From Halomicrobium mukohataei DSM 12286 (GTDB lineage: Archaea; Halobacteriota; Halobacteria; Halobacteriales; Haloarculaceae): a DNA stretch of 32,000 nt. Below the pieces are notes generated by a model. The model did not search any database. It worked only from the letters and a program-made list of their open reading frames with translations, and was not told the DNA's origin. The translations under genes and the position numbers were made by a program. Location: positions 720,001 through 752,000 of the forward strand of contig NC_013202.1 of NCBI RefSeq assembly GCF_000023965.1. The letters run 5' to 3'. This document shows, one piece after another, positions 1 through 32,000 of the stretch (positions within the stretch are counted from its first letter, which is position 1; each line of letters starts with the position of its first letter).

Positions 1-85
1 GGCGTTCGGGCTGGAGAGCGGCGAGCGCGCCGCGGTGTTCCAGGACGCCAGTTACAGCGAGATCAGGAGCGAGTGGTGGGAGTAG
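1..85 (+). CDS. 3' end of an unidentified protein-coding gene (partial, enters from upstream of the window)
   Basis: The frame starting at nt 2 reads AFGLESGERAAVFQDASYSEIRSEWWE, then TAG at 83-85. 26 of 27 codons end in G/C, the same third-position bias as the confident genes here. Too short to name. Confidence 0.4.
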   Translation, partial: AFGLESGERAAVFQDASYSEIRSEWWE

Positions 86-123
86 GGTTCCGAGGAGCAG
101 CGGCCGACCAGGGACAGACACTG

Positions 124-204
124 ATACGGATTATTGTAGCGATTTACCGGTGATCGTCTACTCCGTGGCGACGATCACCGGTAAGCAACTACAAGAAACC
201 GTAT
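124..204. repeat. 81-bp imperfect palindromic element, copy 1 (MITE-like)
   Basis: ATACGGATTATTGTAGCGATTTACCGGTGATCGTC / 11-nt loop TACTCCGTGGC / GACGATCACCGGTAAGCAACTACAAGAAACCGTAT. The 35-nt arms pair at 29/35 positions. Its reverse complement matches 29743-29823 at 80/81 positions. It is AT-richer than its surroundings and lies between convergent gene ends. Confidence 0.8.
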
Positions 205-333
205 GAAAGACTCGTTGCACTCGTCTTTCACGCCCCCACTCACTTCGTTCGTCAGGACACCGAAAGGGCGAGCCGAGAGCTTTCGGTGCGTCGGTAGCAA
301 TCGCACCCCTCGCCAGAGACCTCCGAGACGAGA

Positions 334-1182
334 TTACTCCACGAGCCGTTCGATCTCGGTGACCAGCACGTCGCTCGCGCCCACGTCCTTGAGCGCGGTG
401 ATCGTCTCGAACACGTCGGCGTCGTCGACGACGGCGTGGACGGCCACGTCGTCGCTGCCGGCGATGTCCATCACCGTCGGCCCGCCCATGCCGGGCAGGA
501 CGTCCTTCACGTCGTCCAGGGCCTCCTCGGGAGCGTTCATCATGAGGTAGCGCTTGCCCTCAGCGGAGATGACCGACGCGAGGGCGGTCTCGACCTGGCC
601 GACCTTCTGGTCGTCGGCGACCTCCTCGCGGGCGAACAGGCGGACCGACGAGTCCAGCACCTCGTCGACGATCTCCAGACGGTTCATCCGCAGGGTCGTC
701 CCCGTCGAGGTGATGTCGACGATGCCGTCGGCGATGTCGACGTGGGGCGTGAGCTCGGTCGCACCCGAGACCTCCGTGATCGAAACGTCCACGTCCATCT
801 CCTCGAAGTACCGGCGCGTGACGTTGGGGAACTCCGTGGCGACGCGACCCCCCTCGAAGTCGTACACCGTCTCGACGGCGTCGTCTTCGGGCGCGGCAAG
901 CACCAGCCGACACGAGCCGAAGTCCAGATCGAGCAGCTCGGTGAGGTTGTCGGGACCGGCCTCTCGGACCTGGTCGAGTCCGGTGATGCCCACGTCGGCC
1001 GCGCCGTCGGCGACGTACTCGGGGATGTCGGCGGCGCGGGCGTAGAGAATCGTCACGTCGGGATCGACCGTCTCGGCGTAGAGCTGACGGTCGGCTCCGT
1101 CGACGACGTGGAGCCCCGCCCGTTCCAGCAGGTCGACCGACGGATCGTGCAGACGGCCCTTGTTGGGGACGGCGATGCGCAT
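334..1182 (-). CDS. hisG: ATP phosphoribosyltransferase, long form
   Basis: 282-aa product from the internal ATG (cat at 1180-1182): [24 protein letters not shown]...[20 protein letters not shown]...[13 protein letters not shown]..., plus a C-terminal regulatory-domain-like tail. The 72-codon N-terminal extension in the ORF track is Arg/Cys-rich and was not used. Confidence 0.9.
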
Positions 1183-1282
1183 ACCGACACCTCGCCGGCC
1201 CGCCGCAATTGCTTTTCCCTTCGAGAGAATCGTGTGAGACGGCAGCTCACACGCGGGGAATGGGCCGCGGCGGTTCGTCGAA

Positions 1283-1813
1283 TCACAAATCCCTCGCCAA
1301 TTCGTCGATCCGGTCGGCTCGGTCATCGGCTGCGCTGTCCCGCTCGATGACTGCCGCCATCGCACGACGGGACGCCGACAGCCTGCTTTCGTCGACATCG
1401 AGTTGCTCGACGGTGTCGAGTGCCCGTTCGAGGACGTCGGCAGTCTCCGCCGGCTCCGCGGCGAGCGATCGTGCGCGTGCCGCCCAGAGTGCGTCGGGAG
1501 TACCGTCCCCAGCGCGGAGACACCACCGGCAAACGCGTTGGGACAGGGCCACCGCTTGCTGCCCGAATGCGCTGTGGATCGCCGCTTCAGCGTCAGACGG
1601 GGCCTCAGCCGTCAGTTGCTCGATTTCGTCGACCCGTGCAGCGAGGATGCTGGCCGCTTCGCGCATGTCGTCGACCGCCGGATCGTCAGTAGCGACCGAT
1701 TCGAGGCGGTCCGCCAACTCCCGCAGGCGTGCAGCGAGCGTTGCGGTATCCCCTTCCGAACCAGTCTCCCGAAGGCGATCGCAGCACTGCACAACTGCGT
1801 GGCGGTCGTTCAT
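1283..1813 (-). CDS. hypothetical acidic, predicted helical protein (176 aa)
   Basis: ORF 1283..1903 trimmed to the ATG at 1811-1813 ([18 protein letters not shown]...). Composition is Ala/Asp/Glu/Arg-rich and it sits directly upstream of hisG on the same strand. No family recognised. Confidence 0.5.
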
Positions 1814-1971
1814 AGCAGTGATACAGAGTCTCTCGATTGAAATCCGTTCGGGTGCGCGCACCTTCGCCAGGCCGACGAAGGCTGGCGACGTGTACTGTGA
1901 CACCCTCGTTCCCGTCCCGCGTCACGAGCGAAGGCGGTGGATTCAGGCACCCGCGGACAGAAGCCCCGAGC

Positions 1972-3270
1972 ATGAGTGAACTCCTCGTTTCCGGCGGGCG
2001 GGTCCTCCGACCGGACCTGACCGTCGAACGCGCGGACGTACTGGTCGATCAGGACAGCGGCGACGTCGCGGCCGTCGGCGAGCCCGGCGCGCTCTCCGGC
2101 GACGACGAGCTGGACGCCAGCGAGGGACTGGTCGTGCCGGGGCTGGTCAACGCCCACACGCACGTGGCGATGACGCTGTTGCGGGGGTACGCCGACGACA
2201 AGCCACTGGACGCGTGGCTGCAAGAGGACATCTGGCCAGTCGAGGCGGAGTTGACCCCGAAGGACGTGCGGGCCGGTGCCGAACTCGGCCTGGTCGAGAT
2301 GATCAAATCCGGGACGACGGCGCTCTCGGACATGTACTTCCACGTCGACGAGATCGCCGGGGCCGTCGAGCAGGCCGGCCTGCGGGCCGTGCTGGGCCAC
2401 ACCGCGGTCACCGTCGGCAAGGACGAGGCGGACGCACGCGAGGACGTCCAGCAGAGCCTCGACGTGGCCGAGCGCCTCGACGGCGCGGCCGACGGGCGAA
2501 TTCGGACGACCTTCCAGCCCCACTCGCTGACGACCGTCGGGGAGGAGCTCCTCCGGGAGTTCGTCCCCGCGGCGAACGACGCCGGCCGGCCGATCCACCT
2601 GCACGCCAACGAGACGAGCGACGAGGTCGGCCCGATCGTCGACGAGCACGGCAAGCGGCCACTGGAGTACGCCGACGACCTGGGGGTGCTGGGTCCGGAC
2701 ACCTGGATCGCCCACGGCGTCCACGTCGACGAGCGAGAGATCGAGTTGCTGGCCGACACCGACACCGGCGTCGCCCACTGCCCGGCCTCGAACATGAAGC
2801 TCGCCAGCGGGATGGCACCCGTCCAGGAGCTGCTCGATGCCGGGGTCACGGTCGGGCTGGGGACGGACGGCGCGGCCTCGAACAACGACCTCTCGATGTT
2901 CGACGAGATGCGCGACGCCGCGATGATCGGCAAGCTCGCCGCCGAGGACGCGAGCGCGATGGCGGCAGCGAGCGTCGTCGAGATCGCCACGGCCGGCGGG
3001 GCCGAACTGCTCGGGTTCGACAGCGGGCGGATCGAAGCGGGCGCGAACGCCGACCTCGCCGTGGTCGACCTCGACCAGCCACACCTGACGCCGGCCCACG
3101 ACCTCGTGAGCCACCTCGTCTACGCCGCCAGCGGGAGCGACGTGCGCCACACCGTCTGTGACGGAACGGTCCTGATGCGCGACCGGGACGTGAAACCGTT
3201 CGACGAAGCGACTGTCGTCGAGCGTGCAGACGAGCACGCGACGGCGCTGGTCGGGCGCGCGACGGAGTAG
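1972..3270 (+). CDS. mtaD: amidohydrolase of the 5-methylthioadenosine/S-adenosylhomocysteine deaminase type
   Basis: 432 aa from ATG 1972 (MSELLVSGGRVL...). It carries metal-dependent hydrolase motifs: GLVNAHTHVAMTLLRG (HxH), IHLHANET, AHGVH and GLGTDGAASNNDL. Overall similarity is to the MtaD/DadD-type deaminase family. The substrate is inferred, not shown. Confidence 0.75.
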   Translation: MSELLVSGGRVLRPDLTVERADVLVDQDSGDVAAVGEPGALSGDDELDASEGLVVPGLVNAHTHVAMTLLRGYADDKPLDAWLQEDIWPVEAELTPKDVRAGAELGLVEMIKSGTTALSDMYFHVDEIAGAVEQAGLRAVLGHTAVTVGKDEADAREDVQQSLDVAERLDGAADGRIRTTFQPHSLTTVGEELLREFVPAANDAGRPIHLHANETSDEVGPIVDEHGKRPLEYADDLGVLGPDTWIAHGVHVDEREIELLADTDTGVAHCPASNMKLASGMAPVQELLDAGVTVGLGTDGAASNNDLSMFDEMRDAAMIGKLAAEDASAMAAASVVEIATAGGAELLGFDSGRIEAGANADLAVVDLDQPHLTPAHDLVSHLVYAASGSDVRHTVCDGTVLMRDRDVKPFDEATVVERADEHATALVGRATE

Positions 3271-3408
3271 CGGCGACCGCCGGGCGGAGTTAAACGACCA
3301 GGGGCGTTTTTAAACGTTCTCGCGCAGTCTGAGAGAGTTTCGAACGTCGCCGAACTGACTGAACCGGATTCGGGGTTTATGCCGGTGTTAGCACACGTCT
3401 CTGGTACG

Positions 3409-4224
3409 ATGCGCACCGAACTATTCGCACTGGCGATGGCCGTCACGCTGGTCGGGGCCGCAGTCGGCCCCGGCGTCGTGGCGGCCGACGACGAGGCCGG
3501 GAACGCGGCGCTGTCGGTCAGTGTCGCACAGGACGAGGACGTGACGATCAGCGTCACGGCAAACGACAGCGCCGTCGAGAACGCCACCGTCGACGTGGGT
3601 GGCGAAGAGGGGAGTTCCTACGAGGGAATCGGGTCGTACACGACCGACGACGACGGGGAGGTAGAGCTGGACTCGCCCGAGGCCAACGTGACGATCTCGG
3701 TCACCGCGACCGCCGACAACCGGACGGCCACGACGACGGCCGACCTGCTCGGCGAGGAGTACCTCGTCGAGAATCAGACGAGCGCCTTCGGCCAGCAGGT
3801 GTCTGCCTACGTCCAGTCGCTGCTGGACGGTGATCGACGCCACATCGGTCCGCAGGTCGCCGCCTTCGTCCAGGCGAACAACCCCGGCAACGCACCCGCC
3901 CACGCGGGTCCGCCCGAACACGCCGGTCCCGACCACGAGAACGAGACCGGAGACGACAACGAGACGGCATTCGAGAACGAGACCGACGAGGACGAGCGCG
4001 GCCCGCCCGAACACGCCGGTCCCGACCGCGAGAACGAGACTGACGAAGACGAGCGCGGCCCGCCAGAGCACGCCGGTCCCGACGCGGAGGAAGACGCGAC
4101 CGACGACGAAGCGTCCGAGACCGACGACGAAGCAGAAACTGAGGAGTCGGAAGACGAAGAAGACGGAGCGGAGAGTGACGACGACGGCGGTCCGCCGGAC
4201 CACGCCAACGCGGGCGGCAACTGA
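3409..4224 (+). CDS. secreted, highly acidic repeat protein with many N-glycosylation sequons
   Basis: Signal-peptide-like N-terminus MRTELFALAMAVTLVGAAVGPGVVAADDE. Multiple NxS/T sequons (NDS, NAT, NVT, NRT, NQT, NET). The motif GPPEHAGPD occurs three times. An alternative ATG lies at 3379; TTTAT at 3376-3380 sits about 30 nt upstream of 3409. Confidence 0.65.
   Translation: MRTELFALAMAVTLVGAAVGPGVVAADDEAGNAALSVSVAQDEDVTISVTANDSAVENATVDVGGEEGSSYEGIGSYTTDDDGEVELDSPEANVTISVTATADNRTATTTADLLGEEYLVENQTSAFGQQVSAYVQSLLDGDRRHIGPQVAAFVQANNPGNAPAHAGPPEHAGPDHENETGDDNETAFENETDEDERGPPEHAGPDRENETDEDERGPPEHAGPDAEEDATDDEASETDDEAETEESEDEEDGAESDDDGGPPDHANAGGN
3973..4086 (+). repeat. two tandem 57-nt in-frame repeats (ENETDEDERGPPEHAGPD x2) inside CDS 3409..4224
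   Basis: Units at 3973-4029 and 4030-4086 are near-identical at nucleotide level. A more degenerate third GPPEHAGPD motif lies just upstream. Confidence 0.8.
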
Positions 4225-4269
4225 TCCCGGTTCGGTAGCGTTTTCAGCGGCCTGCTCTTTATGTAGGGT

Positions 4270-5547
4270 ATGACTGACCCCATTACCGCGCGACTCGACG
4301 ACCCGGCCACGGCCCGCGAGGAGGGCCGCCGCAAGATGGACTGGGCCGTCCAGCACATGCCGATCATGGCGTCGCTCCGGGAGTCCTTCGAGGCCGACCA
4401 GCCCTTCGCGGGCGAGCGCATCGGCATGGCGATGCACGTCGAAGCCAAGACCGCCGTCCTGGCCGAAGTGCTGGCCGCCGGTGGGGCCGAGGTGGCGATG
4501 ACCGGTTGTAACCCGCTGTCGACCCACGACGACGTTTCGGCCGCGCTAGACGCCGTCGAGGGCGTCACCTGCTACGCCGAACGCGGCGTCGACGACGAGG
4601 AGTACTACGCCGCCATCGAGGCGGTCATCGACCACGAGCCGACGATCACCGTCGACGACGGGATGGACCTCGTGGCGGCGATCCACGAGGACTATCCCGA
4701 GCTGATCGACACCATCGTCGGCGGCGCAGAAGAGACGACGACCGGGGTCCACCGCCTGCGCGCGATGGACGACGACGGCGCGCTGGAGTACCCCGTCTTC
4801 GCCGTCAACGACACGCCGATGAAGCGACTGTTCGACAACGTCCACGGCACCGGCGAGTCCTCGCTCGCGTCGATCGCGATGACGACGAACCTCTCGTGGG
4901 CAGGCAAGACCGTCGTCGTCGCCGGCTACGGGAACTGCGGGAAAGGCGTCGCAAAGAAGGCCAGCGGCCAGAACGCGGACGTGATCGTCACTGAGGTCGA
5001 GCCTCGCCGCGCCCTGGAGGCCCACATGGAAGGCTACGACGTGATGCCGATGGCCGAGGCCGCCGCCGAGGGCGACGTGTTCATCACGACGACGGGCAAC
5101 CGCGACGTGATCGTCGAAGAGCACTTCGAAGCGATGCAGGACGGCGTCCTGTTGGCCAACGCCGGCCACTTCGACGTGGAGGTCGACCTCAACGCACTCT
5201 CGGCGCTGGCCGTCGACACGTACGAGGCCCGCGACGGCGTCCGGGCCTACGAGATGGCCGACGGTCGCCGACTGAACGTCCTCGCAGAGGGGCGACTCGT
5301 CAACCTCGCGACCCCGATCGCGCTGGGCCACCCCGTCGAAGTGATGGACCAGTCGTTCGGCATCCAGGCCGTCTGTGTCCGGGAACTGGTCGAGCGCGGC
5401 GAGGCGTACGCGGCCGGCGTCCACGACGTGCCCGACGAACTGGACAGGGAGGTCGCGGAGATCAAACTCGACGCGGAAGGCGTCGACTTCGACTCGCTGA
5501 CCGAGAGCCAGGCCGAGTACATGGACTCCTGGCAGCACGGGACGTAG
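4270..5547 (+). CDS. ahcY: adenosylhomocysteinase (S-adenosyl-L-homocysteine hydrolase family)
   Basis: 425 aa. EGRRKMDWAVQHMPIM, AMHVEAKTAVL, TGCNPLSTHDDV, EETTTGVHRL, the NAD-binding VVVAGYGNCGKGVA, and GHFDVEVD match the AhcY family along the full length. Confidence 0.9.
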   Translation: MTDPITARLDDPATAREEGRRKMDWAVQHMPIMASLRESFEADQPFAGERIGMAMHVEAKTAVLAEVLAAGGAEVAMTGCNPLSTHDDVSAALDAVEGVTCYAERGVDDEEYYAAIEAVIDHEPTITVDDGMDLVAAIHEDYPELIDTIVGGAEETTTGVHRLRAMDDDGALEYPVFAVNDTPMKRLFDNVHGTGESSLASIAMTTNLSWAGKTVVVAGYGNCGKGVAKKASGQNADVIVTEVEPRRALEAHMEGYDVMPMAEAAAEGDVFITTTGNRDVIVEEHFEAMQDGVLLANAGHFDVEVDLNALSALAVDTYEARDGVRAYEMADGRRLNVLAEGRLVNLATPIALGHPVEVMDQSFGIQAVCVRELVERGEAYAAGVHDVPDELDREVAEIKLDAEGVDFDSLTESQAEYMDSWQHGT

Positions 5548-5666
5548 GCCGGTCTCGCGCGCAGTTTGGACGAACCCGCCGAGCGACGGGCAGACGAAGC
5601 TTCCGTACGACCAGATCGTGAAACAGGTCAGTGGGAACTAAGTTCTGACCGTCGTAGAGAGTGGCA

Positions 5667-6371
5667 ATGAAGCTCGGTATTCTATCAGACGTTCACGGAA
5701 ACGAGGTCGCACTACAGGCCGTCCTCGCGGACATGCCCAGCGTCGACGGACTGGTGTGTGCCGGGGACGTGGTGGGGTACAATCCGTGGCACGCAGCGTG
5801 TGTCGACGCGATCGCAGCGCCAGAGAGCGGGCCGATCGCAGACAGCGACGCCGCGTTGCTCGACGGAACGGTCCCGACGGTACAGGGCAACCACGACCGG
5901 GCCGTCGCGACGGACCACGCCCCACGCTTCAACCACATGGCGGCGGCCGCCGTCGACCACGCCCGCGACCAGCTGACCGACGACCAGCTGGCGTGGCTCG
6001 ACGGCTTGCCGACAGAGCGCCGCGTGCTCGACGGGCGAGTGAAGATCGTCCACGGCCACCCGGACGACCCCGACCACTACACCCGGCCGGGTGAGTTCGG
6101 GCCGGACCTGCTGGGAGACGAGGACGCGCTGATCATGGGCCACACCCACGTCCAGCACCACGAACGCTACGACGACGGGATCGTCCTGAACCCCGGGAGC
6201 GTCGGCCAGCCACGGGACGACGACCCGACGGCGGCCTACGCCGTGCTCGACGTGGCCGAGGGGACCGTCGAGGAGCGACGCGTCGACTACGACACGGACG
6301 CGGTCATCCGGGCAGTCGAGGACGCCGGGCTACCGCGACAGATCGGGTTCCGGCTGACACAGGGGCGATAA
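5667..6371 (+). CDS. metallophosphoesterase (YfcE/MJ0936-like calcineurin-fold phosphodiesterase)
   Basis: MKLGILSDVHGN, CAGDVVGY, QGNHD, VHGHPDD and GHTHVQ are the canonical metallophosphoesterase motifs. The ORF track begins at GTG 5661; ATG 5667 is preferred. Confidence 0.8.
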   Translation: MKLGILSDVHGNEVALQAVLADMPSVDGLVCAGDVVGYNPWHAACVDAIAAPESGPIADSDAALLDGTVPTVQGNHDRAVATDHAPRFNHMAAAAVDHARDQLTDDQLAWLDGLPTERRVLDGRVKIVHGHPDDPDHYTRPGEFGPDLLGDEDALIMGHTHVQHHERYDDGIVLNPGSVGQPRDDDPTAAYAVLDVAEGTVEERRVDYDTDAVIRAVEDAGLPRQIGFRLTQGR

Positions 6372-6396
6372 GTCGAAAGTCACACAGCCGACGGCT

Positions 6397-7575
6397 TCAG
6401 AACACGTCCTGAACGAGCGAGAGGGCCTGCTCTCGGTCCGACCACGGGACGAACACGGACACCGAGGTGGCGGAGGTGATCACGTCGTAGAGGTTGATGT
6501 GAGCGTCCGAGAGCGGGTCGATCACGCGCTTGACGATGCCCGGCTGGTTCGGCAGCTCACCGCCCGTGACGCGGACGACGGCGATGTCGTCCTCGACGGT
6601 GACACTGGAGAGGGTGTCGTCGTCGACGACGTGATCGTGCAAGAGCGCCTCCGCGTCGTCGGCGTGGTCGGTGTCGACGTAGAAGGTGATCGAGTCCATC
6701 CCGGAGGAGACGCCGTCGATGTTGATCCCCTCGTCGCCAAGCGCCGTCGAGAGTTCGCCGAGGATGCCCGGACTGTTTCGGATCGCGCGGCCGGCGATAG
6801 TGACACAGCAGAGGCGCTCTTCCTGGAGGTCGATGAGGTTCTGAAATTCGCCCTCGATCGAGGTGCCCCCGGTCAGCAGGTCGCCGTGCTGGTAGTGGAC
6901 GACGCGGACGCCCAGATCGCGGTCCTTGTACGACAGCGCCGAGGGCGCGACGACCTCGGCACCGCGAAAGGAGAGCGAACGCAGTTCGTCGACGGAGATC
7001 TCGCCGACGTTGCGTGCCCCTTCGACGACGCGGGGGTCGCCCGTCATGACGCCTTCCACGTCCGTGACGATGACGACCTCGTCGGCGTCCATGTACTTGC
7101 CCAGCATCACCGCCGAGGTGTCCGAGCCCCCCCGCCCCAGCGTGGTGACGTTGCCCGCGAGGTCCTGTGCGAGAAAGCCCGTGACGACCGGCACCACGTC
7201 CTCCAGCTGGCCGGCCAGCGCGTGAGCCCGCTTGGTCGTCTCCTCGACGTCGACCTCGCCGTACTCGTCGGTGATGATCGGCCAGTGCTCGCTCCCCGGT
7301 TCGAGGAACATCGCCTCGACGCCCCGGGCCGCGAGCGCGCCCTTGAGCATCCGGACGGAGGTGCGCTCGCCCATGCTGACGATCTGTGCGCGGTCCTCGG
7401 GCTCGGCGTCGTACTCGATCTCTTCGAGGAGTTCGTCCGTCGTGTTCCCCATCGCGCTGGCGACGACGGCGACCTCGTGGCCGTTCTCGATGGCCGACGC
7501 GATCGAGTCCGCGGCCCGGTTGATCCGCTCGCCGTTGCCAAGGCTCGTCCCGCCGAACTTGGCGACTACGCGCAT
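6397..7575 (-). CDS. lysC: aspartate kinase
   Basis: 392 aa from the ATG (cat at 7573-7575): MRVVAKFGGTSLGNGERI..., AVVASAMGNTTDEL, GRGGSDTSAV. The C-terminal half resembles tandem ACT regulatory domains. Confidence 0.88.
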   Translation of the reverse strand: MRVVAKFGGTSLGNGERINRAADSIASAIENGHEVAVVASAMGNTTDELLEEIEYDAEPEDRAQIVSMGERTSVRMLKGALAARGVEAMFLEPGSEHWPIITDEYGEVDVEETTKRAHALAGQLEDVVPVVTGFLAQDLAGNVTTLGRGGSDTSAVMLGKYMDADEVVIVTDVEGVMTGDPRVVEGARNVGEISVDELRSLSFRGAEVVAPSALSYKDRDLGVRVVHYQHGDLLTGGTSIEGEFQNLIDLQEERLCCVTIAGRAIRNSPGILGELSTALGDEGINIDGVSSGMDSITFYVDTDHADDAEALLHDHVVDDDTLSSVTVEDDIAVVRVTGGELPNQPGIVKRVIDPLSDAHINLYDVITSATSVSVFVPWSDREQALSLVQDVF

Positions 7576-7693
7576 GCTACCACCCTGATCGTGCGTACGT
7601 GACTCATTACCCGAGCCGTAGCCCATGGTCGGGGATAACTGTGTTCATCTGGCGCGGCACACGGTTTATTTGCGTTCGCACCGACACTCCGGT

Positions 7694-8116
7694 ATGGAGA
7701 TCCGGGACGCCGTCGAGGCCGACGCCGAGCGCATGGCCGAACTATCGGGGAGCCCGCCGGACGTGATGCGCAACCTCGTCCACGACCGGACGGTACGGGT
7801 CGCGGAGACACCGGCCGACGGGGACGAGGAAGACGGGCCGGCGGTGACGGGGTTCGTCAGCTTCGACGCCCGCGAGAGTACGGTCCACGTGACACAGATC
7901 GGCGGCAGCGAGAAGGCTTGCGCCCGCCTGATCGACGAGCCGGTCAGTTTCGCGCGGCGGGAGGGAATGAACGTCGAGGTCCTCCTCACCGCGGACGAGG
8001 AGGCGGCACGGACCGCAATCGAGGACGCCGGGTTCGAGGACGAGGGCCCCGGGCCACAGTTCGAGGGCCAGCCGACGACCCGCTACCGACTCGAACCCGG
8101 TCGCGCTCGCCAGTAA
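7694..8116 (+). CDS. GNAT-family N-acetyltransferase (140 aa)
   Basis: From ATG 7694: MEIRDAVEADAERMAEL..., GFVSFDARESTVHVTQIGG, then ARLIDEPVSFARREGMNVEVLL...AARTAIEDAGFEDEG. This is the usual GNAT layout. Substrate unknown. Confidence 0.6.
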   Translation: MEIRDAVEADAERMAELSGSPPDVMRNLVHDRTVRVAETPADGDEEDGPAVTGFVSFDARESTVHVTQIGGSEKACARLIDEPVSFARREGMNVEVLLTADEEAARTAIEDAGFEDEGPGPQFEGQPTTRYRLEPGRARQ

Positions 8117-8224
8117 CACCGCGAACCGTTCTCCGCAACGGATTCGAGACGAGTATGAGAACCCCGCTGCGGTGATCCGCCGCAGGGCCCGCCGATCAGT
8201 GGACGGAAGACGCGACGAGAGGGG

Positions 8225-9538
8225 TCACGTCGCCGGTTCCACGTCGACGACCGAGACGCGCGCGCCGTCGACGCTCACGACGGTGATCAGGTAGCCGTCG
8301 GTCTCGACCGTGTCCCCGGCCTTCGGGGCCCGGCCCAGCCGATCCAGCACGAGGCCACCGATCGTCTCGAAGGCGGGACTCTCGAAGGTGGCGTCCAGTT
8401 CGTCGTTGACCGTCGAGAGGGGGACTGCACCGTCGACGCGGTACGAACCGTCGTCGCGCGCGTCGATCGAGGGTTCCCCCGTCGCCGCGTCGAAGCCGTC
8501 CTGGAGGTCGCCCACGAGCGTCTCGAGGACGTCCTCGACGGTGGCGATCCCCTCGAAGGCGCCCCACTCGTCGATCACGATCGCCATCTGGCGCTGCTCG
8601 TCCTGAAACTCCCGCAGGAGGTCGTCGATGCGGGTCGACTCCGGAACCATCGGGAGGTCCCGCGCGATGTCCCCGGCGGTCGCCGGGGACTCGTCGCCGG
8701 CATCCAGCACCCGAAGCACGTCCTTGGCGTCGACGAAGCCGACCACCTGGTCGCCGTCGTCGCCCTCGACCACGGGATAACGCGTGTGCCCGGCGTCGAG
8801 GACGATCGAACGCAGTTCCGTCACCGGCGTGGAGGCCGTGACACTGATCACGTCAGGTCGCGGGACCATCACCTCGCGGACGGACCGGTCGTCGAACTCG
8901 AAGACGCGCTGGATCATCTCGACTTCGCCCGCGTCGACGTGGCCCGCCTGCCCGGACTGGTTCAGCACCCGCAAAATCTCCTCTTCTTCGAGCGTCTCCT
9001 CGCTCTCGGAAGCGGGCTCGACGCCGATCAACTGCGTGAAGAAGTTCGCAGAGCCGTTGAACACGACGATGCCCGGATAGAGGAGATAGAAGAAGAACTT
9101 CATCGGCGCGGCCACGAGCAGCGAGATCTTCTCGGCGTCCGCGATAGCCAGCGTCTTGGGCGCGAGTTCTCCGAAGACCACGTGGAGGAAGGTGATGACG
9201 GTGAACCCGACGGCGAAGGCGACGGCGTGGAGCAGACTCGGTGGCAGAATCGGAGCCAGCACCGGCTCCAGCAGGTCGGCGATGGCGGGCTCACCGACCC
9301 ACCCCAGTCCCAGCGACGCGACCGTGATCCCCAGTTGCGTCGTCGCGAGGTAGTCGTCGAGGTTGTCCATCACGTCGTCCAGCACGCCAGCACCGGCGGC
9401 CCCCTCTTCGACGAGTTGCTGGACGGAGGTCGCCCTGATCCGGACGAAGGCGAACTCCGAGGCGACGAAGAAGCCGTTCAACAGGACCAGAAAGAGCGCG
9501 AGCGCGATACCCCCCAGCGAGAGTGCGATGTCGGTCAT
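8225..9538 (-). CDS. CNNM/HlyC/CorC-family transporter (DUF21 membrane domain + CBS pair + CorC_HlyC domain)
   Basis: 437 aa. The N-terminus has four hydrophobic helices (LLNGFFVASEFAFVRIR motif). A CBS-pair region follows (VREVMVPRPDV..., VVGFVDAKDVL). The C-terminus is CorC-like (GDTVETDGYLITVVSVDGARV). Confidence 0.85.
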   Translation of the reverse strand: MTDIALSLGGIALALFLVLLNGFFVASEFAFVRIRATSVQQLVEEGAAGAGVLDDVMDNLDDYLATTQLGITVASLGLGWVGEPAIADLLEPVLAPILPPSLLHAVAFAVGFTVITFLHVVFGELAPKTLAIADAEKISLLVAAPMKFFFYLLYPGIVVFNGSANFFTQLIGVEPASESEETLEEEEILRVLNQSGQAGHVDAGEVEMIQRVFEFDDRSVREVMVPRPDVISVTASTPVTELRSIVLDAGHTRYPVVEGDDGDQVVGFVDAKDVLRVLDAGDESPATAGDIARDLPMVPESTRIDDLLREFQDEQRQMAIVIDEWGAFEGIATVEDVLETLVGDLQDGFDAATGEPSIDARDDGSYRVDGAVPLSTVNDELDATFESPAFETIGGLVLDRLGRAPKAGDTVETDGYLITVVSVDGARVSVVDVEPAT

Positions 9539-9639
9539 GTAGGCCGTGCTACCACCCTCTCGGGGTTAAACGGTGGGGTCGCTGAAAGTGACTATCGGTT
9601 GGTATATAACGCTCTATCGCAATATTATAAAACAACAAG

Positions 9640-9646
9640 TATAAAT
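9640..9646 (+). promoter_or_regulatory. TATA-box candidate for the 9667 gene
   Basis: TATAAAT is centred about 24 nt upstream of ATG 9667, inside a 28% GC stretch (my count for 9601-9660). The spacing fits a leaderless or near-leaderless archaeal transcript. Confidence 0.4.
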
Positions 9647-9666
9647 CAGGTGCTAAATAAAACGCG

Positions 9667-10497
9667 ATGTCTAATAAAAGGACGCGACGAGCACTGTTGA
9701 AAGGAGTTGGAACCGCCGCAGTCGGTGTCACCGCTGGGGCCTCCGCTACAGGTGCCGGCAGTGCAGGCCCCTGTGGCGACCCGTACTCGGACTCCTCCAG
9801 TGTGACCGAGACTTATTTGAGCGGAAAAGACGGGTCTGCCGATTTTGTCGAAAAAGAGTTCGCAGAGGTGGTTCGAGTCGAAGTCGACGGGCCGATCCTA
9901 CAAGACGAGAACAACGACAGAGCGAAGTACTTCGTGGATATCCACCAGTTGGCAACGACGTACGTGAAATCGGACGGTGAGCCACAGATCGATATCATGG
10001 ACCAGAACGTCAACATAGCGTATCCGGACGAGGGGAGTACGTCGGCAGAGTGGGATTTCCCGGATCCGGACAGCGAACCGGGTTGGATCAGTCGTGCGAG
10101 TGCAGATTCGGTGAATGACGATTACTCCCTCCACGACTTCGCACACGACGCGGCTGTCGAGACGTTCAAACTCGGGGTAGACGTATTCGAAGAGACCGTC
10201 GCGACACCTGTGAAAGTCGGAGTCGACCTGTATGACTACGCGAAGAAGTCAGCAGAACTCGCCGATAAATACGACGACGCGACCGGTTCCACCCGTGCGT
10301 GGGACTATTCGTGGACGTACTCCGGTGACGAAGCGTCCTCGACATCGTTCACCTCGATGACGTTCAAAGTGACAGACATTCCCTGGGGTGGGACTGAGAG
10401 CCACACGGTCGAAGTCGAAAGCCGAACTGGTCAGGAGGGAACGATGCACACCCACGAGTTCAACTTCGACCTCCACGGTCCAGAGCTCTGTCGGTAA
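9667..10497 (+). CDS. Tat-signal secreted protein of unknown function (276 aa)
   Basis: MSNKRTRRALLKGVGTAAVGVTAGASATGAGS is a twin-arginine signal. The mature part is acidic, with one Cys at each end (AGPCGD ... PELCR). Many codons end in A/T, and 9961-10020 counts 50% GC. No family recognised. Confidence 0.7.
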   Translation: MSNKRTRRALLKGVGTAAVGVTAGASATGAGSAGPCGDPYSDSSSVTETYLSGKDGSADFVEKEFAEVVRVEVDGPILQDENNDRAKYFVDIHQLATTYVKSDGEPQIDIMDQNVNIAYPDEGSTSAEWDFPDPDSEPGWISRASADSVNDDYSLHDFAHDAAVETFKLGVDVFEETVATPVKVGVDLYDYAKKSAELADKYDDATGSTRAWDYSWTYSGDEASSTSFTSMTFKVTDIPWGGTESHTVEVESRTGQEGTMHTHEFNFDLHGPELCR

Positions 10498-10576
10498 CTG
10501 GTCGGCTTTTTGACCTTGCCCCTCCGCGTTCACACGGCGGATATCCAGATTGAGAACACGGATTTTTTAGCATATC

Positions 10577-10960
10577 GTGGAGAACACCAGTTTCGTGCCC
10601 TCCCTGAAACGCGTCCACATTGTAGCAGCGTTCGTCCTGCTTGGCGTCGCTGCGTTCCTTTACTCGGTGATCGTCTCCTATCAGTTCCTCCTCGGTACGG
10701 GCGTCGCGATCGCGTCCTTCGTCGTCGCACTATTCACGTACTACGGAGGCACCAACCGAAAGACCGCCACTCGCGCAACGATCGTCGTCACACTCATTTA
10801 CGGCGCTTTCACTCTCCAGTTTCCCATTGCCGTCATCGCGGCCTGCCTCGTCTACCTCACCGCGTGGCTGACCGGCTCGGACAGCCCACTCGATGCACCA
10901 GACACGCGGGTCTTCCCGGTCGAATCGACGGCTACCAGCGAATCCGACCGTAGCGAGTGA
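10577..10960 (+). CDS. small integral membrane protein, about four transmembrane helices (127 aa)
   Basis: GTG start at 10577 with no in-frame ATG. Four hydrophobic stretches: IVAAFVLLGVAAFLYSVIV, LLGTGVAIASFVVALFTYY, TIVVTLIYGAFTLQF, IAVIAACLVYLTAWL. Acidic C-terminal tail. Confidence 0.5.
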   Translation: MENTSFVPSLKRVHIVAAFVLLGVAAFLYSVIVSYQFLLGTGVAIASFVVALFTYYGGTNRKTATRATIVVTLIYGAFTLQFPIAVIAACLVYLTAWLTGSDSPLDAPDTRVFPVESTATSESDRSE

Positions 10961-11103
10961 GTCGGGTGATCTGCGGGTCGATTGAGGCGCTCAGTCACCC
11001 GATGCACGGGGCGTAGTTCGTTCAGTGATTCACCCGTATCCACCAGACGAGAGCATCCGGGCGACCGAGCGGTCCGTCAGGACCCGGCAGGTCGCCCGGT
11101 TCA

Positions 11104-11205
11104 CGCGAATCGCCCGCGGGCGATTCGCGCTTTTTTCCCCGACGTTTTTTACCGGGGTTGAGCGCTCGCCTATGGCGAGCGCGAACCCCCGGAGAAAAAA
11201 GGTCG
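11104..11205. terminator. structured T-run/hairpin module between convergent genes (candidate bidirectional terminator)
   Basis: A 26-nt perfect palindrome (11104-11129) is followed by T6 (11131-11136). A long hairpin then pairs CGACGTTTTTTACCGGGG (11140-11157) with CCCCGGAGAAAAAAGGTCG (11187-11205) around an inner 9-bp stem, GCGCTCGCC/GGCGAGCGC. The module ends 3 nt from the polC stop codon. Confidence 0.45.
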
Positions 11206-11207
11206 AG

Positions 11208-14200
11208 CTACATGAAGTCCGCAATCCCGCTCTGCTTGTTTTTGTCGTTCTCGAACACCCGCTTGATCGACTTGTCGAGGATTTCGAGGCGCTGTTTGGT
11301 GTACTCTCGGCAGTCGAACTCCTCGGCGACCATCGTCGCCGTGTCGATGTACTTGTTGACCGACCCTTCGTGGACCGTGAGGTTGACCCGGCCGCCACAC
11401 TCCCGGCAGTCGCCGGTCAGGGGCATCCGGCGGTACTTCTCGCCGCAGTCGAGACAGCGGACTTCCTGGCGGGAGAAGGCCCGGAGGTTGCCGATCAGGT
11501 CCGGCAGGAAGTGGTACTCGATGATCCGTTCGGCCACGTCGGTCTCGTCGACAGCCCGCAGCGTCCGCGAGAGATCGAGCTGGGCGTCCATCTTGTCGGT
11601 CATCGAACCGAGCGTCTTGTAGGCCGAGAGGTCCGGGCCGAGCGCGATGTCGGTGGTGTCGTGGGTGTGATCGAAGCCGGTGTACTCGTGGTCGGTGCCC
11701 AGCGTCTCCTCGGCGATGGTCATGACGTCCTCGACATCCTCGGGGTCGGCCATCTCGCGGGTGGCCTCGTAGAACTCCCGGGGGTACTCCCGCATGATGT
11801 CCATGTTGTGGGCCTCGTCGTCGATCTCGCTGGGGTCGATGCGGGAGGACATCACCAAGGGTGCGTCCATCCGACCGCCCCGCTGGTTCGGCAGGAACGT
11901 CTTCGAGAAGTTCAGGAGGCCGTCCATCAGCAGCATCACGCAGTCCTCGTCGCCGTCGCACTGGCCGGAGTAGGTGCCCTCGATGGCGACCCGGTGGGTG
12001 TCGGCGACGGTGAGACAGTAGACGTGGTTCGTGTCGCTGTCGACGTACTCGACCGACACCACTTCGTCGAACGGAACGCCGTCGTCGGCACCCGCCGAGG
12101 GCTGTGGGGCATCGCTCGCCGTCATCACGGTCGTCTCGCCGCCGTCGTAGGCCGGGAGTTCGTCGCCGGCCGAGAGTTCGCTGGCCGGTGCTTCTTCGAG
12201 CCCGTCACCGCTCCGCCGGAGCATCGTGTGGTCGGGAGTTACCCGCAGCGAGCGGTCACCGACCTCGATGCGGACCATGTGATCGGGAGCGTGATGTTTC
12301 GAGACCGCCTCGACGGGCTTGCGACACGGGCGACCGTCGGCGTCGACCGAGGGCACCGTGACCTCGCCGTCCAGTTCCTCGACCAGGGTCCCGAAGTCGT
12401 CCTCGCGCGGGTCGTCGAGTCGCTCCTCGACGAGATCGGCGATAGGGCCGTACTGCCAGTCGCCAGCCTCGTCCTCGTACCAGAGTCGCGATTCGGGGTG
12501 GAAGCAGTTGCGGCGCTTGGCGGCGTGGAAGTACGGATGCGCGTACCCGACCGCCGCGGAGGTGAAGCCGACGACGCGCCCGACCGTCGCGGCGCTGGTG
12601 TGGGGTGCCATCCCGAAGACGAGTTCGCCGACGAGGTCCTCGCGGTCGTCGAGTTCGTAGAACCGGTCGAGCCCGTAGTACTGCTCTAAGAGGTCGTCGA
12701 CGAACGCGGCGGTCTGGAGCATGTGCTCGGCCGCGCCGTCGGAGAGCACCACGTCCTGGACTCTGAGCTCGACGAGCTGGTCCTCGTGGCGCAGCGGGTC
12801 GCCGTGGATGTCCGCCTCGTAGCCCAGCCCGCGGAGCTGGTCGACGCTCACGTCGAGTTCCGACGCCCGGACCGCGGTGACCGGCAGGTCCGTCATGTCG
12901 TAGCGGACGGTGCCGTCTTTGAACGCCGACACGTCGTGTTTCGCCCGGAGGATCCCCTTCTCCATCGGTTCGGGAATCTTCTCCTTGGAGGTCAGCCCCT
13001 CGACGCCTTTGACGATGTCGAAGGCCGTCTCGCGTTCGCCGACGGCACCCAGCGCGTCGCGGAACTCCTCGCCGAGGTCGATGGCCTCGTACTGGGTGGG
13101 GTAGGCCATCGTCTCGCAGTGGGCACACTCGGCGCGGCCCGACTCGTCGGGCTCGACCTCCGAGTCGCAGTCGGGACAGACGTAGACGGCGTCGGTGACG
13201 CCGTTGCAGTCCGGACAGCGGCCCCGAAAGGTCTCGGTGCCACAGTCCCGACAGCGGCGGCGACCGACCTCGACCTCGACGAGGCCCTGCTGGTCGTTCA
13301 TCTTCTCGGCGTGTTTGGTGGCGTCGGCGACCGAGCGCTGAGCGCCGCCGGCCTCGTCGATGGGAAACAGCGTGTGGACGGCCGGCGACAGCTCTCGCTC
13401 CTCTGATTTCTCGGGGCGACCCATCCGGTTGCCGATCCGGGTCGGGGCGCGCTCGCGGAGCCGGAAGGGAGCGATCTCGTTGATCGCCTCGATGGCGTTG
13501 TCGCCGTCCGCGTACGTTCGAGCGTGCTCCGAGAGGTCCCCGAGCGACCACTCGCGTTCGAGAGCGGCGTCGAAGCCCAGCGTCCGGACCAGCGGCTCCC
13601 AGTCGGGGACGACGATGGTGTCCTCGCGCTGAGTGTGCTCGACGAGCAGGTGTTCGAGCGTCTGGGCGACGGGCTCGCGGTTCGGGAGGACGAGGTCGCC
13701 GTCGGTGCCCCGGTCGGGCGACGGCGTCGGCGCGACCGCGCCGTCCGTCTCGGCCCTCTCGGCGTCTTCGACGGCGGCCGCCAGCGCGCCGACGGCGTCG
13801 ACGGTCACGTCGTGCCAGCAGTAGGTGTACTTGGGGTGCAGGGGGGCGTCGTAGTCGGTCGCCCACCGCAGCGCCTCCTCGGCAGTCGGATCTGCCAGGT
13901 CGACGTGAACGTCGTCTTGCAGGGCCTGCACGTCGCCACCGGCGTCGTCGAACTCCTGTCGCCACCACTCGACGGTGTAGGAGGCCGGCACGAGCGGGTG
14001 GTTGTTCTCGACGAACTCGCCGTAGTTGACGAGGTACTCGCCCAGATCCAGCACCTTCTCGACGCCGTTGCGGACCTCGATTGCCTCGGCCGGGTCGTCG
14101 ACCCGGCGCACGTCCCCGTTGGCGAGCTTGACCGTCGGCCCCTCGATGGTGTCGACCGGGACCACGCCAGCGGCCTTGCCGGGCCGTTCGGTCTTGATCT

Positions 14201-15329
14201 GGGTGCCGGTCGCGAGGAAGTCGTCGACCAGGTGCATCGTCGCGGGGTGGACGCCGGCAGTCGCGTTGCCGTGGTTGCGCGCCCGGCCGTACCGCAGGCG
14301 AAAGCCACCGGGTTCGCTCGGATGTGAGAAGACCGGTCGGCCGGCGATGAGGTCACGGAGGAACTTCGTACTGGGATCGGCACGCGGCGGGCCGTCGTCC
14401 TCGCTCGTAGAGGTCTCGTCGCCCTCGTCCTCGTCTCCGTCGTCTCCCTCGTCGGCCGCGTCCTCCTCGCCGTCCTCGTCGCCGTCTTTGCCGATCGTTC
14501 CGTCGATGAGGTCTTGCAGCCACGGCCAGTCGACCTCCTCTAAGTTGCGGGTGTAGCGCTGGATCTTCGGAGCCTTCAGCGCGATGCCCTCGGCGGCGAC
14601 GAGACACATCCCACCGCGGGCGGAGTTGGTGTCGACCCGTTCGAGGTCCCGAAAGCCCGAGACCTCCTCGTCGCCGGTCGCCTCGCCGTCCAGCATGATC
14701 GGCATGTGCTCGGCGATGAACTTCGACTCCTTCTCCTTGGGCGAGTACTGGAGGCCCGTCTCCTTGTCGTACAGTTCGATCTCCTCGGCGTAGCGGTTGA
14801 TCTCCTCGTCGCGGGCCTCGTACTCCTCGATGCCCAGCAGCGCGCGAGCGTAGTCGGCCACGAGAACCGAGAGCGCCTGTGCGGTCCCGCCGGCCGAGCG
14901 GATCGGGCCGGCGTAGTAGACGTTGACGAACTCGGTGCCGTCGTCGTTTTCGAGGATCTCGACGCGGTCGATCCCCTCGATCGGTGCGGCGACGACCCCC
15001 TCGGTCAACAGGGCGACGGCCGTTCGAACGGCACCCTCGACCTTGCCGGCCTTGGAGTCGTAGTCCCCGACCTCGCCCTCCACGAAGTCGGAGACCAGCT
15101 CCAGTGCGGCCTCCTCCCTGCTCATCTCGCCTTCGAGTTCGCGGACGCGTTCGGCGACGCCGTCGATCCCGAGGATGTTCTCGACGCGGTCGGCCATGTC
15201 TCTGGCCGTCGGGATCTCGACCTCGGGGACGGGATCGCCGCCGCGTCGCTTGGCCGCCTGGGCCACCTCGAAGGCGTCGTCGAGCTGGGATTCCAGGCGG
15301 TCGAAGTAGCGTTCGTCGACCTCGCGCAT
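11208..15329 (-). CDS. polC: DNA polymerase II (PolD) large subunit DP2, intein-containing precursor
   Basis: 1373 aa: MREVDERYFDRLESQLD..., YYAGPIRSAGGTAQA. Cys-cluster zinc fingers are present (CRDCGTETFRGRCPDC, CPDCDSE...CAHC, CLDCGEKY...CRECGG). The catalytic motif HPYFHAAKRRN/CDGDEDCVMLLMDGLLNFS is interrupted by 182 aa. An acidic insert (GDEDGEEDAADEGDDGDEDEGDE) fits a halophile. Confidence 0.95.
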   Translation of the reverse strand: MREVDERYFDRLESQLDDAFEVAQAAKRRGGDPVPEVEIPTARDMADRVENILGIDGVAERVRELEGEMSREEAALELVSDFVEGEVGDYDSKAGKVEGAVRTAVALLTEGVVAAPIEGIDRVEILENDDGTEFVNVYYAGPIRSAGGTAQALSVLVADYARALLGIEEYEARDEEINRYAEEIELYDKETGLQYSPKEKESKFIAEHMPIMLDGEATGDEEVSGFRDLERVDTNSARGGMCLVAAEGIALKAPKIQRYTRNLEEVDWPWLQDLIDGTIGKDGDEDGEEDAADEGDDGDEDEGDETSTSEDDGPPRADPSTKFLRDLIAGRPVFSHPSEPGGFRLRYGRARNHGNATAGVHPATMHLVDDFLATGTQIKTERPGKAAGVVPVDTIEGPTVKLANGDVRRVDDPAEAIEVRNGVEKVLDLGEYLVNYGEFVENNHPLVPASYTVEWWRQEFDDAGGDVQALQDDVHVDLADPTAEEALRWATDYDAPLHPKYTYCWHDVTVDAVGALAAAVEDAERAETDGAVAPTPSPDRGTDGDLVLPNREPVAQTLEHLLVEHTQREDTIVVPDWEPLVRTLGFDAALEREWSLGDLSEHARTYADGDNAIEAINEIAPFRLRERAPTRIGNRMGRPEKSEERELSPAVHTLFPIDEAGGAQRSVADATKHAEKMNDQQGLVEVEVGRRRCRDCGTETFRGRCPDCNGVTDAVYVCPDCDSEVEPDESGRAECAHCETMAYPTQYEAIDLGEEFRDALGAVGERETAFDIVKGVEGLTSKEKIPEPMEKGILRAKHDVSAFKDGTVRYDMTDLPVTAVRASELDVSVDQLRGLGYEADIHGDPLRHEDQLVELRVQDVVLSDGAAEHMLQTAAFVDDLLEQYYGLDRFYELDDREDLVGELVFGMAPHTSAATVGRVVGFTSAAVGYAHPYFHAAKRRNCFHPESRLWYEDEAGDWQYGPIADLVEERLDDPREDDFGTLVEELDGEVTVPSVDADGRPCRKPVEAVSKHHAPDHMVRIEVGDRSLRVTPDHTMLRRSGDGLEEAPASELSAGDELPAYDGGETTVMTASDAPQPSAGADDGVPFDEVVSVEYVDSDTNHVYCLTVADTHRVAIEGTYSGQCDGDEDCVMLLMDGLLNFSKTFLPNQRGGRMDAPLVMSSRIDPSEIDDEAHNMDIMREYPREFYEATREMADPEDVEDVMTIAEETLGTDHEYTGFDHTHDTTDIALGPDLSAYKTLGSMTDKMDAQLDLSRTLRAVDETDVAERIIEYHFLPDLIGNLRAFSRQEVRCLDCGEKYRRMPLTGDCRECGGRVNLTVHEGSVNKYIDTATMVAEEFDCREYTKQRLEILDKSIKRVFENDKNKQSGIADFM
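11961..12506 (-). mobile_element. 182-aa mini-intein in PolD DP2 (no homing-endonuclease domain)
   Basis: It starts with Cys (tgc, + strand gca at 12504-12506) straight after ...AAKRRN. It ends ...AIEGTYSGQ (cag at 11961-11963) before +1 Cys (11958-11960). Removing it restores AAKRRN-CDGDED. A block-B-like TPDH is present. 182 aa is too short to hold an endonuclease domain. Confidence 0.85.
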
Positions 15330-15752
15330 CTACAGCCCCCAGAGGTCCAGATCCGTCGTCTCGTCGTGCTCGCGCGCGAGTTCGGCGTCGAAAGCGCGAA
15401 CGTGGAGTTCCCCGGCGAAGACGGTCGCGCTGTTGAGGTGGCCCGCAAGCGCCGATCCGTCGGGTCGCGAGAGGACGGCGTGGGTGTGGGCGAACGGCTC
15501 CCCGTCGAGCAGCGAGACGTTGCCGACGCAGGCCGCCACCTCCAGCGGTTCCGGGAAGGTCACGGCGTCGTACTCCTGGCGTTCCTGATCGTAGAAGTAG
15601 ATCTCGGCGTCCTCGACGGCACCGAGCCCCTGAAAGAAGGCCGCGTCGATCCCCTGCTCGTCGGCGAAGTCCTCGATCTGGGCGCGCCAGTCGCGCCCGG
15701 TTTCGAGCCGACAGACGTACTCTCGGGTGGTCTCGACTTCGCGATAATCCAT
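15330..15752 (-). CDS. PPC/DUF296-domain protein (140 aa)
   Basis: MDYREVETTREYVCRLETGRDWRAQIEDFADEQGIDAAFFQGLGAVEDAEIYFYD...HTHAVLSRPDGSALAGHL..ATVFAGELHV resembles the PPC (plants and prokaryotes conserved, DUF296) fold family. Its TAG (15330-15332) abuts the polC ATG (15327-15329). Confidence 0.6.
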   Translation of the reverse strand: MDYREVETTREYVCRLETGRDWRAQIEDFADEQGIDAAFFQGLGAVEDAEIYFYDQERQEYDAVTFPEPLEVAACVGNVSLLDGEPFAHTHAVLSRPDGSALAGHLNSATVFAGELHVRAFDAELAREHDETTDLDLWGL

Positions 15753-15788
15753 ACTGGAGTGAGAGGGCAGGGCAGGCCAAAAGGGTTG

Positions 15789-16292
15789 TCACCCGAGAGA
15801 AACCCGGCCGGACTCCACCACTCGGGCCGCGTCGTAGAAGGCGAGTTCGTCGACGACCCACTCGATCGGTTCGATGTCGCGGTCGAGCAGCCGCCGCCCG
15901 CTGGCCCGGTCGCCGCCACGCGCGACGGTGACGTGTGGCGTGTACTCCTCGCCCTCCAGCCGCGGGACGGTGTGGAACGCGTCACAGAGCGTCCGATGGA
16001 GGTCGTGCAACCCCGGGCTCTCGACGGCGAGATAGACGACCGGTGCCGTCCCCGAGGTCGGCTCGGCGAACCAGTCGACGCCCGTGATCCGGACCGCGAC
16101 GGCGGGCTGATCGGCGAGAACCTCGCGGGCGCGGGCCTCGACGACGCTGGCGGGGTGGTCGTCGGTCGCCAGGCGCTTTGCGACCATCGAGTGCTCGCCC
16201 CGGGGACGCGGGCTGGCGCTCGGCCACTCGCGAGCCAAGTCGCTCGCCAGCCGCGCGACATCGCCCGGAATGGGGACGTTCAGGCTGAACAC
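15789..16292 (-). CDS. 2H-phosphoesterase / 2'-5' RNA ligase (LigT-like) family protein (167 aa)
   Basis: GTG start (cac at 16290-16292) gives VFSLNVPIPGDVARLASDL..., with two H-x-[ST]-x motifs (EHSMV and PHVTVAR). The longer ORF-track start at 16511 would overlap the divergent 16393 gene and adds an unrelated Ser/Cys/Pro-rich extension. Confidence 0.6.
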   Translation of the reverse strand: MFSLNVPIPGDVARLASDLAREWPSASPRPRGEHSMVAKRLATDDHPASVVEARAREVLADQPAVAVRITGVDWFAEPTSGTAPVVYLAVESPGLHDLHRTLCDAFHTVPRLEGEEYTPHVTVARGGDRASGRRLLDRDIEPIEWVVDELAFYDAARVVESGRVSLG

Positions 16293-16361
16293 GTCCGGAC
16301 CGACGACGGCGACGGCGAAAAGCGACCCGATTTCGACCGATTGTACACGCGGCCTAAAGCC

Positions 16362-16366
16362 ATATA
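16362..16366 (+). promoter_or_regulatory. TATA-box candidate for the 16393 gene
   Basis: CATATACC is centred about 29 nt upstream of ATG 16393, in the 100-bp divergent intergenic region. Confidence 0.35.
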
Positions 16367-16392
16367 CCGCGAGGCGGCCAACACCGAGTGAG

Positions 16393-17745
16393 ATGTCGAC
16401 AGCTCGCCGGAGGCGCGCCACCGTGCTGGCTCTCGTCGTCGCTCTGCTTGCCGTCCCGATCGCGGGCGGACAGCTCGGCGGGCTGGCACAGGAACAGGTC
16501 GATCCAGACACCGTCGTGCTACAGGTCGAGTTGCAGGCCGACGGCGACGCGTCGTGGGCCGTCCACTACCGGACGCGGCTGGACGACGACAACACGACGG
16601 CCGCCTTCGAGAGCCTGCGAGACGACGTGAGCGACGACCCGACCGCGTACACGGCCGACTTCGGCGACCGCATGAACCGGACGATCGCGACCGCCGAGAA
16701 CGCGACCGGCCGAGAGATGGCGCTTCGGAACCTCACGGTAGCGACCGAGACCGAGGCGCTGCCCCAGGAGTACGGCGTGGTCACCTACCGGTTCGAGTGG
16801 ACGAACTTCGCGGCCGTCGAGGGCGACCAGCTCCGGGCGGGCGACGCGCTGTCGGGCCTGTATCTCGACGAGGAGAGCACGCTGCGGATCGACTGGCCCG
16901 CCGGCTACGAGCGCACGAGCGTCGATCCGTCGCCGACCCGCAGCGACGAGCAGACGGTCGCCTGGGACGGCCGCATCGACTTCGAGAGCGACGAGCCACG
17001 GCTCGTCGTGACCGAATCCGCCGCGGCCGGCGAGACGACGACCGGTGCTGGCGAGGCCGCAGGCGACGCCTGGCTGCTCGTGGCCGCGACGGTGCTCGCG
17101 GCCGGCGGCGTCGTCGCGCTGCTGTGGGCCAACCGCCGGTACGGTATCGCCGGTGGAGCAGCGAGCGACAGCGGGCGGGACGACGGATCGGAGGAGCCGG
17201 CCGAAAGCGGCGGCGAGAGCGCTGGTGAAGCGTCCGACGAGGACGCGGGCGGTGACCCGTCGCCGCCGCCGGAACTGCTGAGCAACGAGGAGCGCGTGCT
17301 CCAGTTGCTCGACGACAGCGGTGGCCGGCTGAAACAACAGGCCATCGCCGAGCGACTCGACTGGACCGCCGCAAAGACCAGTCAGGTGATCGGCGACCTG
17401 CGCGAGGAAGACGAACTGGAGACGTTCCGAATCGGCCGGGAAAACGTCGTCACGCTCCCCGGCGTCGACCTCGCGAGTGACGTGGGCGAGGGCGAGGGCG
17501 AGGGTGAGGGCGAGGGCGAGGGCGAGGGCGAGGGCGAGGGCGAGGGCGAGGGCGAGGGCGAGGGCGAGGGCGAGGGCGAGGGCGAGGGCGAGGGCGAGGG
17601 CGAGGGCGAGGGCGAGGGCGAGGGCGAGGGCGAGGGCGAGGGCGAGGGCGAGGGCGAGGGCGAGGGCGAGGGCGAGGGCGAGGGCGAGGGCGAGGGCGAG
17701 GGCGAGGGCGAGGGCGAGGGCGAGGGCGAGGGCGACGAGCCGTAG
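16393..17745 (+). CDS. membrane-tethered winged-helix transcription regulator with an extracytoplasmic domain and a (Gly-Glu)41 tail (450 aa)
   Basis: An N-terminal RRRR plus hydrophobic segment ([18 protein letters not shown]) precedes an ectodomain of about 230 aa. A second TM ([21 protein letters not shown]) is followed by NRRY and an acidic linker. The wHTH reads [61 protein letters not shown]. The protein ends in (GE)41-GDEP. Confidence 0.8.
17485..17730 (+). repeat. (GGCGAG)41 hexanucleotide microsatellite, in frame, encoding (Gly-Glu)41
   Basis: 41 consecutive 6-nt units counted from the sequence. The only deviation is GGTGAG in unit 4 (T at 17505, synonymous). GGC GAC GAG CCG TAG follows. 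Confidence 0.97.
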
Positions 17746-17877
17746 AACTCCCATATAAACCCATCGACGTTTCGAGCGGGAGAGACGGACGATCAAGCGA
17801 TAGGCCGTCGCAGTCGTGCGGTTTCGATCGCGGTTAATTCGGCTTGATCGTCGGCAATTCGGGATTACGGCCGCCCC

Positions 17878-17884
17878 TTTATAT
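17878..17884 (+). promoter_or_regulatory. TATA-box candidate for the 17914-19500 gene pair
   Basis: TTTATAT is centred 33 nt upstream of ATG 17914. Confidence 0.4.
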
Positions 17885-17913
17885 GCGGTTGCCGACACAA
17901 GGACGGCGTACAG

Positions 17914-18792
17914 ATGCGAGACACCACCACCGTACTGGTCGCAGTCGCACTGGTCGTCGGGAGCCTCGCGGCCGTCCCGATGGCCGGAGTGGCCGCCCAG
18001 ACGACGGAGACAGCGACCGACACGAACAGTCCGACGGCGACCGCGACCGACACCAACGCGACCGCCGCCAACGCGACCGCACCCGGCGAGCAGCTCGCTG
18101 GCGTCGTGAGCGTACAGGGTGCCGAGATCGACGGCGAAGTGGAGACGCGTGCGTACGGCATCCGCGTCGCTCAGTCAGAGAGCAACGACTCGAAGGCCGC
18201 CGTCGTCGGCCAGCAGATGGCCGATATCGAACAGCGACTCGACGACCTCGAACAGCGCCGAGAGACGCTGACGGCGGCGCGTGAGAACGGCTCGATGAGC
18301 GAAGGGCAGTACCGCGCCCGGATGGCGCGACTGGCCGCCGAGACCCGCACGGCCGAGCGGCTCGCGAACCAGAGCAACGAGACGGCACAGACACTCCCCG
18401 CAGAGACCCTCGAAGCCAACGGCGTCAATGCGACGGCGATCCGGACGCTGAGCGATCGGGCCAACGAGCTACGGGGGCCGGAAGTGGCCGCGATCGCCCG
18501 CTCGATCGGCGGCGCGGGGACCGGTAACGGCTTCGGTCCGGCGGCGGCCGGTGAGCGCGGTGCCGAGGCTGGCAACAGAACCGCTGGACAGGACCGCGGT
18601 AGCGACGCCCGAGACGGCGGCAACGAAACGGACGCATCGAACGAACGGCCCACCGCAGACGGTGACGGGGCGACCGGGAGCCAGCCCGAAGACGACGACC
18701 AGCAGTCGACTGACACCGAGACCGACGACAGCGCGTCCGAGGCCGAGGATCAGCGGGGCGGTGGCAACGCGAGCGAGGGGCAGGGTCGATAG
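17914..18792 (+). CDS. secreted protein with a Thr/Asn-rich N-terminal region, a coiled-coil-like core and an acidic tail (292 aa)
   Basis: Signal peptide MRDTTTVLVAVALVVGSLAAVPMAGVAAQ. Next come TETATDTNSPTATATDTNATAANATAP and a helical Arg/Glu/Ala/Leu-rich region (IEQRLDDLEQRRETLTAARENGSMSEGQYRARMARLAAETRTAERLANQ). The C-terminus is Asp/Glu/Gly-rich. Its TAG is immediately followed by the next gene's ATG. Confidence 0.7.
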   Translation: MRDTTTVLVAVALVVGSLAAVPMAGVAAQTTETATDTNSPTATATDTNATAANATAPGEQLAGVVSVQGAEIDGEVETRAYGIRVAQSESNDSKAAVVGQQMADIEQRLDDLEQRRETLTAARENGSMSEGQYRARMARLAAETRTAERLANQSNETAQTLPAETLEANGVNATAIRTLSDRANELRGPEVAAIARSIGGAGTGNGFGPAAAGERGAEAGNRTAGQDRGSDARDGGNETDASNERPTADGDGATGSQPEDDDQQSTDTETDDSASEAEDQRGGGNASEGQGR

Positions 18793-19500
18793 ATGAGAGC
18801 GAGAGCGGCCCTCGCGACGTTGAGCGTGATCGCGCTGGTCCTTGTAGGGAGCGCCGGACCCGCGGCAGCGTCCCACCAGCCGAGCTTCGTCGTCGACCTG
18901 GACGCGAGCGGCGACGCGACGGTGACGATTACGTACACGTACGACCTCGGAGACGACGCCGAACAGGCGGCTTTCGCGGAGCTACGGCGCAACGAGACGG
19001 CGACCGCCGCGTTCGAAGAACGGGTTCACGATCGGTTCGAAGCGGTGGCGAACGCCAGCGAAAACCGGACCGGACGCCGGATGGCGATCGAATCGGCGGC
19101 GGTCGAACTCACCCGAGAGGACGGGACCGGGGTCGTCGAGGTCTCGGTCCAGTGGAGCGGGCTGGCAGCGACGACCGAGAACGGACTGGTCCTCGACGAG
19201 CCGTTCGCCAGTGGTTTCGAGCCCGACCGTGCGTTCGTCGTCGTCCTCCCCGACGGCTACGAGGCGACGACGAGCACGCCCTCGCCCGCAGAGAGCGACG
19301 ACGGGCGACTGGAGTGGGCCGACGGGACGACGCTCGACGACTTCGAGGTCGTCGCGACGGAGACTCCCGCCGACGCCGGTGGGACCGCTGACAGCGACGC
19401 GACGACGGGGGCTGACGGCCCCGGCGTCGGCGTCGTGGGGACGGTCGCGGCACTGGTGGCCGCTGGCGCGCTCGCCGTGCGACGACGCCCGAGAGCGTGA
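18793..19500 (+). CDS. surface protein with a PGF-CTERM-like anchor (PGV variant), paralogous to the ectodomain of the 16393 regulator (235 aa)
   Basis: Signal peptide MRARAALATLSVIALVLVGSAGPAAAS. The C-terminus GPGVGVVGTVAALVAAGALAVRRRPRA has the PGF-CTERM architecture (Pro-Gly-hydrophobic, TM, basic tail). The body aligns with 16393-gene residues ([28 protein letters not shown]; [20 protein letters not shown]; [28 protein letters not shown]). Confidence 0.75.
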   Translation: MRARAALATLSVIALVLVGSAGPAAASHQPSFVVDLDASGDATVTITYTYDLGDDAEQAAFAELRRNETATAAFEERVHDRFEAVANASENRTGRRMAIESAAVELTREDGTGVVEVSVQWSGLAATTENGLVLDEPFASGFEPDRAFVVVLPDGYEATTSTPSPAESDDGRLEWADGTTLDDFEVVATETPADAGGTADSDATTGADGPGVGVVGTVAALVAAGALAVRRRPRA

Positions 19501-19850
19501 GAGGGTCACACACCGATCTCGACTCGGAACCTATTTATATCGAACCTCGGATAGTGGCGAGTACATGAGTCAGACTGCGACCGCTGGCGGACGCGAAGTC
19601 CTCAGCGGCGAGTCTGGCGCTCTTCTTCGACAGCGGCGACGACGACGGGGCCGTTTCTAGGCCCACAATACTTACACTCCCGATTTCCGGTTCGTTCGAC
19701 TCCAAATCACCGACCACCGTCTGTTGGTCGCGTCGTCGCGGCTGTCGTCACCCCGCCTGTGCTCACACGCCTCGTGTGATCGATCCTGCGGACGATGACG
19801 ACGGGTGCGGGCGGCGAAAATCACGGACACGCCACCCAAACACGAAACCC

Positions 19851-21125
19851 ATGACACCAGAAACCGCATCCGGAACCGTCGCACTCGCCTTCTCGGGCGG
19901 GCTCGACACGACAGTCTGCGTATCGCTGCTGAAAGAGGAGTACGGCTACGACGAGGTCGTCGGCGTCACCGTCGACGTGGGCCAGCCCGACTACGAGTTC
20001 GAGGAGGCCGAAGAGACCGCCGAGGCGCTCGGCGTCGAGCAGTACGTCGTCGACGCGAAGGAGGACTTCGCGGACCTCTGTCTGAAGGCCGTCAAGGCCA
20101 ACGCCGACTACCAGGGCTACCCGCTCGGGACTGCGCTCGCGCGCCCGGTCATCGCCAAAGCCATCCTCGAAGTCGCCGAGCAAGAGGGCTGTTCGGCCGT
20201 CGCTCACGGCTGTACGGGGAAGGGCAACGACCAGCTGCGCTTCGAGTCCGTCTGGCGCGACTCCGAGCTGGACGTGATCGCGCCCGTCCGCGAACTCGGG
20301 CTGACCCGCGAGTGGGAGAACGAGTACGCCCAGGAGAAGGGGCTGCCGGTCGAGGGCGGCGACGGCGGTCGCTACTCCATCGACACGAACCTCTGGAGCC
20401 GCTCGATCGAGGGCTCCGAGCTCGAAGACCCCAGCACGATCCCGGAGGACGACATCTACAAGTGGACCGAGAACCCCTCGGGCAAGGAGGCCGAACTGGT
20501 CGAGATCACGTTCGAGCAGGGCGAGGCCGTCGCCGTCGACGGCGACGATCTCGGCAAGGTCGAGCTGATCGAACAGCTCAATTCCCAGGCCGGTGCCCAC
20601 GGGATCGGTCGCACCGACATGATGGAAGACCGCATGCTCGGTCTGAAGGTCCGCGAGAACTACGAGCACCCCGCCGCGACGGTGTTGCTGACCGCCCACG
20701 AGGCCCTCGAAGGGCTGGTCCTCACTCAGGAAGAGCGTGCGTTCAAGGCCCAGGTCGACCAGGAGTGGTCCCAGAAGGCCTACGAGGGGCTCGTCGACGC
20801 CCCGCTCGTGAGTGCGCTCGAAGCGTTCGTCGACGACACGAACGAACGCGTCACCGGCACCGTCACGGTCAAGCTGGAAGGCGGCCACTGTCGCCCGGTC
20901 TCGCGCGAATCGGAGTACGCCGTCTACAGCGAGTCCGCAGCGTCGTTCGACGAGGAGGACGTGACCGGCGGCATCACCCAGCAGGACGCGACCGGCGTCG
21001 CCAAGTACCACGGCTTCCAGTCGCGTCTGGCGAACAGGATTCTCGAAGACGCGAAGAAGGGCGAAGCCGTCGCCGACGGTGGCAGTGAAGCCACAGACAG
21101 CGCGAACGGCGAGAGCGAGGACTAG
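19851..21125 (+). CDS. argG: argininosuccinate synthase
   Basis: 424 aa from ATG 19851: MTPETASGTVALAFSGGLDTTVCVSLLKE (ATP-pyrophosphatase SGGLDT motif), AHGCTGKGNDQLRFE, GRTDMMEDRMLGLKVRENYE. Confidence 0.93.
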   Translation: MTPETASGTVALAFSGGLDTTVCVSLLKEEYGYDEVVGVTVDVGQPDYEFEEAEETAEALGVEQYVVDAKEDFADLCLKAVKANADYQGYPLGTALARPVIAKAILEVAEQEGCSAVAHGCTGKGNDQLRFESVWRDSELDVIAPVRELGLTREWENEYAQEKGLPVEGGDGGRYSIDTNLWSRSIEGSELEDPSTIPEDDIYKWTENPSGKEAELVEITFEQGEAVAVDGDDLGKVELIEQLNSQAGAHGIGRTDMMEDRMLGLKVRENYEHPAATVLLTAHEALEGLVLTQEERAFKAQVDQEWSQKAYEGLVDAPLVSALEAFVDDTNERVTGTVTVKLEGGHCRPVSRESEYAVYSESAASFDEEDVTGGITQQDATGVAKYHGFQSRLANRILEDAKKGEAVADGGSEATDSANGESED

Positions 21126-21128
21126 ACG

Positions 21129-22622
21129 ATGAGCGACGGAGAGCACGACGACGGCGCGGGCGAGGCGACCGACGAGAGCGTCGTCCGCCGGGACCGCTTC
21201 TCGGGCGGCCCCGCCCGCTCGTTCCTCTCCTCGCTCGACGACGACGAGCGCATCTTCGCGGCGGATCTGGCGGTCGACCGCGCCCACGTCGTGATGCTCG
21301 CAGAACAGGACATCGTCGACCGCGAGACGGCCGGCGAGATCCTGTCGGCACTCGCAGACGTGGAGGCGGCCGGACACGGAGCGCTCCACGAGGGCGAAGA
21401 CGTCCACGAAGCCATCGAGTCGGCGGTCATCGACCGCGTGGGAGCCGAGGGCGGGAAGATGCACACGGCTCGCTCGCGCAACGACGAGGTGGCGACCTGT
21501 ATCCGCTATCGCTTGCGCGAGGACCTGCTCGCGCTGATCGAGACGGTCGTCGAGGCCCGCGAGCAGTTGCTCGCCGTGGCCCGCGAGCACACCGAGACGG
21601 TGATGCCCGGCTACACCCATCTCCAGCCGGCACAGCCGACGACGGTCGCCCACTGGATCGCCTCCTACGAGCAGGCCCTGCAACGGGACACCGCACGCCT
21701 GCTGGACGCCTACGATCGGGTCAACCAGAACCCGCTCGGGGCGGCCGCGTTCGCCGGGACGCCGTTCGACGTGGACCGCGAGCGCACCGCGACGCTGCTG
21801 GGCTTCGACTCGGTGCTCGAAAACTCGATGGACGCCTCTGCGACGCGCGATTTCCTCGTCGAGACGACGGGCGCGGTCGCGACGCTCGCGACGACGCTGT
21901 CGGGGCTGGCCGAGGACGTGATCGTCATGGCGAGCAAGGGCCACGTCGAGCTGGCCGACGACTACTCGTCGACCTCCTCGATCATGCCCCAGAAGAAGAA
22001 TCCAGACACGCTGGAGCTCGTGCGCGGTCGCACCGGCGACGCGACCGCCGGGCTGAACGGCCTGTTGACGAACCTGAAGGGCCAGCCCCGCGCGTACAAC
22101 CGCGACCTCCAGCGAGCGGGTCGCCACGCCTGGGACGCGATCGACAGCGTCACCGAGAGCGTCGCCGTCGCGACCGGCGCGGTCGCGACAGCCGACTGGC
22201 CCGCCGAGACGCTGGCGGCCGCGGCCGGCGACGGCTTCTCGACGGCGACCGGCGTCGCGGACCTGCTGGCGATGGCGGGCCTGCCCTTCCGGACGGCCCA
22301 CGAGCTGGTGGCCGAGGCGGCGGGCGACATCGAGGGCGGCGACGCGCCCGACTACGAGACGATCGACGCGGTCGCCCGGGACCGGCTCGGCGAGTCACTG
22401 TCGGCCTACGTCGACCGCGAGGACGTAGAGGCGACACTGGAGCCGGCCGAGAGCGTCGCGATGCGTGACTCCGCCGGAGGCCCTGCACCCGAAGCCGTCG
22501 ATGCCCAGCTGTCGGCGGCCGAGGAGACACTGGCGGCGGACCGGAACGCGCTCACGACACGTCGAGAGCGTGTCGAATCGGCCGACGAACGGCTGGACGC
22601 GGAGGTCGATCGCTATGTCTGA
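21129..22622 (+). CDS. argH: argininosuccinate lyase
   Basis: 497 aa. SFLSSLDDDERIF..DLAVDRAHVVMLAEQ, HTARSRNDEVATCIR, PGYTHLQPAQPTT and the signature region SSIMPQKKNPDTLELVRG. It starts 3 nt after the argG stop. Confidence 0.93.
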   Translation: MSDGEHDDGAGEATDESVVRRDRFSGGPARSFLSSLDDDERIFAADLAVDRAHVVMLAEQDIVDRETAGEILSALADVEAAGHGALHEGEDVHEAIESAVIDRVGAEGGKMHTARSRNDEVATCIRYRLREDLLALIETVVEAREQLLAVAREHTETVMPGYTHLQPAQPTTVAHWIASYEQALQRDTARLLDAYDRVNQNPLGAAAFAGTPFDVDRERTATLLGFDSVLENSMDASATRDFLVETTGAVATLATTLSGLAEDVIVMASKGHVELADDYSSTSSIMPQKKNPDTLELVRGRTGDATAGLNGLLTNLKGQPRAYNRDLQRAGRHAWDAIDSVTESVAVATGAVATADWPAETLAAAAGDGFSTATGVADLLAMAGLPFRTAHELVAEAAGDIEGGDAPDYETIDAVARDRLGESLSAYVDREDVEATLEPAESVAMRDSAGGPAPEAVDAQLSAAEETLAADRNALTTRRERVESADERLDAEVDRYV

Positions 22623-22780
22623 GGCCGCCGGCCGTCGCTGTCGGACCGGCGTCGTCACCGCGGCGCGGCGACGCGGGTCGCGGACGGGGAGCCCGGAGCG
22701 TGATCGGCGGCTGATCGACCGACGATCCCCGCGAGGGGAAATACTACCATAAAACTGATACAGATATCAGGACAGTCCCG

Positions 22781-22794
22781 TTTTTTCGGATTTT
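22781..22794 (+). terminator. oligo-T termination signal candidate downstream of argH
   Basis: TTTTTTCGGATTTT (T6 plus T4) follows a small palindrome, CTGATAcagaTATCAG (22755-22770). Archaeal RNA polymerase terminates at oligo-T tracts. It lies about 160 nt after the argH stop and before the lysW promoter region. Confidence 0.4.
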
Positions 22795-22847
22795 CGCGCC
22801 CTTAGAGTCGAGTATAGATACCTAATTAATTCTGATAGGTTCGAAGA

Positions 22848-22854
22848 GTTTAAG
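22848..22854 (+). promoter_or_regulatory. TATA-box candidate for the lysW-argF operon
   Basis: GTTTAAG is centred about 31 nt upstream of the lysW ATG (22882), at the end of an AT-rich stretch (22745-22860). Confidence 0.4.
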
Positions 22855-22881
22855 TGCAATGGGGCGCGAGTGAGTGATACA

Positions 22882-23046
22882 ATGGCAGAATGCGTCGAAT
22901 GCGGGGCGGAAGTCTCGCTGCACGACAACCTCGAAGCCGGAGAGATCGTCGACTGTGCGACCTGTGGTGCCGAGCTCGAAGTGCTCTCGGCCGATCCCGT
23001 CGAGCTCGACTCGGCCCCCGAGCTCGAAGAAGACTGGGGCGAGTAA
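22882..23046 (+). CDS. lysW: LysW/ArgW amino-group carrier protein (54 aa); absent from the supplied ORF track
   Basis: MAECVECGAEVSLHDNLEAGEIVDCATCGAELEVLSADPVELDSAPELEEDWGE. It has two CxxC pairs (zinc ribbon) and the acidic C-terminal EDWGE tail characteristic of LysW. AGTGAT (partial SD) lies upstream. It sits directly 5' of the RimK-type ligase gene. Confidence 0.9.
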   Translation: MAECVECGAEVSLHDNLEAGEIVDCATCGAELEVLSADPVELDSAPELEEDWGE

Positions 23047-23079
23047 CGACGGCGGGCGGCCGAGCGCGGTGATACAACA

Positions 23080-24018
23080 ATGAATGTAGGAATACTCTAC
23101 TCGCGGATTCGTCGGGACGAGAAGCTCCTGCTGGAGGAGCTGCGCGATCGAGACCACGAGGTCACGAAGATCGACGTCCGGAAACAGCGGTTCAACATGA
23201 GCGAGCCGCCGGCCGCCTTCGACGGCGTCGACATCGTCGTCGATCGGTGTCTGGCGACGAGTCGGTCGGTGTACGCCACCAAGTTCGTCGAAGCCTACGA
23301 CGTGCCGGTGGTCAACACGCCGGGGACCGCGGAGATCTGTTCGGACAAGGTCAAGAACAGCCTCGCCCTGGTCGACGCCGACGTGCCGACGCCGAACACG
23401 GACGTGGCCTTCACCAAGGACGCCGCGATGGAGTCTATCGAGGAGTTTGGCTACCCCTGTGTCCTCAAGCCCGTCGTGGGCTCGTGGGGTCGCCTGATGG
23501 CCAAGATCGATTCGCGCTCGGCCGCCGAAGCCATCCTCGAACACAAAGAGACCCTGGGCCACTACGAACACAAGGTGTTCTACGTCCAGGAGTTCGTCGA
23601 CAAGCCCGGTCGAGACATCCGCGTGCTGGCGACCGACGGCGAGCCAGTCGCCGCGATGGTCCGATCCTCGGACCACTGGCTGACCAACGCCGCCAAGGGT
23701 GCCGAGACCGACACCTTCGAGCTCGACGACCGCGCGCTGGAGCTCGTCGAGCAGGCCAGCGACGCGGTCGGCGGCGGTCTGCTCGGCATCGACCTGATGG
23801 AAACCGGCGTCGACGAGGACAGCGAGGCGGGAACCGCCTCGGACAGCGCGAGCGGCGGCAAGCCGCGAGTGGGCGACCCCGAGGACTACACGGTCCACGA
23901 GGTCAACCACACCGTCGAGTTCAAGGCGCTCGACGAAGTGAGCGACGTGGACGTGCCCGCCGAAGTCGTCGACTGGCTCGAAACGAAAGCCGAACAGGAA
24001 GCCGGGGTGACCGCCTGA
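23080..24018 (+). CDS. argX: RimK/ATP-grasp ligase of the LysX/ArgX type (attaches the substrate to the LysW C-terminus)
   Basis: 312 aa. MNVGILYSRIRRDEKLLLEEL..., ATP-grasp core (GYPCVLKPVVGSWGRLMAKI, VFYVQEFVDKPGRDIRV, GLLGIDLME, HEVNHTVEF). A GGTGAT SD lies 7 nt upstream. The ArgX role is inferred from the arg-gene context. Confidence 0.85.
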   Translation: MNVGILYSRIRRDEKLLLEELRDRDHEVTKIDVRKQRFNMSEPPAAFDGVDIVVDRCLATSRSVYATKFVEAYDVPVVNTPGTAEICSDKVKNSLALVDADVPTPNTDVAFTKDAAMESIEEFGYPCVLKPVVGSWGRLMAKIDSRSAAEAILEHKETLGHYEHKVFYVQEFVDKPGRDIRVLATDGEPVAAMVRSSDHWLTNAAKGAETDTFELDDRALELVEQASDAVGGGLLGIDLMETGVDEDSEAGTASDSASGGKPRVGDPEDYTVHEVNHTVEFKALDEVSDVDVPAEVVDWLETKAEQEAGVTA

Positions 24019-25055
24019 TGACGTTCTCCGCGAGCGTCGTCGGCGGCTCGGGCTTTACCGGCGGGGAACTCCTTCGCCTGCTCGATGGCCACCCCGAGTT
24101 TCGAACCGTTCAGGCAACGAGCCGCTCGAAGGAAAACAAGACGGTCGGCCACGCCCACCCGAACCTCCGGCACAAGGACCTGCGCTTTTCCAGCCCGGCA
24201 GATCTGGAATCCGTCGACGTGCTCTTTGCGGCGACACCCCACGGCGTCTCGATGGAGCAGATCGACGCGTTTCGGGACGCCGCCGACACCGTCGTCGACC
24301 TCTCGGCCGACTTCCGCCTCGACACCGAGGCCCAGTACGACGAGTGGTACGACGGCCACAGCCGTCCGGAACTGCTCGCCGACGCGGAGTACGCGCTGCC
24401 CGAGCTGAACCGCGGGAACCTCGCGGGCGCGGACCTGATCGCTTCGGGTGGCTGTAACGCCACCGCGACGATCATGGGCCTGTTGCCTCTCTTCGAGGCC
24501 GACATCCTGAGCGGCGACGAGCAGGTCGTCGTCGACGTGAAGGTCGGTTCCTCGGAGGGCGGCGCTGGCGGCGGCGAGGCCTCCAGCCACCCCGAACGCT
24601 CGGGCGTCGTCCGCCCCTACGCGCCGACGGGCCACCGCCACGAAGCCGAGATTCAGCAGTTCCTCGGCGTCGACGTGTCCTTCACCGTCCACGCGGTGGA
24701 GATGACCCGCGGGGCGAGCGCGACCTGTCACGTCTTCCCGGACGGGCCGGTCTCGAAGGGCGACCTCTGGAGTGCCTACCGCGAGTCCTACGAAGACGAG
24801 CCGTTCGTCCGGATGGCCGCGGGCGGTGGCGGCGTCTACCGCTATCCGGAGCCCAAGGCCGTCGCCGGGACGAACTTCGCGGAGGTCGGCTTCGAGGTCG
24901 ACCCCGCGAACGAGCGACTCGTCGTGTTCTCGGCGATCGACAACATGATGAAGGGCTCGGCCGGCCAGGCCGTCCACGCCGCCAACGTCGCGCTGGGGAT
25001 CGAGGAGACTGCCGGCCTCGAACTGACCGGGTTCCACCCCGTCGGCGCACCGTGA
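24018..25055 (+). CDS. argC: N-acetyl-gamma-glutamyl-phosphate reductase homologue (LysY/ArgC type, acting on the LysW-bound substrate)
   Basis: 345 aa. MTFSASVVGGSGFTGGELLRLL (NAD(P)-binding), the active-site Cys region ASGGCNATA, and GFHPVGAP at the C-terminus. Its ATG overlaps the argX stop (TGATG at 24016-24020). Confidence 0.88.
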   Translation: MTFSASVVGGSGFTGGELLRLLDGHPEFRTVQATSRSKENKTVGHAHPNLRHKDLRFSSPADLESVDVLFAATPHGVSMEQIDAFRDAADTVVDLSADFRLDTEAQYDEWYDGHSRPELLADAEYALPELNRGNLAGADLIASGGCNATATIMGLLPLFEADILSGDEQVVVDVKVGSSEGGAGGGEASSHPERSGVVRPYAPTGHRHEAEIQQFLGVDVSFTVHAVEMTRGASATCHVFPDGPVSKGDLWSAYRESYEDEPFVRMAAGGGGVYRYPEPKAVAGTNFAEVGFEVDPANERLVVFSAIDNMMKGSAGQAVHAANVALGIEETAGLELTGFHPVGAP

Positions 25056-25074
25056 CCGCAGGAGTGAACTTTCC

Positions 25075-25908
25075 ATGACAGTAGTTATCAAAGTCGGTGG
25101 CGCTCGTGCGGTCGACCCCGCGGGTGCCCTTTCGGACGTTGCATCACTCTACGAGGACGGCGAGGATGTGGTCCTCGTCCACGGCGGCTCCACCGCCGTC
25201 GACGACACGCTCGAACGGCTCGGCATCGAACCGGAGTACGTCGAGACGCCCAGCGGCGTCGTCGGCCGCTTTACCGACGAGGCGACGATGGAGGTCTTCG
25301 AGATGGTCTTTGGCCACCTCAACACCCAGCTCGTCGCCGGGCTCCAGAGTCTCGGCGTCGACGCCGTCGGCCTCTCGGGCGTGGACGGGAAACTCCTCCA
25401 CGGACCCCGGAAGTCCGCGGTCCGCGTCGTCGAGGACGGCACGAAGAAGATCAGGCGCGGCGACCACTCCGGCACGATCAAGGAGGTCAACACGGACCTG
25501 CTTTGGTCGCTGCTCGACGGCAACTACCTGCCGGTGGCCGCGCCGCCGATGGCCGGCGACGACGACGGTGAGATTATCCCCGTCAACACAGACGCCGACC
25601 GTACCGCCGCGGCGATCGCCGCCGCGCTGGACGCCAAGCTGGTCCTGCTGACCGACGTGGCGGGCGTCTACGAGGACCCAGACGATCCCGAGACGCTGAT
25701 CGAGACCGTCGAGACCGGCGAGGAGTGGCAGGCCCTCGAAGCGGCCGCGGAGGGGTTCATGAGTCGCAAGATCATGGCCGCCAGGGAGGCCCTGGACGGT
25801 GGCGCACCCGAGGTGGTCGTCGCCGACGCCAACGCCGACACACCGGTCACAGACGCAGTTAACGGAGACGGCACACACATGTTTCAGGAGGCCATCGAGG
25901 AGCTATGA
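25075..25908 (+). CDS. argB: acetylglutamate-kinase-family kinase (LysZ/ArgB type)
   Basis: 277 aa. MTVVIKVGGARAV, VLVHGGS, PVNTDADRTAAAIAAAL and LVLLTDVAGVY are amino-acid-kinase-fold motifs. A GGAGTGA SD lies upstream. Confidence 0.88.
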   Translation: MTVVIKVGGARAVDPAGALSDVASLYEDGEDVVLVHGGSTAVDDTLERLGIEPEYVETPSGVVGRFTDEATMEVFEMVFGHLNTQLVAGLQSLGVDAVGLSGVDGKLLHGPRKSAVRVVEDGTKKIRRGDHSGTIKEVNTDLLWSLLDGNYLPVAAPPMAGDDDGEIIPVNTDADRTAAAIAAALDAKLVLLTDVAGVYEDPDDPETLIETVETGEEWQALEAAAEGFMSRKIMAAREALDGGAPEVVVADANADTPVTDAVNGDGTHMFQEAIEEL

Positions 25909-27035
25909 GCGGATTCGTCTTCAACGAGAAACCGATCCAGATCGAAGAGGGGGACGGCGTGTGGCTGTCCGACGACGCGGGCAACGAGTACCTCGACATG
26001 GGGGCGTCCTACGCCTGTGTCCCGCTCGGCCATCGCCACCCGGCGGTCGACCAGGCCGCAAAGAGTCAGATAGACAGGCTCACCTACGTCCAGGCGTCCT
26101 ATCCCAACGCCGCGCGGACCCGTCTCTACGAGACGCTGGCCGACACCGCACCCGATCCGATCGACAAGGTGTGGCTCTGTAACTCCGGCACCGAGGCCAA
26201 CGAGGCCGCGCTGAAGTTCGCCCGTGCTGCGACCGGCGAGTCGAAGCTCGTGGCGACGATGCAGGGCTTTCACGGCCGGACGATGGGGTCGCTGGCGACG
26301 ACCTGGAAGAGCAAGTACAAGAAGCCCTACGAGCCCCTGGCCGGCGACGTGGAGTTCGTCCCCTACGACGACCCCGAGGCCATGCGGGACGCCGTCGACG
26401 AGGAGACGGCGGGCGTCATCGTCGAACCCATCCAGGGAGAGGGCGGCATCAACCCCGCTTCGACCGAGTTCCTCGAAGCGACCCGCGAGGCGACCGAAGA
26501 CGCGGGCGCGGCACTGATCTTCGACGAGGTCCAGACCGGGATGGGGCGGACCGGATCGCTGTGGGCCGCCCAGGAGTCCGGCGTCGTCCCGGACATGATC
26601 ACCGCGGCGAAGGGACTTGGCAACGGCTACCCCATCGGCGCGACGCTGTGTCGCGAGTGGATCGCCGACGAGTACGGCTCCCACGCCTCGACGTTCTCGG
26701 GCGGGCCGGTCATCTCGGCGGCCGCCGACGCGACCGTCTCGACGATCGTCGAGGAGGACGTGCCCAGCAACGCCGCCGCGGTCGGCGACTACCTCCGGGC
26801 GGAGCTGGAGGCCACGCTGGGCGACGAGGTTCGCGACATCCGCGGCGAGGGCCTGATGATCGGCATCGAGGTCGGCCGGGGCGCGATGGGACACCTCAAG
26901 CAGCTGGCGATGAGCGAGGGCGTGCTGGCGCTGCCGGCCGGCCGAACGGTGGTGCGGCTGCTCCCGCCGCTGACCCTCACCGAGGAGGACGCCGACCACG
27001 TCGTCGACGCGCTGGAATCGGTGATTGTAGAATGA
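25905..27035 (+). CDS. argD: acetylornithine/LysW-substrate aminotransferase (class III PLP, LysJ/ArgD type)
   Basis: 376 aa. LCNSGTEANEAALKFAR, GFHGRTMGSL, IVEPIQGEGGI, LIFDEVQTGMGRTG and the PLP-lysine region TAAKGLGNGYP. Its start overlaps the argB stop (ATGA at 25905-25908). Confidence 0.9.
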   Translation: MSGFVFNEKPIQIEEGDGVWLSDDAGNEYLDMGASYACVPLGHRHPAVDQAAKSQIDRLTYVQASYPNAARTRLYETLADTAPDPIDKVWLCNSGTEANEAALKFARAATGESKLVATMQGFHGRTMGSLATTWKSKYKKPYEPLAGDVEFVPYDDPEAMRDAVDEETAGVIVEPIQGEGGINPASTEFLEATREATEDAGAALIFDEVQTGMGRTGSLWAAQESGVVPDMITAAKGLGNGYPIGATLCREWIADEYGSHASTFSGGPVISAAADATVSTIVEEDVPSNAAAVGDYLRAELEATLGDEVRDIRGEGLMIGIEVGRGAMGHLKQLAMSEGVLALPAGRTVVRLLPPLTLTEEDADHVVDALESVIVE

Positions 27036-27120
27036 GCGCGAGACGCCACGCATCTCGGAACGGCGAGCGGGCGGTCCCGCCCGCGAGCGAAAGGGGAATG
27101 CGCTCACCGGAGGTGGGCAC

Positions 27121-28176
27121 ATGAGCCAGACCGTCCAGGCCCCCGACCAGGAAGCTCGCGACCTGCTCGAAGCGATCGTCCGCATCCCGTCGGTCACGCC
27201 CGACGAAGAGCGGGCCGCGAAGCGACTGGTCGAGTTCTTCGACTCCCACGGCCGCGAGGCCTGGGTCGACGAGATCGGCAACGTCCGCGCGCCGGCCGAC
27301 GACGGCGTGTTGCTGACCTCCCACATCGACACGGTGCCGGGCGACATTCCCGTCCGGGTCGAGGAGAACGACGACGGCGAACCGGAGCTGTGGGGCCGTG
27401 GCTCCGTCGACGCGAAGGGACCGCTCTGTGCGATGGCGGTCGCCGCCGTCCGCACCGGCGCGAGCTTCCTCGGCGTCGTCGGCGAAGAAGTGGATTCGCG
27501 TGGCAGTCGGTACGTGATCGAGGACCGCGAGGGGACGCCCGACGCGGTCGTCAACGGCGAACCCTCCGGCTGGGAGGGGATCACGCTGGGCTATCGCGGT
27601 CTGCTGGCCGGCACGTACGTCGCCACCAGCGAGTCGGGCCACTCCTCGCGACCGGACAACAACGCGATCCAGGACGCGCTGGACTGGTGGGCCGCCGTCG
27701 AGGGCGAGTTCGAGAAAGACGAATGGGAGCCCGTCTTCGAACGGGTCACCTGCAAACCCGTCGACATCGACGGGGGGATCTCCGACGACGGGCTCTCCGT
27801 CGAGACGACGATGGACGTACAGCTTCGGGTCCCGCCGGAGTACACGACCGACGAGATCCGCGAGATCGCCGACGGTCACCTCGTCAACGGCACCGTCCAC
27901 TGGGACGACAAGGTCGAACCGGTGATGCAGAGCCCCCGGACCCCGGTCGCCCGCGCGTTCCGGACCGCGATCCGGTCGGCCGGCGGGGAGCCCACCCTGT
28001 TGCGCAAGACCGGGACCAGCGACATGAACGTCTTCGCACAGTCCTGGGACTGCCCGATGGTCACCTACGGCCCCGGCGACTCGGACCTGGATCACGCGCC
28101 GAACGAACACATCCAGTTAGCGGAGTACGACCGCTCCGTCACCGTCCTCGAAGACGTGACCGAACGCCTCCTGTAA
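27121..28176 (+). CDS. argE: M20-family deacylase of the LysK/ArgE type ([LysW]-ornithine hydrolase)
   Basis: 351 aa. LLEAIVRIPSVTPDE, LTSHIDTVPG, LWGRGSVDAKGPL, GEEVDSRGS and a C-terminal HAPNEH. A GGAGGTG SD lies at 27109-27115. Confidence 0.85.
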   Translation: MSQTVQAPDQEARDLLEAIVRIPSVTPDEERAAKRLVEFFDSHGREAWVDEIGNVRAPADDGVLLTSHIDTVPGDIPVRVEENDDGEPELWGRGSVDAKGPLCAMAVAAVRTGASFLGVVGEEVDSRGSRYVIEDREGTPDAVVNGEPSGWEGITLGYRGLLAGTYVATSESGHSSRPDNNAIQDALDWWAAVEGEFEKDEWEPVFERVTCKPVDIDGGISDDGLSVETTMDVQLRVPPEYTTDEIREIADGHLVNGTVHWDDKVEPVMQSPRTPVARAFRTAIRSAGGEPTLLRKTGTSDMNVFAQSWDCPMVTYGPGDSDLDHAPNEHIQLAEYDRSVTVLEDVTERLL

Positions 28177-28178
28177 CA

Positions 28179-29069
28179 ATGCCCACGCACCTGCTCGACG
28201 TCGACGACCTGACGACCGACGAACTGACGACCGTGCTCGACCGCGCGGCCGAGATCAAAGCCGACGGCGCGCCCGACCTCCTGGACGGGCACACCCTCGG
28301 GATGCTCTTCGAGAAGCCCTCGACGCGAACCCGGATCTCCTTCGAGACCGGGATGACCGACCTCGGTGGCCACGCGATCTTCCTCGGCCCCGAGGACATC
28401 CAGCTGGGCCACGGCGAGCCGATCAAAGACACCGCACGCGCCGTCTCGCGGTACGTCGACTTCCTGATGGCCCGGATGTTCGACCACGGCGACGTGGAGG
28501 AACTGGCCGAGTACGCCAGCGTCCCCGTCGTCAACGGGCTGACCGACGACGCCCACCCCTGCCAGACGCTCGCGGACCTGCTGACGATCCGCGAGCGGTT
28601 CGGCAGCTTCGAGGACGCCACCGTGGCGTGGGTCGGCGACGGCAACAACGTCTGTCAGTCGTTCGTGCTGGGCGCGGCGATGACGGATCTCGACCTGACG
28701 GTCGCGACCCCCGAGGGGTACGGCGTCGACGAGAGCGTGCTGGACCGCGCCGCCGAACTCGGCAGCGTGCCCGCGACGACGACCGACCCCGAGGCCGCCA
28801 TGGCCGACGCCGACGTGGTCTACACCGACGTGTGGGTCAGCATGGGTCAGGAAGACAAGCGCGAGGAGAAACTCCGGGCCTTCGAGGGGTTCCAGATCAC
28901 GCCCGACGTGCTTGGCGACCGCACGCTGATGCACTGCCTGCCCGCCCACCGCGGCGAGGAGGTCACCGACGCCGCCATCGAGAGCGACAACGCCATCGTC
29001 TGGGACCAGGCCGAAAACCGCCTGCACGCACAGAACGGGCTGCTGGCGTGGCTGTCTGAACAGGAGTAG
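28179..29069 (+). CDS. argF: ornithine carbamoyltransferase
   Basis: 296 aa from ATG 28179, 2 nt after the argE stop. FEKPSTRTRISFE (carbamoyl-phosphate site), HPCQTLADL, DVWVSMG and HCLPAHRGEE. Confidence 0.93.
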   Translation: MPTHLLDVDDLTTDELTTVLDRAAEIKADGAPDLLDGHTLGMLFEKPSTRTRISFETGMTDLGGHAIFLGPEDIQLGHGEPIKDTARAVSRYVDFLMARMFDHGDVEELAEYASVPVVNGLTDDAHPCQTLADLLTIRERFGSFEDATVAWVGDGNNVCQSFVLGAAMTDLDLTVATPEGYGVDESVLDRAAELGSVPATTTDPEAAMADADVVYTDVWVSMGQEDKREEKLRAFEGFQITPDVLGDRTLMHCLPAHRGEEVTDAAIESDNAIVWDQAENRLHAQNGLLAWLSEQE

Positions 29070-29071
29070 CA

Positions 29072-29202
29072 CCGCTCGAACGCAGTGAGAGCGGCTTTTT
29101 CACCGACGTTTTGCGACGAGTGGTTCCCGCAGCGAACGACGCGAGGCGCACCGAAGGTGGGCCTCGCAACGTGAGCGAGGAAACCCGAGGAGCAAAAGGT
29201 CG
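29072..29202 (+). terminator. T-run/hairpin module A immediately 3' of argF
   Basis: Hairpin CCGCTC(29072-77)/GAGCGG(29089-94) is followed by T5 (29096-29100). A long imperfect hairpin pairs CGACGTTTTGC (29104-14) with GCAAAAGGTCG (29192-202) around an inner GCGAGGC/GCCTCGC stem. Same architecture as 11104-11205. Confidence 0.45.
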
Positions 29203-29207
29203 CTGTC

Positions 29208-29274
29208 GGACCAGGCCGAGAACCGCCTGCACGCACAGAACGGGCTGCTCGCGTGGCTGGCCGAGCAAGAGTAG
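29208..29274 (+). pseudogene. detached copy 2 of the argF 3' end (last 21 codons + stop)
   Basis: 61/67 nt identical to 29003-29069. It translates in the equivalent frame as DQAENRLHAQNGLLAWLAEQE-stop. Differences are four synonymous third-position changes plus one codon swap (TCT Ser to GCC Ala). Confidence 0.85.
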
Positions 29275-29295
29275 GGCGGCGAGCGGAGCGAACCG

Positions 29296-29364
29296 TTTTT
29301 TCGCCCACGTTTTTCCACGAGTGGTCGCGAGCATCGCGAAGCGATCCGACGTGGAAAAAGGTGG
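29296..29364 (+). terminator. T-run/hairpin module B following argF-end copy 2
   Basis: T6 (29296-29301) is followed by the stem CCACGTTTTTCCACG (29305-19)/CGTGGAAAAAGGTGG (29350-64), 14/15 paired, enclosing TCGCGAGCATCGCGAAGCGA. Same layout as modules at 11104-11205 and 29072-29202. Confidence 0.4.
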
Positions 29365-29367
29365 CTG

Positions 29368-29424
29368 CAGAACCGCCTGCACGCCCAGAACGGGCTGCTC
29401 GCGTGGCTGTCTGAGGAGGACTGA
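29368..29424 (+). pseudogene. detached copy 3 of the argF 3' end (last 18 codons + stop)
   Basis: CAGAACCGCCTGCACGCCCAGAACGGGCTGCTCGCGTGGCTGTCTGAGGAGGACTGA translates to QNRLHAQNGLLAWLSEED-stop, against ENRLHAQNGLLAWLSEQE-stop in the real gene. Confidence 0.8.
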
Positions 29425-29470
29425 CGACGACGAACGGGGCGAGTCTCGCTCCCAGTCGACACGTCGATCG

Positions 29471-29647
29471 TCAGCGGCGGTCGGCTTCGAGCCGTCGGAG
29501 ACGGGCAGAAACGGCACCGGACAGCCCGGCGACGAGCCCGAAGAACAGGATCGCGAACCAGACGGACGAGAGATCGCCGTCACTGGCCAGAAACAGGAAC
29601 CCCCCGAACAGTTCGATCAACAGCGCAACGCCGATAGTGCGGTCCAT
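29471..29647 (-). CDS. small two-helix membrane protein (58 aa); below the ORF-track cutoff
   Basis: ATG (cat at 29645-29647) gives MDRTIGVALLIELFGGFLFLASDGDLSSVWFAILFFGLVAGLSGAVSARLRRLEADRR, then TGA (29471-29473). Most codons end in G/C. A T-rich stretch (TTTTTT) lies about 30 nt upstream on the minus strand. Confidence 0.5.
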   Translation of the reverse strand: MDRTIGVALLIELFGGFLFLASDGDLSSVWFAILFFGLVAGLSGAVSARLRRLEADRR

Positions 29648-29742
29648 CGCGGTTCGAGGAGCGAAGACGCGAAAAAAGTTCTTCTCGGACCAGCGCAGTC
29701 CGGCGGTCTCCAGTCGAAACGGTACCCTTTGTGCTCCCCGTG

Positions 29743-29823
29743 ATACGGTTTATTGTAGTTGCTTACCGGTGATCGTCGCCACGGAGTAGACGATCACCGG
29801 TAAATCGCTACAATAATCCGTAT
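29743..29823. repeat. 81-bp imperfect palindromic element, copy 2 (inverted relative to copy 1)
   Basis: ATACGGTTTATTGTAGTTGCTTACCGGTGATCGTCGCCACGGAGTAGACGATCACCGGTAAATCGCTACAATAATCCGTAT equals the reverse complement of 124-204 except for one base (A versus C at element position 10). Confidence 0.85.
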
Positions 29824-29975
29824 GAGTACGTTTGGCATCGGGTCGCCGCGGCCGAACCGTCGAATCGGCAGGCGGTCGGCGTCCCATCTGGCGGTCTCCA
29901 CCCGAAACAGTACCCCTTCGTCACCGGCGGCAAGCAACAGCAACGTTTTCCGTCGCGCCACGGCTACGGTCGACG

Positions 29976-30830
29976 ATGACCTCGGCACCCACGGCGGCGG
30001 TCGAAGCGGCCCTCGGCGGGTCCGTAGAGACGAGCGAGCGGCTGGACGGCGGGATGGTCGGAGACGTGTTTCGCGTCGAACTCGCCGACGGCCGTGTCGC
30101 GGTCGCGAAGACCGGCGAGCACGACCTCTCGATCGAAGGTCGGATGCTGTCGTACCTCGCTACGGAGTCCGACCTGCCGGTGCCCGAGGTGTATCACGCC
30201 GACGCCGAGGTGCTCTGTATCGAGTACGTGGCGGGCACGTCGACGATCACGCCGGCCGTCGAGCGCGACGCGGCGAGGCAGTTGGCCGATCTGCACCGCG
30301 TCGAGGGGCGGGCCTTTGGCTTCCCGTTCGACACGCTCACCGGCCCAGTCGCGCAGCCCAACCCCTGGACCGAGCGCTGGGTGTCGTTCTATCGGGACCA
30401 GCGGGTACGGTCGATCTGTGACCGGGCCAGTCGGGCGGGAGCGCTGTCGGACGAGCTGGCGACCCGCGTCGAGCGGGCGTGTGCCGACTTCGAGTCGCTG
30501 CTGAGCGAGCCCGAGTCCCCCGCGCTGTTGCACGGCGACGCGTGGCGGACGAACCTCCTGACCGACGGCCGGCGAGTGACGGCGTTTCTCGACCCCGCCT
30601 GTTACTACGGCCACCCGGAGGTCGAGCTGGCCTACGTCGACTGGACGGAGACGTTCGGCGACGCCTTCTTCGATCGCTACCAGCGCGAGCGCGGCGTCGA
30701 TCTCGGTGCAGCGTTCTGGGATCGGCGGCGCTACGTCTACAGGCTCTCCCCGCTGCTCGTCCACGTCCACCTGTTCGGCGACCAGTACCGCGAGGAGCTG
30801 GCCGAGACGCTGGCCCGACTGGGCTACTGA
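29976..30830 (+). CDS. fructosamine-kinase-family / aminoglycoside-phosphotransferase-fold kinase (284 aa)
   Basis: From ATG 29976: ...SERLDGGMVGDVFRVELADGRVAVAKT..., PVPEVYHADAEVLCIEYV, ALLHGDAWRTNLL (catalytic HGD..N), FLDPACYYGHPEVELAY and the C-terminal YRLSPLLVHVHLFG are typical of the fructosamine-3-kinase family. Confidence 0.75.
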   Translation: MTSAPTAAVEAALGGSVETSERLDGGMVGDVFRVELADGRVAVAKTGEHDLSIEGRMLSYLATESDLPVPEVYHADAEVLCIEYVAGTSTITPAVERDAARQLADLHRVEGRAFGFPFDTLTGPVAQPNPWTERWVSFYRDQRVRSICDRASRAGALSDELATRVERACADFESLLSEPESPALLHGDAWRTNLLTDGRRVTAFLDPACYYGHPEVELAYVDWTETFGDAFFDRYQRERGVDLGAAFWDRRRYVYRLSPLLVHVHLFGDQYREELAETLARLGY

Positions 30831-30909
30831 ACGATCGACGAGAGCGTCGACAGAGTGGCCCAACCGCCGACGGGAACGCTCAAGACGGTGCCGGGAGAAG
30901 GGCTCGACG

Positions 30910-31146
30910 ATGAGCGAGCGACGGACCGTCTCGGCCGGCGAGCTGGCGGTCGAGGAGCTGCTCGACCGGCTGGAATCCGGTGAGCGCGTCGTCGTCCGCA
31001 CGGAGTTTCTGGGCTCGGAACACCAGGTGACGCTGCGCTACGACGGCTCGACGTTCTACTGTGACACGCCCACGCGGCTCCACCGCCACGAGAGCCGCGA
31101 GGCGATGCGGACCTGTCTGGAGAATCAGGGCTACGCGAGCCAGTGA
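30910..31146 (+). CDS. small conserved-looking hypothetical protein (78 aa)
   Basis: MSERRTVSAGELAVEELLDRLESGERVVVRTEFLGSEHQVTLRYDGSTFYCDTPTRLHRHESREAMRTCLENQGYASQ. Strong G/C third-position bias. No family recognised. Confidence 0.55.
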   Translation: MSERRTVSAGELAVEELLDRLESGERVVVRTEFLGSEHQVTLRYDGSTFYCDTPTRLHRHESREAMRTCLENQGYASQ

Positions 31147-31163
31147 GCTGTAGGTAACGCGGC

Positions 31164-31170
31164 AATTTAT
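31164..31170 (+). promoter_or_regulatory. TATA-box candidate for the 31195 gene
   Basis: AATTTAT is centred 28 nt upstream of ATG 31195, which fits leaderless spacing. Confidence 0.45.
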
Positions 31171-31194
31171 CCGCGATGGCCGGCAACGTCGGGT

Positions 31195-31566
31195 ATGGCC
31201 GCCGACCCCTCGCCCAACCGGTTCAGAGAACTGCTGCTCGACGACGAACCGTCGCTCGACGAGGTAATGGCCTGTGTCTTCGGCATCCAGGCCCACGAGG
31301 TCCGGACCTACGAGACGCTGCTCGACTACCCCGAGAGCACCGTCGAGGAGCTGGCCGACCAGCTCGACCGGGACCGGTCGAACGTGAACCGTTCGCTGTC
31401 GACGCTGCGCGAAAAGGGGCTGGCCTCGCGTCGCCGCCGCCTGCTCGACAGCGGCGGCCACGTCTACCAGTACACGCCCACACCTCGCGATGAGGCCGCC
31501 GAGTTGATGCACGAGACCCTGGAGGAGTGGGCAGAGTACGTCCACGGTCGGATCGACGAGTTCTAG
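31195..31566 (+). CDS. winged-helix (TrmB/MarR-like) transcription regulator (123 aa)
   Basis: LDEVMACVFGIQAHEVRTYETLLDYPESTVEELADQLDRDRSNVNRSLSTLREKGLASRRRRLLDSGGHVYQYTP shows an HTH plus beta-wing pattern. Confidence 0.7.
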   Translation: MAADPSPNRFRELLLDDEPSLDEVMACVFGIQAHEVRTYETLLDYPESTVEELADQLDRDRSNVNRSLSTLREKGLASRRRRLLDSGGHVYQYTPTPRDEAAELMHETLEEWAEYVHGRIDEF

Positions 31567-31577
31567 CGAGGGGCGTC

Positions 31578-31683
31578 GCGAGCGAAGCGAGCGACGGCCC
31601 TCAATGATGCGAGCGGGAGCGCAAGCGACACGCGAGCTGCTGGGCGAGCGAAGCGAGCGACGGCCCTCGATGATGCGAACGGG
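31578..31683 (+). repeat. two 40-nt direct repeats with a 66-nt period (GCGAGCGAAGCGAGCGACGGCCCTCrATGATGCGArCGGG)
   Basis: 31578-31617 and 31644-31683 are 38/40 identical. They lie in the intergenic region between the wHTH gene and thrC. Confidence 0.85.
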
Positions 31684-31742
31684 GGAGAGCGGCGAACCGA
31701 CAACCGCCCCACTTTTGCCGATAGGGGACTTCGCCCCCGACA

Positions 31743-32000
31743 ATGGCCGATCTACAGTTGACCGACGAGACGCCGGGGATCGCCGACGACGGCGTCTGGC
31801 TGACGTGCATCGAGTGTGGGGAGACGTTCGCGCCGTTCGCAGCGGTCAGGTACACCTGCGACGAGTGTGACGGACTGCTGGAAGTTCGCTACGAGGACCT
31901 GCCGACGTTCGACGACTTCGACGGCGAAGGCGTCTGGCGCTACAGCGACGCACTGCCCTTCGAGGAGGGCGTGACGCTGCCGGAGGGACACACGCCGCTG
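31743..32000 (+). CDS. thrC: threonine synthase, N-terminal part (partial, runs off the window)
   Basis: MADLQLTDETPGIADDGVWLTCIECGETFAPFAAVRYTCDECDGLLEVRYEDLPTFDDFDGEGVWRYSDALPFEEGVTLPEGHTPL. This is the N-terminal CxxC...CxxC zinc-ribbon-like segment followed by the GVWRY...LPEG.TPL entry into the PLP domain, as in archaeal-type ThrC. Confidence 0.75.
   Translation, partial: MADLQLTDETPGIADDGVWLTCIECGETFAPFAAVRYTCDECDGLLEVRYEDLPTFDDFDGEGVWRYSDALPFEEGVTLPEGHTPL

Follow-up and report, generated by a model that had tools for sequence, protein, structure and literature searches.

The gene 1–gene 2–gene 3 locus

The window (the whole 32,000-nucleotide stretch of Halomicrobium mukohataei DSM 12286 analysed here) contains three neighbouring genes on one strand, called genes 1, 2 and 3 below, together with two TATA-like elements and an array of direct repeats (Table 1). 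The start of gene 1, at 16393, corresponds to a methionine that is invariant across 20 homologues, and it agrees with the gene call in an identical public genome. Genes 1 and 2 are 168 nt apart, and the stop of gene 2 abuts the start of gene 3, as had been noticed before (TAGATG at 18790-18795).

Table 1. Features of the locus; positions are counted from the first nucleotide of the window.
Feature	Position	Strand	Evidence
CATATA, TATA-like promoter element 32 nt upstream of the gene 1 ATG	16361..16366	+	sequence
Gene 1, membrane-tethered winged helix-turn-helix (wHTH) protein (HVO_1944 family), 450 aa	16393..17745	+	ORF and Pfam domains
N-terminal hydrophobic segment of gene 1, aa 11-29, after RRRR n-region; signal peptide or signal anchor	16423..16479	+	hydropathy
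DUF7345 ectodomain core, aa 44-172 of gene 1	16522..16908	+	Pfam, 5.7e-35
Second transmembrane (TM) helix of gene 1 (TM2), aa 226-244, then basic NRRY	17068..17124	+	hydropathy
Acidic low-complexity cytoplasmic linker of gene 1, variable length	17140..17262	+	alignment of homologues
DUF7343 wHTH of gene 1, aa 295-356, recognition helix WTAAKTSQV	17275..17460	+	Pfam, 2.8e-27
GGCGAG tandem repeat, in frame, encoding the C-terminal (GE)n tail of gene 1	17484..17735	+	Tandem Repeats Finder
Operator-like array of direct repeats, 10-bp period	17820..17869	+	PWM and conservation across loci
TTTATA, TATA box for the gene 2-gene 3 operon, 36 nt upstream of the gene 2 ATG	17878..17883	+	sequence
Gene 2, secreted protein with acidic disordered tail (HVO_1945 family), 292 aa	17914..18792	+	ORF
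Gene 3, signal-peptide protein with PGF-CTERM; free DUF7345 domain, paralogous to the gene 1 ectodomain, 235 aa	18793..19500	+	
PGF-CTERM sorting signal of gene 3, aa 205-232 (PGVG, hydrophobic helix, RRRPRA)	19405..19488	+	TIGR04126

Gene 1 has more than 1200 homologues, mostly of about 350-400 aa, and was found in 389 species in the genome scan. It matches DUF7345 (PF24036) with 120.8 bits (Pfam gathering score 27.5 bits), and its residues 295-356 match the full DUF7343 profile (PF24034, positions 1-62) with 94.8 bits (gathering score 27.6 bits); weak MarR, IclR and HTH_24 matches fall on the same wHTH. Hydropathy and Pfam reproduce the architecture given in the original prediction (N-terminal hydrophobic segment, TM2 followed by NRRY, acidic linker, wHTH), with a smaller ectodomain: about 195 aa, spanning about residues 30-225, instead of some 230. 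The RRY after TM2 recurs among homologues, the TM2 helix contains a Gly-Gly pair, and the linker varies in length without conserved residues. The wHTH is the best-conserved part of the protein, and the basic and polar residues of its recognition helix and wing are near-invariant.

Two sequons of the ectodomain are conserved in the alignment of homologues: N103-A-T105, in which N103 and T105 are invariant, and N67-T-T69, with an invariant T69 and an N67 conserved to at least 90%. We assigned HVO_1944 and HVO_1945 of Haloferax volcanii as the orthologues of genes 1 and 2 by synteny with aIF1 (HVO_1946); both are AglB-dependent N-glycoproteins, and HVO_1944 is predicted to be a Sec (SPI) substrate (Schulze et al. 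2021, PMC8241124). The glycosylation of the orthologues places DUF7345 outside the cell. With the topology signals, this fits the orientation initially proposed, in which the large domain is outside and the wHTH inside.

Besides its signal peptide, the gene 2 protein has a Thr-rich linker and 10 N-x-S/T sequons; four N-glycosites are reported for HVO_1945 (PMC8241124). It had been described as secreted, Thr-rich and coiled-coil-like, of which the first two hold: AF2 predicts a helical bundle (residues 57-198, pLDDT >90) and then a disordered acidic tail, not a long coiled coil. Its match to DUF7096 (PF23379; 20.5 bits, E = 4.7e-4) is under the gathering score of 27 bits, and 29 of 36 aligned homologues match the same profile at E up to 0.01 (best 2.3e-10). 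We class gene 2, by profile similarity, as a divergent and distant DUF7096 relative.

Gene 3 matches DUF7345 with 81.7 bits (6.8e-23; Pfam gathering score 27.5 bits) and aligns to gene 1 with 33% identity across 218 aa (BLASTP, E = 1e-12), which bears out the view that its body is a paralogue of the gene 1 ectodomain. Its predicted model combines a curved beta-sheet with a long helical hairpin (pLDDT >95). Foldseek searches with the DUF7345 fold returned no informative solved relative, the best TM-scores being at most 0.44. The C-terminus, already recognised as PGF-CTERM-like, scores 28.8 bits against TIGR04126 (cut-off 24.5) and consists of PGVG, then GVVGTVAALVAAGALAV, then RRRPRA. This tripartite signal is common to ArtA substrates such as the S-layer glycoprotein HVO_2072; gene 3 differs from the latter in that it has PGVG instead of PGFG, which is also the consensus among homologues, and a small DUF7345 domain as its body. 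Because the signal passes the TIGR04126 cut-off, the predicted fate of gene 3 is cleavage and a lipid anchor, as for the S-layer glycoprotein.

Genes 1 and 2 form the conserved unit

Of 80 loci drawn from many genera of Halobacteria, 76 have gene 2 no more than 3 kb from gene 1. Gene 3 is present in only 16 of the 80, always directly after gene 2 and on the same strand. It is the gene 1-gene 2 pair that is conserved as a unit, with gene 3 as an accessory, and not the three-gene cluster that was first described; as gene 3 is absent from 64 loci, it is not essential to the mechanism. No protease gene and no other DNA-binding gene is conserved near the pair in the 80 loci. The closest relative in the genome collection (L001) has gene 1 with neither gene 2 nor the repeat array within 6 kb.

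In Haloferax (L051), the order is gene 1, gene 2 and aIF1, corresponding to HVO_1944, HVO_1945 and HVO_1946. Like the window, this locus has a DUF7345-TM-wHTH gene beside a secreted gene of the gene 2 type, but it lacks a gene 3 copy. The two genes were previously listed with "gene pairing conserved" in Halobacteria, function unknown and "no additional clustering" (PMC8241124 S1 Table), and CdrS binds upstream of HVO_1944 in ChIP-seq data (Liao et al. 2021, PMC8406309). Neither study proposed a function, DNA target or mechanism for HVO_1944 and HVO_1945. The original statement that no characterised function was known for the arrangement needs qualifying: the pair is not wholly unknown, having been listed as conserved N-glycoproteins of unknown function (PMC8241124).

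Gene 3 might be functionally unlinked to the regulator, as an old duplicate of the ectodomain turned independent PGF-CTERM surface protein. We regard this as very unlikely, even if gene 3 is missing from most loci and its proteins form a clade separate from the gene 1 ectodomains, with a mean identity of 28% that implies long independent evolution. Its place directly after gene 2 on the same strand is kept in 16 of 16 loci, and likewise by the free DUF7345 copies of Natronorubrum and Halopenitus, so that it would be co-transcribed from the putatively array-controlled promoter described below. Moreover, in 16 alignment columns with at least 80% conservation the two groups share their residue; among these are the N-x-T sequon region and the W, P-x-x-Y and SP motifs.

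A phased direct-repeat array upstream of gene 2

The strong units of the array are GCGGTTAATTCG at 17830 and CGGCTTGATCGT at 17840, with weaker units on their flanks. They score 13.5 and 12.3 bits with a PWM derived from 112 sites, and they are the sole site pair in the window, where a pattern search gave one match against zero expected. The consensus repeat is CGGyTTAATC, and 46 of the 53 spacings between adjacent sites are of 10 bp. The cores of the repeats keep a constant phase relative to the gene 2 TATA box, at -24, -34, -44 and -54; those of the window stand at -44 and -34, as in other genera. The array, upstream of the gene 2 TATA box and in constant register with it, is new here.

TTAATC occurs upstream of gene 2 in 41 of 70 regions, against 1 of 76 upstream of gene 1, and a TTAATC-type array was not found at the gene 1 promoter of the window. 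Virtually all of the 107 site pairs detected in 955 kb of loci, on both strands, are at the gene 1-gene 2 locus. The distance from the TATA box of gene 2 to its ATG is 35 nt in 27 of 50 loci, and the position of TTTATA in the window suggests that the gene 2-gene 3 mRNA is leaderless. The same is suggested for the gene 1 mRNA by the position of CATATA, and an AT-rich box is found at the same place in 70+ orthologous regions.

Several arrangements indicate that the array goes with gene 1 rather than with gene 2. In two loci (L024 and L031), where a different protein, small, secreted and acidic, takes the usual place of gene 2, a site pair lies between that protein and gene 1; another (L046) has the same arrangement with two sites spaced 21 nt apart. 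The array of L038 and L050 precedes a protein of this type lying upstream of gene 1, with gene 2 also present, and Natronomonas has arrays upstream of gene 1 too. Halopenitus has the array in front of a gene 2-gene 3 operon, and no gene 1 within 5 kb; a factor acting in trans is implied.

The repeat type follows the recognition helix

Loci whose gene 1 has the recognition helix AKTSQV contain TTAAT units in 46 of 55 cases. Those with AKTSKV (from Natrinema, Haloterrigena, Haloarchaeobius, Haloferax and Halonotius) have such units in 0 of 11 cases and GTTGAA/GTTAAC-type units in all 11. At least two units of the latter type occur in 8 of 11 K-type loci and in 0 of 55 Q-type loci (Fisher 3e-8, with kinship ignored and the Q and K classes chosen after inspecting the data). 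H. volcanii thus differs from the window both in its helix, of the AKTSKV type, and in its repeat units, of the GTTGAA type. Across the compared loci, the repeat type switches to GTTGAA/GTTAAC exactly where the helix goes from AKTSQV to AKTSKV, and the Q/K position is a predicted specificity residue. The putative link of the wHTH to the array is drawn from their co-occurrence and covariation.

These data also bear on a different reading, in which a regulator encoded elsewhere binds the array, the role of gene 1 is chiefly structural or adhesive, as a glycoprotein of the envelope, and genes 2 and 3 are co-expressed surface components; the wHTH would then serve for protein-protein contacts or tether DNA to the membrane instead of regulating specific genes. 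All three products are exported or anchored, the two orthologues are abundant glycoproteins (PMC8241124), and a different regulator, CdrS, binds upstream of HVO_1944 (PMC8406309). The Halopenitus array without a nearby gene 1 and the L001 gene 1 without a nearby array also fit this reading. We nevertheless find it improbable: the DNA-binding domain is what gene 1 conserves best, its Q/K switch tracks the change of repeat, the sites stay with gene 1 even when its neighbour is not gene 2, and the neighbourhood holds no other conserved DNA-binding gene.

A membrane-tethered regulator as the probable reading

We consider it reasonably probable that gene 1 is a membrane-tethered one-component regulator that controls the secreted gene 2-gene 3 operon via the array. 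The N-terminal DUF7345 domain of gene 1 would be exported and N-glycosylated, and followed by one TM helix, a flexible acidic linker and the cytoplasmic C-terminal wHTH. Most likely, an oligomer of the wHTH, sitting on one face of the DNA, would bind two to four of the direct repeats with their 10-bp period, and gene 1 would from there control transcription of the leaderless gene 2-gene 3 mRNA. Activation is likelier than repression because the array is upstream of the BRE/TATA. Gene 2 would be a secreted, heavily N-glycosylated helical-bundle protein and gene 3 a second, lipid-anchored version of the sensor domain. DUF7345 may have gene 2 itself, or something bound by it, as its extracellular ligand; a closed feedback loop would then run from surface to promoter, and the gene 3 copy could hold or titrate this ligand at the surface. 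The domain make-up, topology signals, orthologue glycosylation, paralogy, synteny and the array with its covariation were computed here or come from the literature; we infer the binding of gene 1 to the array, the direction of its regulatory effect and every interaction outside the cell.

The same components could work by regulated proteolysis. In SREBP, ATF6 and anti-sigma factor cascades, the logic is one of cleavage and release, as opposed to the DNA binding at the membrane of ToxR-like proteins. A signal at the surface would set off cleavage of the ectodomain and then within the membrane, e.g., by an M50 site-2 protease, and the linker and wHTH of gene 1 would be freed as a soluble fragment that binds the array. 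A membrane-held wHTH must get to chromosomal DNA, and release is equally compatible with the data, including all the operator evidence; the long, disordered and variable linker and the Gly-Gly in TM2 are in its favour, and M50 proteases are known from haloarchaeal genomes (HVO_1870 in PMC8241124). We still judge this mechanism unlikely, since no protease gene is conserved nearby in the 80 loci, in line with the published "no additional clustering" (PMC8241124), and no cleavage motif was found in gene 1. Release is also dispensable in the bacterial ToxR, CadC and TcpP and in the archaeal ArnR.

Comparison with other membrane-bound regulators

In ToxR, TcpP and CadC, an extracytoplasmic sensor is joined to a cytoplasmic winged helix by one TM span, and these proteins, while in the membrane, bind to direct repeats that lie immediately before the promoter they control. 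A neighbouring gene encodes a small extracytoplasmic partner of such regulators, e.g., ToxS or TcpH. Gene 1 likewise has a single TM span (TM2) between sensor and wHTH. Its locus has a phased direct-repeat array that covaries with the recognition helix and is the putative binding site of the wHTH. Its polarity is reversed, with the wHTH C-terminal and the sensor N-terminal; its sensor fold is unrelated, and it would meet an archaeal basal machinery (TBP/TFB). We reject membership of the ToxR/CadC/TcpP family, because gene 1 has no Trans_reg_C match even at E up to 1 and its C-terminal wHTH is DUF7343/MarR-like. What survives of the earlier "ToxR/CadC-style" label is the plan of a trans-membrane one-component wHTH protein with an outside sensor, a resemblance that is one of analogy, not homology.

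ArnR and ArnR1 of Sulfolobus acidocaldarius, cited in PMC13286277 as membrane-bound activators of the archaellum, are the only studied membrane-bound archaeal regulators that we found in the literature passages covered. Like gene 1 in the probable reading, they are membrane-anchored archaeal transcription factors, and their targets are surface-structure genes. We rejected the ArnR type for gene 1: ArnR has an N-terminal HTH and C-terminal TM helices without a large ectodomain, comes from a different phylum and has no sequence relation to DUF7343 or DUF7345.

Breadth and implications

With the DUF7343 wHTH alone as query, we obtained 1694 clusters at 50% identity, and the domain is C-terminal in nearly all of the best 150 of these 1694 matches. 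Other exported domains precede the same C-terminal wHTH, as in a protein with a Tat signal, an FG-GAP propeller and a TM helix (P0438). This suggests that one-component sensors of the trans-membrane kind form a larger family in archaea.

A more ambitious proposal, possible in our view but doubtful, is a class-wide haloarchaeal surface-to-promoter circuit, in which the wHTH protein would read, through DUF7345, how much gene 2 glycoprotein (its own secreted product) there is or in what state, gene 3 would tune the set-point as a lipid-anchored decoy of the receptor, and CdrS would tie the system to cell-cycle control. If this were true, the CdrS wiring would couple envelope growth or S-layer status to transcription, and DUF7343 proteins with other ectodomains would be a previously unrecognised family of archaeal trans-membrane one-component sensors. 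CdrS binding upstream of HVO_1944 (PMC8406309) hints at a connection with cell division.

The module is found in hundreds of haloarchaeal species, including the genetic model H. volcanii, and now has a predicted DNA target, specificity residue and regulated operon, which makes the hypothesis directly testable. To our knowledge, very little is known about how information passes from the archaeal surface to transcription. Should the predictions fail, a widely conserved pair of surface glycoproteins would need another explanation, which would still be a useful result.

Distant relatives of the ectodomain and the gene 1 tail

The DUF7345 domain has weak Pfam matches, all below the curated cut-offs, to DUF4897 (PF16238; 0.0015 and 0.0099) and to the DUF2207 N-terminal domain (PF09972; 0.09). 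These are probably distant relatives of the exported domain, as judged from the profiles; they occur in bacterial membrane proteins that, in contrast to gene 1, have no wHTH. One DUF2207 protein of Streptococcus mutans affects stress tolerance and biofilm (PMC10457818). DUF4897 is also a precomputed annotation on several homologues and serves as their UniProt name.

The original prediction had overlooked the promoter of gene 2, the conserved repeat array upstream of it and the (GE)~42 tail of gene 1. The tail, which sets gene 1 of the window apart from HVO_1944 and was not found in the alignment of gene 1 homologues, is encoded by a perfect 6-nt tandem repeat (42 copies, 99% matches in Tandem Repeats Finder). 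The number of GGCGAG copies is polymorphic, as an otherwise identical public genome is two units shorter, and short-read contigs end inside the repeat.

The conserved unit is a gene pair

The three open reading frames of the original prediction are present as described, and their coordinates are given in the table. Gene 1 encodes an exported domain, a transmembrane helix and a winged helix-turn-helix (wHTH); its hydrophobic segments lie at residues 11–29 and 226–244, the latter directly followed by NRRY. Its start codon corresponds to the invariant first methionine of 20 homologues and is also the one annotated in an identical public genome. Pfam assigns the ectodomain to DUF7345 (residues 44–172, 5.7e-35) and the winged helix to DUF7343 (residues 295–356, 2.8e-27), a stretch over which MarR, IclR and HTH_24 also match weakly. 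Two ectodomain glycosylation sequons are conserved in the family, with N103, T105 and T69 invariant and N67 present in at least 90% of members. Weak Pfam matches of DUF7345-type ectodomains to DUF4897 and DUF2207 suggest that these bacterial exported domains are distant relatives. A search of PDB sequences with a profile of gene 1 homologues found no solved relative, only Z-alpha domains at E ~1.

Gene 1 has more than 1200 relatives in the databases, nearly all combining DUF7345 with DUF7343 and mostly ~350–400 residues long. With one genome scanned per species, relatives turned up in 389 species, and 80 loci were fetched. In 76 of these 80 loci tblastn placed gene 2, which encodes a secreted protein, at most 3 kb from gene 1: it follows gene 1 on the same strand in 66 loci, precedes it in 6 and is on the opposite strand in 4. 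A free copy of the gene 3 type, a paralogue of the gene 1 ectodomain, occurs in only 16 of the 80, directly after gene 2 and on the same strand in all 16. Of the proposed three-gene cluster, the gene 1–gene 2 pair is the conserved core, and gene 3 has joined the gene 2 operon only in some lineages. Natronorubrum also carries the full trio; Halopenitus has a gene 2–gene 3 pair but no gene 1 within 5 kb of it.

Gene 1 ends in a tail of about 42 GE units that the original prediction had missed. It is encoded by an in-frame, near-perfect tandem repeat (Tandem Repeats Finder). GenBank CP045142.1 is identical to the window over 6,879 nt save one 12-nt indel within this repeat, and its gene 1 protein is two GE units shorter (446 residues). 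Five short-read contigs end inside or just past the repeat. Given the indel and the contig breaks, we regard the repeat as real and variable in length. Gene 1 homologues lack it and have only short acidic tails. One might speculate that such a polyanionic tail beside a DNA-binding domain acts as a DNA mimic or an autoinhibitor.

Features of the window and of fetched loci of gene 1 relatives (L numbers)
Feature	Sequence	Position	Remark
Gene 1	window	16393-17745	450 aa
GGCGAG tandem repeat	window	17484-17735	42 copies
Repeat array upstream of gene 2	window	17820-17869	direct repeats
Strong repeat unit	window	start 17830	13.5 bits; canonical -44 position
Strong repeat unit	window	start 17840	12.3 bits; canonical -34 position
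Gene 2 TATA box	window	17878-17883
Gene 2	window	17914-18792
Gene 2 N-terminus	window	17914-17925	MRDT
TAGATG junction	window	18790-18795	gene 2 stop, gene 3 start
Gene 3	window	18793-19500	DUF7345, 6.8e-23 (Pfam)
PolD DP2 gene	window	11208-15329, - strand	intein insertion
TTTATA, TATA-like	window	19531-19536	region 19531-19660
Arg-rich ORF	window	ATG at 19557	~20 nt after TTTATA
Closest gene 1 relative	L001	6001-7077	63% identity
Second gene 2 paralogue	L022	9099-10727	542 aa
Small secreted acidic protein	L024	7240-7818
Small secreted acidic protein	L031	7165-7545
Small secreted acidic protein	L046	7168-7806
Small secreted acidic protein	L038	469-1128
Small secreted acidic protein	L050	2771-3220
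Inverted repeat	L019, L028, L029, L037, L040, L071	~40-70 nt upstream of gene 1 start	e.g. L037 CTTGTGGCCCGCCGGTGGCAACAAG

A phased repeat array precedes gene 2

Upstream of gene 2 lie a TATA box of its own and a conserved repeat array, both of which had previously been overlooked. Two to four direct repeats precede the gene in almost all loci, with the consensus C-G-G-y-T-T-A-A-T-C-s-G (iterated weight matrix, 112 sites). Adjacent sites are spaced by 10 bp in 46 of 53 cases, and the repeat cores fall at -24, -34, -44 and -54 relative to the first T of the TATA box. The distance from this box to the ATG is 35 nt in 27 of 50 loci, the spacing to be expected of leaderless haloarchaeal mRNAs. The motif TTAATC is present in 41 of 70 regions upstream of gene 2, against 1 of 76 upstream of gene 1. 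The array is neither a low-complexity nor a chance feature: shuffled sequences are expected to give no match, and the 107 site pairs found on both strands of 955 kb of fetched DNA are essentially all at the gene 1–gene 2 locus. Within the window, a degenerate two-unit pattern gives one match where none is expected, and no second site pair was found elsewhere in the 32 kb.

A few loci depart from this arrangement. Natronomonas has arrays also in front of gene 1. In three loci the usual position of gene 2 is occupied by the gene of an unrelated small secreted acidic protein, and repeat sites separate it from gene 1: a site pair in L024 and in L031, and two sites 21 nt apart in L046. In L038 and L050, which retain gene 2, the array precedes a similar protein encoded upstream of gene 1. 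This acidic protein matches no Pfam family (N-terminus MNAHKLIAIALAALLVFAGGAAA.PGNAPD); the regulator may have it as a target in place of gene 2 or in addition to it. These exceptional loci indicate that the array travels with gene 1, not with gene 2. Halosimplex pelagicum (L022) has a second, longer gene 2 paralogue located after gene 3; it is preceded by its own array and TATA box, so that the presumed target gene has been duplicated along with its predicted operator.

The closest relative of gene 1 in the genome collection is that of Halobacteriales archaeon QS_4_62_28 (L001). Downstream of it come a DUF7383 gene and a thermosome-like (chaperonin) ORF; neither gene 2 nor the array was found within 6 kb of it, so that its target, if any, would lie elsewhere in the genome.

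The recognition helix covaries with the repeat

The recognition helix reads WTxAKTSQV in most loci (Q type) and contains AKTSKV (K type) in Natrinema, Haloterrigena, Haloarchaeobius, Haloferax and Halonotius. Units with TTAAT occur in 46 of 55 Q-type loci and in none of the 11 K-type loci, all of which have units of the GTTGAA/GTTAAC type. Two or more of the latter are found in 8 of 11 K-type and 0 of 55 Q-type loci (Fisher 3e-8, a value that overstates the evidence because the classes were set after inspection and phylogeny is ignored). This covariation between helix and repeat is the pattern predicted by direct read-out through the recognition helix.

Orthologues in Haloferax volcanii place the ectodomain outside

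An aIF1/SUI1 gene, which is HVO_1946 in H. volcanii (PMC8576121), comes after gene 1 and gene 2 in the Haloferax locus (L051). Gene lengths and order at this locus agree with HVO_1943 to HVO_1946. Because lengths, order and the aIF1 neighbour all match, the orthologues of gene 1 and gene 2 are HVO_1944 and HVO_1945. N-glycosylation by AglB takes place on the outer face of the membrane. The AglB N-glycosylation of the orthologue hence gives experimental support to a topology with the ectodomain outside, and the conserved sequons fit. HVO_1945 has been listed under the name 'conserved hypothetical protein'; a Tat signal is predicted for it, and four N-glycosites and 183 PSMs are recorded (Schulze et al., PMC8241124). 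For HVO_1944/HVO_1945 the same study notes 'gene pairing conserved... no additional clustering' and counts orthologues in 124 and 92 haloarchaeal genomes (PMC8241124 S1 Table). Literature searches on DUF7345, DUF7343, DUF7096, PF24036, PF24034, DUF4897 and DUF5667 found no papers.

One of the 18 ChIP-seq sites of the cell-division regulator CdrS lies at -72 of the HVO_1944 transcription start (PMC8406309). On cdrS knock-down the change in HVO_1944 mRNA is slight and not significant (log2 -0.48, adjusted p 0.31). Many Haloarculaceae have an imperfect inverted repeat, CTTGTGGCC-N6-GGCAACAAG, that overlaps with the promoter of gene 1; it is absent upstream of gene 1 in the window.

The secreted proteins of gene 2 and gene 3

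The gene 2 protein has a signal peptide, a Thr-rich linker and ten N-glycosylation sequons. Its AlphaFold2 model shows a confident helical bundle (residues 57–198) and a disordered acidic tail, and Foldseek returned no significant match in the PDB, only designed helical bundles at E >0.3. Most homologues start with MRR(x)T, which could be a twin-arginine motif. In the window protein and its closest relative MRD replaces MRR, a change that may reflect a switch of export route.

The gene 2 stop adjoins the gene 3 start, as originally noted. The homology of the gene 3 body with the gene 1 ectodomain, first aligned by eye, is borne out over 218 residues (E = 1e-12, 33% identity). So is the C-terminal PGF-CTERM signal with PGVG for PGFG (28.8 bits, NCBIfam cut-off 24.5), and gene 3 is predicted to be a substrate of ArtA. 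The ectodomains of gene 1 and the free gene 3 proteins are reciprocally monophyletic, with mean identities of 58% among the ectodomains, 44% among the free proteins and 28% between the two groups. Reciprocal monophyly and this low between-group identity indicate that the duplication is old.

The gene 3 model is confident (pLDDT >95 over residues 30–190) and has a curved antiparallel sheet packed against a long helical hairpin (residues 55–93). The top PDB matches in Foldseek were the FMO protein, PA4063, LppM and ribophorin, with TM 0.44 or less. The FMO bacteriochlorophyll protein reaches E = 1e-5 and yet aligns with TM 0.25 and an rmsd of 14 Å. These matches reflect a generic curved-sheet resemblance, not a fold assignment, and the modelled fold gives no inference of ligand.

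A proposed mechanism

We propose that gene 1 acts as a one-component regulator tethered to the membrane. As an oligomer, its cytoplasmic wHTH would bind the phased repeats immediately upstream of the BRE/TATA of gene 2 (and gene 3 where present), acting either while tethered or after proteolytic release. Archaeal sites in this position usually mediate activation (PMC8406309), and activation of the gene 2 promoter is somewhat favoured over repression. The extracellular DUF7345 domain probably senses the gene 2 protein or something bound by it, and the PGF-CTERM paralogue encoded by gene 3 would present or titrate the same ligand.

The observations behind the original prediction were thus confirmed, and its interpretation only in part. 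Membership of the ToxR/CadC family is rejected, since gene 1 has no Trans_reg_C domain and its domain order is reversed; it would work similarly to ToxR, TcpP and CadC, and to the archaeal ArnR, without belonging with them. Gene 1 is instead a member of the Pfam families DUF7345 and DUF7343 and of the HVO_1944/1945 pair. CsmR is an unrelated, small, soluble regulator. Three DUF entries already covered the family, and the conserved pair of glycoproteins had been remarked on; the predicted operator, the recognition-helix covariation, the accessory receptor paralogue and the modular DUF7343 family are new and testable.

DUF7343 follows other exported domains

With the 76-residue wHTH as sole query, we retrieved 1694 clusters (50% identity, E up to 1e-3). 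Nearly all of the 150 best matches carry the wHTH at the C-terminal end, in proteins of 340–460 residues. One of them (P0438) has a Tat signal, a propeller of six FG-GAP repeats and a transmembrane helix before DUF7343, and a different recognition helix (WSQTKTSNVV). In two others (P0441 and P0423) the domain lies behind ectodomains with no family assignment. Since DUF7343 follows other ectodomains, the design of exported domain, transmembrane helix and C-terminal wHTH has been reused, which suggests that transmembrane wHTH proteins form a wider family. By its annotation, the same as that of HVO_1944, HVO_0306 of H. volcanii may belong here too; it is part of a conserved gene cluster, in which it precedes the glycoprotein gene HVO_0307.

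Other features of the window

The gene for PolD DP2 (DNA polymerase II large subunit) contains an intein: in the identical public gene call, Pfam places Intein_splicing between two PolC_DP2_cat segments. Between gene 3 and argG, a TATA-like element precedes a short Arg-rich ORF. The public annotation calls no gene there; the feature could be a small ORF or mark the start of a non-coding transcript.

Follow-up and report, generated by a model that had tools for sequence, protein, structure and literature searches.

Introduction

The SD repeats of the staphylococcal ClfA/Sdr proteins are made of degenerate 18-nt units and encode an extracellular, glycosylated, wall-spanning stalk that is conserved in the family. 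In the contingency loci of Haemophilus, Neisseria and Campylobacter, repeats with units that are not a multiple of three, or repeats in promoter spacers, switch expression on and off. The C9orf72 (GGGGCC)n repeat is eukaryotic and intronic, is RAN (non-AUG) translated and is pathogenic at hundreds of units. ToxR and CadC are membrane-tethered one-component regulators with an OmpR-like winged helix-turn-helix (wHTH). Finally, length-dependent autoinhibition by D/E tails has been described for the HMGB1 tail and for Antp homeodomain fusions (PMC10250230).

Among the domains of life, short tandem repeats (STRs) are least dense in Archaea (PMC12699852), and no contingency-type locus was found described for them in the literature searched. 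For Halomicrobium mukohataei, (GGGCGA)n has been listed as a potential G-quadruplex (G4) repeat (Front Microbiol 2021, PMC8044849). In Table S1 of that paper, GGGCGAGGGCGAGGGCGAGGG is counted 10 times, without overlap, within a DSM 12286 'hypothetical protein'; strain ZPS1 is also named, and the repeat was called idiosyncratic to the organism and excluded from the analysis. The listing refers to the very same array as the one described here, at 17485-17730 of our window, by which we mean the whole 32-kb stretch of DNA analysed. It makes no mention of a poly-GE product or its reading frame, of a host protein with DUF7345 and DUF7343, of an ancestral seed or of lengths of 41, 39 and 15 units.

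Results

The array belongs to a membrane-anchored wHTH protein

The coding sequence that contains the array ends in (GE)41GDEP* (Table 1). Its start is backed by orthologues that begin MSTARRRR, and an ATATA element at 16362-16366, ~29 nt upstream, suggests a leaderless transcript. DUF7345 (E=5.7e-35, 120.8 bits, cutoff 27.5) and DUF7343 (E=2.8e-27, 94.8 bits, cutoff 27.6) both score above the Pfam gathering score and lie in the order DUF7345 - TM - DUF7343. The product has 1210 homologues at E<=1e-5, and the precomputed Pfam domains of the homologues listed are DUF7345 and DUF7343. A literature search for DUF7343, DUF7345, DUF4897 and DUF7096 found no papers.

No TAT or signal model of NCBIfam matched the N-terminal helix. 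The DUF7345 domain has weak fold resemblance only, to FMO protein and LppM (TM 0.18-0.40). As NRRY follows the transmembrane helix, the C-terminal part is probably cytoplasmic, according to the positive-inside rule. The wHTH is modelled as H-strand-H-H-strand-strand with pLDDT 85-96, a bare 62-residue domain with disordered, acidic segments on either side. Foldseek superposes it on ArsR/SmtB and MarR wHTH domains (SrnR, CzrA, HlyU, HsmR, PcaV) with rmsd 1-3 Å over 57-66 columns and prob 1.0; the E-values are just 0.025-0.05 because the domain is short. No ArsR/MarR family model matched in Pfam or NCBIfam, and the wHTH sequence gave insignificant matches only against the PDB (Z-alpha E=0.13, NtcA E>1). 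We do not assign the protein to the ArsR/SmtB or MarR families, the likeness being limited to the fold and not extending to the dimerisation helices or the ligand or metal sites of these families.

The array begins at residue 365, 8 residues past the wHTH as delimited by Pfam. Like autoinhibitory D/E tails, the segment it encodes is strongly negative and predicted to be disordered: 45 of the 97 residues after the wHTH core motif are acidic, with a net charge of -45, and pLDDT is 40-55 over the GE tract. Altogether, domain and structure models describe the host as a conserved haloarchaeal wHTH protein that would be anchored in the membrane, with DUF7345 outside and DUF7343 inside. This anchoring and the G4 motif described below are points that go beyond the first reading of the sequence.

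Table 1. Position of the features in the 32-kb window
Feature	Position	Strand	Basis or remark
CDS, 450 aa, DUF7345 - TM - acidic linker - DUF7343 wHTH - (GE)41 tail	16393..17745	+	
Arg-rich hydrophobic N-terminal helix, aa 2-19, signal peptide or membrane anchor	16393..16449	+	AF2
Extracytoplasmic (predicted) DUF7345 domain	16513..17016	+	AF2 aa 41-208; Pfam 44-172; pLDDT 95-98
Transmembrane helix aa 226-249, then NRRY	17068..17139	+	AF2, sequence
Disordered acidic linker aa 250-294, predicted cytoplasmic	17140..17274	+	pLDDT 37-48 (AF2)
DUF7343 winged helix-turn-helix aa 295-356	17275..17460	+	Pfam, AF2, Foldseek
Coding microsatellite (GGCGAG)3 GGTGAG (GGCGAG)37 = (Gly-Glu)41	17485..17730	+	regex, TRF
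GGTGAG interruption, unit 4	17503..17508	+	regex count
GGC GAC GAG CCG TAG (G-D-E-P-stop)	17731..17745	+	homologous to sibling GAC GAC GAG TCG TAG
(AR)n ORF, repeat artefact	17477-17758	+	ORF list
(PR)n ORF, repeat artefact	17450-17764	-	ORF list
Antisense ORF with (AL)n, spurious	16519..17898	-	ORF list
Gene B, acidic protein, secreted, with weak likeness to DUF7096	17914..18792	+	E=4.7e-4 in Pfam, under the cutoff
Gene C, DUF7345 paralogue with PGF-CTERM (ArtA) cell-surface anchor	18793..19500	+	

A nearly pure hexamer array in frame

The array is a single run of 40 GGCGAG units and one GGTGAG, in phase 0 relative to the ATG at 16393. Its 246 bases encode an 82-residue Gly-Glu tail, and 245 of them match the unit without indels (99.6%); head-to-tail 6-nt units of such purity make it a microsatellite. 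TRF called 17484-17735 with period 6, 42.0 copies, 99% matches, 0 indels and a score of 497. No second comparable array was found by TRF in the 32 kb, and no further hexamer array of at least 3 units by regex within the window. Arrays of at least 4 hexamers were absent from the orthologous loci of other species (L001-L024, L031, L032); the same array in the same-species loci (L025-L030) was the sole further match. Under the codon usage of the window itself (GGC 0.60 of Gly, GAG 0.76 of Glu), the probability that at least 40 of 41 GE units read GGCGAG is 6.6e-13. Codon bias is no explanation for the purity of the array.

The first-pass annotation had described 41 hexamers with a single synonymous GGTGAG at unit 4, in frame with the coding sequence and soon after the wHTH, and the regex count, the phase and the 8-residue gap agree with it. 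It had also argued that selection on the protein alone would not maintain such purity, which the codon-usage calculation supports, and that the repeat creates (AR)n, (AL)n and (PR)n ORFs in other frames and on the other strand, all of which are in the ORF list. We rejected these ORFs as genuine genes; domains and homologues are found in the + frame only.

The array is a tandem G4 motif

Read one base earlier, the array becomes (GGGCGA)n, with 41 GGG runs and 3-nt CGA loops (one of them TGA), so that the coding (non-template) strand and the mRNA both carry a tandem G4 motif. It contains 39 overlapping starts of the canonical G4 motif, and no such motif was found outside the array on either strand of the window. 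G4Hunter gives 1.50 over 17478-17738 (261 nt), the other candidate sites of the window being 25-44 nt long. With G4 energy terms, ViennaRNA predicted 10 tandem quadruplexes, at -133 vs -59 kcal/mol, values that belong to an energy model only. Watson-Crick folding of the two strands gave -3.6 and -1.2 kcal/mol. We rejected a hairpin model of slippage, as both strands fold worse than shuffles. Haloferax volcanii has been found to contain G4s in vivo (PMC12873603), and G4 Tm rises by ~20 °C from 0.1 to 1 M KCl (PMC12678505).

The number of units differs between assemblies

A genome-contig search with the tail-less protein gave other species only, at <=53% identity. Conspecific loci were reached via a neighbour gene, and the flank was shortened to 1525 and then to 650 nt to keep the alleles unmerged. 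Comparison of assemblies gave 39 units in strain ZPS1 (CP045142.1) and 41 in DSM 12286. The ZPS1 flanks have 0 mismatches over 9,583 + 11,062 bases (20,645), and the number of units is the sole difference between the two genomes over ~20.9 kb. In a draft assembly (RZNE01000005.1) we counted 15 units; its flanks of 1,252 + 2,587 bases show 0 mismatches. Since GGTGAG stays fixed at unit 4 in all three assemblies, the length changes lie within the pure tract 3' of it, which has 37, 35 or 11 units. The three alleles have the same frame and the same stop. At the level of assemblies, copy number is therefore polymorphic between constant flanks, with the proviso that the 15 units of the draft possibly reflect an assembly collapse. 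A second contig of >1 Mb seems to encode a 446-aa (39-unit) product; this is indirect, and we left it out of the allele count.

Sanger reads, which can span 246 bp, were used at 13x to finish the DSM 12286 genome (PMC3035239), and its gene entry of 1353 nt corresponds to 41 units (PMC8044849, Table S1). Among the five Logan short-read contigs at the locus, four start inside the array and the fifth just downstream.

The repeat is confined to one lineage

None of the 119 orthologue tails examined contains a dipeptide repeat of at least 3 units. These tails are irregular and acidic, 7-46 aa long (median 16) and with charges of -1 to -15; none comes near 97 residues or a charge of -45. Negative charge is kept in every orthologue, while length and sequence are not conserved. 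The seven sibling sequences, ~91% identical, all end in VGEDDES, without repeat, and the acidic linker of the sibling lineage is ~8 aa shorter than that of the host. The sibling locus (L031, 5067-5089) reads GTG GGT GAG GAC GAC GAG TCG TAG, in which GGT GAG occurs just once where the host has its array. The homologous C-terminal end that follows the array indicates that the frame was kept throughout it. The GGTGAG of unit 4, common to all three assemblies and matching the sibling GGT GAG, is probably the ancestral seed. Thus, the array also has the recent origin of a microsatellite, by amplification of a short pre-existing seed.

As the repeat is absent from every orthologue examined, the 91%-identical siblings included, we conclude that it expanded recently in this lineage. 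The first-pass annotation had proposed such a recent expansion, or homogenisation by replication slippage, as well as a comparison of orthologues for the GE tract, and both the 119 tails and the seven siblings lack any counterpart. Its expectation that units could be gained or lost freely without breaking the frame also holds for the 41-, 39- and possibly 15-unit alleles.

More widely, phmmer found no wHTH joined to a long GE tract among the best 150 matches of 1.84e9 representatives, a search in which compositional filters may hide poly-GE, and tail-only matches among the same representatives contained pure (GE) of <=5. In metagenomes, at least 120 (GGCGAG)6 loci were found, with 6-19 perfect units; none was homologous to the host gene by blastn or tblastn. 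GGCGAG arrays arise independently in unrelated GC-rich genes, where they vary by one unit between metagenomes (14 vs 15).

Neighbouring genes

The array ends 184 nt (17731-17913) 5' of the start codon of gene B, for which a separate TATA-like element lies at 17878-17885. Gene B adjoins the wHTH gene in Halomicrobium, Salinibaculum, Halorubrum and several MAGs, and is a conserved partner of it across genera. In gene C, DUF7345 was found with E=6.8e-23 and the PGF_CTERM model TIGR04126 with 28.8 bits (cutoff 24.5).

Discussion

We propose, as the probable reading of this locus, a young and unstable in-frame hexanucleotide microsatellite whose G4-aided slippage has inflated the tolerated acidic tail of a wHTH protein, with nearly neutral effect. 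The ancestral tail was V-G-E-D-D-E-S (GTG GGT GAG GAC GAC GAG TCG). Its Gly-Glu hexamer was amplified to 39-41 copies in the H. mukohataei DSM 12286/ZPS1 lineage, lengthening the disordered acidic C-terminal tail from ~8 to ~90 residues. In the long pure tract, replication slippage would lengthen or shorten the array. As hairpins are absent on both strands, a (GGGCGA)n G4 on the non-template strand is the likeliest stabiliser of slipped intermediates. The molar K+ of the haloarchaeal cytoplasm would favour it; K+ at such concentration strongly stabilises G4s. Several features could explain why the array is tolerated: the 6-nt unit is always safe for the frame, every orthologue already has an acidic, disordered tail, and highly charged Gly/Glu-rich sequence, which haloarchaeal proteomes typically contain, is soluble. 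In all likelihood the array is a mutational accident of recent date that is tolerated, and not a designed part. In the same way, the tail is likely near-neutral; any electrostatic or steric modulation of the tethered wHTH by it is likely modest, and it is not likely to be a dedicated functional module. Against the neutral reading, such a long, pure array in an STR-poor domain could hint at selection for length. Charge beside the wHTH may matter, given the family-wide acidic tail.

Could the length differences be technical, a polishing error in ZPS1 plus k-mer collapse in the draft, with the real array stable at one length? With flanks 100% identical along 20.6 kb, DSM 12286 and ZPS1 are possibly one strain sequenced twice, ZPS1 perhaps as a subculture of the type strain. 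Short-read assemblers fail to resolve the tract, as the Logan contigs illustrate, and the 74-nt periodic tract of the 15-unit allele fits a de Bruijn collapse at k ~69-74 by calculation. However, a clean in-phase difference of 12 nt that keeps the unit-4 interruption is what slippage produces and is atypical of consensus error, the 446-aa product of the second large contig points, indirectly, to a 39-unit allele, and comparable GGCGAG arrays are one unit apart between metagenomes. To our knowledge, pure tracts of at least 35 units are unstable in every system studied, and we counted this against a technical origin too, which we consider rather unlikely. A more radical objection, that the array itself is an assembly artefact or lies outside any translated gene, has next to no probability. 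Low-complexity sequence is prone to errors, and the exact 450-aa product is absent from protein collections, as are ten synthetic variants of it (36-44 units; 491-aa alternative start). Yet the 39-unit control, a product encoded in CP045142.1, is missing from them as well, and the absence is thus a property of the database and not of the gene. Moreover, the tract recurs with the same interruption in several independent read sets as well as in three independent assemblies, and it is in frame and followed by the homologous C-terminal D-E-x-stop.

If the array is real and variable, its length might serve the protein: as the first-pass annotation speculated, (GE)n could contact the wHTH by folding back, in the role of DNA mimic or autoinhibitor, or could bind cations. 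Slippage would then tune the activity in a heritable yet reversible way, as in a contingency locus of an archaeal, frame-preserving kind. It is tempting to note that the flexible tail starts 8 residues past a wHTH bordered by acidic disorder on both sides, that tails are net-negative in every orthologue and that length alleles are present. D/E repeats beside DNA-binding domains autoinhibit in a length-dependent way and can speed target search (PMC10250230). However, no other family member has a long tail, and 8 residues are enough for the 91%-identical siblings. Near-perfect codon identity is a sign of mutation pressure and not of protein-level selection, only half of the residues are acidic, and molar KCl should, from general physical chemistry, heavily screen an electrostatic fold-back. 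We regard such tuning as unlikely. The fuller proposal of a first archaeal 'tuning' microsatellite, in which G4-promoted slippage in the K+-rich cytoplasm would keep yielding tail variants, DNA binding by the wHTH graded through electrostatic or steric autoinhibition, and a heritable, reversible heterogeneity in the expression of surface genes, is very unlikely in our view; if tuning were true, the affected adjacent cell-surface genes would be those of DUF7096 and DUF7345-PGF-CTERM type. The nucleic acid could instead be what functions, poly-GE being incidental: in DNA or mRNA, the tandem G4 would slow transcription or translation at the 3' end, act as an insulator or terminator ahead of the downstream operon, or attract a G4-binding factor. 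No other canonical G4 motif was found in the 32 kb and the other G4Hunter regions there are far shorter, the array lies 184 nt 5' of the start codon of gene B, and G4s occur in vivo in haloarchaea (PMC12873603). But it is missing in all relatives with the same gene order, gene B has its own TATA-like element, no Rfam family matches anywhere in the window, and the authors who first listed the repeat judged it idiosyncratic (PMC8044849). We give this reading a very slight chance. A near-neutral, slippage-driven expansion is, in our opinion, the best account of the locus.

At 246 bp, 99.6% pure and apparently polymorphic in length, this coding microsatellite is an outlier among archaea. It combines a tandem G4 motif, molar intracellular K+ and a harmless in-frame readout, the length of the tail, and could be a natural reporter of repeat instability and G4 processing in archaea. 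Archaeal replication and repair proteins are close to the eukaryotic ones, and Haloferax mutants of G4 helicases (Rad3, Dna2; PMC12873603) are now available. The locus is also a snapshot of a low-complexity protein tail born from a single Gly-Glu codon pair. In addition, the tract breaks short-read assemblies, and tract-bearing proteins are missing from large collections, so that such genes are systematically under-represented. At present, it reveals no new mechanism or function.

The GE array shares with the SD repeats of ClfA/Sdr an in-frame acidic dipeptide repeat of strain-variable copy number that is disordered and extended; unlike them, it is a nearly perfect 6-nt microsatellite, probably cytoplasmic and present in one lineage only. 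As in bacterial contingency loci, a long pure simple sequence repeat lies in an envelope- or surface-linked gene and its copy number would be changed by slippage. We do not class it as a contingency (phase-variable) locus, as the 41-, 39- and 15-unit alleles all keep frame and stop; a hexamer unit allows no on/off switching, at most a graded tail length. With C9orf72 it has in common a G-rich, expansion-prone hexamer with a G4 (here a predicted one) and a dipeptide-repeat product, whereas here the repeat is the tail of an ordinary archaeal ORF, with 39-41 units. The other frames of the array would encode Ala-Arg and Arg-Gly. The resemblance to the D/E tails of HMGB1 and Antp is that of a polyanionic disordered segment with just a few residues between it and a DNA-binding domain. 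In those proteins the D/E residues are contiguous, the length of the tail is conserved and the salt concentration is ~0.15 M, while the GE tail alternates Gly and Glu, is not conserved and would be in molar KCl. The host protein itself recalls ToxR and CadC, as a single span joins an extracytoplasmic domain to a cytoplasmic winged-helix domain in the predicted architecture; the order is inverted, with the ectodomain N-terminal and the wHTH C-terminal, and the wHTH is ArsR/MarR-like in fold.

The repeat and its reading frame

A regex count over 17485-17730 gave 41 hexamers, 40 GGCGAG and a single GGTGAG as unit 4. The run keeps the phase of the ATG at 16393, and the DNA reads GTG, then (GGCGAG)3 GGTGAG (GGCGAG)37, then GGC GAC GAG CCG TAG. 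Translation of CDS 16393-17745 (+) into 450 aa ending (GE)41GDEP agrees with this count and upholds the in-frame repeat described in the first-pass annotation. Tandem Repeats Finder, run on the 32 kb, called 17484-17735 as 42.0 copies of a 6-nt period, with 99% matches and free of indels, at a score of 497, while the remaining tandem repeats score at most 196 each. The (AR)n, (PR)n and (AL)n frames that had been anticipated do appear in the ORF list, as by-products of the array. Within the gene of a very acidic secreted protein (3379-4224, +), a 57-nt tandem repeat at 3972-4083 (2.0 copies, 92% matches) codes for ENETDEDERGPPEHAGPDR twice; it is low-complexity and acidic like the array, but degenerate and short.

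The host protein and its neighbours

The most plausible reading of the host is a wHTH protein tethered to the membrane, its outside domain being sensor-like.

Domains and structural elements of the host protein (AlphaFold2 model with 50 homologues as input)
Feature	Residues	Evidence
N-terminal helix	2-19	AlphaFold2
Ectodomain, mixed alpha/beta (sheet-rich), confident	41-208	AlphaFold2, pLDDT >95
DUF7345	44-172	Pfam, E=5.7e-35
TM helix	226-249	AlphaFold2
Acidic linker, disordered	between TM helix and winged helix	AlphaFold2
DUF7343	295-356	Pfam, E=2.8e-27
Compact winged helix	295-356	AlphaFold2, pLDDT 85-96
Tail	after winged helix	AlphaFold2, pLDDT 40-55

Foldseek matched the winged helix to ArsR/SmtB- and MarR-type domains, with superposition at 1-3 Å, and gave only weak matches for the ectodomain. 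A sequence-only PDB search with the wHTH (17275-17460) returned Z-alpha domains (ZBP1/DLM-1) as best matches, not significant at E=0.13-0.15 and probably reflecting generic winged-helix similarity only. The family comprises 1210 matches at E<=1e-5 among 8000 scored candidates, and the source-named homologues among the matches listed are all haloarchaeal; a literature search on the DUFs of the host found no paper mentioning them. An Asgard MAG (Candidatus Hodarchaeaceae, JASEJC010000001.1; locus L023, 6001-6861) carries a 24%-identical homologue spanning both the DUF7345 and wHTH parts, so this architecture may reach beyond Halobacteria.

The proteins adjoining the host gene match, residue for residue, ACV46898/ACV46899 as well as QCD and QFR entries of Halomicrobium mukohataei. 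The host gene and a gene for a DUF7096-like secreted protein form a pair kept across genera, followed in Halomicrobium by a PGF-CTERM-anchored DUF7345 paralogue. Directly downstream of this three-gene DUF7345/DUF7096 cluster lies a complete LysW-type arginine cluster (argG, argH, lysW, lysX, argC, argB, argD, argE, argF; 19851 to ~29700, +), of which the argG-argH part of the arrangement is kept in Halomicrobium and the argG adjacency in Salinibaculum too. PolC/DP2, the DNA polymerase II large subunit (11208-15329, -), has 1373 aa and a weak intein-splicing match, and its Halomicrobium salinisoli orthologue has 1197 aa without such a match; thus an intein seems present in one species and absent from the other.

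Origin of the tract

We took as tail all residues beyond the conserved GRENV[VL] motif. In 119 orthologues it spans 7-46 residues (median 16), is rich in D/G/E/T with a net charge of -1 to -15, and holds no dipeptide repeat of at least 3 units; the same stretch in the window protein has 97 residues, 45 of them acidic. In the closest lineage, ~91% identical (Halomicrobium sp. IBSBa, LC1Hm, KBTZ05, a strain labelled H. mukohataei and metagenomic copies), every member ends VGEDDES, encoded by GTG GGT GAG GAC GAC GAG TCG TAG. Its lone GGT GAG corresponds to the deviant unit 4, and the GAC GAG xCG TAG end is kept downstream of the array. The array thus grew from one Gly-Glu codon pair, with the frame continuous throughout. 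The linker (17140-17274, aa 250-294) is also ~8 residues longer than in this sibling lineage and different in sequence, so both acidic disordered segments flanking the wHTH are indel-prone.

With the codon usage of the window, GE is written GGCGAG with p=0.46, and at least 40 of 41 such units have P=6.6e-13. This purity is beyond protein-level selection and can be accounted for by recent amplification. Together with the repeat-free orthologues and sibling lineage, it supports the recent expansion that had been proposed.

Length variation

Conspecific DNA was retrieved around the neighbour gene, and the flank was then shortened to keep alleles from merging. CP045142.1, from H. mukohataei ZPS1 (PMC8044849), has 39 units with GGTGAG at unit 4 and 0 mismatches in 9,583 + 11,062 flanking bases; RZNE01000005.1, found with the shortened flank, has 15 units and identical flanks. 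Only the pure tract that follows the interruption changes, with 37, 35 and 11 units. For DSM 12286, PMC8044849 Table S1 places the tract in a gene for which the distances to start and end add up to 1353 nt, the length of the window's gene, which gives 41 units. Sanger reads at 13.4x were used to finish that genome (PMC3035239), and such reads span 246 bp. It may be that ZPS1 was subcultured from the type strain.

These counts come from assemblies, not reads, and the differences could be purely technical. The 15-unit allele contains a 74-nt periodic stretch, the outcome one would expect if a de Bruijn graph with k of 69-74 had collapsed the repeat. Of the five Logan short-read contigs found at the locus, four (SRR9434931, SRR017870-72) begin within the array, on 24-30 nt of repeat that hold 3-4 complete units, a length that k=31 would give; the fifth (SRR5381736) begins ~20 nt downstream. 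We consider a wholly technical origin of the differences unlikely. That the array itself is an artefact is hardly credible. A recent, slippage-type, length-variable array, as first suggested, is supported.

A possible mechanism and a possible role of the tail

Shifted one base, the unit reads GGGCGA, giving 41 GGG runs with 3-nt loops, a canonical G-quadruplex (G4) pattern absent from the first-pass annotation. All 39 overlapping G4 motif starts of the window fall within the array, and no canonical motif lies outside it on either strand of the 32 kb. G4Hunter scored 1.50 over 261 nt here, the other 42 candidate regions being 25-44 nt; in H. volcanii, 98.5% of G4 candidates score 1.2-1.4 and G4s have been visualised in vivo (PMC12873603). 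ViennaRNA predicted ten tandem quadruplexes (-133 kcal/mol with G4 terms vs -59 without). Meaningful hairpins are formed by neither DNA strand of the array, whose folding energies of -3.6 and -1.2 kcal/mol are poorer than those of shuffled sequences. The Tm of G4s increases by ~20 °C when KCl goes from 0.1 to 1 M (PMC12678505). From these observations, we propose that slippage stabilised by G4 amplified the array.

We think it probable that the array is an unstable, nearly neutral expansion which the tail tolerates. Adaptive tuning by a DNA-mimic or autoinhibitory tail, the earlier speculation, would fit a tail that adjoins the wHTH and is negative in all orthologues, and D/E repeats may offer a precedent by analogy (PMC10250230). 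However, sibling strains manage without a long tail, tail length shows no conservation, the signal is one of mutation, and molar salt should screen the long-range electrostatics that such a mechanism needs, so we regard tuning as rather improbable. A role of the array at the nucleic-acid level, despite its G4 potential, seems very improbable.

Comparison with other repeats

A (GGCGAG)6 scan of JGI metagenomes gave at least 120 loci. In the loci listed, the arrays have 6-19 perfect units, a length limited by short-read assembly. They lie in unrelated GC-rich genes, many of the arrays in frame as GE, and no homologue of the host gene is among these loci. GGCGAG arrays are thus a recurrent kind of coding microsatellite. 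One gene with identical flanking protein, found on two marine-metagenome contigs from separate samples, carries (GGCGAG)14 at L072 2204-2287 and (GGCGAG)15 at L120 4456-4545, which is independent evidence of natural length variability of this hexamer.

Among the best 150 matches in 1.84e9 representatives, no protein joins a wHTH to a GE tail, and tail-only matches are EGEGEVLP-type repeats with pure GE of at most 5. The nearest of these (P0133, P0150, P0160 and P0164) are giant proteins (1100-2000 aa) in which an EGEGEVLP-like octapeptide recurs dozens of times, an unrelated Gly-Glu-rich class. GE-tailed proteins, including the 446-aa product called in CP045142.1 (L025 2492-3832), are absent from a large clustered protein collection and have no Pfam hits in the precomputed set; such resources seem to lose genes that contain long low-complexity stretches.

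Archaea are a domain generally poor in STRs (PMC12699852), and the window copy is exceptional in length and purity. Its interest is moderate and lies chiefly in offering a naturally occurring model, in an archaeon, of repeat instability linked to G4, and it represents an extreme case of a coding microsatellite already noted in part in the literature.

Follow-up and report, generated by a model that had tools for sequence, protein, structure and literature searches.

Integrative elements whose attP replaces the 3′ end of the target gene are familiar from e14 and phage 21, which insert at icd in E. coli, and from the tRNA-targeting elements of archaea. In the atp6 gene of Allomyces (fungal mitochondria), a foreign C-terminal region is accompanied by a mobile insert that encodes a homing endonuclease, and the native end has been displaced. 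Among shorter repeats, REPINs depend on a RAYT gene that they flank, and MITEs have their ends in common with an insertion sequence. A census that defines MITEs by target duplications of 2–10 bp has found many unnamed MITEs in the Haloarculaceae (PMC11602168), and MITE, PATE and SMR classes have been described in haloarchaea (PMC3119063). Long direct repeats of variable length (8–514 bp) flank IS1549 and IS1634, elements of 1.5–2 kb with a DDE transposase, through a mechanism that is unexplained; the IS1634 family is common in Euryarchaeota (PMC2266710).

Here we analyze the 3′ end of argF, the ornithine carbamoyltransferase gene, in a 32,000-nt stretch of the Halomicrobium mukohataei DSM 12286 genome (hereafter the window; C1:720001–752000 of a two-replicon genome of 3.33 Mb). 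The working end of the gene is followed there by two spare ends, and between the three copies lie two small hairpin elements, members of a dispersed, protein-less family of nested-hairpin repeats that we call E. As we will show below, the triple argF end is no local accident; it belongs to a system of hairpin cassettes that extends through the whole family.

The locus resembles the e14/phage 21 type in its insertion at a gene's 3′ end, with a working end supplied, the resident end displaced, and copies that look like alleles of one another; however, the inserted DNA at argF consists of hairpins of 90–140 nt with no integrase or any gene, the genome has no free or second attP-like copy, and a single family serves many genes. 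Like REP/BIME/REPIN sequences and MITEs, E is short, structured, extragenic, multi-copy and mosaic or nested, with compensatory changes in its stems, a position behind genes, and a possible terminator role. Its outer arms (CCACGTTTTT...AAAAAGGTGG) pair, as terminal inverted repeats do, and the genome has 35 copies of it. The duplications around it, in contrast to the short fixed ones of MITEs, are gene ends of variable length (23–153 nt), and a search of its own genome found no insertion sequence with the same ends, no RAYT gene flanked by the repeats and no partner transposase. Long, variable direct repeats are also what IS1549 and IS1634 produce, a resemblance of outcome only, since E lacks the ends of such elements and the genome has no match to their transposase above the cut-off. 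As in Allomyces atp6, a foreign C-terminal coding part would arrive together with an insert and the native end would remain downstream as a spare, but E encodes nothing.

Results

Three copies of the argF 3′ end and two hairpin elements

argF (28179–29069, plus strand) encodes by translation a protein of 296 amino acids followed by a TAG stop, and its orthologues in relatives are 70–98% identical. Its last 21 codons and stop, ending ...DQAENRLHAQNGLLAWLSEQE*, form the working end (c1, 29003–29069), which recurs on the same strand as c2 (29208–29274) and, in a shorter version, as c3 (29369–29424). A first-pass annotation of the window had proposed these repeats, and in nearly all particulars it proved right. 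A repeat search gives 61 of 67 nt (91%) identical between c1 and c2, which differ by four synonymous codons and one non-synonymous codon (Ser/Ala); the stops fall at the same relative position (TAG at 29067–29069, TAG at 29272–29274, TGA at 29422–29424); and translation yields near-identical C-terminal peptides (...LSEQE*, ...LAEQE* and ...LSEED*). The third copy is real as well, but its start, previously put at 29368, moves by one base: the in-register repeat would span 29358–29424, and the repeat search finds true homology from 29369 (AGAACC), with the first 11 nt missing. In BLAST against the organism's own genome, the two spare ends matched c1 at E = 7e-19 and 4e-14, and no further argF-end copy turned up in the 3.33 Mb, including the 222-kb second replicon.

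Beyond c3, a native spacer (29425–29470) leads to a small convergent ORF of 58 amino acids (29471–29647, minus strand), which is conserved in two close relatives, the sister genome G003 and the genome G002. The spacer aligns collinearly with G003, in which it comes immediately after the one argF stop. Because the terminal GAC TGA of c3 and the sequence from 29425 onward match the single end of G003 and its downstream sequence, c3 is most likely the original argF end of this lineage.

The DNA between the three copies consists of the two elements, both on the plus strand. E1 (29070–29207) is built of a left hairpin (29072–29094), a T-run (29096–29100), a long imperfect hairpin (29104–29202) and the tail CTGTC (29203–29207), with an extra nested hairpin module at about 29141–29167. 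E2 (29275–29368), which belongs to a different subfamily, has a left hairpin (29277–29295), a T-run (29296–29301), a long hairpin (29305–29364; an exact match to the family pattern at genome position 749305–749364) and the tail CTGC (29365–29368). Both thus follow a common plan of short GC hairpin, T-run and long imperfect hairpin of the form CGACG/CCACG-TTTT(T)...AAAA(A)GGTCG/GGTGG; the shared T-run/hairpin architecture previously noticed behind the first two copies is that of the E family. The arms of E1 are closest to those of element copies at C1:819100–819930, and its inner hairpin (TTCCCGCAGCGAACG..GTGAGCGAGGAAA) is common to the argF-linked copies of G008 and of a Halovenus MAG. E2 is also found in G002, and its arms resemble those of a copy at C1:1437929.

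The 381-nt stretch containing both modules folds more stably than shuffled versions (z = −3.5), and a search of 28900–30000 against Rfam 15 gave no match at E ≤ 1. Oligo-T runs (T5–T6) lie at 29096–29100, 29109–29112, 29296–29301 and 29310–29314, the A-runs of the elements serving as T-runs on the opposite strand. Oligo-T is therefore found directly behind a stop codon on both strands (a simple scan calls one site). E probably serves as well to stop transcription in both directions. At 11 of 13 positions, the E2 inner hairpin is complementary to the GLLA codons in the spares. We considered a guide role on this account and treat the match as chance, since inspection by eye revealed nothing of the kind in E1 or in the element linked to argF in G013.

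A dispersed hairpin family behind stop codons

When the segment 28990–29440 was compared with its own genome by BLAST, all 55 matches fell in the two modules and none in argF ends. A motif census identified at least 35 full E copies at about 25 chromosomal places. From 5′ to 3′, a copy begins with a short GC hairpin, whose loop often resembles GAGCGRAGCGAG, and continues with a run of T5–6, CGCC, the long hairpin and a tail of a few bases. The long hairpin itself reads CCACGTTTTT, 4–6 nt, GAGYGGT, a variable perfect hairpin, ACCCGA, 4–6 nt and GAAAAAGGTGG. Across 29 copies from several genomes, four inner pairs of the stem carry 2–17 double-sided changes each, three of the four having 14–17 compensatory changes, and the outer stem switches between CCAC/GTGG and either CGAC/GTCG or CCAT/ATGG. 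A strict form of the long-hairpin pattern is present in 57 of 82 Haloarculaceae genomes (the organism's own family, assigned via named relatives), versus 11 of 319 from other families of haloarchaea; the reversed control gave none.

Direct repeats of 23–153 nt, mostly 100% identical, flank E at 14 places in this genome; they comprise the final codons of the upstream gene, the stop codon and 0–23 bases beyond it. Such units can be stacked: an array at C1:819100–820000 holds six E copies and seven copies of the end of a glutaredoxin-like gene, and another at C1:2825300–2825860 comprises three units. Where flanking repeats are absent, E mostly adjoins a convergent gene whose stop codon lies 1–4 nt past AAAAAGGTGG, so that E is found directly behind stop codons in both orientations. 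In the searchable literature we found no description of the E family or of its long gene-end repeats, and both are apparently undescribed; also new here are a junction conserved across genera and spare ends that are strongly allele-like.

Occupied and unoccupied sites in close relatives

The first-pass annotation had recommended counting the copies in related genomes. G003, 96% identical in this region, has a single argF end (...GCCGAACAGGACTGA) and no E, and continues directly with the sequence that follows c3 in the window, while G002 (97% identical) carries all three copies in the full stack c1-E1-c2-E2-c3. The interpretation of the locus as stacked scars, products of successive insertion or recombination, is thereby upheld, G003 representing the unoccupied state. 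In G002, c3 has acquired an in-frame change from TGG to TGA and is decaying there, and c1 and c2 are identical to each other over 61 nt, which indicates that conversion between argF-end copies also happens.

G002 has in addition 2.9 kb of low-GC DNA behind c3, followed by a fourth argF-end fragment that is most like the spare copy of Salinibaculum. Four ORFs of this insert (the two longest per strand) gave no Pfam match at E ≤ 0.01, and the insert matched no known plasmid. Insert and fragment together show that the argF end also anchors the entry of larger foreign DNA.

Two further elements allow the same comparison. The E copies at C1:1898205 and C1:2634885, at different genes, differ at only 3 of about 70 positions; the former site is unoccupied in G002 and the latter in both G002 and G003. 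Movement would account for this near-identity, but conversion from copy to copy could produce it instead. At C1:2634885 the working copy equals the allele of the relatives, and the spare copy carries four private changes (1 synonymous, 3 non-synonymous), a pattern that reads as plain decay. Gene-end repeats also occur without an element: G002 has a 24-nt tandem repeat at its counterpart of the C1:1898205 site (L036), and an older, partial copy of a gene end lies behind C1:3010804 in the window's own genome. These may be the footprints of earlier elements.

A junction common to several genera

Among 19 argF loci of relatives, at least nine have E behind argF, most of them with a spare end. The point at which E1 meets c2, GGTGGCTGCC followed by GGACC or a close variant, is found in the organism's own genus and in eight or nine other genera (four of these genera known by name only). 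It reads GGTCGCTGTC before GGACC in the window and GGTCGCTGCC before GGACC in G002, and occurs also in G013, G016, G010 and G024, which represent four other genera, and in Halorientalis salina, Haloarcula japonica, Salinibaculum salinum and the Halovenus MAG. The interior of E differs strongly among the genomes with this common junction. Four other members of the organism's genus have a different junction, common to them, and the E2 junction (CTGC followed by AGAACC) was seen only in the window's genome and G002. A second locus behaves similarly: behind a hisE-like gene at C1:521578, a single junction recurs in three species of the genus as well as in another genus, and the site is unoccupied in close relatives.

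Spare ends vary like working ends

In the nine genomes with the common argF junction, c1 and c2 differ at 49 bases, distributed 7/4/38 over codon positions 1/2/3, or, counted by codons, at 36 synonymous versus 6 non-synonymous ones (about 86% synonymous). Were one copy constrained and the other decaying freely, the expected synonymous share would be about 36%; the observed excess has p about 5e-11, a value that overstates the case, the nine genomes being kin and not independent. The frame and stop of c2 are kept in eight of the nine. The claim that these differences follow the pattern of purifying selection, made originally from the window's copies, is thus extended to nine genomes. At the hisE-like locus, a count by eye gave about 13 synonymous changes (stop changes included) versus 3. 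In general, the repeats are identical in their first part, and the positions at which they differ tend to be on the side of the element.

Divergence per site between c1 and c2 within a genome is 0.105. Between genera it is 0.19 for c1 against c1 and 0.20 for c2 against c2; c2 therefore evolves no faster than c1, or than coding sequence, between genera. Equally, since working copies across genera are no more alike than spare ones, there is no sign of a single cassette having recently swept through the family. Between close relatives, no other part of argF is as diverged at third codon positions as its last 22 codons: identity at these positions is 78% in the tail versus 94% over the whole gene for the window's genome and G002, and 74% versus 92% for the window's genome and G003. 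The high third-position identity just upstream of c1 might suggest a recombination tract, but it is also high in genomes without the element and we put it down to codon bias. In nearest-neighbour tests, which are weak at 33–66 nt, most spare copies are nearest to the working copy of their own genome. As judged from their substitutions, the spare argF ends look like working ends from related lineages, not like decaying junk.

Searches for a partner enzyme

The genome (99.98% complete) contains no match to the reverse transcriptase profile PF00078. For an IS1634-type transposase, the best NF033559 match reaches 34 bits against a cut-off of 100, the DDE matches being only weak, and no pair of E arms 0.2–4 kb apart bounds a transposase, as a longer element with E ends would. 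None of the three Y1_Tnp genes has E arms within 2.5 kb; two of them each lie beside an ORF of roughly 425 amino acids and, by layout alone, are like IS200/IS605 elements. Although the allele-like replacement end of an integrative element is present (36 versus 6 codons in nine genomes), the E units, at 93–138 nt, encode no recombinase, and the four ORFs examined in the G002 insert have no Pfam match.

Discussion

We lean, by a modest degree, toward the explanation that two small non-coding cassettes, each made of an E element and an argF end, entered successively at the argF end, having been moved between lineages by recombination. A unit composed of a replacement gene end, E and the first part of the spare would travel in one piece between related lineages through the host's homologous recombination, for example after cell fusion. 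Of its two crossovers, one would fall in argF or c1 and the second within the spare copy. The allele brought in would become the working end, and the resident end would be pushed downstream as an intact-looking spare. At this locus, c3 would be the original end, the E2 cassette would have come first, and the family-wide E1 cassette would then have entered upstream of it. Recombination between the repeats would remove a cassette cleanly, giving the state seen in G003, and cassettes would thus turn over. In its favor, E lies behind stop codons across the Haloarculaceae, and gene-end repeats bracket it at many genes; close relatives show both the occupied and the empty site, nine or ten genera have the E1–c2 junction in common, and spare and working copies differ at almost none but synonymous sites. 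Set against it, no donor was found for any copy, most spare copies being nearest to the working copy of their own genome; the working copies across genera are not more alike than the spare copies; and the spare at C1:2634885, with one synonymous and three non-synonymous changes, fits a simple duplication that then decayed, so that a further mechanism, of a non-homologous kind, is required in any case.

We accordingly propose two layers, because duplication in place with subsequent decay cannot give the synonymous bias and yet fits C1:2634885. In the creation step, E would be placed behind a stop codon with duplication of 23–153 nt, perhaps through widely staggered cuts such as those considered for IS1549/IS1634, or perhaps through the filling in of staggered breaks with capture of hairpin DNA. 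In the second layer, ordinary homologous recombination would pass the finished unit to an unoccupied allele in a related lineage, which would yield a constant internal junction and repeats that are identical in their first part and differ synonymously in their last. It is possible, if doubtful, that the cassettes are a class of selfish DNA without an enzyme of their own, each using its mimic of the conserved end of one housekeeping gene as a homology arm, homing into that gene in related species by means of host recombination while leaving it intact, and being lost by recombination between the ends.

How far duplication in place could by itself explain the locus is the main point at issue. Under this alternative, a transposition-like or break-repair insertion, with cuts 57–67 nt apart, would have produced a long target duplication, and the copies would later have diverged in place with gene conversion. 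There is a good deal that it accommodates: the perfect or near-perfect repeats of 23–153 nt around E at other genes, the unoccupied sites in sister genomes for two E copies, the neutral-looking decay of the spare at C1:2634885, and the element-less tandem gene-end repeats (L036 of G002, and behind C1:3010804), which resemble excision footprints. Conversion is visible where c1 and c2 of G002 agree over 61 nt, and IS1549/IS1634, with their variable repeats of 8–514 bp (PMC2266710), offer a precedent. But it predicts a synonymous share of at most about 36–44%, against about 86% at argF and a similar figure, by eye, at the hisE-like locus; between genera, moreover, the spare does not change more rapidly than the working copy, and the genome yielded no IS1634-family transposase above cut-off and no longer element with E ends. 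We consider it unlikely as the whole account, though a serious contender. A purely local origin, in which a unit of gene end and terminator was duplicated in tandem by slippage or unequal crossing-over with no mobile element, draws on the identical-unit arrays at C1:819100–820000 and C1:2825300–2825860, which show that unequal crossing-over does expand such units. It is contradicted by the genome-wide census: E stands beside the ends of other genes, so that the common factor is the element and not the locus, and E1 resembles copies at other genes more than it does E2. E1 and E2 are, furthermore, of different subfamilies with different junctions (GGACC versus AGAACC), for which reason we reject unequal crossing-over as their origin and give this explanation hardly any weight.

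The synonymous pattern could also arise if larger, integrase-bearing elements had used the argF end as attB, each bringing a replacement end, and had later been lost, leaving att-like scars. This was one of two routes suggested by the first-pass annotation, and the 2.9-kb low-GC insert behind c3 of G002, with the foreign-looking argF-end fragment beyond it, speaks for it. On inspection, however, the inserted DNA has not left: everything between the copies is E, in the form of the two hairpin modules, and E occurs at about 25 other places without integrases. The search suggested for an argF-end copy beside an integrase found no second copy in the chromosome or the 222-kb replicon that could serve as attP, and Pfam (E ≤ 0.01) gave no hit for the four ORFs examined in the G002 insert; we judge this route very improbable. 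Only slightly more credible is maintenance of the spares by use, for instance as alternative C-terminal exons once the element has been taken out of the DNA or the RNA, or as standbys that make clean excision harmless. Such use would explain why the frame, stop and peptide of c2 are kept in eight of nine genomes, with one junction across genera, a strong synonymous bias and a coding-like rate. Yet c1 has a stop codon of its own, with hairpins and T-runs behind it; c3 and the c2 of G024 are decaying or cut; and E has no Rfam family match. Nor do we accept an ORF that runs through E into c2: no in-frame ATG, GTG or TTG was seen in the tail of E immediately ahead of c2, and the elements differ in length from genome to genome. 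The recombination of small cassettes, the explanation that we prefer, stands close to the other suggested route, serial homologous replacement, and borrows from the first its logic of a replacement end; as the agent would be a small element still present, there is no need to suppose that an integrase-bearing element arrived and was lost.

The triple argF end is, then, a visible case of a family-wide and apparently undescribed kind of mobile or recombining haloarchaeal DNA, one that lands exactly behind stop codons, so that the gene is never broken. For annotation, spare ends and hairpins of this kind explain many of the short "orphan" ORFs and repeats found behind haloarchaeal genes. If E stops transcription in both directions, the elements would be portable gene-boundary modules. 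Haloarchaea are known for promiscuous DNA exchange, and the spare ends, as records of alleles that met in one genome, could mark recombination between species.

Composition and placement of the elements

Nested within E1, the copy of the dispersed hairpin element E that directly follows the working end of argF, is a second hairpin module, GCGAGGCGCRCCGRAGGYGGGCCTCG (window 29141-29167). The same module is found again within or next to other copies of E (C1:701554-701679, approximately C1:1698100, and approximately C1:2825380), which shows the elements to be mosaics built from more than one kind of hairpin module. At nine places in the H. mukohataei genome, among them C1:474846, 979318, 1700921, and 2970016, copies of E that lack flanking repeats terminate 1-4 nt from a convergent gene's stop codon, so that E meets a gene end exactly on its right side as well.

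Gene ends and elements additionally occur in this genome as tandem arrays. On the minus strand at C1:819100-820000, six elements alternate with seven copies of the end of a glutaredoxin-like gene in units of 154-157 nt; the distal gene-end copies diverge progressively, and in-frame indels are present. An array of three 182-nt units lies behind a gene ending ...SEER* (C1:2825300-2825860).

A solitary Y1-transposase-like gene, considered by motif scan as a possible partner of the hairpin elements, is located at C1:540032-540352. Unlike the two other Y1 genes of the genome, it has no neighboring ORF of approximately 425 aa; tandem hairpin-loop-like motifs with a 206-nt period are located approximately 1 kb downstream of it (541203-541660).

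Other sequences downstream of argF

A 79-nt palindromic element (window 29744-29822; arms TACGGTTTATTGTAG...) belongs to a repeat family other than E and has a lower GC content. TGA is duplicated on its two sides (29741-29743 and 29823-29825), and comparison with the sister genome G003 shows the same site empty, reading CCCCGTGAGTATG with a single TGA. The palindrome sits between two copies of a 32-nt direct repeat (29699-29730 and 29887-29918; 84% identical, TCYGGCGGTCTCCA..CGAAAC.GTACCC.TT). G003 likewise carries both of them, and the repeat is thus older than the insertion of the palindrome; upstream of the gene that starts near 29978, it may represent a promoter or operator that has been duplicated.

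In the other sister genome, G002, approximately 2.9 kb of low-GC (45-60%) DNA is inserted 3' of the third argF-end copy (G002:C1:1487800-1491400). Four ORFs tested from this insert gave no match in Pfam. The insert is closed by a fourth argF-end fragment (CACGCCCAGAACGGACTGCTTGT...), which is identical across 23 nt to the spare copy of Salinibaculum salinum.

Gene-end copies without an element

At the G002 counterpart of C1:1898205, 24 nt of a gene end are present twice in tandem with no element, and at C1:3010956-3011000 in the H. mukohataei genome an older partial gene-end copy, likewise without an element, lies behind an 84-nt repeat. Such element-less copies may be footprints of elements that were once excised, or of breaks that were repaired with no capture.
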